Below, one piece after another: positions 1 through 50,101 of a stretch of 50,101 nt of DNA; position 1 is the stretch's first letter; every line of letters begins with the position of its first letter. This DNA comes from Myxococcota bacterium (GTDB lineage Bacteria; Myxococcota_A; UBA796; CAJQPC01). The DNA is taken from assembly GCA_036229005.1 (NCBI GenBank), contig JAZAMN010000035.1, forward strand, positions 1 through 50,101, read 5' to 3'. A program made the translations under genes and the position numbers. Below the pieces are notes generated by a model. That model made no database searches. It was not told the origin of the DNA and saw only the letters and a list, made by a program, of their open reading frames with translations.

Positions 1-342
1 CCGGTTCGGGCCAGGTATGGCCCTCGCAGCCCGGACGCCAGCGCGCAGCATGCCGCTTTCAGCGGATGCGCTGGCTGTCCGGGCTGAGTTCCGGGGAATC
101 CGATAGCCGAGAGTCCCCACAGTCTCCTTTGTGGGGGACAAGGTCCCCCACACCCCCTGTACGGGCTCCCCGGGGGAGCCCGGCTCGGGCCAGGTATGAC
201 CCTCGCGCGCTTCGCGGCCGGCGCGCGGTCTGTCCGCCAAGAGCGGACGCGCCGGCCTGCGAATCCGAGAGTCCTCTTGTGGGGGACAAGGTCCCCCACA
301 CCCCCTGTACGGGCTCCTCGGGAGAGCCCGGCTCGGTCCAGG
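1..342 (+). repeat. Tandem copies of a ~148-bp multi-hairpin (REP/BIME-like) repeat: partial degenerate copy 1-128, full copy 129-276, truncated copy 277-342
   Basis: TTGTGGGGGACAAGGTCCCCCACACCCCCTGTACGGGCTCC occurs at ~129 and ~278. CCGG(T/C)TCGGGCCAGGTATG occurs at 1 and ~180. Confidence 0.8.
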
Positions 343-1070
343 CCTCCAGGAAGTGGCTCCACGAGCTGGCCATCTCCCTCTGCGCGACCTCGACTCCGAG
401 CACCTGGCGTTGGCCCGTCTCCCTCACACCAATGGCGATGAGGACGGCCTTGGAGACCACGCGGCCGTGGTCCTGGCTCTTGATTGGATGGCGTCGAGCC
501 ACACGTAGAGATGGGCCTTCTTCCCCAGGTGGCGGTTCCGGGAGAGCTCAACCCGCGCGGCTCAGGACCTGGGCCATGCGCGAGACCTCGCTGCGCTTGA
601 CCCCTGAGCCCCCATGGCCTCCATCAGGTCCTCGACCTTGTGGGTAGAGACGCCGAGGACGTAGCCTTCGCTGACCACGTTGACGAAGGCCTTCTCCCAG
701 CGTCGGCGCGGCGCCAGGAGGCTTGGGTAGCAGTTCCCCTCTTGTATTCTCGAATCTCAAGGTTCACAGTCCCCATTCGCGTCTCGAGTGCACGACAGCG
801 GTACCCGTTGCGCTGGTTCCGGCGAGCCTCGCTGGGCGCTCCATCGAGGGCGCCTGTGAGCGCAGAACTCGGTCTCCATCAGCGCCTCCTTGAGGAGCTC
901 GCGGAAGAAGTCAGGCTCCGCCTGAACCAGGGTGTTGCTGAGTGCGTTCAAGTCTTCTACGTAGGCCGTGAGCGGTGGGTCTTCAGGCTGTTGTTGTTGA
1001 CAAGTCAACGTCATGGAGAACCCCACCGCCTCTTCAACCTGAGAGGGCTGCTACACCACTTCCCGGGACG
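343..1070 (-). pseudogene. Degraded IS256 (Mutator) family transposase with left terminal inverted repeat; frameshifted and 3'-truncated
   Basis: Minus-strand fragments in different frames read RNQRNGYRCRALETRMGTVNLEI, RRWEKAFVNVVSEGYVLGVSTHKVEDLMEAMG and GRVVSKAVLIAIGVRETGQRQVLG...SWSHFL, which are IS256 hallmark blocks. An IS256-like end (CTACACCACTTCCCGGGAC on +) lies at ~1051-1069. Confidence 0.85.
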
Positions 1071-1080
1071 CTGCCGACGC

Positions 1081-2160
1081 CCACATGGGCTGCTTCACCA
1101 GCGGCTCCCGCGCCGAGGTCCGATCCAGCGCATCCTGCGCGCCTGCAATCTGCGCCGCCCCCGGGACCGGGCGGTACGGGGACTGCGGGAGCATCGGTGT
1201 GTGAACGTCCGCCTCAAGCGGGCATCGGGGTGTGAACGCCCGACATCGGCGGGCATCCGGGCCTGAACGCCCGACATCGGCGAGCATCGGGGTGTGAACG
1301 CCCGAGGATCAGCCGAATCCAACCTCCCGCGAGCGAATTCCACGGAAAACCCGGGCGTTCGACCCTGGATGCCCCAGAAACCCGGGCGTTCGACCCCGGA
1401 TGCTCCAGAAACCCGGGCGTTCGACCCCGGATGCCCCCCGAATTGACCCCAATTACGCCATACCCAGGTTCTCCCAACGGAGACCCTGCTTGTTGCCCGC
1501 CGGCCAGGAGACACCGGAGTGGCTGTGGGGGCGGAGGCTGGTCGAGCCCCCCATGTCCGGCCGACCCAAAGACCAGTCGAAGGCGCCGACCGACCCCTGA
1601 CGCCTGACTGGTGGGAGCCGCGGCACCCACCCGCCCCTTGGCGGACGCGCCATCCGCTACCCCGGCCAGGTGCTGGTTGTTCACGACCACATGGGCTGCT
1701 TCTCCAGCGGCTCCCGCGCCGAGCTCAGATCCAGCGCATCCAATCTGCGCCGCCCACGGGACCGTGCGGTACGGGGACTGGGGGAGCATCGGTGTGTGAA
1801 CGCCCGCCTCCAGCGGGCATCGGGGTGTGAACGCCCGGCATCGGCGGGCATCCGGGCTTGAACGCCCGACATCGGCGAGCATCGGGGTGTGAACGCCCGA
1901 GGATCAGCCGAATCCAACCTCCCGCGAGCGAATTCCACGGAAAATCCGGGCGTTCGACCCCGGATGCCCCAGAAACCCGGGCGTTCGACCCCGGATGCCC
2001 AGAAACCCGGGCGTTCGACCCCGGATGCCCCCCGAGTTGAGCCCAACCCCGCCACACGACGGAGACCCTGCTGATCGCCAGCCAAGGCCCCCAGGGCTTG
2101 TCGGCGGAGGCTCGTCGAACCGCCATCAACGGCCCACAAGAACCGGTCAGACACCGACTG
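1081..2160. repeat. ~600-bp tandem duplication; each unit has 4 + 3 oppositely oriented 31-bp repeats
   Basis: 1081-~1450 is near-identical to 1687-~2045, with weaker similarity continuing (GGAGACCCTGCT, GGCGGAGGCT.GTCGA). Left repeats start at 1191/1222/1253/1284 and 1786/1817/1848/1879. Inverted right repeats start at 1352/1383/1414 and 1947/1978/2008. Confidence 0.9.
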
Positions 2161-2221
2161 GCCCCCCACACACGGGGCCCGCGCGACTCCCGGCATCGGT
2201 CCCCCGACACCGGGATGGCGA

Positions 2222-2698
2222 TCAGCCGCGGATCTGCTGCGCGGAGTAGTTGGGCAGGCCCACCTGCTGGATCAGCTCGAGCTGGGACTCCAGCCAGTCG
2301 ATGTGCTCCTCCTCGCTGGCCAGGATGCTGTCCAGGAGGATGCGGCTGCCCTCGTCGTTCTTCTCGCGGCAGAGTGCGATGCCCTGCTGCAGGCGGGGGA
2401 CGGCCTCGTACTCGACCTCGAGGTCGGCGCGCAGGCACTCCTCGACGTTCTCACCGATACGCACCTTGAACATGCGCTGAACGTTGGGCAGGCCGCCCAG
2501 GTAGAGCACGCGCTCGATGAGCTGATCGGCGTGCTTCATCTCGTCGATGCTCTCGGCCCGGACCTTGGAGTGGAGACGCTCATAGCCCCAGTCCTGGAAC
2601 ATCTTGGCGTGCAGGAAGTACTGGTTGATCGCGGTCAACTCGCCCGTGAGGACCTCGTTGAGGAGGGCGATGATCTCGGGATGCGTAGGACGGGACAT
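2222..2698 (-). CDS. bfr: Bacterioferritin
   Basis: [21 protein letters not shown]...[10 protein letters not shown]...EEEHIDWLE ferroxidase motifs and heme-ligand Met; GGAG precedes the ATG at 2698. Confidence 0.97.
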
Positions 2699-2740
2699 GG
2701 GCACTCCAGGGCTTTTCTATCGGCTAGCAGGCTCTGGAGC

Positions 2741-2799
2741 TTGACGCCCGTTGTTGCTTTCGACTATCACTAAAGCCAAGCGACTGAAACCCGATATCA
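2741..2799 (+). promoter_or_regulatory. Putative sigma70 promoter and Fur-like box upstream of bfd
   Basis: TTGACG(2741)-N18-TATCAC(2765); TGAAACCCGATATCA (2785-2799, TGA-N9-TCA) in an AT-rich patch between two iron-homeostasis genes. Confidence 0.45.
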
Positions 2800-2814
2800 A
2801 TATCAGGAGCAGCC

Positions 2815-3006
2815 ATGGTCATCTGCGTCTGTGAAGCCGTCCGCGAGCGTGAGGTCGATGCCCACATCGCTCGAGGGTGTCGCACGGTGCGGGAGCTGAC
2901 CACCGCCTGCGGGGCCGGGGGAGACTGCGGAGCCTGCGTGCGGGATCTGCGCGAGCGCCTGGTGGCCCGGCGCGCCGAGGCTGTCGTGGAGTCCAAGGAG
3001 GCCTGA
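2815..3006 (+). CDS. bfd: Bacterioferritin-associated [2Fe-2S] ferredoxin
   Basis: MVICVCEAV...CGAGGDCGAC (CxC...CxxC); AGGAG RBS; adjacent to bfr. Confidence 0.92.
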   Translation: MVICVCEAVREREVDAHIARGCRTVRELTTACGAGGDCGACVRDLRERLVARRAEAVVESKEA

Positions 3007-3068
3007 GCCGCTGCGCCTGGGCCTCGGGGCAGCGGAAAGGGTTAGTCTCCGCGCACGAGGATTCTCCA

Positions 3069-3662
3069 ATGGCCCAGAGCCCTGAGCAGCGAGCAGAAGA
3101 CACCGCCGTCGTCGAGGCCGTCCTGGCGGGGGACAGCGCCGCCTACCGCAGCCTGGTCGAGCGCTACCAGCGGCGCATCTACGCCATGGTGACCGGCATG
3201 GTGCGGGACAAGGAAGACGCCCGGGACCTGACCCAGGAGGCCTTCATCAAGGCCTTCAAGAACCTGGAGCGCTTCCGCAAGGACTCCAGCTTCTACACCT
3301 GGCTCTACCGGATCGCGATGAACCTGGCGATCGACCATCTGCGCAAGCACGGCAAGCGCAAGCACGCCGAGTTCGACGAGCAGATCGCCACCCGCGACGG
3401 CGAGGGGGCGATCGACGAGCGCCACCGCAGCCTGGACCCCAGCAAGGAGCTGCAGCGCAAGCGCCTGGGGGACCGCATCTTCAACGCGCTGGATCAGCTC
3501 TCGCCGGACCACCGGCAGATCGTGGTCCTGCGCGAGGTCGAGGGCCTCTCCTACAAGGAGATCGGCGAGGTGCTGGAGATCCCGGAGGGCACGGTCATGA
3601 GCCGGCTCTTCTACGCCCGGCGGAAGCTCCAGGAGATGCTCCAGGACGAGATCACCCGTTGA
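3069..3662 (+). CDS. ECF RNA polymerase sigma-70 factor (RpoE-like)
   Basis: DLTQEAFIKAF, FYTWLYRIAMNLAIDHLRK, LREVEGLSYKEIGEVLEIPEGTVMSRLFYARRKL; GAGGA RBS before the ATG at 3069. Confidence 0.95.
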   Translation: MAQSPEQRAEDTAVVEAVLAGDSAAYRSLVERYQRRIYAMVTGMVRDKEDARDLTQEAFIKAFKNLERFRKDSSFYTWLYRIAMNLAIDHLRKHGKRKHAEFDEQIATRDGEGAIDERHRSLDPSKELQRKRLGDRIFNALDQLSPDHRQIVVLREVEGLSYKEIGEVLEIPEGTVMSRLFYARRKLQEMLQDEITR

Positions 3663-3803
3663 AGATCCCGTCCTCTCACCCGTCAGCCAGGGTGAAGGGA
3701 GCCACCACGATGCCCTCGCCAAGCTTTTTTTCCCCTCGGGTGAATGTCGCGGCCGCAGCGCCGTCCACGACCCCGACACCTCAGAGATTCCCCTGGAGGC
3801 CAC

Positions 3804-4877
3804 ATGTCCGAGCATGAGCTGTCGCGACTGGACGCGCTGCTGATGCGGGTCCTGGACGGTCAGGCCAGCCAAGCCGAACGTCAGGAGCTGCTCGCCCTGG
3901 CCGACGCCGAGCCCCTGCTCGCGGATCACCGCGCCCTGCGGGAGGCCCTGCGTGCTGCCGTGGCCGACCAGAGCGCCGACCCCATCGACGTGGTCCCCCA
4001 GGTCCTGGCCGCGCTGCAGGTCGGGGACCCCTGGGCCGAGATCGCCAGCGGGCTGCGGGATGCCGTGGACGCTGAGGTTGACCTCGCTGATGGGATCATG
4101 GCGGCGATCAGCGCGGAGGCTCCCCAGGCTCAGGCGGTGGAGACCCCCGCTGCGGACGAGCTCGGCATCCTCCTCTCCGCGATGGTCGATGGCGAGCTCT
4201 CCCGAGAGCAGCGCAAGGAGATGGCCGATCGTCTGGCCAACGACCCCGACGCCCTGGACGCGATGACCCACCACGCCGAGCTGGGCCGCATGGTCCGGAT
4301 GGCGGTGGAGGACCGCACCCACCGGGACGAGCTCCACAGCCTCTGGACCGACATCTGCCCGGAGATCGGCGTCGAGGACCCCGAGCACGTCCCCGGCTGG
4401 GAGCAGACCGCGGTGGCCTTGCGGGAGGCGGTCCTGGAGAGGGCGGCTCTGAGCCCTTCGGAAGAAGGTGCCCTCACCGCCGCGATCCTCAATGGTCTGC
4501 CCCACCAGGAGCACCAGACCGCAGTCGAGGACGACGACTCCGAGCTCGAGCCCGCCAACCAGGGCCCCTGGGGTGTCCTGATGGACCCTCGGACCGTCGC
4601 CCTGGCGGTCGCCGCGCTGGTGCTGCTGGCCATCGGCACCCAGCTCTACCCGCAGCTCAGCGCGCCCGAGAGCGCCCCCATCCAGGGGACGGACGCGGTC
4701 GCGGAGCTGGTGGAGCCAACCGCACCCGAAGGCCAGGTGGCCTTCACCGACCACAACGAGGCCTGGACCGAGACCATCGAGTCCGGCAACGATGTCACCG
4801 TCAACGTCATCCCCGCGATGGAGGGAGCGCCCATGTTCCTGATGATCGACGAGGGCGACGAAGGAGCCGCGCTGTGA
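3804..4877 (+). CDS. Putative membrane-anchored anti-sigma factor
   Basis: Follows the ECF sigma; contains two RseA/ZAS-like segments (LLMRVLDGQAS; LLSAMVDGELSREQ) and one TM helix (VALAVAALVLLAIG); GGAGG RBS. Confidence 0.75.
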   Translation: MSEHELSRLDALLMRVLDGQASQAERQELLALADAEPLLADHRALREALRAAVADQSADPIDVVPQVLAALQVGDPWAEIASGLRDAVDAEVDLADGIMAAISAEAPQAQAVETPAADELGILLSAMVDGELSREQRKEMADRLANDPDALDAMTHHAELGRMVRMAVEDRTHRDELHSLWTDICPEIGVEDPEHVPGWEQTAVALREAVLERAALSPSEEGALTAAILNGLPHQEHQTAVEDDDSELEPANQGPWGVLMDPRTVALAVAALVLLAIGTQLYPQLSAPESAPIQGTDAVAELVEPTAPEGQVAFTDHNEAWTETIESGNDVTVNVIPAMEGAPMFLMIDEGDEGAAL

Positions 4878-5374
4878 ACAAGCTCACCCACACCATCGCG
4901 CTCCTTGCGGCCCTGGGCCTGGCCCTGCCGTCGGTGGCGGTCGCGCAGAACCGGTCCAAGGCGCCCGCCGCTGGCGCGCCCGCTCAGAAGGCCCCCGCCG
5001 TCGAGAAGGTCGCCGTGCAGGTCATGGTCGTCCACGCCAAGGATGGCCCCACCCGCAAGGTGGATCCGGCGCTCAAGGGCATGGAGTCGCACTTCTCCAA
5101 CCTGCGCTACAACGAGTACTCGGTGCTGCGTACGGAGCGGGACCGCCTGTCCACTGGCGAGACCACCACCATGGAGATCGAGGGCGGCCGCAAGCTCGAG
5201 ATCACCGTCGTGGAGAAGAACGCCCAGAACGTCCGCATGCGCGTGCAGATGTACAAGGGCGAGAAGAAGATCGTGAACACCATCATCGTGGTGGAGCGCG
5301 GCGGCACCTTCATCCTGGCGGGGCCGCAGTACCAGGGGGGCATCTTGATCCTCCCGATCACGGCGAACTACTGA
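4874..5374 (+). CDS. Secreted/periplasmic hypothetical protein, third gene of the ECF operon
   Basis: Signal peptide (LLAALGLALPSVAVA); GTGA overlap with the anti-sigma gene; GC-rich third codon positions. Confidence 0.8.
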   Translation: MNKLTHTIALLAALGLALPSVAVAQNRSKAPAAGAPAQKAPAVEKVAVQVMVVHAKDGPTRKVDPALKGMESHFSNLRYNEYSVLRTERDRLSTGETTTMEIEGGRKLEITVVEKNAQNVRMRVQMYKGEKKIVNTIIVVERGGTFILAGPQYQGGILILPITANY

Positions 5375-5502
5375 GGCATTGGCCAGGAGAAAGACCGGAG
5401 CAAGTGCGCCCCGGACGCTGAGGGCCCACAGTGGTGTTGTCCCCACTGGAGCGGCCCTTGGCCACCTTCGAGCTCGCAGCTCACCTTGAGTCTTTCGTCG
5501 CC

Positions 5503-5790
5503 ATGGAGACCGGGCGTCAGACGGTCTACCCCCTGCCCAGGACCCCCGAGTTCGACCTGATCTGCTCAGGCGACCGGCTGGAGTTCGGCGCGATCGGGTC
5601 CATCTCGGTGGGCTTCGTGCGCCGCTACGCGGACCTGGAGGCCCTGCTGGAGGGCGAAGGCTGGGAGAACGTCGCTCCGGAGCTTGGCGGCGCCGGGGAC
5701 GCGGTCCAGGTGATCCCCAAGCGCCCGGAGTGGAAGGCGGTCTACCAGGGCGTGCTCGCCGTGCGGGTGCGCGAGACCTTCCGGAAGTAG
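5503..5790 (+). CDS. Hypothetical protein (possibly ASCH/PUA-like)
   Basis: Coding-like codon usage from ATG 5503; GDRLEF...VRRYADLEALLEGEG...GVLAVRV loosely resembles the ASCH pattern. Confidence 0.55.
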   Translation: METGRQTVYPLPRTPEFDLICSGDRLEFGAIGSISVGFVRRYADLEALLEGEGWENVAPELGGAGDAVQVIPKRPEWKAVYQGVLAVRVRETFRK

Positions 5791-5793
5791 GGC

Positions 5794-6303
5794 TCAGCCC
5801 CCGGCCAGCTCCCGCAGCAATCCGGGCTCCAGGCGGGCCAGCGCGGAGTCCACGAACTCCTGCAGGTCCAGGCCCTGATCGCCTGCGTAGCGGGCAGCCT
5901 GAAGCGCCATGTCGAGCTTGTCGCAGGCCTTGACCAGCCTGCCCTCGGGGGTGGTTCCGTAGTCCTGGAATGCCTGACGCAGCTCGATGGCCCGGGCGGT
6001 GGGCAGCCCAGTGGTGAGGGCCAAGAAGGCCTCCTCCTCCATGCGCTGCTTGTCCTGGGGGGCGACCCCGTCGTGGGGGGTGATGTCGCCGACGCGGGCC
6101 TCGGCCAGGTCGTGCACGATGGCGATGGCCAGGGCCTTGTGGCGGTCCAGGTGCTCGGGGCAGAGGACCAGCACCAGGAAGGCCACGCCCCAGGAGTGGG
6201 CGGCGACGGACTCGGGGGACTGGACGCCTGCGCGCACCCAGCCGGCGCGGGGGAGCTCCTTGAGGGCCAGAGCCTCGATCAGGCGGGCGCGGAGCTCCGT
6301 CAC
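5794..6303 (-). CDS. HD-domain hydrolase (YfbR/HDDC2-like 5'-deoxynucleotidase)
   Basis: LKELPRAGW...ESVAAHSW...IVHDLAEARVGDITP...DKLDMALQA. Confidence 0.9.
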   Translation of the reverse strand: MTELRARLIEALALKELPRAGWVRAGVQSPESVAAHSWGVAFLVLVLCPEHLDRHKALAIAIVHDLAEARVGDITPHDGVAPQDKQRMEEEAFLALTTGLPTARAIELRQAFQDYGTTPEGRLVKACDKLDMALQAARYAGDQGLDLQEFVDSALARLEPGLLRELAGG

Positions 6304-7311
6304 TCAGACCACCAGGGCGCGCTGCTCGGGGCGGGCCATGGAGATCACCAGGGGCAGGTCCTCGGCCTGGGCGGCCATGAAGTCCTGCTTGTCGCGCAGA
6401 CCTCGCCAGCGGATCTCGATGAGCGCCTGGGCCACGCTGGCCCCCAGGGTGTCGCCGGGGCCGGGCAGGATCAGGGCGTCGGGGGCGAAGTTGCCCACCC
6501 CGGACTGCACGGTCGCGGAGAAGTCGTAGCTCTGGTCGACCTGGGGGCCGAGGGTCCAGTCGAAGAGCTCCAGGGGGTCGGCCCAGGTGGGGAAGAGGGC
6601 GCCACGGCCATCGACCAGGGGGACCCGCGGGCTGTCCAGGAGCAGCTCGGCCAGCTCGTCCTGGGCGCGCAGGGCGGTGGCGCTCATCAGGGGGGTGTGG
6701 AAGGCGGAGTGGAGGGGGAGCTGGATGGGGTAGCTCCGCTTGCCGCGCACCGCCTTGGGCAGCTCGGCCAGCATCCACCGCACAGCATCCCGGGACCCAG
6801 CGAGGACAGCCGTACCGCCGAGCGCGATGCTCAGGTGCACGTCGTCGCGCTCCAGGGCGGCCTCGACCACGGCGCGGGCCTCGGCGTCGGGGCGCCACTG
6901 GGCGTCGACCAGGGGGTAGAGCACCTGGCCGCCGATGACGTTGCCGGCCTGGTACTGGCCCATGGTCTCGACCAGGTGGGCGGCCTCGGCCAGCGGCAGC
7001 GCGCCGGCGGCGTAGAGGGCGGTGTACCAGCCCATGGAGTTGCCCCCGACCGCGACCAGCTCGACCTTGGCGGGGTCCAGGGCCTCCACGTCGAAGGCGG
7101 TCGCGCCAAAGGTCAGGATCGAAGCGTTCTCTCCGGCGACGTGGAGCTTGGCTCCGTGGCGCTCGGCGGCGTCCATCTCGCGGATCGTGGGGCGGCCCAG
7201 GCCGGCTCGGAAGGCGTCGAGCTGGTCGAGCACCGCGCTGGGGCCCTGGAGGCTCCCGAGCTGGTCCTTTCCGTAGGAGCCCCGGCCGGGGCACAGCAGC
7301 ATCGCGCGCAT
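6304..7311 (-). CDS. FabD/ACP S-malonyltransferase-like acyltransferase
   Basis: CPGRGSY N-terminus, GNSMG nucleophile elbow, HSAFHTPLM. Confidence 0.85.
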   Translation of the reverse strand: MRAMLLCPGRGSYGKDQLGSLQGPSAVLDQLDAFRAGLGRPTIREMDAAERHGAKLHVAGENASILTFGATAFDVEALDPAKVELVAVGGNSMGWYTALYAAGALPLAEAAHLVETMGQYQAGNVIGGQVLYPLVDAQWRPDAEARAVVEAALERDDVHLSIALGGTAVLAGSRDAVRWMLAELPKAVRGKRSYPIQLPLHSAFHTPLMSATALRAQDELAELLLDSPRVPLVDGRGALFPTWADPLELFDWTLGPQVDQSYDFSATVQSGVGNFAPDALILPGPGDTLGASVAQALIEIRWRGLRDKQDFMAAQAEDLPLVISMARPEQRALVV

Positions 7312-7312
7312 C

Positions 7313-9553
7313 TCAGGACTCCTCGGCGTCGGTCTTGACGCTGTGCAGCTTGCGCATGGCGCGCTCGATGTCGTCTTCCTGGACCAGCACCAGGTTGGCG
7401 GCGGCGCCCAGGGGGATGAAGGTGTCCCAGCCGCAGACGCGGGTGATGGGGCCGTCGAAGCCGCCCTCCACCAGCAGGGTGAACAGGGCCTCGCTGACGC
7501 CGCCGGTCTTGCGGGTCTCGTCCACGATCAGCACCTTGCCGGTGGCCTGGGCCTCGCGCAGGATGTCCTGGTCGGGGAAGGGGGCCAGCCAGCGCAGGTC
7601 GACCACCCGGGCGTTGATCCCCTCGGCGCGCAGGCGCTCCGCGACCCGCAGCGACATCCAGAGGCCGTTGGCCCAGGACAGGATCGTCATGTCCTCGCCG
7701 GCGCCGTGGGTCTTCGCGGAGCCGATGGGCACCGGGGGTGCTTGGGGGGTGTACTCAGAGCTCCAGAGGCCATCCCCCTCCTCGTGCAGGTCCTTGGTCA
7801 TGTAGAGCGCGATGGGCTCCAGGAACGCGACCACTGCGCCGTCGACGTGGGCCGCGGCCAGGCAGGTCTTGAGCATGCCCACGGCGTCCTCGCCGTTGCT
7901 GGGGGAGGCCAGGATCAGGCCGGGGATGTCCCGCAGCGAGGTGATGCTGTTGTCGTTGTGGAAGTGCCCGCCGAAGCCCTTCTGGTAGGCGTAGCTGGCG
8001 ATGCGCATGACCATGGGGTTGCGGAACTGGCGCTGGGAGAAGAACTGCAGGCTGGCGGCCTCGCCGCGGATCTGGTCGACCGCGTTGTGGAGGTAGGCCA
8101 GGTACTGGATCTCCGGGACCGGCAGCATGCCCATCTGGCCGGCGCCCAGGGCGGTCCCCAGGATGCTCTGCTCGTCCAGCAGGGTGTTGAAGACGCGGCC
8201 CACGCCGGCCTTCTTGGAGAGGTCCGCGGTGACGTGGTAGACGCCGCCCTTCTTGGCCACGTCTTCGCCGAAGATCAGCATCTCCGGGTACTTGAGCAGG
8301 GCGTCGCCCAGAGCGCGGTTGAGCTGCATGGCCAGGTGCCGCGGGCGGTCGGCTTCCGGGAGGCGACGTCCCCAGAAGTCGGAGCGGATCTCGGGGTCTA
8401 CCTGCCTGCGGGCCTCAACGTCGATGGCCTCGTGGTCCAGGGGCGCCAGGGGGGCGATGACCTCCTCGGGCGAGGTGATCTTGGGGCGGGAGATGGCCTC
8501 TCTCCCCAGGGCGTGGATGCGGGTGCGCAGGCTCTCGTAGATCTCCAGGATCTGGGCGGGGGTGCACCAACCCTGCTCCACCAGCAGGCGGGCGGTGGCC
8601 AGCACGGGGTCCTGGGCCTCCTTGGACTCGATCTGCGAGAGCGACTGGTAGAGCTGCTCGACGTCGGAGCCGGCGTGGCCCAGCAGGCGGACCACGCGCA
8701 GGTGCAGGAAGGCGGGCTTGCGGTGGGTGCGCACCCAGTCGACGGCCTCGCGGGCGGCGCGCACGGCGTCCACGATGTCCAGGCCGTCCCCGGGGAAGTA
8801 CTTGAGGCCGGGGCGGTGGCCATAGGCGGCGTTGATCCAGCCTTCGGGGGTGTTGACGGAGATGCCCATGCCGTTGTCTTCGCAGACGAACAGCAGGGGG
8901 ACCGGCACGTTCTGCCAGGCGGCCCAGACGGCGGCGTTGACGGCCCCGGTGGCAGTGGAGTGGTTGGCGCTGGCGTCGCCGAAGGTGCACAGGGCGATGC
9001 TGTCCTGGGGCAGGTCGCTGGGCAGGCCCAGGCGGCGCATGCGGTCGATCGCGAAGGCCGCGCCCATGGCCTTGGGCAGGTGGCTCGCGATGGTGCTGGT
9101 CTGGGGCGGGACGTTCAGGCTCAGGGAGCCGAAGACCTTGTGGCGGCCGCCGGCGATGGGCTCGTCCGCGGAGGCCGCCATGCCCAGCAGCACGTCCAGC
9201 AAGGGGGTCTCGCCGGGGACCTGGCTGGCGCGGTGCAGGAAGAAGCCGCCGCTGCGGTAGTGCAGGAAGGCGGGGTCGGTGGGGCGCGTCGCGTGGGCCA
9301 CGGCGGCGTTGCCCTCGTGGCCGGAGCTGCCGATGGTGTAGAAGCTCTCGCCCTGGGCCTTGAGCTCGCGGGCGTGGAAGTCGAGCTGGCGGCTGGCCAC
9401 CATGCTCTGGAAGAGGTCCAGCGTCTCGCGGGCGCTGAGGTCGGCGCCGGGGCGCACGGGGCTGTCCAGATCACCGCGGGCGGGCCCGGGCTGGAGGGCA
9501 GCGACGCCGTCCAGGAAGTTCTGGTCCACGACGGAGGCACGGTTCACCGCCAT
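7313..9553 (-). CDS. Fused alpha/beta TPP-dependent 2-oxoacid dehydrogenase E1 (branched-chain type)
   Basis: YTIGSSGHEG, FGDAS...EDNGMGIS TPP motif, GEDVAKKGGVY, EIQYLAY, GGHFHN and a transketolase C-terminal domain. Confidence 0.92.
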   Translation of the reverse strand: MAVNRASVVDQNFLDGVAALQPGPARGDLDSPVRPGADLSARETLDLFQSMVASRQLDFHARELKAQGESFYTIGSSGHEGNAAVAHATRPTDPAFLHYRSGGFFLHRASQVPGETPLLDVLLGMAASADEPIAGGRHKVFGSLSLNVPPQTSTIASHLPKAMGAAFAIDRMRRLGLPSDLPQDSIALCTFGDASANHSTATGAVNAAVWAAWQNVPVPLLFVCEDNGMGISVNTPEGWINAAYGHRPGLKYFPGDGLDIVDAVRAAREAVDWVRTHRKPAFLHLRVVRLLGHAGSDVEQLYQSLSQIESKEAQDPVLATARLLVEQGWCTPAQILEIYESLRTRIHALGREAISRPKITSPEEVIAPLAPLDHEAIDVEARRQVDPEIRSDFWGRRLPEADRPRHLAMQLNRALGDALLKYPEMLIFGEDVAKKGGVYHVTADLSKKAGVGRVFNTLLDEQSILGTALGAGQMGMLPVPEIQYLAYLHNAVDQIRGEAASLQFFSQRQFRNPMVMRIASYAYQKGFGGHFHNDNSITSLRDIPGLILASPSNGEDAVGMLKTCLAAAHVDGAVVAFLEPIALYMTKDLHEEGDGLWSSEYTPQAPPVPIGSAKTHGAGEDMTILSWANGLWMSLRVAERLRAEGINARVVDLRWLAPFPDQDILREAQATGKVLIVDETRKTGGVSEALFTLLVEGGFDGPITRVCGWDTFIPLGAAANLVLVQEDDIERAMRKLHSVKTDAEES

Positions 9554-9607
9554 TGGGTGCTCCTTCTGAGTGTCCCTGGCCCTATCTGAGTGGGCGATCG
9601 GGTCAAG

Positions 9608-10462
9608 TCAGGCGGGCTTCTGAAGTCCGGTGGCGCTCTCCGCCTTGCGCGCGTGCACCATCAACGCCCCGACGGGAGCCCCCGCGCCGCGCTCCCCGAA
9701 GGCCGAGAACGCCCGAGAGAGCAGCGCCGCGTGGGGGCGATGTCCCACCTGGGAGGCCGCCTGCGACAGGGCGTCGGCCCAGGCCTGGAAGCCGGCGCTC
9801 ACGGGCCCGCTGAGGTCCTGGATCCGGATGTCCACAAAGCCCAGGCGCTCCAGGTGGTGTCGCCACTGCTGCTCGCTGGCGAGCTGCACGCCGCCCATGG
9901 CCTTGCACCAGATCGGGATCAGCGGCTGGTCGGGGAGCTGGTGGTGCCGGGGGCTGGTGCTCCAGTCCGCGATGGCCAGGTGTCCGCCCGGCTTGAGCAC
10001 GGTCCACGCCTGGTGCAATGCCTGCGGCAGGTCACGGCACTGGCTGAGGGACTGCAGCGCGGTCACCACGTCGAAGCGATCGCTGGGGAAGGGCACCCGG
10101 TCGATGTCCCCCCCGTGAAAGTGAACGCGCTCGCCGGCAAAGCGCAGCCGGGCCTGCTCGACCTGCTTGGGGCCCAGCTCCAGGCCGTGGGCGTGGTCGG
10201 CGCGCTCCCCGATGGCTGCGGTGCCCCCGCCCAGTCCGCTGCCCAGGTCCAGCCAGTCGCCACCACCCGGCAGGGGCGCGATCAGCGTCTCCAGCAAGGC
10301 GACCTGGGCGGAGGGGATGTCGCTGCCCAGGTCGAAGCGCCCCATGGAGGTCATCCCCGTGTGGCCGGCTGCCTCTTCAAAGAGGGCGTTGTAGCGCCGG
10401 TTCCAGGCCGTCACGCGCCGCTTGGGGTCCAGTCGGAGCCAGGGGCTTCGGTCGCGCAGCAT
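9608..10462 (-). CDS. Class I SAM-dependent methyltransferase
   Basis: WLDLGSGLGG motif I; PFPSDRFDVV; VLKPGGHLAIAD. Confidence 0.85.
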   Translation of the reverse strand: MLRDRSPWLRLDPKRRVTAWNRRYNALFEEAAGHTGMTSMGRFDLGSDIPSAQVALLETLIAPLPGGGDWLDLGSGLGGGTAAIGERADHAHGLELGPKQVEQARLRFAGERVHFHGGDIDRVPFPSDRFDVVTALQSLSQCRDLPQALHQAWTVLKPGGHLAIADWSTSPRHHQLPDQPLIPIWCKAMGGVQLASEQQWRHHLERLGFVDIRIQDLSGPVSAGFQAWADALSQAASQVGHRPHAALLSRAFSAFGERGAGAPVGALMVHARKAESATGLQKPA

Positions 10463-11331
10463 CAGCTCTCCAGGGCCCGCTCCACCAGTCCCTCGCGAAG
10501 GGCCGCGCGGGAGAGCAGCAGCGTCTCGGCCGTCAACCCCTCAAGGATACATCCAAGCGCCAGCGCGCCCGCCTTGAGGGTGTCGGCGCGGCGGGGATCC
10601 GAGCCCGGCAGGGAGGTGGGATCGGGGTGCTGCAGCACCTCTCGGATGCACCGCTCCAGGGCCAGTCGGGGCACCGCGCGTCCTTGCAGCGGATCCGCAG
10701 GCGATGACAGGCCGGCCGCGACCAAGGCCATGCGGCCCAGGGTCAGCGCGGTCCCGGCGGTGAGCACCACGGGGGGCAGGTCGCGCGCGAAGAACTGGCT
10801 GGCCCCGCTCAGGCCCCGGCGGCACCAGGCCACCCGCGCATCGTCGGGCTGCTGGGCGGCGGAGATGTGGCCGACGTTGAGGCTGAGCAGCTCCTCGAGC
10901 TGGGCGCCGTGGCCCAGAGCGAACTCGGTGCTGCGGCCACCCAGGTCGATGACCAGCGCGGCGTCCAGGTCCAGGGCCGCGCACGCGCCCTTGTAGATCA
11001 GCGTGGCCTCGTCGTTGCCGGAGAGCACCTCGAGCTGGAGGCGGTGGGGTGCCAGGAGGTGGGCCAGCTCGTGGCCATTGGACGCATCCCTCAGAGCCGC
11101 CGTCGCAGACACCGTGTGCAGAGAGGCCCCCAGGGACTGGGCCTTGGTCTGGAACTCCAGCAGCGCGGTCACGGCCGCCTGCATGGCCTGGGGGCGCAGT
11201 CGGCCCTGGTCCAGGTCTCCCAGGCGCACGGCGGCGCGGGCGGTGTGCAGGGTGGTGCGGCCTTGGGGCCCGGATTCCACCACCTGCAGGTGCAGGGAGT
11301 TGGAGCCCATGTCGACGACAGCGACCTTCAC
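10462..11331 (-). CDS. Ppx/GppA family phosphatase (short form, no HD domain)
   Basis: AVVDMGSNSLHL, ATAALRDASNG, VLSGNDEA, IDLGGRSTE, ALREGL. Confidence 0.88.
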   Translation of the reverse strand: MKVAVVDMGSNSLHLQVVESGPQGRTTLHTARAAVRLGDLDQGRLRPQAMQAAVTALLEFQTKAQSLGASLHTVSATAALRDASNGHELAHLLAPHRLQLEVLSGNDEATLIYKGACAALDLDAALVIDLGGRSTEFALGHGAQLEELLSLNVGHISAAQQPDDARVAWCRRGLSGASQFFARDLPPVVLTAGTALTLGRMALVAAGLSSPADPLQGRAVPRLALERCIREVLQHPDPTSLPGSDPRRADTLKAGALALGCILEGLTAETLLLSRAALREGLVERALES

Positions 11332-11345
11332 GGCGCCTCCAGCGT

Positions 11346-11819
11346 TCAGGTGCGCGCGGCCAGGGCGAAGCTGGGGGGCGCGAAGAAGATGAGCTCGGCG
11401 GGCTTGCGCGGGGGCAGGTCGTCGATGCGGAAGCAGGCCACGCTGGCCTCCTCGAAGGCCATCAGGCCCTCGGCGCCGATCAGGCGGGCGGCCATCCGGG
11501 AGAGTCCGGGTTCGTGGCCGATGATCAGGGGGTCGATCAGGTCGCGCCAGCCCAGCTCCTCCAGCAGGATGGGCTCGGCCTGCACGACCTCTCCCAGGAC
11601 CTCCAGAGGCAGGCCGGGGTACTGCTCGATGACCAGCTCGGCCGTCTGGCGCGAGCGCAGCAGGGGGGAGCAGACCACGGCACCGGGCAGCCAGCCGCCG
11701 TTGTGGAGGCCGCGGACCACGTCGCGCACGATGGCGCGGCCCGGGTCGGTGAGGGGGCGGCCAGCGTCCGATTGGGAGTAGCGCTCGGCCAGGCCATGTC
11801 GCATGAGGGTGAGCAGCAT
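11346..11819 (-). CDS. sixA: Phosphohistidine phosphatase SixA family
   Basis: LMRHGLA...DAGRPLTDPGR...SPLLRSRQTAE...IGHEPGLS. Confidence 0.88.
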   Translation of the reverse strand: MLLTLMRHGLAERYSQSDAGRPLTDPGRAIVRDVVRGLHNGGWLPGAVVCSPLLRSRQTAELVIEQYPGLPLEVLGEVVQAEPILLEELGWRDLIDPLIIGHEPGLSRMAARLIGAEGLMAFEEASVACFRIDDLPPRKPAELIFFAPPSFALAART

Positions 11820-11823
11820 GTCT

Positions 11824-12489
11824 CTACAGACCGGCTCCCTTGGGAGCGAACACATGGCCCTGCGCGCGGGCCGCCTGGACGACGGCTGCGAGCAGGGTGG
11901 ACTCGCTGTTCCTGTCGGCCAGATCGCGGGCCGCCTCCAGGTAGGGGACGGGATCGTCCGCGTGGGCGCGGGCCTGACAGAGGCGGGCCAGCACGCGCTC
12001 CCGGACGCAGGTGGGCGGCAGGGCCTGCGCGCGCTCCCAGGCGTCATCGGAGAGGGAGAGGGCCTGGGGGTTGTCGACGCTCGCGTGTGCACTGGCCCGG
12101 GCGATCACGGCCATGCACGCATCTTGAGGTGTCTTGGCGTCGGCGAGGACATCGGCCAGCGGACGGGCGAGCTGCTCCTGGGCGTCCAGGGACAGGCCCG
12201 TCTGCTTGGCCTGCTCGGCGAGCTCGGCGTAGAGCTGGGTGTTGAGCCCGCGCAGGGCCTGGTAGCCGACCTGGTCGTCCAGCTCGCGGGCGATGCGCAT
12301 GGCGGCGCGCAGGCACTCCTTGGCCTCGCTCAGGCGCGCGAGCTGCATCAGGGCCTGGGCCCGCAGGCCCAGGGCAGGCCCACGCAGGGAGAGCGGTGGA
12401 TCCTGATCCAGGACCTGACCCAGCAGCCCCTCGGCTTCCTGGGGACGCCCGTGACGGAGGGCCGCCACGGCCTGGTCCATCGCCCTCAA
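11824..12489 (-). CDS. Helical-repeat (TPR-like) hypothetical protein
   Basis: Ala/Leu-rich amphipathic helices; tightly packed in the operon. Confidence 0.6.
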   Translation of the reverse strand: MRAMDQAVAALRHGRPQEAEGLLGQVLDQDPPLSLRGPALGLRAQALMQLARLSEAKECLRAAMRIARELDDQVGYQALRGLNTQLYAELAEQAKQTGLSLDAQEQLARPLADVLADAKTPQDACMAVIARASAHASVDNPQALSLSDDAWERAQALPPTCVRERVLARLCQARAHADDPVPYLEAARDLADRNSESTLLAAVVQAARAQGHVFAPKGAGL

Positions 12490-13622
12490 CGGCGGGCCTT
12501 GAAGGCGAGCTCGGCGACCTGGGACTCCAGGAGCTTGGGCACCAGGTGCTCACCGGGGGTGATGCGGGTGTTGGCCAGGTGCTCCAGGGTGTGGCCGAGC
12601 AGGGCGAAGTGCAGGAGCACGGGCTCGGGGGAGCCGGCGTTGAGCACGATGTTCAGGGGGTTGCCCTTGCCCAGGACGCTCAGCCAGGGGCCGTCGGAGC
12701 GCAGGCGGTAGCGCACGCAGTGGGGGCCGAGCTCGTCGCCCTCGACCGCGGCGCCGCGCAGGCCCTTGACGTCGATCTCGTCGCTGCCGTGGCCGGCGTT
12801 GACCAGGATCAGGTCGGACTCGACGGCCTCCAGGCGCTCCAGGGGGAGGGCCCCGCTGGTGCCCGTGACGGTGACGGCGATGTCCGCGCGCTCCAGGCCC
12901 TCTTCCAGGGTGGGGCAGGGGAAGCCGTCGTAGAGCGCCACGAGGCGGCGGATGGGGTCGACCTCGATGACCTCGACGCTGGCGCCCAGGCCCCGGGCGT
13001 AGTGGGCCAGGCCCTGTCCGGTGGGGCCGTAGCCGATCACCAGGGCCTTGCGGCCGCTGAGGTGCATGCCGGTGATGCGGGTGACGGCGGGCCAGAGGCC
13101 CTCGCCGACGCCGTGGCGGTTCTCGACGTTGTGCTTGAGGGCGCCGTCGTTGATGTTCATCACGCCAAAGGGGGGCGGCCGGCGGCGCAGGCGGTTGATG
13201 CCCGTCCGGGTGATCTCGATGCCCGCGCGCACGGAGGTGGCCTGGTCGGCCCGCTGGTCCATCAGGGTGCGGATCAGCTCGTAGCCCACGTCCACGATCA
13301 GCTCGGGCTCGGCGTCCAGGGTGGCCCGGTGCCGGTGGTTGTTGTCGCGGCCGGTGTAGACCTGGATGCCCTGTTGGCGGAGCAGCTCGACCACGCCGGG
13401 GTCGGTGGTGTGCTCGTTGGCCGCGCAGACCACCCACTCGCCGCCGCCCAGGGCCAGCTCGCGCAGCAGGGCCGCGGTGAGGGTGGTCAGGTGGGCGTTG
13501 ACCGCGATGGTCGTGTCTTCCCAGGGGCGCCGCGCCGCCCAGCCCAGGCCCATGCGGGGCAGGAGAGGGAAGTAGGTGTTGATGCGGGCGACCTCTGCCG
13601 CGGCGGCGGTGGCTCGATCCAT
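12486..13622 (-). CDS. Divergent adenosylhomocysteinase-family protein
   Basis: NAHLT, EITRTGINRL, NINDGALKHNVENRHGVGE, VIGYGPTGQG (NAD-binding), NAGHGSDEID. Confidence 0.88.
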   Translation of the reverse strand: MDRATAAAAEVARINTYFPLLPRMGLGWAARRPWEDTTIAVNAHLTTLTAALLRELALGGGEWVVCAANEHTTDPGVVELLRQQGIQVYTGRDNNHRHRATLDAEPELIVDVGYELIRTLMDQRADQATSVRAGIEITRTGINRLRRRPPPFGVMNINDGALKHNVENRHGVGEGLWPAVTRITGMHLSGRKALVIGYGPTGQGLAHYARGLGASVEVIEVDPIRRLVALYDGFPCPTLEEGLERADIAVTVTGTSGALPLERLEAVESDLILVNAGHGSDEIDVKGLRGAAVEGDELGPHCVRYRLRSDGPWLSVLGKGNPLNIVLNAGSPEPVLLHFALLGHTLEHLANTRITPGEHLVPKLLESQVAELAFKARR

Positions 13623-13725
13623 GCTGTGCTCCCAGGGTGTCTTGGGCCTAATCCGTCTCTGCCCGGGGAGGGAGGGATTGTGGGAGAGTGGACACCGGGG
13701 CCCACCAAGCAGCCTGGAGCGCGCC

Positions 13726-14049
13726 GTGACCAAGAAAGCCACCCACCCCGCCTACGAGGACCTGCTGGGCCGCCTGGAGGCCGGTGGCGTCGCGCTGGAC
13801 CGGGGCAAGCTCTTTGGGATGCCCTGCGTGAAGTCGGCCGGGAAGGCCGTGATCGGGGCCTTTGATGGCGCCGTCGTCTTCAAGCTCGCGGGCCAGGCCC
13901 ACGCCGACGCCCTGGCCCTCCCTGGCAGTCGGCTCTTTGATCCCTCCGGCAAGGGCCGCCCCATGAAGGCCTGGGTGGTCGTCGAGGAGGCCGGGGCCTG
14001 GGACGGGCTGGCCCAGGCGGCGCTCGCGGGGAGCACCACCGGGGCTTGA
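13726..14049 (+). CDS. Small TfoX-N/YjbR-like protein
   Basis: GKLFGMPC...GKA...VFKL...FDPSGKGRPMKAWVVV; GGAG precedes the GTG. Confidence 0.7.
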   Translation: MTKKATHPAYEDLLGRLEAGGVALDRGKLFGMPCVKSAGKAVIGAFDGAVVFKLAGQAHADALALPGSRLFDPSGKGRPMKAWVVVEEAGAWDGLAQAALAGSTTGA

Positions 14050-14050
14050 C

Positions 14051-15535
14051 TCAGCGGGCGCCGACCCCGGACAGCTCCGAGCCCGCGACGTTGGTCACGC
14101 TGGCGCTGGCGCTGGGGACGAGGGCCTCGAAGGCGGCCTCCACCTGGCCGGCGCTCTTGCCGTTCCAGTACGCGCCGTCGCTCTGGAAGCGGATGCCCGA
14201 CCAGTCCGAGTCGGAGTCGCTGGTGAACACCTTGGAGGTCACCGCGTTCCCGCCGTCCGCGCTGAGCTCGGCGTGGCCGTACAGCTTCATGAAGGCGGGG
14301 GTGTCCCGCACGTCGTAGGCGCTCAGGTCGACGCTCCCCAGGCCGTCTCCCGGGCGGGTGGCGACCAGGTTGACCCTGAAGGCCGCGGTGCTGGCGCCGC
14401 TACAGCTCACGTGGTCGAAGTCCATCGCGGTGCTCAGGGAGGTCTCCCACTCCAGCACGCCGAAGCAGAAGTCGGGGGAGCCGGTGACCTCGGCGTCCAC
14501 CACGCTGCCCCAGCTCCGCTCGGTGACCAGCCCGTAGTCGCTGGTGTCGCTGACGCTGAGGCCGGCGACGCTCAGGTTGGTGTAGACCGCGCTCAGGCCG
14601 ATCTGCGCGCTCTGGATCTCGGTGTCGGAGACCGTTGCGTCCATGGCGTCGATGTAGACGCCCGCGCCGTCGATGTCCTGGATCAGGCAGTCCTGCAGCT
14701 CCAGGTCCACCCACTCGCTGACGTGGATCCCGTCGCCGCCGCTGACACGGTTGACCTCGCTTCGGACCACGCGGAGGACGGAGTAGGAGGACTCCGTGGT
14801 GTTCTCCTGGTGGACTGCACCGCCCAGGGCGCCATCCACCTCCACCTCCTGGATCGTGCAGTCGAAGAGGTCGAGGTCACCGGCGCTGTCGATGCCGCGG
14901 AAGTGCTCGATGGTGGTGTGGTCCAGGCGGCTCTGGTGGTTCAGGCCCAGGATCAGCCGCTCCCAGTCCCCGGCGCCGGGGCTGCTCTTGGACGAGGCGA
15001 TGTGCACCGGGCGGCTCTTGGTGCCGGGGGCCAGCAGGGCGTCGTTGACCGTGAGGGTGGACAGGGGCTTGACCAGCAGGGTGGTGCCGGCGTCCAGCTC
15101 CAGGCGGTCGAACTCCAGGTCGCCCTGGGCGATCCAGGTGTAGAAGCGGCTGAGGTTGGCGTCGCCGTAGTAGCCCGCGGACAGGGAGGTGGAGGGCATC
15201 TCGCCCTGGCACCAGGAGTCGACGTCCGGGTCGCTGCCGCAGGTGTCGGGGCAGTCGATGCGCGCCTCGGTGCCGTTGTCGCAGAGGATGACGTCGTCGC
15301 CGTCGCAGCGCGTGTAGAGGTCTCCGGCGTCGCAGGTCTCGGTGGGGTCGCCGGTGTCGTCGCCGCCGCCGGTGTCGTCGCCGGTGTCGGTGTCGTCGCC
15401 GGTGTCGGTGGGGTCTCCGCTGTCGCTCTCCTGGGCGGTGTCGCGGGAGCCGTCGTCGCCGGAGGGTCCGGAGAGCAGCCCGCAGCCGGTGAGGAGGAGG
15501 GAGAGACCGAAGGGAGGGAGGACGACGCGTCGCAT
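14051..15535 (-). CDS. Lipoprotein with D/T/G-rich linker, Cys-rich segment and probable parallel beta-helix domain
   Basis: Lipobox LLTGC; GDDTDTGDDTG repeats; GTKSRPVHIAS...PGAGDW motif followed by beta-helix-like repeats. Confidence 0.8.
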   Translation of the reverse strand: MRRVVLPPFGLSLLLTGCGLLSGPSGDDGSRDTAQESDSGDPTDTGDDTDTGDDTGGGDDTGDPTETCDAGDLYTRCDGDDVILCDNGTEARIDCPDTCGSDPDVDSWCQGEMPSTSLSAGYYGDANLSRFYTWIAQGDLEFDRLELDAGTTLLVKPLSTLTVNDALLAPGTKSRPVHIASSKSSPGAGDWERLILGLNHQSRLDHTTIEHFRGIDSAGDLDLFDCTIQEVEVDGALGGAVHQENTTESSYSVLRVVRSEVNRVSGGDGIHVSEWVDLELQDCLIQDIDGAGVYIDAMDATVSDTEIQSAQIGLSAVYTNLSVAGLSVSDTSDYGLVTERSWGSVVDAEVTGSPDFCFGVLEWETSLSTAMDFDHVSCSGASTAAFRVNLVATRPGDGLGSVDLSAYDVRDTPAFMKLYGHAELSADGGNAVTSKVFTSDSDSDWSGIRFQSDGAYWNGKSAGQVEAAFEALVPSASASVTNVAGSELSGVGAR

Positions 15536-15682
15536 GGCAGGGCCCGGTTCGGGGGGCGCTCAATCGGCCGCGCGGCAGTCATCTCCCGGGGGCCAGAGCT
15601 CGGCTTGGGTGTACCGAGCGCCCCGGGGGAGGGGACAGCGTCACTTGGTGACTCTGTGTGTCAGAGGCAGTGCCTTTGTGTC

Positions 15683-15824
15683 CTCGGATTCGGAGGCCGA
15701 CGCGTCCGCTTCGAGCGGAACCCCGTCGCGTCGGCCCCGAATCCCGCGAGCTTCATGCCTGAAGCGAGCCGGGCTCCCATTTGGGAGCCCGTACAGGGGG
15801 TGTGGGGGACCTTGTCCCCCACAA
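15683..15824 (-). repeat. Dispersed copy of the ~148-bp multi-hairpin repeat
   Basis: Reverse complement aligns along its length with 129-270. Confidence 0.85.
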
Positions 15825-15846
15825 GAATCCTGAGTTCCTTCGGAAC

Positions 15847-17106
15847 TCAGGTCCCCTCGAGGTAAGCATCCTGGTAGGCGACCTGCTCGGGGGTGAGCTT
15901 GTCGATCTCGATGCCCATGGTGTGCAGCTTGGTCAGGGCCAGCTCCTGGTCCTGCTCGTCGGTGATGTCGTGGACGGTCACCTCGAGGTCCTTGCCCTGC
16001 TGGGCCATGTGGATCATGCCCAGCACCTGGTTGGCGAAGGACATGTCCATGACCTCGGAGGGGTGGCCCTCGGCGGCGGACAGGTTCACCAGACGGCCCT
16101 GGCCGATCACGTAGATGCGGCGGCCGTCGGCCATCACGTACTCCTCCAGGTTGTCGCGGATCTGGCGCTTGGAGGTGGCCAGCTCCTCGAGCTCACCCAG
16201 GTTGATCTCGCAGTCGTAGTGGCCGGTGTTGCAGACGATCGCGCCGTCGCGCATCACCTTGAAGTGCTCCTTGGTGATGATGTCCTTCATGCCGGTCGCG
16301 GTCATGAAGATGTCGCCCCAGGGAGCGGCCTTGTCCATGGTCATGACCTGCATGCCTTCCAGGGTGGCCTTGAGCGCGGCGGTGGGCTGGATCTCGGTGA
16401 TCGCCACGTGGCTGCCCATGCCCTTGGCGCGCATGGCGACGCCCTTGCCGCAGTGGCCGTAGCCGGCGACCACGAAGTTCTTGCCGGCCAGCAGGACCGA
16501 GGTGGCCCGCAGCACGCCGTCCAGGGAGGACTGGCCGGTGCCGTAGACGTTGTCGAAGTCCCACTTGGTCTGGGCGTCGTTGATGGCCATGACGGGGTAC
16601 TTGAGGGCCCCGGCCTTGGCCATGGCGCGCAGGCGGTGAACGCCCGTGGTGGTCTCCTCGGTGCCGCCCAGGATGCCCTCGGCCAGCTCGGGGAAGTGGG
16701 TGTGCACGCGGGTGATCAGGTCCGCGCCGTCGTCCAGGGTCAGGGTGGGCTTGAAGTCCAGGGTCCGGTCGATGGCCCAGTAGAACTCCTCGGTGCTCAG
16801 CCCGTGCCAGGCGTAGATGGAGATGCCCTCGGCGGCCAGGGCCGCGGCGATCTCATCGCTGGTGGACAGGGGGTTGCAGCCCGACCAGGAGATCTCGGCG
16901 CCAGCGGCGGCCAGGGTGCGGATCAGGACCGCGGTCTCCTTGGTCACGTGCAGGCAGCCGGCGATGCGCTGGCCAGCCAGGGGCTTGGTCTTCTCGAACT
17001 TCTCCCGGAGGGCCATCATCACGGGCATGCGGGCCTCGGCCCACTCGATCTTGAGCTTGCCGGCCTCGGCGAGGGAGAGGTCTGCGACCTTGAAGTTGTC
17101 AGCCAT
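15847..17106 (-). CDS. ahcY: Adenosylhomocysteinase (short type, no ~40-aa insertion)
   Basis: GCLHVTKET, GCNPLST, LDDGAD, EETTTGV, TKWDFDNVYGTGQS, GYGHCGKG, GRLVNLSAAEGHPSEVMDMSFANQ. Confidence 0.96.
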   Translation of the reverse strand: MADNFKVADLSLAEAGKLKIEWAEARMPVMMALREKFEKTKPLAGQRIAGCLHVTKETAVLIRTLAAAGAEISWSGCNPLSTSDEIAAALAAEGISIYAWHGLSTEEFYWAIDRTLDFKPTLTLDDGADLITRVHTHFPELAEGILGGTEETTTGVHRLRAMAKAGALKYPVMAINDAQTKWDFDNVYGTGQSSLDGVLRATSVLLAGKNFVVAGYGHCGKGVAMRAKGMGSHVAITEIQPTAALKATLEGMQVMTMDKAAPWGDIFMTATGMKDIITKEHFKVMRDGAIVCNTGHYDCEINLGELEELATSKRQIRDNLEEYVMADGRRIYVIGQGRLVNLSAAEGHPSEVMDMSFANQVLGMIHMAQQGKDLEVTVHDITDEQDQELALTKLHTMGIEIDKLTPEQVAYQDAYLEGT

Positions 17107-17200
17107 CGAAAGACTCCTGGGTGTGAGGCGAGAGGGCTATCGCGCTCACTCCCCAGGGTCTACCGACTGAGACAGCAAGGTCCCCAGGCCGATCCCAGGC

Positions 17201-18388
17201 TCAGAAGAGCAGGGAGACCCTGGGTCCGGTGAGCTTGCCCGCGCCGCTCTGCCACCAGAACCAGCTCGCCTCCAGAGTGGCCAGGTCCGCGTGGTAGCGC
17301 AGGCCCGCCTGTCCATGGAGCTCGTGCATCCAGTCGGGCAGATCCGCGCTGCGCCGGGTGGCCTGCTGGTTCCAGCGCGGCGCGATGCTGCCGAAGATCG
17401 CGGCCTGGCTGCCCACCGAGAAGTGCAGGGTGAGCGGCACCTCCAGGCCCCAGCTCCGGTCCAGCGCGTAGGTGGGCGTGGTGTCGTTCACGCCGTACTG
17501 GTCCAGCACCCCGAGCACCCCCAGCTCGCCGCCCCAGGCGCCGCCAAAGCGCTTGTTCAGGCCGGCCTTGACCGACCAGCCGCGGGACTTCTCCTGCAGG
17601 CCGTAGAGGAAGTCCCCCTCGACGCGGACGTTGTTGTAGCGGACCCCCAGGCCCACCCCGAGCTGGTGCAGATCGCTGGGGCGACGCCAGCCCAGCGCCA
17701 GGGTGGTGCTCAGATCGCCGGAGTCGCTGCTGTCGTCGCCGCCGGTCTCGTCCATGAGCGCCTTGCACTCGTCGCTCTCGCAGCTCCGGCGGCCAAAAGC
17801 GACCCACTCGGAGGTCTCGGGGAGCCCGTAGGCGTCGGCGATGGTCACCGCGCTCATCACGGTCTCGTCGACGTTCAGGCCCAGCTCCTTGGCGCCCTCG
17901 GCGGTCACCATCCCGTAGCGGGCGTAGTAGGACGCGAACTCGGTGTCGTCCGCGCTGATCCCCACCAGCATGCAGGCGCCGGCCAGGTGCATCCCGGTCT
18001 CGCTGACCTGGGGGCCCAGCACGATGTAGGTCAACAAGGCCACCGTCGCGTCGCTCTGCACGTCCTCGGTCACGGCGTCGTTGTTCTGCGTCCACTGCAG
18101 GCTGTCCGCGTACTCGTTCCCCCAGTCGGTGAAGCCCGCGTACAGCGCGTCCACGCTGTCCTTCCCGGCGCTGCACATGTCCTTCTGGGACTGCCCCATC
18201 CGGTCCTCCGAGTCGGCGGCGATCACCTCGACCTGCAGGGCCGACAGCTCGTTCATCCAGGTCTCCAGAGCGCCGAGCTCGGCCTGAAGGTCGGCGTCTG
18301 CCTGGGCCAGGTGGGCGGTCCAGGTGGGTTCGTCCCAGGTGGTGTAGTCCTGGGCAAAGGCGGGCATCGAGAGCATCAGCAAGAGCAT
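17201..18388 (-). CDS. Exported protein: helical N-terminal region plus probable C-terminal outer-membrane beta-barrel
   Basis: Signal peptide (MLLLMLSMPAFA); alternating beta-strand pattern; terminal Phe; GAGGAGG RBS. Confidence 0.7.
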   Translation of the reverse strand: MLLLMLSMPAFAQDYTTWDEPTWTAHLAQADADLQAELGALETWMNELSALQVEVIAADSEDRMGQSQKDMCSAGKDSVDALYAGFTDWGNEYADSLQWTQNNDAVTEDVQSDATVALLTYIVLGPQVSETGMHLAGACMLVGISADDTEFASYYARYGMVTAEGAKELGLNVDETVMSAVTIADAYGLPETSEWVAFGRRSCESDECKALMDETGGDDSSDSGDLSTTLALGWRRPSDLHQLGVGLGVRYNNVRVEGDFLYGLQEKSRGWSVKAGLNKRFGGAWGGELGVLGVLDQYGVNDTTPTYALDRSWGLEVPLTLHFSVGSQAAIFGSIAPRWNQQATRRSADLPDWMHELHGQAGLRYHADLATLEASWFWWQSGAGKLTGPRVSLLF

Positions 18389-18554
18389 GGGAACCTCCTC
18401 CGTACTGTTCCGTACATGGTGTCCCCGGTGGGTTCGTGAAGCAAGGGTCAAGCCCCGGGGTCTTGCGCAGTCCTGAAGCCGCCAGAGCCTGTCCTCGTGT
18501 GCGCCCAGAGGCCGTCGATGAGGTCTGCAGGCCACCCGGCCGAAGAGGTGAACC

Positions 18555-18869
18555 ATGACGACGATTTCAGCAGGCAGCCTTCAGCTCAGCGGACTCCAGC
18601 AGGGAGGGACCAGCGGTGTCCAGGGAGCGGGCGGACCTCCCCCGGGCCCCCCTCCCGGTCCCCCGCCCAGCCACGAGGAGGCCATCACCACCATGGGCTC
18701 CGAGCTCTCCGAGGAGGTCCAGCAGACCATGCTCGACACGGTCGACAGCATGCAGCAGGACGGCGCGAGCGACGAGGAGATCAAGGAGTACGTGCTCTCC
18801 GCGCTCGAGGAGAACGGCGTCGACCTGGAGGACCAGCGCCCGGGCATGCTGGTGAACGTCCAAGCCTGA
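18555..18869 (+). CDS. Small acidic hypothetical protein with a GPPPGPPP segment
   Basis: GAGGTG RBS; coding-like codon usage. Confidence 0.75.
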   Translation: MTTISAGSLQLSGLQQGGTSGVQGAGGPPPGPPPGPPPSHEEAITTMGSELSEEVQQTMLDTVDSMQQDGASDEEIKEYVLSALEENGVDLEDQRPGMLVNVQA

Positions 18870-18971
18870 CATCTCTGCCCTGACTCTGTGTGGGGCTGTG
18901 CTGCAAGTGTCTGAAAAGACGTTGTGGCACGGCCCTTGCTTCCTCTGGGCACACCCACCCGGAGGTTCCCC

Positions 18972-19826
18972 ATGCTCGCACTCCTCGCGCTCCTGTCCCC
19001 GCCGCAGGCCGACGCCTGTGACCCCGCCCCCGCCCTGGATGCGCAGGTCTACCCCGCCTGGGGCCAGACCGAGGTGCCCACCAACAGCCGCGTCCGCGTG
19101 CACCTGGGAGCGGACCGCCTGGATCCCGAGCAGAGCCCCTCGCTCTTGGTCCAGGACGCCTTCGGGGTGCCCCTGGCAGGAGAGGTCCAGGTCGCGTTCG
19201 GCACCTTGGATCACCAAGCCCAGGCCTACCTGTCCTTCATCCCGGATCAGGTCCTGCCCGCCGGCGAGGAGATCGAGGTCATCGTGCTCGGCGAGCGCCT
19301 GGACGACCAGGTGACCGAGCCCACCCGCAGCGTGTTCATGACGGCCGAGGGCCCGGGGGCCATCCCCTCTGGTGAGGCCGCGGCGCCCGTGTCGGAGGTC
19401 GGCCTGGCGGGCTTCTACCAAGTCGAGGAGGATCTCTGCTGGGGGGCGCACAACATCGCTGAGCTCACCCCCTGGGCCATGCACCCGGCCGGCAGCGCTC
19501 TGCACTTCTACGCCGCCAGCGAGGACAGGCTGCCTGACACGGAGCTGATGGGCAGCTTCCTGGCCGATCCGGACGACCCCTACGCGCTGGTCTCCGTGGC
19601 GCTTCCGGCGGATCAGCGCTGCCTGGCCGTGGTCGCGGAGGCACGGGACGGCACCCTGGGAGAGCCCCAGGTGCTCTGTCAGGGCGACGAGCAGGTGTTC
19701 GACGATTGGGTGTGTGGGACCGGGATGTTCTGGGGCTGCGCGTCGACCCCGGGCTCTGGGGCTCCGCTCGGTCTGGTCGCGGTGCTCGCTGGCCTGGTGG
19801 GCCTTTCCCGTCGCCGCAGGGACTGA
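18972..19826 (+). CDS. Surface protein with a MYXO-CTERM-like sorting signal
   Basis: Signal peptide; C-terminus WGCASTPGSGAPLGLVAVLAGLVGLSRRRRD (GC, TM segment, Arg cluster). Confidence 0.8.
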   Translation: MLALLALLSPPQADACDPAPALDAQVYPAWGQTEVPTNSRVRVHLGADRLDPEQSPSLLVQDAFGVPLAGEVQVAFGTLDHQAQAYLSFIPDQVLPAGEEIEVIVLGERLDDQVTEPTRSVFMTAEGPGAIPSGEAAAPVSEVGLAGFYQVEEDLCWGAHNIAELTPWAMHPAGSALHFYAASEDRLPDTELMGSFLADPDDPYALVSVALPADQRCLAVVAEARDGTLGEPQVLCQGDEQVFDDWVCGTGMFWGCASTPGSGAPLGLVAVLAGLVGLSRRRRD

Positions 19827-19884
19827 CACTGGCGGGGGGGCGCCAAGCCGTTAGGCCTCCAGCAGCAATGACAAGGAGGCTTCC

Positions 19885-20397
19885 ATGGCCAACCCCACCG
19901 CTGTCTTCAACACCTCCGAAGGCACCTTCAAGGCTGAGATCTACGTCGACGAGATGCCCATCACCGCGGGCAACTTCGTGAAGCTGGCCGAGGAGGGCTT
20001 CTACAACGGGCTGCACTTCCACCGGGTGATCCCCGGGTTCATGTGCCAGTTCGGCTGCCCCCACTCCAAGGACCCCAACGCGCGCAACGCGGGCACCGGC
20101 GGCCCTGGCTACAACATCCAGGACGAGTTCAACGAGGGCGCCAAGTTCTCCAACGAGCCCGGCACCCTGAGCATGGCGAACACCGGCCGCCCCAACAGCG
20201 GCGGGTCGCAGTTCTTCATCAACACCACCCACAACAGCTTCCTGGACTGGTTCGACCACAGCACCCCCAGCAAGCACCCCGTGTTCGGCAAGGTGAGCGA
20301 GGGCTACGACGTCGTGAAGAAGCTCGAGGGCTTCGGCAGCCGCTCCGGCTCCACCTCGAAGGACCTCAAGATGGTGAGCGTCACCATCGAGCGCTGA
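19885..20397 (+). CDS. Cyclophilin-type peptidyl-prolyl isomerase
   Basis: [26 protein letters not shown]...[17 protein letters not shown]. Confidence 0.97.
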
Positions 20398-20412
20398 GCT
20401 TTCGATAGCGAT

Positions 20413-20467
20413 TTTGGGGGGGACCCGATCCCCCCGCACTTCGGGCTCCCCAGGTGGGAGCCCGGCT
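20413..20467 (+). repeat. Shortened variant of the multi-hairpin repeat between convergent genes (may act as a terminator)
   Basis: GGGGGGA-CCCGA-TCCCCCC followed by CGGGCTCCC-CAGGT-GGGAGCCCGGCT, the same as hairpin 2 of the repeat family. Confidence 0.6.
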
Positions 20468-20490
20468 TGCTCTGGGGGCCCCCCGCCAGC

Positions 20491-21264
20491 TCACCCTCTC
20501 CAGCGATTCGTCACGAACACCGGCGCGAAGCCCCGCCTCACGGCGTTCCGCTCGGTGGGGCCGCCGGGCTCGGAGGCGATGAGGCAGTAGCTGGCGCCCA
20601 GCGCGTAGGCCTCGGCCACGCGGAAGTCGATGAACGCGGACTGGATGCCGCGGCAGCGGAACTCGGGGAGGGTCCCGGCGGCGATGAGCACGGCGCCGCC
20701 CTCGAAGAGCTCCAGGCCGCCGGCGGCGCAGGGCTCGCCGGCCCAGCGCAGGATCCACCAGCGGCAGCGGGGGTTCTGGACCACGCGGCGGGTTGTGGCG
20801 TCCAGGCCGGGGCTGGGCTTTCCGTCTGCAAAGAATGCGCGTTGAAGCTGGCAGAACAAGGAAAGGGTGTCCTCGTCTGCGGGGTCCAGTGCAGAGATGT
20901 CCAGGGGGAAGGGGAGCGAAATCGGTCCGGGCGCAGTGGCGCGCACCAGGTTCGAGTCCTGCTCCTCCAGGGAGAACCCGGCGCGGTGCAGAGCGGGGGC
21001 CAGCGTGGGGTGGGCGTAGTGGAGGGTGCGCAGGCTGGGGCGGCGGCCGCGGGAGGCGTAGAAGTCGCGGAGCTGCTGCAGGTCGTGGTCGGTGACGGGC
21101 AGGTGGTTGCCCAGGCCAGCGCCGAAGTTGACCCAGGAGTCGGGGGCGTCCACGCCCATCCAGCCCTCGCCGCAGGGGGCGGACTCCAGGGCGGTCTCGC
21201 GGGCGATGGTGGCCAGGCGGCGGGTCTCGCGCTCGGCCAGGACGGAGGGGGGCGGCAGGGACAT
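20491..21264 (-). CDS. GNAT family N-acetyltransferase
   Basis: AGTLPEFRCRGIQSA (acetyl-CoA motif A); PTERNAVRRGF. Confidence 0.85.
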   Translation of the reverse strand: MSLPPPSVLAERETRRLATIARETALESAPCGEGWMGVDAPDSWVNFGAGLGNHLPVTDHDLQQLRDFYASRGRRPSLRTLHYAHPTLAPALHRAGFSLEEQDSNLVRATAPGPISLPFPLDISALDPADEDTLSLFCQLQRAFFADGKPSPGLDATTRRVVQNPRCRWWILRWAGEPCAAGGLELFEGGAVLIAAGTLPEFRCRGIQSAFIDFRVAEAYALGASYCLIASEPGGPTERNAVRRGFAPVFVTNRWRG

Positions 21265-22838
21265 CAGAAGTGCTGGGCGGTGGCGCGCTTGAGGATGGTC
21301 TCGTAGCCGGGGGGGTAGGGCTCGGAGAGCAGGCAGCCGGGCTCGATGTAGCGGTAGATGTCGGCGTAGGTGACGACCTGGGTGGGGGAGATGCGCCGGT
21401 GGACGTGGTGGGGGCGCAGGTCGTCGGGGTGCCGGATGCCGGCGGCGCCCAGCAGCTCCATGAGGCTGTGGACGGTGGCGTGGTGGTAGTTGGCGACGCG
21501 GGGGATCTTGTCCTTGACCACCAGGCCCTCGACCAGATGCTCCTTCTGGGTGGCCACGCCGGCGGGGCAGTCGTTGTTGTTGCAGCGCAGGGCCTGGATG
21601 CAGCCCAGCGAGAACATCATGGCGCGGGCCGAGCTGCAGAGGTCGGCGCCGGCCGCGAGCCGCACGAGCATGTCAAAGCCGGTGACCACCTTGCCGGAGG
21701 CGATGATCTTGAGCTGGTCCCGCAGCTCGAAGCCCACCAGCATGTTGTGGGCCCAGGCCAGGCCGTCCAGCAGGGGCATGCCCATGTGGTTGGCGAACTC
21801 CAGGGGGGCCGCGCCGGTGCCGCCCTCGCCGCCGTCGATGGTGATGAAGTCCGGGCGGATGCCGGTCTCGACCATGGCCTTGCAGATGCCGGCGAACTCC
21901 CAGGGCTGGCCGATGCAGAGCTTGAAGCCGACGGGCTTGCCGCCGGACTCGGTCCGCAGGGTCTGGATGAACTCCAGCAGGCCGATGGGCGTGTGGAAGG
22001 CCTTGTGGCCGGGGGGCGAGAGCACGTCCTGGCCCATGGGCACGCCGCGGATCTCGGAGATCTCCTGGGTGACCTTCTTGGCGGGCAGGATGCCGCCGTG
22101 GCCGGGCTTGGCGCCCTGGGAGAGCTTGAGCTCGATGACCTTGACGGTGGGGCGGGTGGCGTTCTCCCGGTAGCGCCCGGCGTCGAAGCCGCCGTCCTTG
22201 GCGCGGCAGCCAAAGTAGCCGGTGCCGATCTGCCAGATCAGGTCGCCGCCGGGCTCCAGGTGGTAGGGGCTGATGCCGCCCTCGCCGGTGTTGTGGGCGA
22301 ACCCGCCCTTGGCCGCGCCGCCGTTGAGGGCCAGGATGGCGTGCTTGGAGAGCGAGCCGTAGCTCATGGCCGAGATGTTCAGCAGGCTGGCCGCGTAGGG
22401 CTGGCTGCACTGGTCGCCGCCCAGGGTGATGCGGGGCGGGTGCTCGGGGGCGTGGACGGCGCGCAGGCTGTGGGCGATCCACTCGTAGCGCTCGCCGTAG
22501 ATGTCGTGCTGGGTGCCGAAGGGCTGGGTGTCGAGCTCGGCCTTGGCGCGCTGGTACACGACCGCGCGCTGCTCCCGGGAGAAGGGGCGGCCGTCGGTGT
22601 TGGGCTCGATGAAGTACTGCTGGATCTCGGGGCGGATGCCCTCCAGCATGTAGCGAAAGTGCCCGATGATCGGGAAGTTCCGCAGGATCGCGTGCTTGTC
22701 CTGGTACATGTCCCACAGGCCCAGGATCGTCAGCGGCGCGAGCAGCAGCTCTGCATAGAACGCCGGGTGCCAGTACGCGCCGATCAGCGCGACGGTGGCG
22801 TGGGATGCGAGGACCAGGAGCAGGAAGACGTTGCGCAT
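21264..22838 (-). CDS. Stand-alone FMN-binding glutamate synthase family protein with N-terminal TM helices
   Basis: ISAMSYGSLS, NTGEGG, ELKLSQGAKPGHGGILP, DGGEGGTGAAP, GCIQALRCNNNDCPAGVATQ. Confidence 0.93.
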   Translation of the reverse strand: MRNVFLLLVLASHATVALIGAYWHPAFYAELLLAPLTILGLWDMYQDKHAILRNFPIIGHFRYMLEGIRPEIQQYFIEPNTDGRPFSREQRAVVYQRAKAELDTQPFGTQHDIYGERYEWIAHSLRAVHAPEHPPRITLGGDQCSQPYAASLLNISAMSYGSLSKHAILALNGGAAKGGFAHNTGEGGISPYHLEPGGDLIWQIGTGYFGCRAKDGGFDAGRYRENATRPTVKVIELKLSQGAKPGHGGILPAKKVTQEISEIRGVPMGQDVLSPPGHKAFHTPIGLLEFIQTLRTESGGKPVGFKLCIGQPWEFAGICKAMVETGIRPDFITIDGGEGGTGAAPLEFANHMGMPLLDGLAWAHNMLVGFELRDQLKIIASGKVVTGFDMLVRLAAGADLCSSARAMMFSLGCIQALRCNNNDCPAGVATQKEHLVEGLVVKDKIPRVANYHHATVHSLMELLGAAGIRHPDDLRPHHVHRRISPTQVVTYADIYRYIEPGCLLSEPYPPGYETILKRATAQHF

Positions 22839-22895
22839 ACCCGGACTCTACTGCGGGGACGCGGAGAGCGGGGGAGGCCCTGGACTTCGAGCCGC

Positions 22896-23507
22896 TCAGG
22901 CGGGGATGAAGCCCCGCTCGATCAGGTGGTCCACCACGAGCTGCGCGCAGCCGTCGATGTCGTGCTTGACGGTCTCGATGTGGACCTCGGGCGCCAGGGG
23001 GGCCTCGTAGGGGGCGTCGATGCCCGTGAAGCCCTTGATCTCACCGGCCATGGCCTTCTTGTAGAGGCCCTTGGGGTCGCGGGAGGCGCAGACCTCCAGC
23101 GGGGTGTCCACGAACACCTCGACGAAGCGGCCCTCCGGCAGGATGTTCCGGCAGTGGTTGCGGCCGGCGCGGTAGGGCGAGATGAACGCGGTGCACACGA
23201 TGACGGTGCTGTCCGCGAAGAGCTTGGCCACCTCGGAGATGCGGCGGATGTTCTCCTGGCGGTCCTCGGGCGCGAAGCCCAAATCGGAGTTCAGGCCGAA
23301 GCGCACGTTGTCGCCGTCCAGCCCGTAGGTGAACACGCCGCGCTCCAAAAGGAGCTGCTCCACGCGCCGGGAGATGGTGCTCTTGCCGCTCCCGGAGAGC
23401 CCGGTGAACCACAGCACGGCGCCCTTCTGGCCGGTCAGGGACTCGCGCTGCTCGGCGCTGACGTTGGCGTCGTGCCAGGTGATGTTGGTCGCGGTGGGCT
23501 CGGCCAT
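22896..23507 (-). CDS. cysC: Adenylyl-sulfate kinase
   Basis: [41 protein letters not shown]. Confidence 0.96.
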
Positions 23508-23552
23508 CTTGGGGGTCCTCGTCAAAGACGCCCCAGGCATATCTCGTTCCGC

Positions 23553-25079
23553 TCAGGCCAGCGCTTGAGCGACCCCATCGGCGACGTGCAGGGCCATCGC
23601 CATCACGGTGACCTGGGGGTTCACGCCCAAAGCCTCGGGGAAGGTGCTCGCGTCGCTGACGTAGAGGTTGTCCCAGCCCCAGACGCGGCCCTCGGGGGTC
23701 GTCACGCTGGTGTCCTCGCTGGTGCCGATCCGGCAGGTCCCCTGGGGGTGCGAGCTGGTCGCGAGGATCCGATGGTAGGGCAGGGCATCGTGGAGGGCCC
23801 CCCGCACCTCGTCCATCGTCCTGACGAGCCCCGCGCCGGCCACCGGGAGGGCCAGGTACTCGGCCCCCGCGGCGAAGAAGACCTCGGCCACGGTCTGCAG
23901 GCCGCGCAGCAGGGTGAGGCGGTCCTGATCGCCGAACTGCACGGACACGCCGCCGGGGGAGACGGACGCGACGGTGTCGATGTCGTGGACCAGCACGCCG
24001 GCCAGCGCCAGGTACTTCATGTCGGCCATCACGGCGTTGAGCTCGGGGCCGGGCTCCAGGGGCATCGCGATGTAGTTGGCGTCCGGGGTGAGGGTCGCCG
24101 TCTCCATCAAGAAGCCCTGGTCGTAGCGGTCCACCCAGTAGCCCTGGGAGACGCCCTTCCAGTGCTTGATGACCTCGGGCATGCGCGCGAAGATCCCCGT
24201 CGCCGGGTGCAGCCGCAGGTTCTGCCCCAGGGCCGGGCTCTCGCTCAGGCCGCTCTGCATCAGGAAGCGCGGGGAGCCGATGGACCCGCCCGCGACCAGC
24301 ACGGCCCGCGACTTGACCGACCAGCTCCCGATGGGCTCCTGGGAGTGGGGGTCGAGGATCTCGCCGTGCAGACCATCGACCCGCACCTCTCCAGCCGCCA
24401 GGGCCCCCGTCGCCCGGCAGTCAGACCAGACCCCGACGAGGTCAGACTGGAGCGCTTCGGCCAGAAAGGATCGGTCCGCGGTCCACTTTCCGCCGCTGGG
24501 GCAGCCGAGCTGGCAGATGCCGCAGCCCACGCAGCCCGGGGCGGAGCGGGGCATGTAGCTGCCGCCCTCCCAGCCCAGCTTGGCGATGCCCTCGGCAAAG
24601 ATGGTGTTGTTGCGGCCCTGGACCTGGAGCGGGTTCTCGCCCACGGCCAGGGTGCGCATGATCCGCTGGGTGTTGGCTTCAAAACTGCGCTTTGGGTCGA
24701 ATCCAAGCTCGTCGCGCCAGCGCGCGAGCATCTCCGGCCGGATGGGGAAGGAGATGGCGGAGTTGATCAGCGTCGAGCCGCCCACGCCGCGGCCGCCGTT
24801 GATGGGCATCCAGCCGTTGCCGATGGCGACGCGGTTGCCGCGCTCGGCGTAGAGGTGCCGGAAGGCCCAGGAGTTCGAGGGCTTGAAGTCCCGGTTGTTC
24901 CAGTGGCGCCCGGACTCGAAGAGCAGCACCCGCAGCCCCGCCTCCGCCAGACGCGCCGCCGCCGCGCAGCCCCCCGCGCCGGCCCCCAGGATGGCCACGT
25001 CGCACTCCAGCTCCAGGGTGCCGCTGTTCTGGGACAGCCACTGGGACGCGCTGTGCTTGCCGGGCTGGAAGGCGCTCAT
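23553..25079 (-). CDS. GMC family FAD-dependent oxidoreductase
   Basis: ILGAGAGG, GRGVGGSTLIN, CVGCGICQLGC, SHPQGTCRIG, DASTFPEALGVNPQVTVMA. Confidence 0.92.
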   Translation of the reverse strand: MSAFQPGKHSASQWLSQNSGTLELECDVAILGAGAGGCAAAARLAEAGLRVLLFESGRHWNNRDFKPSNSWAFRHLYAERGNRVAIGNGWMPINGGRGVGGSTLINSAISFPIRPEMLARWRDELGFDPKRSFEANTQRIMRTLAVGENPLQVQGRNNTIFAEGIAKLGWEGGSYMPRSAPGCVGCGICQLGCPSGGKWTADRSFLAEALQSDLVGVWSDCRATGALAAGEVRVDGLHGEILDPHSQEPIGSWSVKSRAVLVAGGSIGSPRFLMQSGLSESPALGQNLRLHPATGIFARMPEVIKHWKGVSQGYWVDRYDQGFLMETATLTPDANYIAMPLEPGPELNAVMADMKYLALAGVLVHDIDTVASVSPGGVSVQFGDQDRLTLLRGLQTVAEVFFAAGAEYLALPVAGAGLVRTMDEVRGALHDALPYHRILATSSHPQGTCRIGTSEDTSVTTPEGRVWGWDNLYVSDASTFPEALGVNPQVTVMAMALHVADGVAQALA

Positions 25080-25582
25080 GCGTAGCACCCGGGGGTGAAC
25101 TCCAGGCGCTCGAGCACCCGGGCGTTGTCGAAGTAGGCCATCGCCAGCACGGACTTCACGCCGTCGACGGCGGCGCGCCTCAGGATGACCTCGTGGGTGG
25201 ACCAGGCCTGCAACAGGGTGAGAGCCTCCGCGGGGTCCAAGAGGTGCAGCGGGGTGCCCAAGGAGAGCCGAGCCCCCCAATCCAGGGCCCCCAGGGTGTA
25301 GCGCAGAGGCTTGACGCTCCGGGCGTGCAGGCCGTCATCGAGCAGGGCGTCCACGCGGGCCACGCCGTCGATCTCCAGGAAGGAGGGGCCGAGGGGATTG
25401 CCGGTGGGGAACAGCGCCTGGCCCAACGCCGAGACCTGAAGTTGCTCGCGCTCGGACAGCACCTTGTAGCCAGGCGAGGACGGGGGCAGGTGCAGGAAGG
25501 ACGCGAGCCCACCGGCCAGTGAGGCGGCGGCGAGGGCGGCTCCACCCACGAGCAGGCGGCGGCGGGTGATCAACGAGGCCAT
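25076..25582 (-). CDS. Tat-signal small subunit, gluconate-2-dehydrogenase subunit 3-like partner of the GMC enzyme
   Basis: ITRRRLLVGG twin-arginine signal; ATGA overlap with the GMC gene. Confidence 0.7.
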   Translation of the reverse strand: MASLITRRRLLVGGAALAAASLAGGLASFLHLPPSSPGYKVLSEREQLQVSALGQALFPTGNPLGPSFLEIDGVARVDALLDDGLHARSVKPLRYTLGALDWGARLSLGTPLHLLDPAEALTLLQAWSTHEVILRRAAVDGVKSVLAMAYFDNARVLERLEFTPGCYA

Positions 25583-25621
25583 GGAAGGAGTCTATGCGCC
25601 GCAGGGCGACCTGTCCCAGAC

Positions 25622-27574
25622 TCAAGCGCCGCAGTCCCAGGTCTCCCAGACCATGGTGCGGAGGACGTACCGGGCTTCCCCCTGCGTGACGATCAGCTCG
25701 GAGGCGTTGACGTAGCCGCAGTCGGGCTCGGTGAGGCTGCGCAGGCGGAGCTCGGGCTGCGGTGGGGTTTGGGGGTCCTTCGCGGCGGGCGGGCTCCAGG
25801 TGAGCTGGCGGGCCCAGGGCTCGTAGTCCTTGGGGACGAAGGGGGTCTTGTCGTCGATGGTCGGTGGGGTCGAGACGGCCTCGAGCAGAGGGCTGCCCGG
25901 GCTCTCGTCGATCAGCAGCAGGAAGCGGATGTGCACCAGCGCCTGGAAGGGGTGGCTGTCCGCGCAGCTCTGCAGCTCCTTGAGGGCGGCGGGGTCGACC
26001 TTCGCCCGGAGCCTCCCGGTGGCCGGCTCGTAGCGGAGCGCCTCCACCTGGGTGGGCAGGAAGGCGCCCGTGCAGGGGTTCAGGACCGCTCCGGGCAGGG
26101 CGCGGTCGAAGACGGCCGCGCTCAGGTCCTGGGTGAGCTGGAACCGCCCCGCGGGGAAGCCCGAGCCGGAGGTCCCCAGGGTCTCGCCGGCCTGGCCGCC
26201 GTGGAAGAGGATGCCGTCGCCGTCGGGGACGATGGGGAGCAGGTGGACGCCGCTCGGTGCCGGCTGGGTGCCCTGGGCCTTTCCAAAGTGCTCGGCCAGC
26301 ACGGTCGCGATGTGTTCGCTGGGGGCCGGCCCTCCCTGCTCGGGGAGAGGGCGGAACAACGGGCTCTCGTTCAGCAGGGCGGCGCTGCTGTGGTGGCGGT
26401 AGGCGCTCTCGGGGGCCAGCGCGAGGGTCCAGGTCGCCAGGCGCACCGGCAGGGATTGGTCCGCGCTTCGCTCCAGGTCGGAGAGCGTCGGGCCTTCGGT
26501 GGGGCGCAGGCCGACGCAGTAGTCGTCGTAGAAGGGGCGCAGGTAATACCCGGGCAGGCCGGCCTGCTGGTTTCGGTTCAAGGCCTCCTGGACCCCGGGG
26601 TAGCCGCCTGTCTCGCCCTCCCGGGGCATCGCCGCGACACAGTAGCCACCGCGCATGTGGTCTGGCAGCGGGGTCGGAGCCGGGCGCGTCTCGGCCAGCA
26701 GCTTCCGGAACACCCACCCCACCTGGTCGGCCGCCCGCACCAGCTCCCAGTCGCCGTGGGTGTGCAGAGCCTGGACGCACATGCCCCAGGGCAGCGCCGA
26801 GATCACCTCGCCGGACCGAGAAGGCAGGGATCGCAGGAAGAGCTGATCCCCGGTGGTGTGGCGGGCTGTCTCCGATTTCAAGCAGTCTTCTTCTTTCAGG
26901 AGAAGAGGGGTTGGGACGTGCTGGGAGATGCCGACCCTCACCACCTGGGGCTGGTCGCTCTGCAGGTCCAGCCAGAGCGCGACTTCGTCGCCCGCGAAGG
27001 CGAGGAGATCGGCCTGCTGACCGCTCGTCTCGCGCCGTTCATCCTGGAGCTTGGTGGGACCGTCGGGCCCCATCGAGAAGAGCTGGAAGCGGAGCTGGCC
27101 GTCGTCGTAGAGATCGACCTCGAAGGCCGCCATCAGGGCGCCGTTGGGGGACAGGGTGGGGGTGCCCTTGACGTGGACCGGGGCGTCGCCGCGGGGGTCG
27201 TAGATCAGGGTTGCGCCCTGCTCGCCGTACCAGGAGGTGTACCCGACGTAGAGCTGCGCTTCGGGGACCCAGACCACCCCGTGGAAGGCCTGGTGGGGGT
27301 AGGTGCCCAGCTCCAACCAGCCGCCGTCCGCGCGCTGGAGGGCCAGGCTTGGGGTCCAGACGTTGGGCTCGCTGGTGGGCTTGGACTCCATCCAGCGGAC
27401 GCGCTCGGCGCTGCCGGACTGGAGGGCCAGACACTCGGGGGCAGGGCTGTCGCTGGGGTTGGGGCTGCGGGTGCAGCGCAGGGCGGTCTCCATGGCCCGG
27501 TTGATGGCCGCGACGTCGGCTGGCGCGGCGGGTTTGGGGCTCAGGGTGGTGGCCAGCAGGAGGAGGGACAGCAT
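25622..27574 (-). CDS. Secreted protein containing an SH3b-like domain
   Basis: Signal peptide; LFLRSLPSRSGEVISALPWG...GDWELVR...GWV. Confidence 0.7.
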   Translation of the reverse strand: MLSLLLLATTLSPKPAAPADVAAINRAMETALRCTRSPNPSDSPAPECLALQSGSAERVRWMESKPTSEPNVWTPSLALQRADGGWLELGTYPHQAFHGVVWVPEAQLYVGYTSWYGEQGATLIYDPRGDAPVHVKGTPTLSPNGALMAAFEVDLYDDGQLRFQLFSMGPDGPTKLQDERRETSGQQADLLAFAGDEVALWLDLQSDQPQVVRVGISQHVPTPLLLKEEDCLKSETARHTTGDQLFLRSLPSRSGEVISALPWGMCVQALHTHGDWELVRAADQVGWVFRKLLAETRPAPTPLPDHMRGGYCVAAMPREGETGGYPGVQEALNRNQQAGLPGYYLRPFYDDYCVGLRPTEGPTLSDLERSADQSLPVRLATWTLALAPESAYRHHSSAALLNESPLFRPLPEQGGPAPSEHIATVLAEHFGKAQGTQPAPSGVHLLPIVPDGDGILFHGGQAGETLGTSGSGFPAGRFQLTQDLSAAVFDRALPGAVLNPCTGAFLPTQVEALRYEPATGRLRAKVDPAALKELQSCADSHPFQALVHIRFLLLIDESPGSPLLEAVSTPPTIDDKTPFVPKDYEPWARQLTWSPPAAKDPQTPPQPELRLRSLTEPDCGYVNASELIVTQGEARYVLRTMVWETWDCGA

Positions 27575-27678
27575 GGGGGCTCCGGGGTCGCGGCAGGGGA
27601 TGCAATGCGCGGGCCAAGGATGGAAGGGAGGGAAGGAGCGGCGCTCGGGGTACTCTCCCCACCCCAAAGGAGGCCCCC

Positions 27679-29304
27679 ATGGTGCACGGCGGACGACTTG
27701 TCGCCCAGGCGCTGGCAAAGGAAGGTGTGAGTCACCTCTTCACCCTCTGCGGCGGACACATCCAGCACATCTACGATGGCTGCCTGGACGAGGGCATCCG
27801 GGTGGTGGACTTCCGGCACGAGCAGTCGGCGGGGCACGCGGCCGAGGGCTGGGCGCGCGCCACGGGGCAGATCGGCGTGGCGGCGGTGACCGCGGGGCCG
27901 GGCGTGACGGATGCGGTGACGGCGGCGGCGAACGCCTTCCGGGGCGGGGTGCCGATGCTGCTGATCGGCGGGCAGGGCCCCAGCTTCTTCAAGGAGATGG
28001 GCTCGCTGCAGGAGATGGACCACGTCTCGCTGCTGCGCTCGGTGACCAAGTGGAGCGCCACGGTGCCCGAGACCCGGCGCATCCCGGACTACATCGCGAT
28101 GGCGATCCGCAAGGCGACCACGGGGGTGCCGGGCCCGGTGTTCCTGGAGATGCCCCTGGACATCCTGATGAACATGGTCAAGCCCAGCACCGTGAGCTTC
28201 CCCGAGAACTACCGGACGCAGGCGGCGGTGGGCGGGGACCCGGCCTTCATCGCGCAGGCGGCGGCGCTGCTGGATGGCGCTCAGCGGCCCATGGCCATCG
28301 TGGGGACCCAGTGGTGGTTCTCGCCCTACCGCGAGCAGATCGGGGCCTTCGCGGAGCACTTCGACCTGCCGGTGTTCTGCAACGGCGGCGCGCGCGGGGC
28401 CCTGCCGCCGGAGCACCCCAACAACTTCCGCCTCTGCCGCTCCAAGGCGCTGGCGCAGGCGGACGTGGTGCTGGTCTGCGGGACGCCCTGGGACTTCCGC
28501 CTGGGCTACGGCGCCAAGGTGCCCAAGGAGACCAAGGTCATCCAGGTGGATCTGGACCCAGAGGTCATCGGACACAACCGCGGAGCCGATCTGGGGATCG
28601 TGGCGGACACCGGACTGGCCTTCAAGCAGCTCATCGACGCCAGCGCGGGTGCATCGCAGCACGCGGGCTGGATGGACACGGTGCGCGCCGCGGAGCAGGC
28701 CCGGATGGACAAGATGCTCCCCGAGATGGGCAGCGACGAGGTCCCGGTCAAGCCCCTGCGCTTCTCCAAGGAGCTGGCCGTCGCCATCCCGGCTGACGCC
28801 ACCATCGTCTGTGATGGCGGAGACATCGTGGGCACCGCCGCCAAGCTGGTCGCCACCCACAAGGGCGGCCACTGGATGGACCCGGGCCCCCTGGGGACGC
28901 TCGGCGTTGGACCTGGCTTTGCGATGGCCGCGAAGCTGGCGCGCCCGGACGCTCCGGTGTTCATCATCTACGGCGACGGCAGCTTTGGGCTGAACGGCTT
29001 CGAGTACGAGGCCGCGATCCGGCAGGGCATCCCCTTTGTGGGGGTCATCGGCAACGACGCGGCCTGGACGCAGATCCGGCGCGGCCAGGTCCAGATCTTC
29101 GGTCAGGCGCGCTCGCCCGCGACCGAGCTTGAGTTCACCCGCTACGACAAGATCGTCGAAGCCATGGGCGGGCACGGCGAGTACGTCGAGCGCCCCGAGG
29201 ACATGGGGCCGGCCATCGCGCGGGCCCTGGCCAGCGGCAAGCCCGCCTGCGTGAACGTGAAGATCGGCAGCAGCGACTTCCGCAAGGGGGCCATCTCGGT
29301 GTGA
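27679..29304 (+). CDS. TPP-dependent acetolactate synthase-like / 2-hydroxyacyl-CoA lyase-like (IlvBL) enzyme
   Basis: FTLCGGHI, RHEQSAGHAAEG, VTAGPGVTD, WMDPGPLGTLGVG, GDGSFG...GNDAAW. Confidence 0.9.
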   Translation: MVHGGRLVAQALAKEGVSHLFTLCGGHIQHIYDGCLDEGIRVVDFRHEQSAGHAAEGWARATGQIGVAAVTAGPGVTDAVTAAANAFRGGVPMLLIGGQGPSFFKEMGSLQEMDHVSLLRSVTKWSATVPETRRIPDYIAMAIRKATTGVPGPVFLEMPLDILMNMVKPSTVSFPENYRTQAAVGGDPAFIAQAAALLDGAQRPMAIVGTQWWFSPYREQIGAFAEHFDLPVFCNGGARGALPPEHPNNFRLCRSKALAQADVVLVCGTPWDFRLGYGAKVPKETKVIQVDLDPEVIGHNRGADLGIVADTGLAFKQLIDASAGASQHAGWMDTVRAAEQARMDKMLPEMGSDEVPVKPLRFSKELAVAIPADATIVCDGGDIVGTAAKLVATHKGGHWMDPGPLGTLGVGPGFAMAAKLARPDAPVFIIYGDGSFGLNGFEYEAAIRQGIPFVGVIGNDAAWTQIRRGQVQIFGQARSPATELEFTRYDKIVEAMGGHGEYVERPEDMGPAIARALASGKPACVNVKIGSSDFRKGAISV

Positions 29305-30680
29305 GCAGCTTCCTGGACCACATGAGCGACGCGCACCGCAAGCGCATGTCCGTGCTCGCCGACACCCGCCTGGTCTCCGCCGGGCAGGTGTTGATCGAGC
29401 GGGGTGAGCGCGACCAGGACTTCTACCGGGTCGAGCAGGGCTCCCTGGAGGTCGTGGACACCACCTCCCGGCCGCAGGTGGTGCTGGACGTGCTGGGCGC
29501 CGGCACCTTCGTAGGGGAGATGGCCTTCATCACCCGCCAGCCCCGCACCGCGCAGGTCCGCGCCGCCGAGGACGCGGTGGTCCTGTGCTGGAAGGCCGCG
29601 GTGCTCCAGGCCGAGCTCGCCAAGGACGCCGAGCTGGCCGCCGCGTTCTACAAGGCCGCCGCGCAGCTCCTGAGCCAGCGCCTGAGGGCCACCACCCGGG
29701 CGGCGACGGGCGGCAGCCTGGGGCGGGGGGAGTCCAACACCATGGACCTGGGCGGTGCGCGCGGCCTGGCCGACCGGATCAAGGCCGGCCTGTTGGAGGT
29801 GGAGCGCCTGGTCCGGGAGGACGAGCGGGCCGCCCGCCAGGAGCTGGGGGCGGTCGCCGCGGAGCTCATGGATGCCGGAGGGCGCCTGTTCACCTCGCTG
29901 GGCGAGCGCGAGGCCACCGAGGCCGGCAAGCTGCTCCAGGCCGAGCTCCAGCCCTACCTGCTCCGCTCCCGCACGGGCTCCCTCTGCGCGGAGCTCGGGG
30001 GCGGCGGGGCGCAGGTCCTGGCCCACGTCGAGCTGGGGGAGGCCACTGGCGGAGATGCGCTGGGGCGCCTGCTCGACCGCAGCCTGCTGATGTTGCCGAC
30101 CGCCGTCGCGCTGCGGGCGCGGGTGCAGGCCACCGTGGACGCGGTCGAGTCCGTGCTGCCCGAGGGGAGGGTCCGGGTGCTCTGCATGCCCGTCGGTCCC
30201 GGCACCACCATCGCCCGCCTGCACCCCACGCTGGCCATGCACGGCGGCGAGGTCACCGCTGCAGACGGCAACCGGGACTCCCTGGCCTCTTTGAACACTG
30301 GCGGCACCATCGGCACCGGGCGCGTGCGCATGCGCCTGCTGCACGAAGACCTCGGCCTGCTGGCCGTCAAGGGCAGCAGCACCTTCTTCGGGCCCCAGAA
30401 CGTCGTCGTGCTGGACGGACTCGCGGAGTATCTGCCCACGCGTGTCCTCGCGCACATGCTCCCGGCCCTCAAGCGCTCGCTGGACCGGGATGCGCACTTG
30501 GTGATCAACATGCTGTTGCCCAGCCGAGATCACTTCGTCTTCGATCACCTGCTGGACTGGCGCACCCTGAGGCGCCAGCCCGAGCCGCTGCTTGACCTGC
30601 TCCGCACCCTGGAGTTCGGAGACCCCAAGGTGGTCTGGCAGGAAGGCTCCGCCGCGGTGATCGTCGCCCGCGGAGGCTGA
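29301..30680 (+). CDS. Cyclic nucleotide-binding domain fused to a degenerate SAM-methyltransferase-like domain
   Basis: FVGEMAFITRQPRTAQVRA (cNMP phosphate-binding cassette); C-terminal GLAEYL...FDHLLDWRTLRR. Confidence 0.8.
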   Translation: MSSFLDHMSDAHRKRMSVLADTRLVSAGQVLIERGERDQDFYRVEQGSLEVVDTTSRPQVVLDVLGAGTFVGEMAFITRQPRTAQVRAAEDAVVLCWKAAVLQAELAKDAELAAAFYKAAAQLLSQRLRATTRAATGGSLGRGESNTMDLGGARGLADRIKAGLLEVERLVREDERAARQELGAVAAELMDAGGRLFTSLGEREATEAGKLLQAELQPYLLRSRTGSLCAELGGGGAQVLAHVELGEATGGDALGRLLDRSLLMLPTAVALRARVQATVDAVESVLPEGRVRVLCMPVGPGTTIARLHPTLAMHGGEVTAADGNRDSLASLNTGGTIGTGRVRMRLLHEDLGLLAVKGSSTFFGPQNVVVLDGLAEYLPTRVLAHMLPALKRSLDRDAHLVINMLLPSRDHFVFDHLLDWRTLRRQPEPLLDLLRTLEFGDPKVVWQEGSAAVIVARGG

Positions 30681-30683
30681 GGC

Positions 30684-31094
30684 CTACTTGCTGGCGGCCA
30701 CGGCGGGGTCGGGGAACGCGGTGACCTTGTGGTCGCCCTTGCGGACCTCGGTGATCTTGTTCTTCTCGTCCACCAGCACCACGGTGGGCTCGATGGCCGC
30801 GCCCTCTTCGCCGGTGCAGTACCCGTAGGCGCACAGGATCACCAGATCGCCCGGGTTCACGTGGTGGGCGGCCGCGCCGTTGATCCCGATGATGCCGGAG
30901 CCGCGCTCACCGGGGATGGTGTAGGTCGAGATCCGGCTGCCGTTGGTGATGTCGTAGATGTCGATCTTCTCGCCGGGGATGATCCCCGCCGCCTCGAGCA
31001 GATCGCGGTCGATGGTGATCGAGCCCACGTAGTGCAGATCGGCCTGGGTGACCGTCGCGCGGTGGATCTTGGCGTGGAAGAAGTGTCGAAGCAT
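30684..31094 (-). CDS. panD: Aspartate 1-decarboxylase
   Basis: [22 protein letters not shown] self-cleavage site; [23 protein letters not shown]. Confidence 0.97.
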
Positions 31095-31231
31095 GTCGCT
31101 CTCCTGAGTGGGTCCAGGCCTTTGGGAGGTCCCGGCCTTGGGGGGCGGGCGCGCACTAACGCGCTGCCCTTGTCGTGCACACGCCCCCGACAGTTGCAAG
31201 CACGGGCGCCCTGCCGGGATAGAGGGACGTC

Positions 31232-32044
31232 ATGATCGAGACCATCCAGACCCAGCACGGCATCGTCGGCCGCGAGCGCGAGCTCACCGACCTGCTCGCG
31301 TGCATCCAGGCCGGCCGCCACGTTCTGCTCGAGGGCCCCGTCGGCGTCGGCAAGACCGCCATCGCCAAGGCCATCTCCGCCGCTCTGGGGCGCGGCTTCC
31401 AGCGGGTGGACGGGGACGGCCGCTACACCGAGTCCCGCCTGGTCGGTCAGTTCGACCCGCCCATGGTCCTGGAGCGCGGCTACCAGCGCGAGGCCTTCCA
31501 GCCCGGGCCCCTGCTCCGCGCGATGCAGGACGGCGGCGTGCTGCTGCTCAACGAGCTCAACCGCATGCCCGAGGGCGTCCAGAACGTCCTGCTCCCCGCC
31601 CTGGACGAGGGCCTGGTCCTGGTCCCCCACATCGGCGCGATGCACGCGGCGGACGGCTTCGTGGTCATCGCCACCCAGAACCCCGCGGAGTTTGTCGCCA
31701 CCGGCGATCTGTCCGAGGCGCTGCAGGACCGCTTCGAGCTGGTCAAGCTGGACTATCAGTCCGAGGAGGAGGAGCGGGACATCGTGCTCGGACAGGCTCG
31801 GCACACCCCCTCCGCTGAGATCGTGCAGCGCGCGGTCGCCATCGCCCGCGCGACCCGTCAGGACCCCCGGGTCCGGCGAGGTGCGTCCGTCCGCGCCGCC
31901 ATCGCCATCGCCGACATCGCGGTGAAGCTGGACGGCGACGTCGACCGCGCCGCCGCCTTGGCCCTGCCCACCCGCATCGAGCTGGTGGACGAGCGCGGCG
32001 GCGACTTCCAGTCCCTTCTGGAGGGCTGGAAAAAAAAAGCCTGA
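31232..32044 (+). CDS. MoxR-family AAA+ ATPase (frame-0 product; ends WKKKA* just after an A9 run)
   Basis: GPVGVGKT Walker A, LLLNELNR Walker B variant, ATQNP, LSEALQDRF. Confidence 0.93.
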   Translation: MIETIQTQHGIVGRERELTDLLACIQAGRHVLLEGPVGVGKTAIAKAISAALGRGFQRVDGDGRYTESRLVGQFDPPMVLERGYQREAFQPGPLLRAMQDGGVLLLNELNRMPEGVQNVLLPALDEGLVLVPHIGAMHAADGFVVIATQNPAEFVATGDLSEALQDRFELVKLDYQSEEEERDIVLGQARHTPSAEIVQRAVAIARATRQDPRVRRGASVRAAIAIADIAVKLDGDVDRAAALALPTRIELVDERGGDFQSLLEGWKKKA

Positions 32045-32084
32045 GCGGGGAGCCTGAGTCGGACAAGCCGGCCCCGAAGCCGAC
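32020..32084 (+). other. Candidate programmed -1 frameshift / transcriptional slippage cassette
   Basis: GGAGG (32020-24), A9 run (32030-38) read AAA AAA AAA, stop at 32042-44, and downstream pairings CGGGG/CCCCG and GTCGG/CCGAC. The -1 frame is open into the VWA ORF. Confidence 0.7.
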
Positions 32085-32085
32085 C

Positions 32086-32988
32086 TTGAACCTGACGCGC
32101 ACGGCCACGATGCCGGCCAAGCCCAACCCCAACCAGAAGTTCTCGCCCTTCTTCGAGTCGGACGCGCAGGCCCAGGAGCTGGCCGAGCTGCCCGCCGGCT
32201 GGGAGGCCGCGCAGTCGCTGCACCGCCTCAAGAAGCGCCTGAGCGACAAGGCCCTGCGCATCGTGAGCGAGCGCGCGATCGACGCCATCCTCCAGCGCGC
32301 CAAGGCCCTGCTGCGCCACGCCGCGCACCCCACTCGCCTGACCCGACGGAGCTGGCCGGCTGAAGGGGACCTGGACCTGGACGCCACCCTGGAGGCCCCG
32401 CGGCAGGTCCCCCAGGCGCCCATGACCGCCCCCTTCCAGCCCCACGACATCGTGGTCGCGCGCCAGGAGCCCCGGGACGCGGACGTGGTCGCCATCCTGG
32501 ACATGAGCCTGTCCATGACCGGCGAGAAGATCGCCCTGGTGGCGGTCGCCGCTGCGATCCTGCGCATGAAGTTGGAGAGCGTCGCCATCGTGGCCTTCGA
32601 CACCAACGCCCACGTCCTGGTCCGCCTGGACGAGAGCCTGCCCCTTCGCGAGCTGGTGCGGCGCATCATCATGGTGCCCGCCCAGGGCTACACCCACATC
32701 TCCGCGGGCCTGGAGGCCGGCCTGGAGCAGCTCGCCCGCAGCAAGCGCCGCGAGCGCGTGGGCCTGCTGCTCTCCGACGGCATCTCCAACGTGGGCTGGG
32801 ACCCGGTCCGCGTCGCCCAGCGCTTCCCGGCGCTACACGTGGTCCAGCTCGGCCGCGACCTGCCCCAGGGCTCCAAGACCTGCCGTGACATGGCGCGCGC
32901 CGGCCGGGGACGCCGCTTCCACGCGCCCACCTACGTCGCGCTCCCCAGCGTCGTGAAGCGGGTCATCCGCGAGGTCTTCCGGGTCTGA
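32086..32988 (+). CDS. von Willebrand factor A (VWA/CoxE-like) domain protein in the -1 frame of MoxR; likely the C-terminal part of a MoxR-VWA fusion
   Basis: LDLDATL, ILDMSLSM MIDAS (DxSxS), GYTHIS, LLSDG. No SD precedes the candidate starts, and the frame is open back through the A9 run. Confidence 0.88.
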   Translation: MNLTRTATMPAKPNPNQKFSPFFESDAQAQELAELPAGWEAAQSLHRLKKRLSDKALRIVSERAIDAILQRAKALLRHAAHPTRLTRRSWPAEGDLDLDATLEAPRQVPQAPMTAPFQPHDIVVARQEPRDADVVAILDMSLSMTGEKIALVAVAAAILRMKLESVAIVAFDTNAHVLVRLDESLPLRELVRRIIMVPAQGYTHISAGLEAGLEQLARSKRRERVGLLLSDGISNVGWDPVRVAQRFPALHVVQLGRDLPQGSKTCRDMARAGRGRRFHAPTYVALPSVVKRVIREVFRV

Positions 32989-35201
32989 TGGCTGCACCCG
33001 CTCCCAAGCCTCGGCCCAAGCGTCTGGTGCTCGTCGGCGCCGGCCACGCGCACATCCAGCTCCTGCGCATGCACCTCATGGAGCCGTTCGGCGAGCCCTT
33101 CGGCCTGGAGATCACCCTGGTCGTGGACCGCCCGGTGGCCGTCTACTCGGGCATGGTCCCCGGCGTGGTCGCCGGCCAGTACCGCCCCGACCAGGTCGAG
33201 CTGGACGCCTGGCCCCTGGCGCGCCTGGGGGGCGTGCGCATCGTGGTCGCCGCCGCCACCCGCATCGACCCCGAGCGCAAGCAGGTGCACTGCTCGGGCC
33301 GCCCGCCATTGGACTACGACCTCTGCTCGGTGGACATCGGCAGCACCGTGCGCGGCCTGGAGCTCCCCGGCGTCGCCGAGCACTGCGTGCCCACGCGGCC
33401 CATCAACCGCTTCGTCGAGCGCCTGGAGGCCGACCTGCCCGGCCTGGGCCCCGCGCCCCAGGTGGTCGTGGTGGGCGCCGGCGCCGCGGGCATCGAGCTG
33501 GCCTTCTGCATGCACGCGCGCCTCGTGAGCGCAGGAAAGACGCCCAGGATCCAGCTCCTGGACAAGCACACCCAGCTCCTCGCCGGCAAGTCCGAGCGTC
33601 TGCGGAAGCTCGTCCTCGCTGGCGCCAAGGAGCGCGGAATCGAGGTCATTCAGGACGCCGCCGTGGCCCAGGTGGTGGACCAAGGTGTGCGCCTGCACGA
33701 TGACCGCTTCCTCCCCTCCGAGATGACCCTGTGGGTGACGGGCGCCAAGGCCCACCCCCTCGCCCAGGACAGCGGGCTGCCCACCCAGGACGGCTACCTC
33801 GAGGTCCACGAGACGCTGCAGGTCGTCGGGCACCCCGAGCTCTTCGCCGCGGGGGACTGCTGCCACATGGTGGACCACCCGTGGGTGCCCAAGGCCGGGG
33901 TCTACGCCGTGCGCGCCGGGCCCGTGCTCGCCTTCAACCTGCGCGCCGCGTTGGAGGGCAGGCCGCTGCGCCCCTACCGACCCCAGCGGGACTTCCTGGC
34001 CCTGCTCAACCTGGGGGACGGCAGCGCGATCGGCCACAAGTGGGGCCAGGCCTTCCAGGGCGACTGGGTGTTCAAGTGGAAGGACCGCATCGACCTGGCC
34101 TTCATGGACAAGTTCCGGGTCCTGGATCCCCAGGGGCAGCCCGATCCCGCCTTCCTGCGCGGCATGCCCCCGATGGCTGAGGAGGAGATGGTCTGTGGTG
34201 GCTGCGCGGCCAAGGTCGCACCGGATCACCTCTCGGGCGCCCTCAGCGAGCTGGAGCCGGTCTCCGACGGCGAGGTCATTCTGGGCCTGGACGCCGCCGA
34301 CGACGCCGCCGCCCTCCAGCGCCCCACCGAGGTCATGGTCCAGTCCGTCGACGTCTTCACCGCCTTCGTCGACGAGCCCTTTGTCGTCGGGCAGGTCGCG
34401 GCCTCCAACGCGCTCTCCGACCTCCATGCGACCGGCGTGCAGCCGCGGGTGGCGCTCGCCCTGGTCACCCTGCCCACGGACAGCGACCACGTCGGCACCC
34501 TGCGCCAGGTGATGGCGGGCGTGCGGCAGCACCTGGACGCCGAGGGCTGCACCTTGATGGGCGGCCACACCACCGTCGGCGAGAAGCTCACGGTCGGCCT
34601 GTCCGTGACGGGCTTCGCCCCGGATGGCGCGGCGCTCTGGCGCAACGCCGAGCTCTCCCCCGGGGACCAGCTCATCCTGACGCGCCCCCTGGGGACCGGC
34701 GTGCTCTTCCACGCGGACATGGCCGGCCAGGTCAGCGGCCCCGACGCTCTGGAGGCCCTGCGCTGGATGACCCGCGGCAACGGCCCGGCAGCGCGCGCGA
34801 TCCGAGCCCTCGGCCCCAGCGGCGTGACCGACGTGACGGGCTTCGGATTGGCCGGCCACCTGATCGAGATGCTGCGGCCCAAGGACCTGCACGCGAGTGT
34901 GTCCTCGCAGGCGCTGCCGGTGTTGCCGGGTGTGCTGCGCCTGCTGGCCCAGGGGGTGAGAAGCAGCTTCCACCACCAGAACCGGACCCCCTTCCTCAAG
35001 GTCATCCAGGCCCAGGTCGGCGGCCCCCCTCTGGAGCTGCTCTTCGACCCGCAGACGGCCGGGGGGCTCTTGATCTCGGCGGCCCCGGATCGCGTGGCCC
35101 ACCTCCTGGAAGCGCTGCACGCCGCGGGCGATCAGCACGCCTGTGTCATCGGCGAGGTCACCCGCAGACAGGCTGAGGGGCCCCGAATCACGCTTCGGTG
35201 A
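32988..35201 (+). CDS. selD: Selenide,water dikinase with an N-terminal NDH-2-like FAD/NAD oxidoreductase domain
   Basis: LVLVGAGHAH, VVGAGAAGIE, FAAGDC; then CGGCAAKV, DDAA, QSVDVF, ALSDLHA, GGHT, TDVTGFGLAGHL, DPQTAGGLL. Confidence 0.93.
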   Translation: MAAPAPKPRPKRLVLVGAGHAHIQLLRMHLMEPFGEPFGLEITLVVDRPVAVYSGMVPGVVAGQYRPDQVELDAWPLARLGGVRIVVAAATRIDPERKQVHCSGRPPLDYDLCSVDIGSTVRGLELPGVAEHCVPTRPINRFVERLEADLPGLGPAPQVVVVGAGAAGIELAFCMHARLVSAGKTPRIQLLDKHTQLLAGKSERLRKLVLAGAKERGIEVIQDAAVAQVVDQGVRLHDDRFLPSEMTLWVTGAKAHPLAQDSGLPTQDGYLEVHETLQVVGHPELFAAGDCCHMVDHPWVPKAGVYAVRAGPVLAFNLRAALEGRPLRPYRPQRDFLALLNLGDGSAIGHKWGQAFQGDWVFKWKDRIDLAFMDKFRVLDPQGQPDPAFLRGMPPMAEEEMVCGGCAAKVAPDHLSGALSELEPVSDGEVILGLDAADDAAALQRPTEVMVQSVDVFTAFVDEPFVVGQVAASNALSDLHATGVQPRVALALVTLPTDSDHVGTLRQVMAGVRQHLDAEGCTLMGGHTTVGEKLTVGLSVTGFAPDGAALWRNAELSPGDQLILTRPLGTGVLFHADMAGQVSGPDALEALRWMTRGNGPAARAIRALGPSGVTDVTGFGLAGHLIEMLRPKDLHASVSSQALPVLPGVLRLLAQGVRSSFHHQNRTPFLKVIQAQVGGPPLELLFDPQTAGGLLISAAPDRVAHLLEALHAAGDQHACVIGEVTRRQAEGPRITLR

Positions 35202-35211
35202 GGCTCCTGGG

Positions 35212-35483
35212 TGCGCGACTGGGGGTGAACGCAACAGCGCGCTGCGCAAGTCCCTGTGAGTGCAACAAACTGGGTCGGGCGGGGCCGAACTCTGTGGGCC
35301 GATCGGCTCCAAGTGGTTGAAATCAAATTCTGGGGCCGTCCATACCCGGACTCAGAACACGCGATTGTTGCGTTCGGACCGACTTGCGCGGCGGCTTGTT
35401 GCGTTCGGACAGACTTGCGCGGCGGCTTGTTGCGTTCGGGGCGACTTGCGCGGCGGCTTGTTGCGTTCGGGGCGACTTGCGCG
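35212..35483. repeat. Oppositely oriented 31-bp repeat arrays (2 + 4 units) between convergent genes
   Basis: TTGTTGCGTTCGGnnnGACTTGCGCGGCGGC starts at 35365/35396/35427/35458. Inverted degenerate copies lie at ~35212-35237 and 35243-35268. Confidence 0.88.
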
Positions 35484-35497
35484 AGCGCCAGCCCTGC

Positions 35498-36124
35498 CTA
35501 CTCCTCAGCGATGCTCAGGGAGTACTCCTCCAGGAGCTGGTCCACGCGCCAGTCGGTGCGGAGGCGCTCGGCGTCCCCCCAGCGCTCGGGGCTGCCAAAG
35601 GCGACCCAGAAGTGCATGGCGCCGTCTTCCCCTTGGGTGATCTGCGTGCGCCCCAGCCGCTCCAGCTCCTGGGGGAGGCGCTCCATGGCCTGTCGGCAGC
35701 AACGCTCGCTCTCCGCCAGCAGGGTGGCCTCTGCGATGCAGGGGTACTCCTCGCAGTGGAGGCCGTGGAGCTCGGCGACGTCCTCCCAGCGCTCGCTCAA
35801 CAGGGAGGCCATGGCCTGCTCACTGTAGCTCTCCGGAACGCCCTCCCAGTCCTGGGGGTGCCCCTCGTAGGTGGCGAGTTGGCCGCGGGCGAAGGCCAAC
35901 TCGGCCTCGCATCGGCCGGGGGGCGGCTGGTTGGGGGCCGCCTCCGCGCTCTGCTCGCTGTGCCGGATCTCTGTGTGCCGGACCTCCGAGAGAACGGCCG
36001 GGGCGCACTCCGCCGCGGGCTGCACGCCCGGCGCATCCGGGGCTTGCCCACGGCCCACCCAGAACCCCAGCCCTCCCACCAAGGAGAGAGCCAGGGTCTG
36101 CAGCGCCACCCCCCTGGGACTCAC
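35498..36124 (-). CDS. Hypothetical exported/membrane-anchored protein
   Basis: N-terminal hydrophobic segment; CEEYPCI motif; overlaps the upstream gene stop (GTGA). Confidence 0.7.
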   Translation of the reverse strand: MSPRGVALQTLALSLVGGLGFWVGRGQAPDAPGVQPAAECAPAVLSEVRHTEIRHSEQSAEAAPNQPPPGRCEAELAFARGQLATYEGHPQDWEGVPESYSEQAMASLLSERWEDVAELHGLHCEEYPCIAEATLLAESERCCRQAMERLPQELERLGRTQITQGEDGAMHFWVAFGSPERWGDAERLRTDWRVDQLLEEYSLSIAEE

Positions 36125-38082
36125 AGCCCCGAGGAGAAGATCACGTAGGCCGCGCCAGCGTCGGTCACACCCGCCACGTCCGCATCGCGCGCGCCCACCA
36201 TCAGGTCGGGCAGGCCGTTGCCGTCCAGGTCGCCGGGCACGTTGACCGGAGCGCCTGCGCCGTCTCCGGCGAGCTCACCGGTGAAGATGCCGTCGGCCGC
36301 GCTGGCCGAGTAGCTGCCGCTGAGGGGGCCGTAGAACAGGTAGGCGGCGCCGGCGCCGGAGCTGTTGCCGCGGGCCGCGACCGTCACATCCAACTGGCTG
36401 TCACCGTTGAGGTCGGCGGTGCCGTAAGAGGGGGCCATGCGGTCGTCCGCGGCCTCGCCGGCGATGGTGGCCAGGGCGTTGTCCGCCATGGTGCCGTCTG
36501 CGGTGAAGGGGCCGGCGATCAGGTAGACCGCGCCGGAGACCGTGCCGCCCAGGTCGGAGCGGGTGGCGGACACCAGGATGTCCTCGTTGCCATCGCCGTC
36601 GTGGTCACCGGCGGGGCCGATGCCGTAGCCGGCCTGGTTGTTGATGGCGGGGCCGCTCAGGAAGACGTCCACGTCGTCGGAGGAGAAGCTGCCCGACATG
36701 CCGGCCTGGCCGAAGATCACGGCCACGCCGCCGGCGTCCTCGGCCGCGGTGTCGTCCAGGGGGACGCCGACCAGGAAGTCGGAGATGCCGTCGCCGTTCA
36801 GGTCGCCCGCGCCGGAGAGGCCGCCGCCGAACTGGTTGCCGGAGTCGGCGCCGTAGAACACGGCGGTGCTGTCCGCCAGGCTGCCATCCGCGCTCACGGA
36901 GTCGCCGGTCACCAGGTAGACGGCGCCGGACTGGCTGTCGTGCCGGGCGGCGCTGACCAGGAAGTCGGGGAGGCCGTCGTCGTCCACATCGCCTGCGTCG
37001 CTCAGGACGGAGGCGCGGTCGCTCGCGGCCTCGCCAGCGAGGGTGATCTGGGCGCTGTCGGTGTCGACCTGGCCGCTGGGGGTGCCCAGGAAGAGGTGCA
37101 CCGCGCCGGAGTCGCTGCCGCCCTCGTCCGAGCTCTGCGCGGAGAGGATGAGGTCGTTGAAGCCGTCGCCGTTCCAGTCGCCCACGCCGGTCACCGGGTA
37201 CACCGTGTCGCCGCTGTTTGCGCCAGCGATGCGGGCGTAGGCCACGGTCTCGATGTCGAAGCTGCCCGCCGTGTAGGGGCCATCGACCAGGTAGATGGCG
37301 CCCTGGCTGTCGCCGAAGCCGCGTGCGGAGAGCGCGATGTCCTGGAAGCCGTCGCCGTCCAGATCGCCCACGGAGCGCACCGGGCCGCCCATCTTGTCGC
37401 CGGCGTTGGAGCCGGTCCAGACGATGTCGGCGTCCGCGAGGCTCTGGACCCCGGGGAGGCTGCAGCCGTTGTCGGTGCCGTCGCAGTCGTTGTCGATGCC
37501 GTCGTCGCAGACCTCCTCCGCGCCGGGGTTGGTGGCGGCGTCAGCGTCGTCGCAGTCGCTGCTGTCCTCGACCACGCCGCTGGCGCCGTCACAGGCCTCG
37601 GTGGGGGAGCTGCCGTCGCCGTACCCGTCGCCGTCCAGGTCCGGGTAGAAGGTGCTGCCGTCCACGGGCTCGTTGTCGATCTCGCCGTCGCAGTCGTTGT
37701 CCACGCTGTCGCAGACCTCGGTGCCGCCGGGGAACGCGCTGGCGTCCGCGTCGTCGCAGTCGCCGCCCACGGTGACCTGGTCGCTGCGCTCGGCGCTGCA
37801 CAGGAGCACCTCGGTCGCGTCGTCTCCGTAGGCGTCGGCGTCGGCGTCGGTGTACCAGGCGGTCGCGTCGACGGCGTCGTCGTCGGCCACGCCGTTGCAG
37901 TCGTTGTCCAGGCCGTCGCAGACCTCGTCGGCGCCCGGGTTGATGTCGGGGTCGCTGTCGTCACAGTCGGAGGAGGTGTCGTAGCCGTCGTTGTCGGCGT
38001 CCACCCACTCGGCGGTGTCGTCGGTGCTGTCCTTCTTGCACGCAGTGGCGGCAAGCAGGGCGAGGGTGATCAACTTGAACAT
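36121..38082 (-). CDS. Lipoprotein with three MopE-like putative metal-binding repeats and FG-GAP (integrin-like) repeats
   Basis: Lipobox ATAC; DCDD..D...PGA.EVCD..DNDC.G x3; multiple GDLDGDG/GDLNGDG...GAVY repeats. Confidence 0.9.
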   Translation of the reverse strand: MFKLITLALLAATACKKDSTDDTAEWVDADNDGYDTSSDCDDSDPDINPGADEVCDGLDNDCNGVADDDAVDATAWYTDADADAYGDDATEVLLCSAERSDQVTVGGDCDDADASAFPGGTEVCDSVDNDCDGEIDNEPVDGSTFYPDLDGDGYGDGSSPTEACDGASGVVEDSSDCDDADAATNPGAEEVCDDGIDNDCDGTDNGCSLPGVQSLADADIVWTGSNAGDKMGGPVRSVGDLDGDGFQDIALSARGFGDSQGAIYLVDGPYTAGSFDIETVAYARIAGANSGDTVYPVTGVGDWNGDGFNDLILSAQSSDEGGSDSGAVHLFLGTPSGQVDTDSAQITLAGEAASDRASVLSDAGDVDDDGLPDFLVSAARHDSQSGAVYLVTGDSVSADGSLADSTAVFYGADSGNQFGGGLSGAGDLNGDGISDFLVGVPLDDTAAEDAGGVAVIFGQAGMSGSFSSDDVDVFLSGPAINNQAGYGIGPAGDHDGDGNEDILVSATRSDLGGTVSGAVYLIAGPFTADGTMADNALATIAGEAADDRMAPSYGTADLNGDSQLDVTVAARGNSSGAGAAYLFYGPLSGSYSASAADGIFTGELAGDGAGAPVNVPGDLDGNGLPDLMVGARDADVAGVTDAGAAYVIFSSGL

Positions 38083-38159
38083 GGCGAAGCTCCCATTCCG
38101 TCGGCTCTCTGGTCAACGTAACCTCAGGGGGGACAGGTCTGCCCCTGGGTGCAGGTGAA

Positions 38160-38804
38160 CTAAAGGAGTGCGCGGATCCGCGCCACCAAAGCCTCCATTG
38201 CGTCATCGCGGCGGGGGAAGGCCTCCGAGCCGTTGAGGTCCACCAGGGTCGCGGTGGAGCCCAGGGCGCCGATGACGTTCCCGAACACCAGAGTGGAGCG
38301 CGTGCGCTCAAGCTGGTTCCGGCAGATCTGCACCAGCTCCTCCGCGCTGGTCTCCGGCCCGGCCGCCTTGAAGGTGATCAGGCTGAGCTCTGGGCTCCAG
38401 TCCAGCACCTGGTCAGCGATCTTGGGGGCGGGGCGCAGGCGGATCACCCACTCGGCCTGCTGGCTGGGGGTCTTCCCGGCGCTCTTCTCGGCGGCCTCGT
38501 AGTCCCCGACCGCGGCGGCGTGCACCAGGATCCCCGTCGGGTTCACCGTCGCCCAGGCCTGCATGCGCGCCATCAGGTCACGGGTGGCGCCGAAGGCCTC
38601 GGTGCTCGGAGCCCCGCCGCTGCGGAGCAGGGCCTCGGGGCTGCCCAAGAGGTGGACCTTGGTGTGGGCGCTCAAGGCGTCCGCGATGGCGGCGCCTGTG
38701 CGGCCAGAGCTGTTGGCGCTCAGGAAGCGCATGGCGTCGACCGGGTTGCGGGTCGCACCCGCGGTGACCAGGACGGGACGAGGGGAGGGGGAGGCGGCTG
38801 TCAT
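38160..38804 (-). CDS. coaB: Stand-alone phosphopantothenate-cysteine ligase (CoaB domain only)
   Basis: VLVTAGATRNPVDAMRFLSANSSGRTG, HAAAVGDY, PKI, FKA; no N-terminal CoaC flavoprotein domain. Confidence 0.8.
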   Translation of the reverse strand: MTAASPSPRPVLVTAGATRNPVDAMRFLSANSSGRTGAAIADALSAHTKVHLLGSPEALLRSGGAPSTEAFGATRDLMARMQAWATVNPTGILVHAAAVGDYEAAEKSAGKTPSQQAEWVIRLRPAPKIADQVLDWSPELSLITFKAAGPETSAEELVQICRNQLERTRSTLVFGNVIGALGSTATLVDLNGSEAFPRRDDAMEALVARIRALL

Positions 38805-38884
38805 GGCCTGGATCTAACGCCTCGCTCTCGCGGTGGACTCCCATCGGTGTCACCATTCTGATACAAAGGCGAGCAGGAGCGTCG

Positions 38885-39682
38885 ATGTCCACTGTGCAGA
38901 GCCTGCGGGCGCGATTCGGAGCGGCCCCCCCGGCGGCCGTGGTGTTGGGCTCAGGCCTCAGCTTCCTGCGGGAGACCGCCCAGGACGCCGAGCGGGCCAG
39001 CTACGCGGAGCTCGGACTGCCCCAGACCGGCGTGGCGGGGCACGCGGGAGAGCTCGTGGTCGGGCGCCTGGGACAGAGCCCCGTGGCGCTGCTTGCCGGC
39101 CGGGTGCACGCCTACGAAGGCCGCCCCATGCACGAGGTCGTGGCGGCGGTGCGGGCGCTCGCGGAGTGGGGCGTCCAGCGCTTCGTGCTGACCAACGCCG
39201 CAGGGAGCGTGAACGCGGCCTTCGCGCCCGGCGACATCATGCTGGTGGAGGACCACCTCAACCTCATGGGGCGCAGCCCGCTGGTGGGCCCCAAGCCCAG
39301 CCAGGGCGCTCACTTCCCGGACCTGAGCCAGGCCTATGACCCCCGCATGCGGGCGCTGGCGACCCAGGCCGCCCAGGAGCTGGGGATCCCGCTGCGGCGC
39401 GGCGTCTACTGCGCCAACCTGGGCCCCTCCTACGAGACCCCCGCCGAGGTCCGCATGATGCGCACCATGGGCGCGGACGCCGTGGGGATGTCAACGGTGC
39501 CGGAGGTCCTGGCGCTGGCGCGGCTCGAGCGCCCCGTGGTCGCCTTCTCGCTGATCTCCAACCTAGGCGCGGGCCTGTCCGTGGGCCCCCTTCACCACGA
39601 GGAGGTCCAGGAGGCCGCGAACGCCGCGGGGGGCAAGCTGGGCGCCCTGATCACGGCCCTGCTCTCGAAGGCGGATGCGTAG
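38885..39682 (+). CDS. punA: Purine nucleoside phosphorylase (trimeric PNP family)
   Basis: VVLGSGL, GHAG, GRVHAYEG, TNAAG, GPSYETPAE, GADAVGMSTVPE. Confidence 0.93.
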   Translation: MSTVQSLRARFGAAPPAAVVLGSGLSFLRETAQDAERASYAELGLPQTGVAGHAGELVVGRLGQSPVALLAGRVHAYEGRPMHEVVAAVRALAEWGVQRFVLTNAAGSVNAAFAPGDIMLVEDHLNLMGRSPLVGPKPSQGAHFPDLSQAYDPRMRALATQAAQELGIPLRRGVYCANLGPSYETPAEVRMMRTMGADAVGMSTVPEVLALARLERPVVAFSLISNLGAGLSVGPLHHEEVQEAANAAGGKLGALITALLSKADA

Positions 39683-39702
39683 CTGCTAAGCTCTGCGCCC
39701 CG

Positions 39703-40206
39703 ATGGAGTTCCCCATGCTTGTGTCCCTGAGCCTGCTCGCCTTGGGGTGTGCCCCCGATGCCCCCGAACGCTTCACCGGCGGCGGGACGCACGTGGACCC
39801 CCCCGTCGACACGGCGACCGACAGCGGCGGAGGCGACGACACTGGCGACGCCACCGGCTGGACGGTGACGGGCGTGGAGGCCGGGTTCGAGGACCTGCCC
39901 AACATCGGGACGGCCATCTACACCTTCATCGCCATGGAGAACCTCCCTGGTGACCTCGCCGACACCCGGATCTACGTCACCCTTGACGGACAGGACGTGG
40001 AGATCGACGGTGAACTCGGGGTGCCCGTAGACGACGAGTACGCTTGGGTCACCCCGGATCAGGAGCTCTTCACCGCGCTGCAGGTCGGAGAGCCGGGAAG
40101 CTACGAGATGTCCCTCTACCTCAAGACCGGCGCTGGCGAAGTCTCCAACACCTGGTCGGGGACGGTCGACTCGGCCAACGAGCGGGACCTGCCTGCCAAG
40201 CCCTGA
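39703..40206 (+). CDS. Hypothetical lipoprotein
   Basis: Lipobox ALGC; DTATDSGGGDDTGD linker. Confidence 0.75.
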   Translation: MEFPMLVSLSLLALGCAPDAPERFTGGGTHVDPPVDTATDSGGGDDTGDATGWTVTGVEAGFEDLPNIGTAIYTFIAMENLPGDLADTRIYVTLDGQDVEIDGELGVPVDDEYAWVTPDQELFTALQVGEPGSYEMSLYLKTGAGEVSNTWSGTVDSANERDLPAKP

Positions 40207-40217
40207 CGGGCCTCAGC

Positions 40218-42062
40218 TCAGCGACGCGTGCCCTTGGGGCCGGTGGCCATGCCCGTGCGGATGGCGACCTGCCCAAAGAGGGTGTGGCTGGCGTCCTCCC
40301 ACTCGCCGAAGGCCTGGTCGTGGCGGCTGCGGATGCGCTCCAGGTCGCGCACCTTGAGCTCCATCTCGCGGCGGCGCTGGATCTCCGCGGGATCCTTGGT
40401 GGGGGGCAGCACGCGGAGCTGGTCGAGCGTGGCCTCGGAGAGCTTGCGGGAGGCCTGCACGGGGTCCTTGGGGTCCCGGGCGTCGGCCGCGAGCGCCTTG
40501 AGGCTGGGGGCCGTCGCGCCCATCTCCGTGAGCTGTTGGACCATGGCCACCTGGTCCGCCAGCGCGCGATCAAGCTGCTCCTGAGCCGCCTGGAACTCCA
40601 GGTGGGCGGTGTTGACCTCCTCGCTGCCCTTCACGCCGCTCATCCAGCCGAAGCCCATGATCAGGAGCAGGGGGACGAGCACAAAGCGCAGGAGGTTCCC
40701 CACCACGCTCGCGAGCGACATCGCGACGGGCTCGTCTCGGGGAGCAGGCTCTTCGGGGGGGGCAGAGGGCGGGAGGGTGTCTGGAGCTGTCGTCTCCACC
40801 TCCTGGGGCTCGGCGGCCGGCTCCGCGGCCTTCTCCAGCTCGGGATCCGTCTGGATCCGGGGGTCGTCGAGGCCAAAGCGGGCCATGGGGTCCATGGTGT
40901 CCCGGGCATCGACCAGGCGCTCCCGCTCGGGGTGGAGCTCAGGCGGGAGCGTGCTGCGCCGCGGGGTGTCCAGAGTGGGGCGCGGCCTCGGCGCGGGGGT
41001 GCGTCGGGGGGCCGGCGTCAGCGAGGGGCGGGGGCGTCGCGGGGGCTCGTGCAGGCCCGGCTCCGGGTCCAGGGAGGGCTTGCGCAGGGGCTTGCGCAGC
41101 GCACGCAGGGACTCCATCGGGTCCCCCAGCTCGGCCTCGGGATCGTCCTCCTCCTCCGGGGCGAGCTCGACCTCGGGGGCGATGGTGTGCCGCACGGGCG
41201 GTGCGTCGCCTGGGGGGGCCAGGCTGACAGGCTCAGGGGGTTGGTTGATCAGCACCGGGACGCCCAGGGCCGTCGCGAAGGCCTCCACGTTGTCGAAGCG
41301 ACCCTCGGGGGTGGGGTCCAGGGCGCGCTCGATGGCCTCGATGACCCGCCGGGGGAGGCTCGGATTGTGGACGGACAGGGGGGTGAATGCGCCCTCGGCC
41401 GTGGCGTTCAGGACGCCGCGCAGGTCCGTGTCCGGGAAGGCGGGCTTGCCGGAGAGCATCTCGTAGAGCAGCGCGCCCAGCGCGAAGATGTCCGCGCGGC
41501 GGGTGACCAGGGAGGCGTCCTTGATCTGCTCGGGCGCCATGTAGCCGGGGGTGCCCATGGGGCCCTTGCCGGTGCCCTGGGTCTGGCCGAACTTGGCGAT
41601 GCCGAAGTCGCTGACCTTGGCGATCACGGAGTCCCCGGACGCCGTGAGCAGCACGTTGGCGGGCTTGAGGTCCCGGTGGAGGATCCCGGCGGTGTGGGCG
41701 GTCCCTACGGCCCCCAGGATCTGGGAGAAGAGCACCAGGGCCTCGTCCAGGTCCATCGCGCCGCCGTCCCGAATGCACTCCTCCAGGGAGAAGCCCTGGA
41801 CGAACTCCATGACCAGGCCGACCTCGTGCTCGGTCTCCACCACGTCGGTCACCGAGACGATGTTGGGGTGCCGCAGCCGCGCCTGGATGCGCCCCTCCTG
41901 GAGCAGGCGCAGGGTCATCTGGCGCGAGGGCGCGCTGAGGAACTTGATGGCGTGGTCGGTGCCCAGGGTGCGGTGCCGCGCCAGGTAGACGTGCGCGAGC
42001 CCGCCCTCGCCGACCAAGCCGCGAAGCTCAAAGCGCCCGACGATGTCTCCTGCCTGCTTCAC
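40218..42062 (-). CDS. Membrane-anchored eukaryotic-type Ser/Thr protein kinase
   Basis: GEGGLAHVY, AIK, HRDLKPANV, DFGIAK, GTPGYMAPEQ; Pro-rich linker, TM helix and helical extracytoplasmic C-terminus. Confidence 0.93.
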   Translation of the reverse strand: MKQAGDIVGRFELRGLVGEGGLAHVYLARHRTLGTDHAIKFLSAPSRQMTLRLLQEGRIQARLRHPNIVSVTDVVETEHEVGLVMEFVQGFSLEECIRDGGAMDLDEALVLFSQILGAVGTAHTAGILHRDLKPANVLLTASGDSVIAKVSDFGIAKFGQTQGTGKGPMGTPGYMAPEQIKDASLVTRRADIFALGALLYEMLSGKPAFPDTDLRGVLNATAEGAFTPLSVHNPSLPRRVIEAIERALDPTPEGRFDNVEAFATALGVPVLINQPPEPVSLAPPGDAPPVRHTIAPEVELAPEEEDDPEAELGDPMESLRALRKPLRKPSLDPEPGLHEPPRRPRPSLTPAPRRTPAPRPRPTLDTPRRSTLPPELHPERERLVDARDTMDPMARFGLDDPRIQTDPELEKAAEPAAEPQEVETTAPDTLPPSAPPEEPAPRDEPVAMSLASVVGNLLRFVLVPLLLIMGFGWMSGVKGSEEVNTAHLEFQAAQEQLDRALADQVAMVQQLTEMGATAPSLKALAADARDPKDPVQASRKLSEATLDQLRVLPPTKDPAEIQRRREMELKVRDLERIRSRHDQAFGEWEDASHTLFGQVAIRTGMATGPKGTRR

Positions 42063-42089
42063 GCGTGACCTTGGGAGGGATCATAGCGG

Positions 42090-43013
42090 CTAGGGGTGGA
42101 CCCGGGTGCCGCGTCTGCCTGCCAGGGCATCGGCAAAGCTGCGCGGGGACGTGATCAGCGCCGAGGGGCCCCCGCGCTCCAGGAAGTCCAGCACGGCCTC
42201 GACCTTGGGGCCCATCGATCCGGCGGGGAACTGGCCGGCCTCGTAGTGGGCGCGGAGGGACGCGGCGTCCACCTCGCGCAGGGCCCGGGCCTGGGGCGTC
42301 CCGAAGTCCACCATCACCTCGTCCACGCCGGTCAGGATCACCAGCTCGTCCGCGTCGAGCTGGTTGGCGAGCAGCGCGCTGGCGCGGTCCTTGTCCACGA
42401 CCGCCTCGACCGGGGTGCGCCGACCGTGGAAGTCCACAAAGGGCACCCCTCCTCCTCCGCAGGCCAACACCACGTGCCCGGCCTCCAGCAGCAGGCGCAC
42501 CGCCGCCAGGTCCAGGACCTCCAGCGGCTTGGGGGAGGGGACCACTCGGCGCCAGCCCCGGCCGGGGTCCTCCTTGACCGTCCAGCCCAGCGTGTGGGCG
42601 CGCAGGCGGGCCTCGTCTTCGACGTAGAAGGGCCCGATGTACTTGCTGGGCGACTGGAAGTCGGGGTCCTCGCTGTCCACCAACACGCGGCTCAGGACTC
42701 CGGTCACCGGGCGGGCCAGAGCGGTGGTCAACGCCTGCTGGAGCATCAACCCGATCTCTCCCTGCGTCGCCGCCACCGCCAGATCCACCGGGATGGGGGG
42801 GACGTCCTCCGACAGGCAGAGGTCGGAGCGCAGCAGGATCCGGCCGACCTGGGGGCCGTTTCCGTGGGTGACCACGAGCTGCGTGTCCTCGGGCAGGCTG
42901 GCCAGGAGCTCGGCGACCACGAAGGCGCGCGCCAACTGCTCGGGCACAGTGCCGCGTTCTCCGGGTTGGATCAGGGCGTTTCCGCCCAATGCGAGGACGA
43001 GGCGAGAGGGCAA
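42090..43013 (-). CDS. arcC: Carbamate kinase
   Basis: ALGGNAL, THGNGPQVG, WRRVVPSPKP, VEAVVDKDRAS, GSMGPKV. Confidence 0.95.
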   Translation of the reverse strand: MPSRLVLALGGNALIQPGERGTVPEQLARAFVVAELLASLPEDTQLVVTHGNGPQVGRILLRSDLCLSEDVPPIPVDLAVAATQGEIGLMLQQALTTALARPVTGVLSRVLVDSEDPDFQSPSKYIGPFYVEDEARLRAHTLGWTVKEDPGRGWRRVVPSPKPLEVLDLAAVRLLLEAGHVVLACGGGGVPFVDFHGRRTPVEAVVDKDRASALLANQLDADELVILTGVDEVMVDFGTPQARALREVDAASLRAHYEAGQFPAGSMGPKVEAVLDFLERGGPSALITSPRSFADALAGRRGTRVHP

Positions 43014-43100
43014 GCGCAGCTCCGCTGGGACCGAAGCCTACACCACCTCCGTTTGTGGTCGGCCAGAGCCCCCGTTAGAGGCCGCAGCATCCGAGGAAGC

Positions 43101-44375
43101 ATGTACCGAAGCCCCCTGTTCATTGTCGACACCCCCGAGAAGCTCCAAGAGATGGTGGCGATGCTGGAGGGCGAGCCGGTCATCGGCATCGACACCGAAG
43201 CCGACTCCATGTACGCCTACCAGGAGAAGGTCTGCCTGGTGCAGGTCAGCGACCGCAACCGGGACTACATCATCGATCCCCTCGCGGGCTTCTCCCTGGA
43301 CCCCCTGGCGCCCTTCATGGAGGACCCGGAGATCGTGAAGATCTTCCACGGGGCCGACTACGACGTGGTCTCCATGAAGCGGGACTTCGGCTTCACCTTC
43401 CGGAACCTCTTCGACACCATGATCACCGCGCAGATCCTGGGCCTGCCCCGGGTGGGCCTGGCGGACCTCTGCGACCGCTACTTCGGCGTGCTCATGGAGA
43501 AGAAGTACCAGACCCACAACTGGGCGCTGCGGCCCCTGCAGCCGGAGCACCTGGACTACGCCCGCGGGGACACCCACTACCTGCTGGCGCTGCGGGAGCT
43601 CTTCGTCCGCAAGCTCCAGCGCACGGGCCGCATGGCCATCGCCCAGGAGGAGTTCGCCCTGGTCGAGGACCGCGAGTGGTCCCTCAAGGTCCCCAAGGAG
43701 CAGCTCTTCCGCAAGATGAAGGGCGCCAACAAGCTGGACGACAAGGCCCTCCGCGCCCTGCGCGGGCTCTGGGATATGCGGGACGCGCACGCCGAGCGCA
43801 TGAACCGCCCCCCCTACAAGGTCATCCCCAACCAGGTCCTGCTCAAGCTGGCTGAGAAGCGCCCGGAGACCCTGGAACAACTCGGGAAGCACGTCCGCGC
43901 GGGCTCCTCGATGGTCCGTCGCTACGGCGAGGAGATGGTGGCCGCGATCCAGTCCGCCATGGAGACCACCGACGAGCTGCCGGATGTCCCCAAGAAGGTG
44001 CGCTCCGGCACCCGCGCCAAGTACGGCAGCCGCGAGGTCGAGCGCCTGTTCAACCAGCTCAAGGAGTGGCGCAGCCAGGTCCTCAAGCGGGACAAGGTGC
44101 CCATGATCCTGGTGGGCTCCAACTCCCAGCTCAAGGCCATCGCGGGCACCCGCCCCGCCAGCCTCCAGGAGCTCGGTGAGCTCGAGGAGATCCGCGACTG
44201 GCAGGTCGACATCTACGGCGAGGAGCTGTTGGAGCTGGTCGCCGCCTTCGAGGCCGGGATGCCCAAGAAGCGCAGCAAGTCCAAGGCCTCCTCCGACGAC
44301 GACGCCCCCAAGAAGCGCCGCCGGCGCCGCCGCCGCAAGAGCGGGGATGATGCCCAGCCCGCCCAGGAGTCCTGA
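43101..44375 (+). CDS. rnd: Ribonuclease D (DEDDy exonuclease plus two HRDC domains)
   Basis: IDTEADS, CLVQV, FHGADYD, FDTMI, NWALRPL...YARGDTHYL; HRDC-like segments. Confidence 0.92.
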   Translation: MYRSPLFIVDTPEKLQEMVAMLEGEPVIGIDTEADSMYAYQEKVCLVQVSDRNRDYIIDPLAGFSLDPLAPFMEDPEIVKIFHGADYDVVSMKRDFGFTFRNLFDTMITAQILGLPRVGLADLCDRYFGVLMEKKYQTHNWALRPLQPEHLDYARGDTHYLLALRELFVRKLQRTGRMAIAQEEFALVEDREWSLKVPKEQLFRKMKGANKLDDKALRALRGLWDMRDAHAERMNRPPYKVIPNQVLLKLAEKRPETLEQLGKHVRAGSSMVRRYGEEMVAAIQSAMETTDELPDVPKKVRSGTRAKYGSREVERLFNQLKEWRSQVLKRDKVPMILVGSNSQLKAIAGTRPASLQELGELEEIRDWQVDIYGEELLELVAAFEAGMPKKRSKSKASSDDDAPKKRRRRRRRKSGDDAQPAQES

Positions 44376-44376
44376 G

Positions 44377-44754
44377 ATGGAGCGCGTCGAGACCCCCAAG
44401 GCCCCCGCCGCCATCGGCCCCTACAGCCAGGCCATCGTCCACGGTGGGCTGGTCTACTGCTCGGGGCAGATCGCCCTGGACGCCCAGACCGGCGCCCTGT
44501 TCGAGGGCGCTGTCGCCGGCGAGGCCCGAAAGGTGTTGGAGAACCTGTCCGCGGTCCTGGAGGCCGCCGGTTCCAGCCTGCAGCACGCCATCAAGGTCAC
44601 GGTGTTCCTGTCGGACATGGACGACTTCGCCGCGGTCAACGCGGTCTACGCCGAGGCCTTCGGCGAGCACCGTCCCGCTCGGGCCACCGTGCAGGTCGGG
44701 CGCCTCCCCAAGGATGTGCGCGTCGAGATCGACTGCATCGCCGCCCTGGCCTGA
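44377..44754 (+). CDS. ridA: RidA family enamine/imine deaminase
   Basis: APAAIGPYSQA, SGQI, PARATVQV..LPK.V.VEI. Confidence 0.93.
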   Translation: MERVETPKAPAAIGPYSQAIVHGGLVYCSGQIALDAQTGALFEGAVAGEARKVLENLSAVLEAAGSSLQHAIKVTVFLSDMDDFAAVNAVYAEAFGEHRPARATVQVGRLPKDVRVEIDCIAALA

Positions 44755-44835
44755 TGGGCTCCTTGCGCCGGGACTACGCCCTGCGCTATACCGTGCCGTC
44801 CCAGCGTCGCTGACCTGACGCTTCTGAGGTTTTCA

Positions 44836-45459
44836 ATGCGTGCCCTCTCCACCCTGATCGGTGTCGGCCTGCTCGCCGGCGCGACCCTCATCTCCACTGA
44901 CGCAGAAGCCGGCGGCCTCGGCGTGGTGGTCGGTGGGGGCACGCACAGCACCCCCGTGACCCTGTACGACGGGGACAACAACCTCAAGGCCTACCGCCTG
45001 CACCAGATGCGCCCCATGACCACCCTGGGCTTCCAGATGCTGCTGGGTGACCGGGACGACCGGATCGTCGGCGTGGGCCGCCTCTACTGGACCTCCGACT
45101 TCCCCCAGGTCGCAGGCAACCTGGAGCAGCGCGCTCAGGACGAGGGCGCGAGCTCCAACCTGCAGTACGCCCTGATCTCCGACTACCGCAACACCGGCCT
45201 GGCCACCGCGGGCATCCAGTGGGGTATCTGGGGCGACAGCACCGGCGGGTTCTCCGTCAACGTCCTCACCAGCATCGGCGCTGGCTTCATGACCGTGGAC
45301 ACCACCGAGTTCCTGGCGTGGGAGCTGGGCCCTGGCGTCCAGTACGCCTTCTCCAAGCGCATCCAGGCCAACGCCGAGGTGCTGTACCAGGGGCGCTACC
45401 GCAAGTCCTCCACCCACGGCGTCAACGCCACCGTGGGTGTGCGCTACCTCTTCGACTGA
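44836..45459 (+). CDS. Outer-membrane beta-barrel protein (8-strand type)
   Basis: Signal peptide ending AEA; amphipathic strands; C-terminal VGVRYLFD. Confidence 0.75.
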   Translation: MRALSTLIGVGLLAGATLISTDAEAGGLGVVVGGGTHSTPVTLYDGDNNLKAYRLHQMRPMTTLGFQMLLGDRDDRIVGVGRLYWTSDFPQVAGNLEQRAQDEGASSNLQYALISDYRNTGLATAGIQWGIWGDSTGGFSVNVLTSIGAGFMTVDTTEFLAWELGPGVQYAFSKRIQANAEVLYQGRYRKSSTHGVNATVGVRYLFD

Positions 45460-45582
45460 AGGGGCCTCCAGGGCGCTCTCGGCGGTCTCGGCCCGCCGAT
45501 CCCAGGCGTTGCCCCCTTGTTGCACGAATGACTCGCGACCAGCCCGCCCCGCGACTGTAGATGGTTGGGACAAGGAGCGGTC

Positions 45583-46386
45583 GTGCGCGACAGCCAGTAC
45601 GAGCACCTGCCCGGTCCGGGCGTGGGTGTCACCCACCGATATGGGCCCCAGGTCCACATCCTCTCCCAGCCCTGGCCCATGAGCCTGCTGGCTGAGCTCT
45701 GTCGGCCGGAGACCACCCAGCCTCGCTTCAACCAGCTCCTCACGCTGCTCTTTGACTGGATGCTGCCGGAGATCGTCGGGCGTGAGCTCGCGCTGTCCGA
45801 CTGCGAGCGCACCACGCGCATGCCCGACGCGGCCTACCGGGGGCAGATCGTCGATCCCGACCAAGCCGCCGTGGTGGCTGCTGTGGCTCGAGGAGGGATC
45901 CCGCCTGCTCAGCGCTTCTATGATCACCTCAACCAGCTCCTGGACCCCTCCAAGGTCCGGCAGGACCACCTGTTCATGGCGAGGAAGACCGACGCCGACG
46001 GGCACGTGGTCGGGGTGGACGTCTCCGGCTCAAAGCTCGGCGGCGGTGTCCAGGACGCGACCCTGCTGATCCCGGACCCCATGGGGGCCACTGGGGGATC
46101 CATCGTGCAGACCCTGGAGATCTACCGAGACCAGGTCCCTGGGACGCCTCGGCGGGTGGTCTGCGCCCACCTCATCATCACCCCCGAGTACATCCGGCGG
46201 GTGCTGAGCGCCTTCCCGGAGGCGCACATCTACACCATCCGCCTGGATCGGGGTCTGAGCACTCCCCAGGCACTTGCGCAGGCCCCCGGCACCCTCTGGG
46301 ACCAGGAGAAGGGCCTGAACGATCACGACTACATCGTGCCCGGGGCCGGCGGCCTCGGCGAGCTGATGAACAACGCCTGGGTGTGA
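45583..46386 (+). CDS. upp: Uracil phosphoribosyltransferase-like protein
   Basis: VARGG, PDPMGATGGS PRPP loop, YIVPGAGGLGE; AAGGAG precedes the GTG at 45583. Confidence 0.8.
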   Translation: MRDSQYEHLPGPGVGVTHRYGPQVHILSQPWPMSLLAELCRPETTQPRFNQLLTLLFDWMLPEIVGRELALSDCERTTRMPDAAYRGQIVDPDQAAVVAAVARGGIPPAQRFYDHLNQLLDPSKVRQDHLFMARKTDADGHVVGVDVSGSKLGGGVQDATLLIPDPMGATGGSIVQTLEIYRDQVPGTPRRVVCAHLIITPEYIRRVLSAFPEAHIYTIRLDRGLSTPQALAQAPGTLWDQEKGLNDHDYIVPGAGGLGELMNNAWV

Positions 46387-46913
46387 GCATGGAACAAGAG
46401 CGACTCAAGACCCTGTTGGACGAAGAGACCCTGCAGGAGCGGGTCCGCAACCTCGGCGGTGAGATCCGCGAGGTCTACGGCGACGAGCCCATCACCGTCA
46501 TCGCGGTGCTCAAGGGCAGCTTCATCTTCGTGGCCGACCTGGTCCGCGCCATCGGCGGGGACGTGAAGGTCGAGTTCCTGGGGGTGTCCAGCTACCACGG
46601 CGGCACCCGGTCCTCTGGCGCGGTCAAGATCGTCCAGGACCTGCGCCACCCCATCGAGGGCCAGCATGTGCTGGTGGTCGAGGACATCGTCGATACCGGC
46701 CTGACCATGGACTACCTGCACCGCATGCTGCAGGTGCGCGGCCCCAAGAGCCTGCGCGTCGCCACGCTGCTGGACAAGCCCTCCAACCGCGAGATCGAGG
46801 TCGAGGTGGACTTCGTGGGCTTCTCGATCCCCGACGAGTTCGTGGTCGGCTACGGCCTGGACCTGGGCGAGCTCTACCGGAACCTGCCCTACATCGCCGT
46901 CTACACCCCCTGA
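46383..46913 (+). CDS. hpt: Hypoxanthine phosphoribosyltransferase
   Basis: VLKGSFIF, SSY, VEDIVDTGLT, LLDKP, FVVGYGLD, YRNLPYI. Confidence 0.96.
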   Translation: MSMEQERLKTLLDEETLQERVRNLGGEIREVYGDEPITVIAVLKGSFIFVADLVRAIGGDVKVEFLGVSSYHGGTRSSGAVKIVQDLRHPIEGQHVLVVEDIVDTGLTMDYLHRMLQVRGPKSLRVATLLDKPSNREIEVEVDFVGFSIPDEFVVGYGLDLGELYRNLPYIAVYTP

Positions 46914-46929
46914 GCCCAGGGGGGCTCAG
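46910..46929. terminator. Short hairpin between convergent genes (possible terminator)
   Basis: CTGAGCCC-AGGG-GGGCTCAG; no U-tract. Confidence 0.3.
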
Positions 46930-46941
46930 TCCCCGGAGTGC

Positions 46942-47424
46942 TCAGTCTCCGGAGTCCTGGGGGGCGGTGTCCTGGGACCCGGTGTCCTCGCCGGTGTCAC
47001 CGGTGTCGCTCTGTGCGAGCACGCTGAGCTGCAGGGGCCGGTCCGAGGCCCCGTACTTGTTGAAGAACTGGATGGGGTACTGCCCAGCAGCCAGCTCGGG
47101 CACTTGGAAAGAGAGGGTCTCCACACAGGTGGAGCACTCCTCGCTGCACGCGTCGCAGTCATCGATGCAGGGGTCGCACTCGGCGTCCTCCATGCAGGTG
47201 TCGCAGGTGTCGCAGTCGCTGCGCTCCAGAGCGGTGATCTCCGCCGCCTGACCGCCCATGTACAGGGCGCTGTCCGAGAGCTCCGAGAGGGGGCTGGCGC
47301 TGAGGGTGACGGACTCCCCGACCAGGGCCTGGGTGGGCTCCAGGGACTCCAGGGAGATGCGGCAGGTGTACACCGTCGTGGTGGAAGAGGTGTCGCAGGC
47401 CAGCAGGCCGAGCAGCAGCAGCAT
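46942..47424 (-). CDS. Cys-rich lipoprotein (IPT/TIG-like fold with a CxxCxxC insert)
   Basis: Lipobox LLAC; CDTCDTC...CDPC..DCDAC...CSTC. Confidence 0.7.
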   Translation of the reverse strand: MLLLLGLLACDTSSTTTVYTCRISLESLEPTQALVGESVTLSASPLSELSDSALYMGGQAAEITALERSDCDTCDTCMEDAECDPCIDDCDACSEECSTCVETLSFQVPELAAGQYPIQFFNKYGASDRPLQLSVLAQSDTGDTGEDTGSQDTAPQDSGD

Positions 47425-50101
47425 CAGTAGATCTCCACGGTGTCGTCGGCCGCCGCCTGGCCGACCTCGCCCACGATGTTGTCGGGCACGGTGCCGGGCA
47501 CGAAGGGCATGCTGCGCCCGCCGCGGGCCACGTTGCCGGTGCTCTCGTCGATGGGGGCCCAGACCGCGCCGGGGATGGGGTCAAAGTCCCGGTCGATGTC
47601 CTTGGGCCAGGCCTTCTCCATGAAGGCCATCCACATGGGGAGGCTGACGCGCCCGCCGGTGCTGGAGACGCCCATGGAGCGGGGCTGGTCGTAGCCGGCC
47701 CAGGTGGTGGTCACGATGCCGGGGGAGAAGCCCGTGAACCAGCCGTCCTTGAAGTCGTTGGTCGTGCCGGTCTTGCCCGCGACGTGGGTGCCCAGGCGGT
47801 TGGTGGCGGCGCCGGTGCCGGCGGTGGCGACCTCGTGCAGCAGCCAGGTCACGATGCCGGCCACGGTGGGATCCAGCACCTGCTCGGGCTCCTGCAGCTT
47901 GTGCTGCTCGAGCACGTTGCCGTCGCGGTCCTCGATGCGCTCGATGAAGTAGGGCTCCACCTTCTTGCCGTAGGTCGCGAACACGGAGTAGGCGCGGGCC
48001 ATCTCGATCATCGTGATGCTGCCCGAGCCCAGCCCCATGGACAGATCCACGCTCATCTCGGACTCGATGCCCAGGTTGCGGGCCATGTCGTACACGACCT
48101 CCATCCCGATCACGTCGAGCACGCGCACGGTGACCACGTTGCGGGACAGCGCCAGGCCGCGGCGCAGGCTGATGTTGCCCAGGTAGTCCTCGCCGTAGTT
48201 GCCCGGCTTCCACATCTTGCCTTGGCTGTGGTCGTAGAAGGTGAGGGGGGCGTCCAGGACCATCGACCCCGCCGTGAACTTCTTCTCGTTGATGGCCGTG
48301 GCGTACACGATGGGCTTGAAGGTCGAGCCCACCTGGCGCTTGGCCTGGATCGCCCGGTTGAACTCGCTGTCCTCGATGTCGACGCCGCCCACCATCGCGA
48401 TGACCCGTCCGTCGTCCAGGTCGTAGGCCAGCAGCGCGCCCTGCAGCTCGGGGTCCTGGTAGAGCTTGACCGCGGCCTTGCCCTTGGCGGCGTCATAGCC
48501 GCTCAGGTTGTCCACGCTCTGGCTGTCCAGGGCCTCGACCGTGACCATGACCACGTCGCCCACGTTGAGCGCCTTGCTCAGGTCGTCTTGCCCTCGGTAG
48601 CGCCAGCTGCGCTCGGGGTTGGGCTCAAAGGACCACTTGGTCCAGGACAGGGGGATGATGGCCCGGTGCCGACCGATGCCGACGATGGCGTGCTTGCGCT
48701 CGACCTCCAGGACCACCGCCTCGAAGCGCTCGCCCTCTCGCAGAGAGCTCTGGGCGGGGACCGGGTTGCGCCGCGCGTTGTCCTCCAGGAACTGGTCCTG
48801 CTCGCGCATGGCCTGCTCCTGGGTCTCCAGGCGGGCCTTGATCGCCGCGTCCCCCTTGAGCGCCTCGATGGGGCCGCGCCAGCCGAACTTCATGTCCTGG
48901 TCGGTGATGTGCTCGGTCACCGCCGTCTGGGCGACCTGCTGCAGCTCCAGGTCGCAGGTGGTGTGGACCACCAGGCCCTCGTTGTAGACCCGGTCAAAGC
49001 CGTAGGTGTCCACCAGGTGCCGCCGCACGTGCTCGGTGTAGTAGGGCGCGAGCTTGCGGATGGGGTTCTCGCTCTTGACGATGCGGATCTCCTCGTCCAG
49101 CGCGGCGTCGTGCTCGGCCTGGGAGATGAAGCCCTTCTCCTTCATCTGGCGCAGCACGTAGGTCTGGCGGCCGCGGGCCGACTTCCAGTTCCGGTGGGGG
49201 CTGTAGTCGCTGGGCCGCTGGGGCAGGCCGGCCAGCAGCGCGGACTCCGCCAGGGTCAAGTCCTGCACGTGCTTGTCAAAGTAGATGCGGGCCGCCGCCT
49301 CGACCCCGTAGGCTCCGGAGCCCAGGTAGATCTCGTTCAGGTACAGGTGGAGGATCTCGTCCTTGTCAAAGGCCTCCTCCACCCGCGTGGCCAGGACCAT
49401 CTCCTTCATCTTTCGGGAGATCTTCTTGTCCTTAGTCAGCAGGAAGTTCCGGGCCACCTGCTGGGTGATGGTGGACGCCCCCTGCTCCATGCCGCCGGCC
49501 TTGAGGTTCGCCCACATCGCGCGGCCGATCCCCATCAGGTCCACGCCGCCGTGGTTCTCGAAGTTCGCGTCCTCCGCCGCCATGAAGGCGTAGCGGGTGT
49601 GCTTGGGGATCTCCTCGATCGGCACCACGTAGCGCCGCTGCTCGTAGATCTCGCCCAGCAGCTCGCCGTTGCGGTCGTAGACCACCGTGACCGTGGGCGG
49701 CCGGTAGTTCTCCAGGGTCTCCAAGGTCGGCAGATCCTGGCTGTAGTACCAGAAGGCCCCCCCCAGAGTCGCCGCGCCCGCGATGCCCCCCAGCAGGGTG
49801 AGCGCGACCCCGACCCGCAGCAGCTTGCCGAACAGGCCCCGCTTCTTCTTGGGGGCCTCCGCCTTGGCCGAGCTCGGTCGCCTGGGGGTCTTGGGGGGAG
49901 GGGGAGGAGCGGCTGCAGGGCGCGGCGCCATTTCCGTCTTCTCTGTTGGGGAGGGCTGCCTGCGCGCCACCTGGGTCGGGGCTGCCTGGTCCATGCGAGG
50001 TGCGGCTGGGGGCGGCGTGACGACCGGCGGCGCCTTGCGGGCCGGCTGCGCAGGAGGCGGAGCGACGGCGGTGGGGCGGCTGCTGGGGGTGGGGCGGGGA
50101 G
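47424..50101 (-). CDS. mrcA: Class A penicillin-binding protein 1A; 5' end lies beyond the window
   Basis: AAEDANF..HGGVD, GASTITQQVARN, RKMKE (transglycosylase); GSTFKP, SRN, KTG (transpeptidase). The Pro-rich frame stays open from 49994 to the window end. Confidence 0.95.
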   Translation of the reverse strand, partial: PRPTPSSRPTAVAPPPAQPARKAPPVVTPPPAAPRMDQAAPTQVARRQPSPTEKTEMAPRPAAAPPPPPKTPRRPSSAKAEAPKKKRGLFGKLLRVGVALTLLGGIAGAATLGGAFWYYSQDLPTLETLENYRPPTVTVVYDRNGELLGEIYEQRRYVVPIEEIPKHTRYAFMAAEDANFENHGGVDLMGIGRAMWANLKAGGMEQGASTITQQVARNFLLTKDKKISRKMKEMVLATRVEEAFDKDEILHLYLNEIYLGSGAYGVEAAARIYFDKHVQDLTLAESALLAGLPQRPSDYSPHRNWKSARGRQTYVLRQMKEKGFISQAEHDAALDEEIRIVKSENPIRKLAPYYTEHVRRHLVDTYGFDRVYNEGLVVHTTCDLELQQVAQTAVTEHITDQDMKFGWRGPIEALKGDAAIKARLETQEQAMREQDQFLEDNARRNPVPAQSSLREGERFEAVVLEVERKHAIVGIGRHRAIIPLSWTKWSFEPNPERSWRYRGQDDLSKALNVGDVVMVTVEALDSQSVDNLSGYDAAKGKAAVKLYQDPELQGALLAYDLDDGRVIAMVGGVDIEDSEFNRAIQAKRQVGSTFKPIVYATAINEKKFTAGSMVLDAPLTFYDHSQGKMWKPGNYGEDYLGNISLRRGLALSRNVVTVRVLDVIGMEVVYDMARNLGIESEMSVDLSMGLGSGSITMIEMARAYSVFATYGKKVEPYFIERIEDRDGNVLEQHKLQEPEQVLDPTVAGIVTWLLHEVATAGTGAATNRLGTHVAGKTGTTNDFKDGWFTGFSPGIVTTTWAGYDQPRSMGVSSTGGRVSLPMWMAFMEKAWPKDIDRDFDPIPGAVWAPIDESTGNVARGGRSMPFVPGTVPDNIVGEVGQAAADDTVEIY

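Follow-up and report, generated by a model that had tools for sequence, protein, structure and literature searches.

To our knowledge, only a few prokaryotic genes that are cellular and not mobile show conserved recoding, namely prfB, dnaX, copA, csoS2, and chlD. Two of these resemble the locus reported here. The tau and gamma products of dnaX, one short and one long, come from one gene and form an AAA+ ring; the E. coli gene relies on a ribosomal -1 shift with stimulators, and that of Thermus thermophilus on polymerase slippage at nine A's (PMC5009743; PMC1088944). The frameshifted chlD genes (fs-chlD) of Mg/Co chelatases also give a short and a long subunit from one gene, an AAA+ reading frame with a poly-A site at which a -1 shift leads into a linker and a VWA domain; natural fusions are described as well, in a gene group found in bacteria and archaea (PMC3711429; PMC9227772). 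The ATPases NorQ and CbbQ have MIDAS-bearing VWA partners, NorD and CbbO, which are encoded by separate genes (PMC13036017; bioRxiv 10.64898/2026.10.09.757910).

The locus lies in a 50,101-nucleotide stretch of a Myxococcota contig (hereafter, the window), where a moxR-type ATPase gene ends in a run of nine A's (A9). The family to which it belongs shares the fs-chlD layout in the respects named above, the two products being predicted. We read the A9 run as a conserved recoding site through which one gene would yield both the ATPase alone (270 aa) and a predicted ATPase-VWA protein of 585 aa, probably, though by no means certainly, because the polymerase adds one A. That both products are made by recoding, by whichever route, is very likely. 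The recoding principle is not new in itself and, by analogy, would work as in frameshifted chlD and dnaX. The differences lie elsewhere: unlike the fs-chlD ATPases, that of the window is AAA_5/NorQ-CbbQ-like with an Asn-Glu Walker B motif, and the MoxR-VWA family includes a C_CCA_AAA variant of the site. Compared with dnaX, the AAA+ clade and function are unrelated, the long product is the one that needs the shift, and both slip modes appear interleaved within one family, even within one order. Whereas NorD and CbbO are separate gene products, the VWA domain in the window would be tethered to the ring subunit by recoding or fusion, and no client gene is linked.

A nine-A run joins two long reading frames

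The moxR-type gene closes with three in-frame AAA codons followed by GCC and TGA (Table 1). From the A9 run onward, the -1 frame is free of stops until 32986-88 and matches the Pfam families VWA_CoxE and VWA, as the first-pass annotation had proposed, so that a one-base shift would give a MoxR-VWA fusion of 585 aa. The AAA codons stand out from their surroundings; outside the A9 site, lysine in ten genes of the window is encoded 105 times by AAG and never by AAA, which agrees with the earlier remark that it is nearly always AAG. Third-position GC in the part of the -1 frame before the first ATG is 0.94-0.96 and coding-like. Only four A9/T9 runs occur in the 6.4-Mb genome, of which the moxR run alone joins two long frames, and no second pair of long frames was found joined at the other A8-A9 runs inspected in the genome. 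An A9 run with a VWA frame at -1 is thus more than expected by chance. A promoter and terminator scan of the locus found nothing useful.

Table 1 Features of the moxR-VWA locus (positions in the window).
Feature	Position	Strand	Remarks
moxR-type AAA+ ATPase ORF (short product)	31232..32044	+	270 aa; best Pfam profile AAA_5, 86.6 bits
Walker A (residues 35-42)	31334..31357	+	G35, G38, G40, K41, T42 invariant in alignment A1
Walker B, Asn-Glu instead of Asp-Glu	31550..31555	+	N107, E108 invariant in alignments A1 and A4
SD-like GGAGG	32020..32024	+	7 nt before last heptamer; -9.8 kcal/mol; not conserved, role doubtful
A9 slippery run	32030..32038	+	in-phase A_AAA_AAA at 32032-38
-1 frame: low-complexity linker, helical region, VWA domain	32038..32988	+	C-terminal part of predicted 585-aa fusion
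Zero-frame stop TGA	32042..32044	+	one codon past A9 run
Earlier-proposed pseudoknot	32046..32084	+	four complementary segments present; not supported
MIDAS DxSxS of VWA domain	32500..32514	+	D157, S159, S161; D/S/S invariant in alignment A4
Oxidoreductase/SelD-type fusion gene	32988..35201	+	start overlaps VWA stop; TIGR03169, TIGR00476 over cut-off

The length of the run in independent contigs

Homopolymers are error-prone and in-frame fusions are common among MoxR-VWA relatives, both of which would favor the view that the locus is a plain fusion gene misassembled at the run, or else a broken gene. The A9 run was bridged without gap or indel by contigs of three studies (X1 record 3, X2 record 8, and X3 record 9), with depths of 143 for X2 and 1058 for X3. 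The latter two differed by 11-12 bases in 900 and thus represent other strains, and X1 may be the source sample. The same offset recurred in more than 100 independent assemblies in which run lengths and sequences varied, and the MoxR and VWA halves are both intact. The assembly-error reading is therefore already close to refuted, and we regard it, with the broken gene, as extremely improbable. In the RNA runs X13, X16, and X18 and the DNA run X5, the A9 run was not covered, and small shares were not counted as evidence; RNA contigs from X13 and X16 cover pieces on both sides of the A9 run, in one sample for both halves, and not the run itself. The sequencing runs that contain the window's stretch are marine.

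Slippery site and -1 offset are kept among homologues

A strong VWA orthologue (E below 1e-79) was detected in 34 of 61 related genomes. The pooled sets, after removal of exact duplicates (300-nt identity), comprised 142 genome loci from Myxococcota, Thermoleophilia, Chloroflexota, Hadarchaeota, and Thermoplasmata; L018 (on a contig without moxR), exact duplicates and, for folding only, loci near contig ends were left out of the counts. The VWA frame lay at -1 in 115 loci, and 17 were in-frame fusions. The others were seven in which no VWA match was seen (a stand-alone moxR in one case, contig ends in the rest), two with extra indels that were classed apart (L008 and L163a), and one at +1. An in-phase X_XXY_YYZ heptamer was present at the end of the AAA domain in 114 of the 115 -1 loci, the exception being the most divergent locus (L178a), which has the -1 offset but no heptamer. 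In all 110 loci tested, no stop interrupted the -1 frame between the heptamer and the last position matched to VWA, and among genome loci with a clean shift the offset was -1 in 115 of 116. Of the longer proteins among the matches listed, 119 of 120 aligned to both the MoxR and the VWA halves.

The metagenome set, which partly overlaps the genome set in species, showed the same pattern. After 17 duplicates were dropped (L293 among them, viewed separately), 62 loci remained, of which 31 were at -1, 19 were fused, 11 were cut before the VWA match, and one was at +1; the heptamer was present in 31/31 of the -1 loci.

In the window's phylum the distribution of the gene is patchy (34 of 401 genomes); in the other groups, there were matches in 26/151 genomes of Thermoleophilia, 2/251 of Chloroflexota, 6/61 of Hadarchaeota, and 18/121 of Thermoplasmata. 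Nine of the 18 Thermoplasmata genomes contained only a fused copy without a slippery run, a second copy not being found with this query, which suggests that the short form is not needed everywhere. In four Thermoleophilia genomes a fused paralogue accompanies another copy, and in three of these the two are adjacent. Viral contigs scanned for the motif gave 111 loci, none of the MoxR-VWA family.

Taken together, the comparative sequence data mark the A9 at the end of moxR as a likely real and deeply conserved recoding site. The core claim of the first-pass annotation, that one locus would give both a short MoxR and a MoxR-VWA protein through a -1 frame change, is well supported at this level, with a real run, a conserved site and offset, and natural fusions among the homologues.

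A few variant loci could be explained by DNA-level phase variation, in which the run grows or shrinks at replication and cells switch between the split and the fused state. One species cluster (that of P0003) includes split records (300 aa) as well as fused ones (592 and 612 aa), the near-identical L290 and L293 differ in run length, and +1 offsets were seen at L177a and L280. However, the -1 state dominates in genomes (115 vs 1) and metagenomes (31 vs 1), the A9 run is identical in three studies, the C_CCA_AAA sites have no long run that could vary, and L293 has other indels, so the variant-offset cases may be sequencing errors. Phase variation is thus most unlikely, and the odd offsets and in-frame runs (L177a, L280, L290/L293, and the P0003 cluster) fit slippage-prone DNA or sequencing error.

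The VWA domain and its candidate start codons

The VWA domain could instead belong to a second, ordinary gene that starts at TTG 32086 or ATG 32110 by translational coupling, the A-run being incidental. Public gene calls exist for both starts, a Met or Val follows the conserved linker peptide in most loci having this peptide, and NorD and CbbO are separate proteins. Both candidate starts lack a Shine-Dalgarno (SD) sequence, however, as noted from the window earlier; the pairing energy there was -1.7 kcal/mol vs -6.6 to -12.2 kcal/mol at five other starts, scored against an anti-SD probe motif. In 13 of 55 loci, there is no ATG, GTG, or TTG in the -1 frame before a conserved Gly-Trp motif. Of the 21 loci with the conserved linker peptide, 17 have no start codon before it, so that both coding bias and a conserved peptide are found in the -1 frame 5' of the candidate starts. 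Two ordinary genes would also leave the rare-codon slippery sites of 114/115 loci unexplained, and we give this arrangement very little weight relative to a recoded fusion. Candidate recoded MoxR-VWA genes appear in annotations as two ORFs, the second of them with what is probably a wrong start for the VWA protein.

Two types of slippery cassette

The run lengths were bimodal (A7, 26 sites; A8, 3; A9, 48; A10, 13; A11, 1) with a near-gap at A8, and a further 27 sites read C_CCA_AAA. When A7 runs were sought regardless of phase, 22/22 were in the phase that gives A_AAA_AAA, and the codon used there ends in A, a base found at about 5% of third positions in these genes. The C_CCA_AAA sites are of the class Thermoleophilia, in which this form is the most common; its codons are rare in the gene bodies, with CCA accounting for 8 of 286 Pro codons and AAA for 8 of 119 Lys codons. 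As these sites are without a long homopolymer, only ribosomes can slip there, and for the related C_CCA_AAG a tendency to shift has been described in E. coli (PMC5009743). The heptamer-to-stop spacing of 3 nt in the window was shared by 31 of 32 Thermoleophilia sites.

The two length classes differed in the RNA structure that follows. A position-anchored folding test was used in place of a 70-nt whole-window z-score, which was weakly informative (mean -0.63). For structures starting 4-8 nt after the heptamer, the mean energy was -23.5 kcal/mol at A7-8 sites vs -14.8 kcal/mol at same-gene controls and -20.9 vs -12.7 kcal/mol at C_CCA_AAA sites; the A9+ sites had -9.8 kcal/mol vs -11.8 kcal/mol in controls. 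The hairpin beat shuffled sequences (p<=0.05) in 15/21 short Myxococcota sites, 2/45 A9+ Myxococcota sites, and 0/15 archaeal A9+ sites. The metagenome loci replicated this, with 5/9 short vs 2/26 A9+ sites. Thermoleophilia hairpins passed the same threshold in 6/32 cassettes and peaked at the expected position (-17.3 vs about -9 elsewhere). A fixed 7-pair hairpin gave 72% paired cells across the 32 Thermoleophilia cassettes vs 42-59% in slid controls, with weak to modest covariation. RNAalifold found no consensus pairs in 13 short-site Myxococcota cassettes because the stems lie in different registers.

The MoxR-VWA family thus has two cassette types, usually a short heptamer with a hairpin or a run of A9-10 without one. 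The short/long state changed at least nine times on the tree. An independent-pairs test of short site against hairpin yielded six pairs, with 3.2 changing the same way and 0.1 the opposite way (median p 0.25); with the shuffle-based trait the figures were 3.2 vs 0.8 (p 0.6). The test was underpowered. The link between short sites and hairpins is therefore a strong raw pattern, for which co-evolution is not significant after kinship is taken into account.

Possible polymerase or ribosome slippage at the window's site

The short-site loci are best read, from their sequences, as candidates for ribosomal -1 frameshifting with a hairpin. The window's site has an in-phase X_XXY_YYZ heptamer and belongs to the long (A9+) class. 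In this class the stimulators are lost at the nine-A length, which suggests polymerase slippage for the A9-10 loci, as in Thermus dnaX. The near-gap at A8 matches this length, as nine A's is the run length to which transcriptional slippage is tied (PMC1088944; PMC5009743). A run of at least 9 A/T that is rare in the genome (four in 6.4 Mb) is present, and both lysine tRNAs are encoded in the window's genome, a tRNA complement that has been connected with polymerase slippage at Thermus dnaX (PMC5009743). On this reading, translation of an mRNA with nine A's would end at the TGA one codon past the run and produce the short subunit, and ten A's would carry it on through the linker and the VWA domain. 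In relatives with A7-8 or C_CCA_AAA, ribosomal -1 slippage against a hairpin would have the same outcome.

The same two products would also arise if the ribosome slipped -1 on the three AAA codons, with or without help from the GGAGG, the nearby stop or a pseudoknot, and several observations speak for this. Ribosomal slippage is the only option for the C_CCA_AAA relatives and likely for the A7 relatives, and hence probably the common mode of the family. Every A9 contains an in-phase A_AAA_AAA, and the offset, nearly always -1 (115/116 clean shifts), is predicted by ribosomal slippage at least as well. The window also shares A_AAA_AAA_GCC_TGA with a chelatase cassette that showed 10% shifting in E. 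coli (PMC3711429). In that cassette series the efficiency rose with the run length (10%, 40%, and 63%), the slip step itself not being settled there (PMC3711429). The SD-like site of the window (-9.8 kcal/mol) is a further point in favor of the ribosome.

The evidence on the other side comes from the stimulators and the run lengths. There is no hairpin at the window's site, and the gap at A8 also counts against ribosomal slippage. The GGAGG lies 7 nt from the heptamer, compared with the 9-14 nt given for -1 stimulation, where the counting convention of the spacing may differ (PMC5009743). The first-pass annotation had named this SD-like site as a stimulator; it is present, but neither it nor the proposed stems were kept in three same-genus relatives, and the A9+ class has no SD excess (mean energy upstream of the site -4.4 vs -4.7 in controls). 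Much the same holds for the proposed pseudoknot, whose CGGGG/CCCCG and GTCGG/CCGAC segments exist in the window but are not kept in the congeners. The RNA downstream of A9 was no more stable than shuffles (z +0.70, +1.28, and -0.70, from a tool that does not model pseudoknots), and no 3' stimulatory structure was found 5-9 nt downstream in the window or its congeners. The earlier description as a programmed ribosomal -1 frameshift is thus supported as to "programmed" and less certain as to "ribosomal" at this locus, given that the stimulators are not conserved. We consider ribosomal slippage at the A9 run the main rival, though the less likely explanation; polymerase slippage is the one we cautiously prefer as carrying most of the recoding at the window's locus.

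A NorQ/CbbQ-like ATPase and a predicted tethered VWA domain

The ATPase has a single AAA_5/AAA_3-type AAA+ domain with a NorQ/CbbQ-like fold and an adjoining VWA domain with a MIDAS motif. The usual Walker B motif is Asp-Glu, and the Asn-Glu found here is listed with the other motifs in Table 1. By sequence, the closest solved proteins were midasin, NorQ, and CbbQ, with midasin as the best PDB match. Midasin (Rea1) carries six AAA domains and a MIDAS domain in one chain; it resembles the predicted fusion in joining AAA_5-type domains with a MIDAS domain in one chain, but the window's gene encodes a single AAA domain, so that a ring would assemble from separate chains. In the AlphaFold model of a natural fused relative, P0003 (pLDDT 86.7), a disordered linker starting directly after the shift-site lysines joins two folded parts. 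The nearest solved folds for a natural fused relative were NorQ and CbbQ (TM 0.78-0.85 over the target, 22-27% identity). No named NCBIfam subfamily cut-off was reached by the AAA domain (GvpN 84/267, MadB 76/475).

A class I chelatase subunit was considered and is not supported by the scores, which lie below cut-off, or by the nearest structures, NorQ, CbbQ, and midasin; the AAA-linker-VWA architecture with a poly-A -1 site at the end of the AAA domain is shared. In the window, TIGR02031 scored 42 of 499.55 bits and TIGR02442 44.8 and 34.3 of 779.45 bits; natural fusions scored 43-69 bits or were not listed (cut-offs 500-779). No chelatase subunit scored over cut-off in the five genomes searched. 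ChlI, BchI, and ChlD were absent among the structure matches listed, which were NorQ, CbbQ, midasin, Lon, and RuvB, with CobS weak. To judge from its motifs, profiles, and nearest folds, the window's ATPase is a NorQ/CbbQ-like MoxR and not a chelatase, in line with the first-pass reading of a MoxR chaperone.

The role of the two products in stoichiometry is inferred only. In a mixed AAA+ ring, most subunits would be short and a minority fused, and the MIDAS domain tethered to the latter would grip and remodel a client whose gene lies elsewhere, in the manner of ChlI/ChlD and NorQ/NorD. This picture is modelled on the ChlI5D (PMC13297055) and NorQD (PMC13036017; bioRxiv 10.64898/2026.10.09.757910) complexes.

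Possible family-wide recoding routes and gene neighborhoods

Searches of the literature on MoxR or AAA+/VWA frameshifting and on chlD found no description of recoded MoxR-VWA genes, and the word "MoxR" was absent from the main text of PMC3711429 and PMC8211752 and from the searched part of PMC5009743. Loose tBLASTn searches led Kuznetsov et al. (2022; PMC9227772) to fs-chlD genes whose function is unknown, in genomes that lack chelatase pathways. These may overlap the MoxR-VWA family, and members may be filed as chlD.

A broader reading, which we offer tentatively and with slightly less than even confidence, is that in the MoxR-VWA family, which spans several bacterial phyla as well as two groups of archaea, the composition of an AAA+ ring is set by three interchangeable routes, with repeated switches among them: hairpin-aided ribosomal -1 shifting (A7-8 and C_CCA_AAA), polymerase slippage at nine or more A's, and permanent fusion. 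If true, the family would allow one to ask, across naturally occurring variants, under what conditions ribosomal or polymerase recoding evolves, and it would add archaeal cases of recoding. The chelatase trick, whereby one gene supplies the ring subunit both alone and joined to its adaptor, would also extend to a non-chelatase AAA+ family. The hairpin-aided short sites and the bare A9-10 sites make the ribosome-versus-polymerase question testable with matched natural cassettes, archaeal ones included.

Neighborhood clustering of 80 loci found no family-wide partner gene, and there was no CobN/ChlH large subunit among the recurring neighbors of the family loci. The neighbors vary by lineage and the SelD-type gene is limited to one genus, so they point to no client; as a general client, the SelD-type gene was rejected for this reason. 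The cluster of moxR-VWA with the oxidoreductase/SelD gene was seen in three of the 80 loci in addition to the window, and this linkage is confined to the window's genus.

Variant slip sites and archaeal members

The strongest cassette of the set was found in a homologous locus (L142), where a C_CCA_AAA site is followed by a perfect 17-pair hairpin of -40 kcal/mol. Two metagenome loci (L296 and L306) have a dnaX-type heptamer, A_AAA_AAG, with six A's only, and a hairpin is present at that of L306. A9 sites with a -1 offset were also detected in loci from Hadarchaeota and Thermoplasmata (L104, L174-L177, L200 and L205-L213), all of them lacking a hairpin, and these members are candidates for recoding in archaea.

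Positions of features in the window and in homologous loci
Feature	Position	Strand	Remark
Neighbour genes of moxR	window 21270-25280	minus	
Neighbour genes of moxR	window 27679-30680		
Walker B of the ATPase	window 31550-31555		
Oxidoreductase/SelD-type fusion gene	window 32986-35201	+	start inside VWA stop codon
C_CCA_AAA site and hairpin	L142:2298-2343		
Second MoxR + VWA-like gene pair	L095:281-2431	opposite	unrelated, near recoded gene

The ATPase domain

Walker B usually ends in Asp-Glu. Across the whole family this is replaced by Asn-Glu, with Walker A and the arginine-finger region intact (protein alignments A1 and A4), and the ATPase activity of the family may be slow or unusual.

Gene neighborhood and additional copies

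The moxR neighbors in the window include a GMC-type oxidoreductase-like ORF, a cyclic-nucleotide-binding protein gene, a divergent panD and, as near moxR in 15 other loci, a TPP-dependent enzyme gene. The oxidoreductase/SelD-type gene, linked to moxR-VWA in the window's genus only, has Cys in its active-site motif, and a selenocysteine tRNA is present in the window's genome.

Three loci from Chloroflexota and Thermoleophilia (L097, L107 and L185) carry, a short way 5' of the recoded gene, a DUF2284 gene predicted to encode a metal-binding protein, and in one database protein (P0112) DUF2284 is fused to the product of the recoded gene. A DAK2/DegV fusion gene often comes after the recoded gene in Thermoleophilia loci.

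Some Thermoleophilia have an in-frame AAA-VWA fusion gene together with a second copy bearing the shift site (L180, L181 and L182 in genomes G481, G511 and G451; L169 and L152 in G493), the fusion gene being directly upstream of the shift-site copy or elsewhere beside it. On one contig (G517:C49, L188/L170), one moxR copy stands alone: its slip site is lost and no VWA follows it. A copy with the shift site lies 6 kb away.
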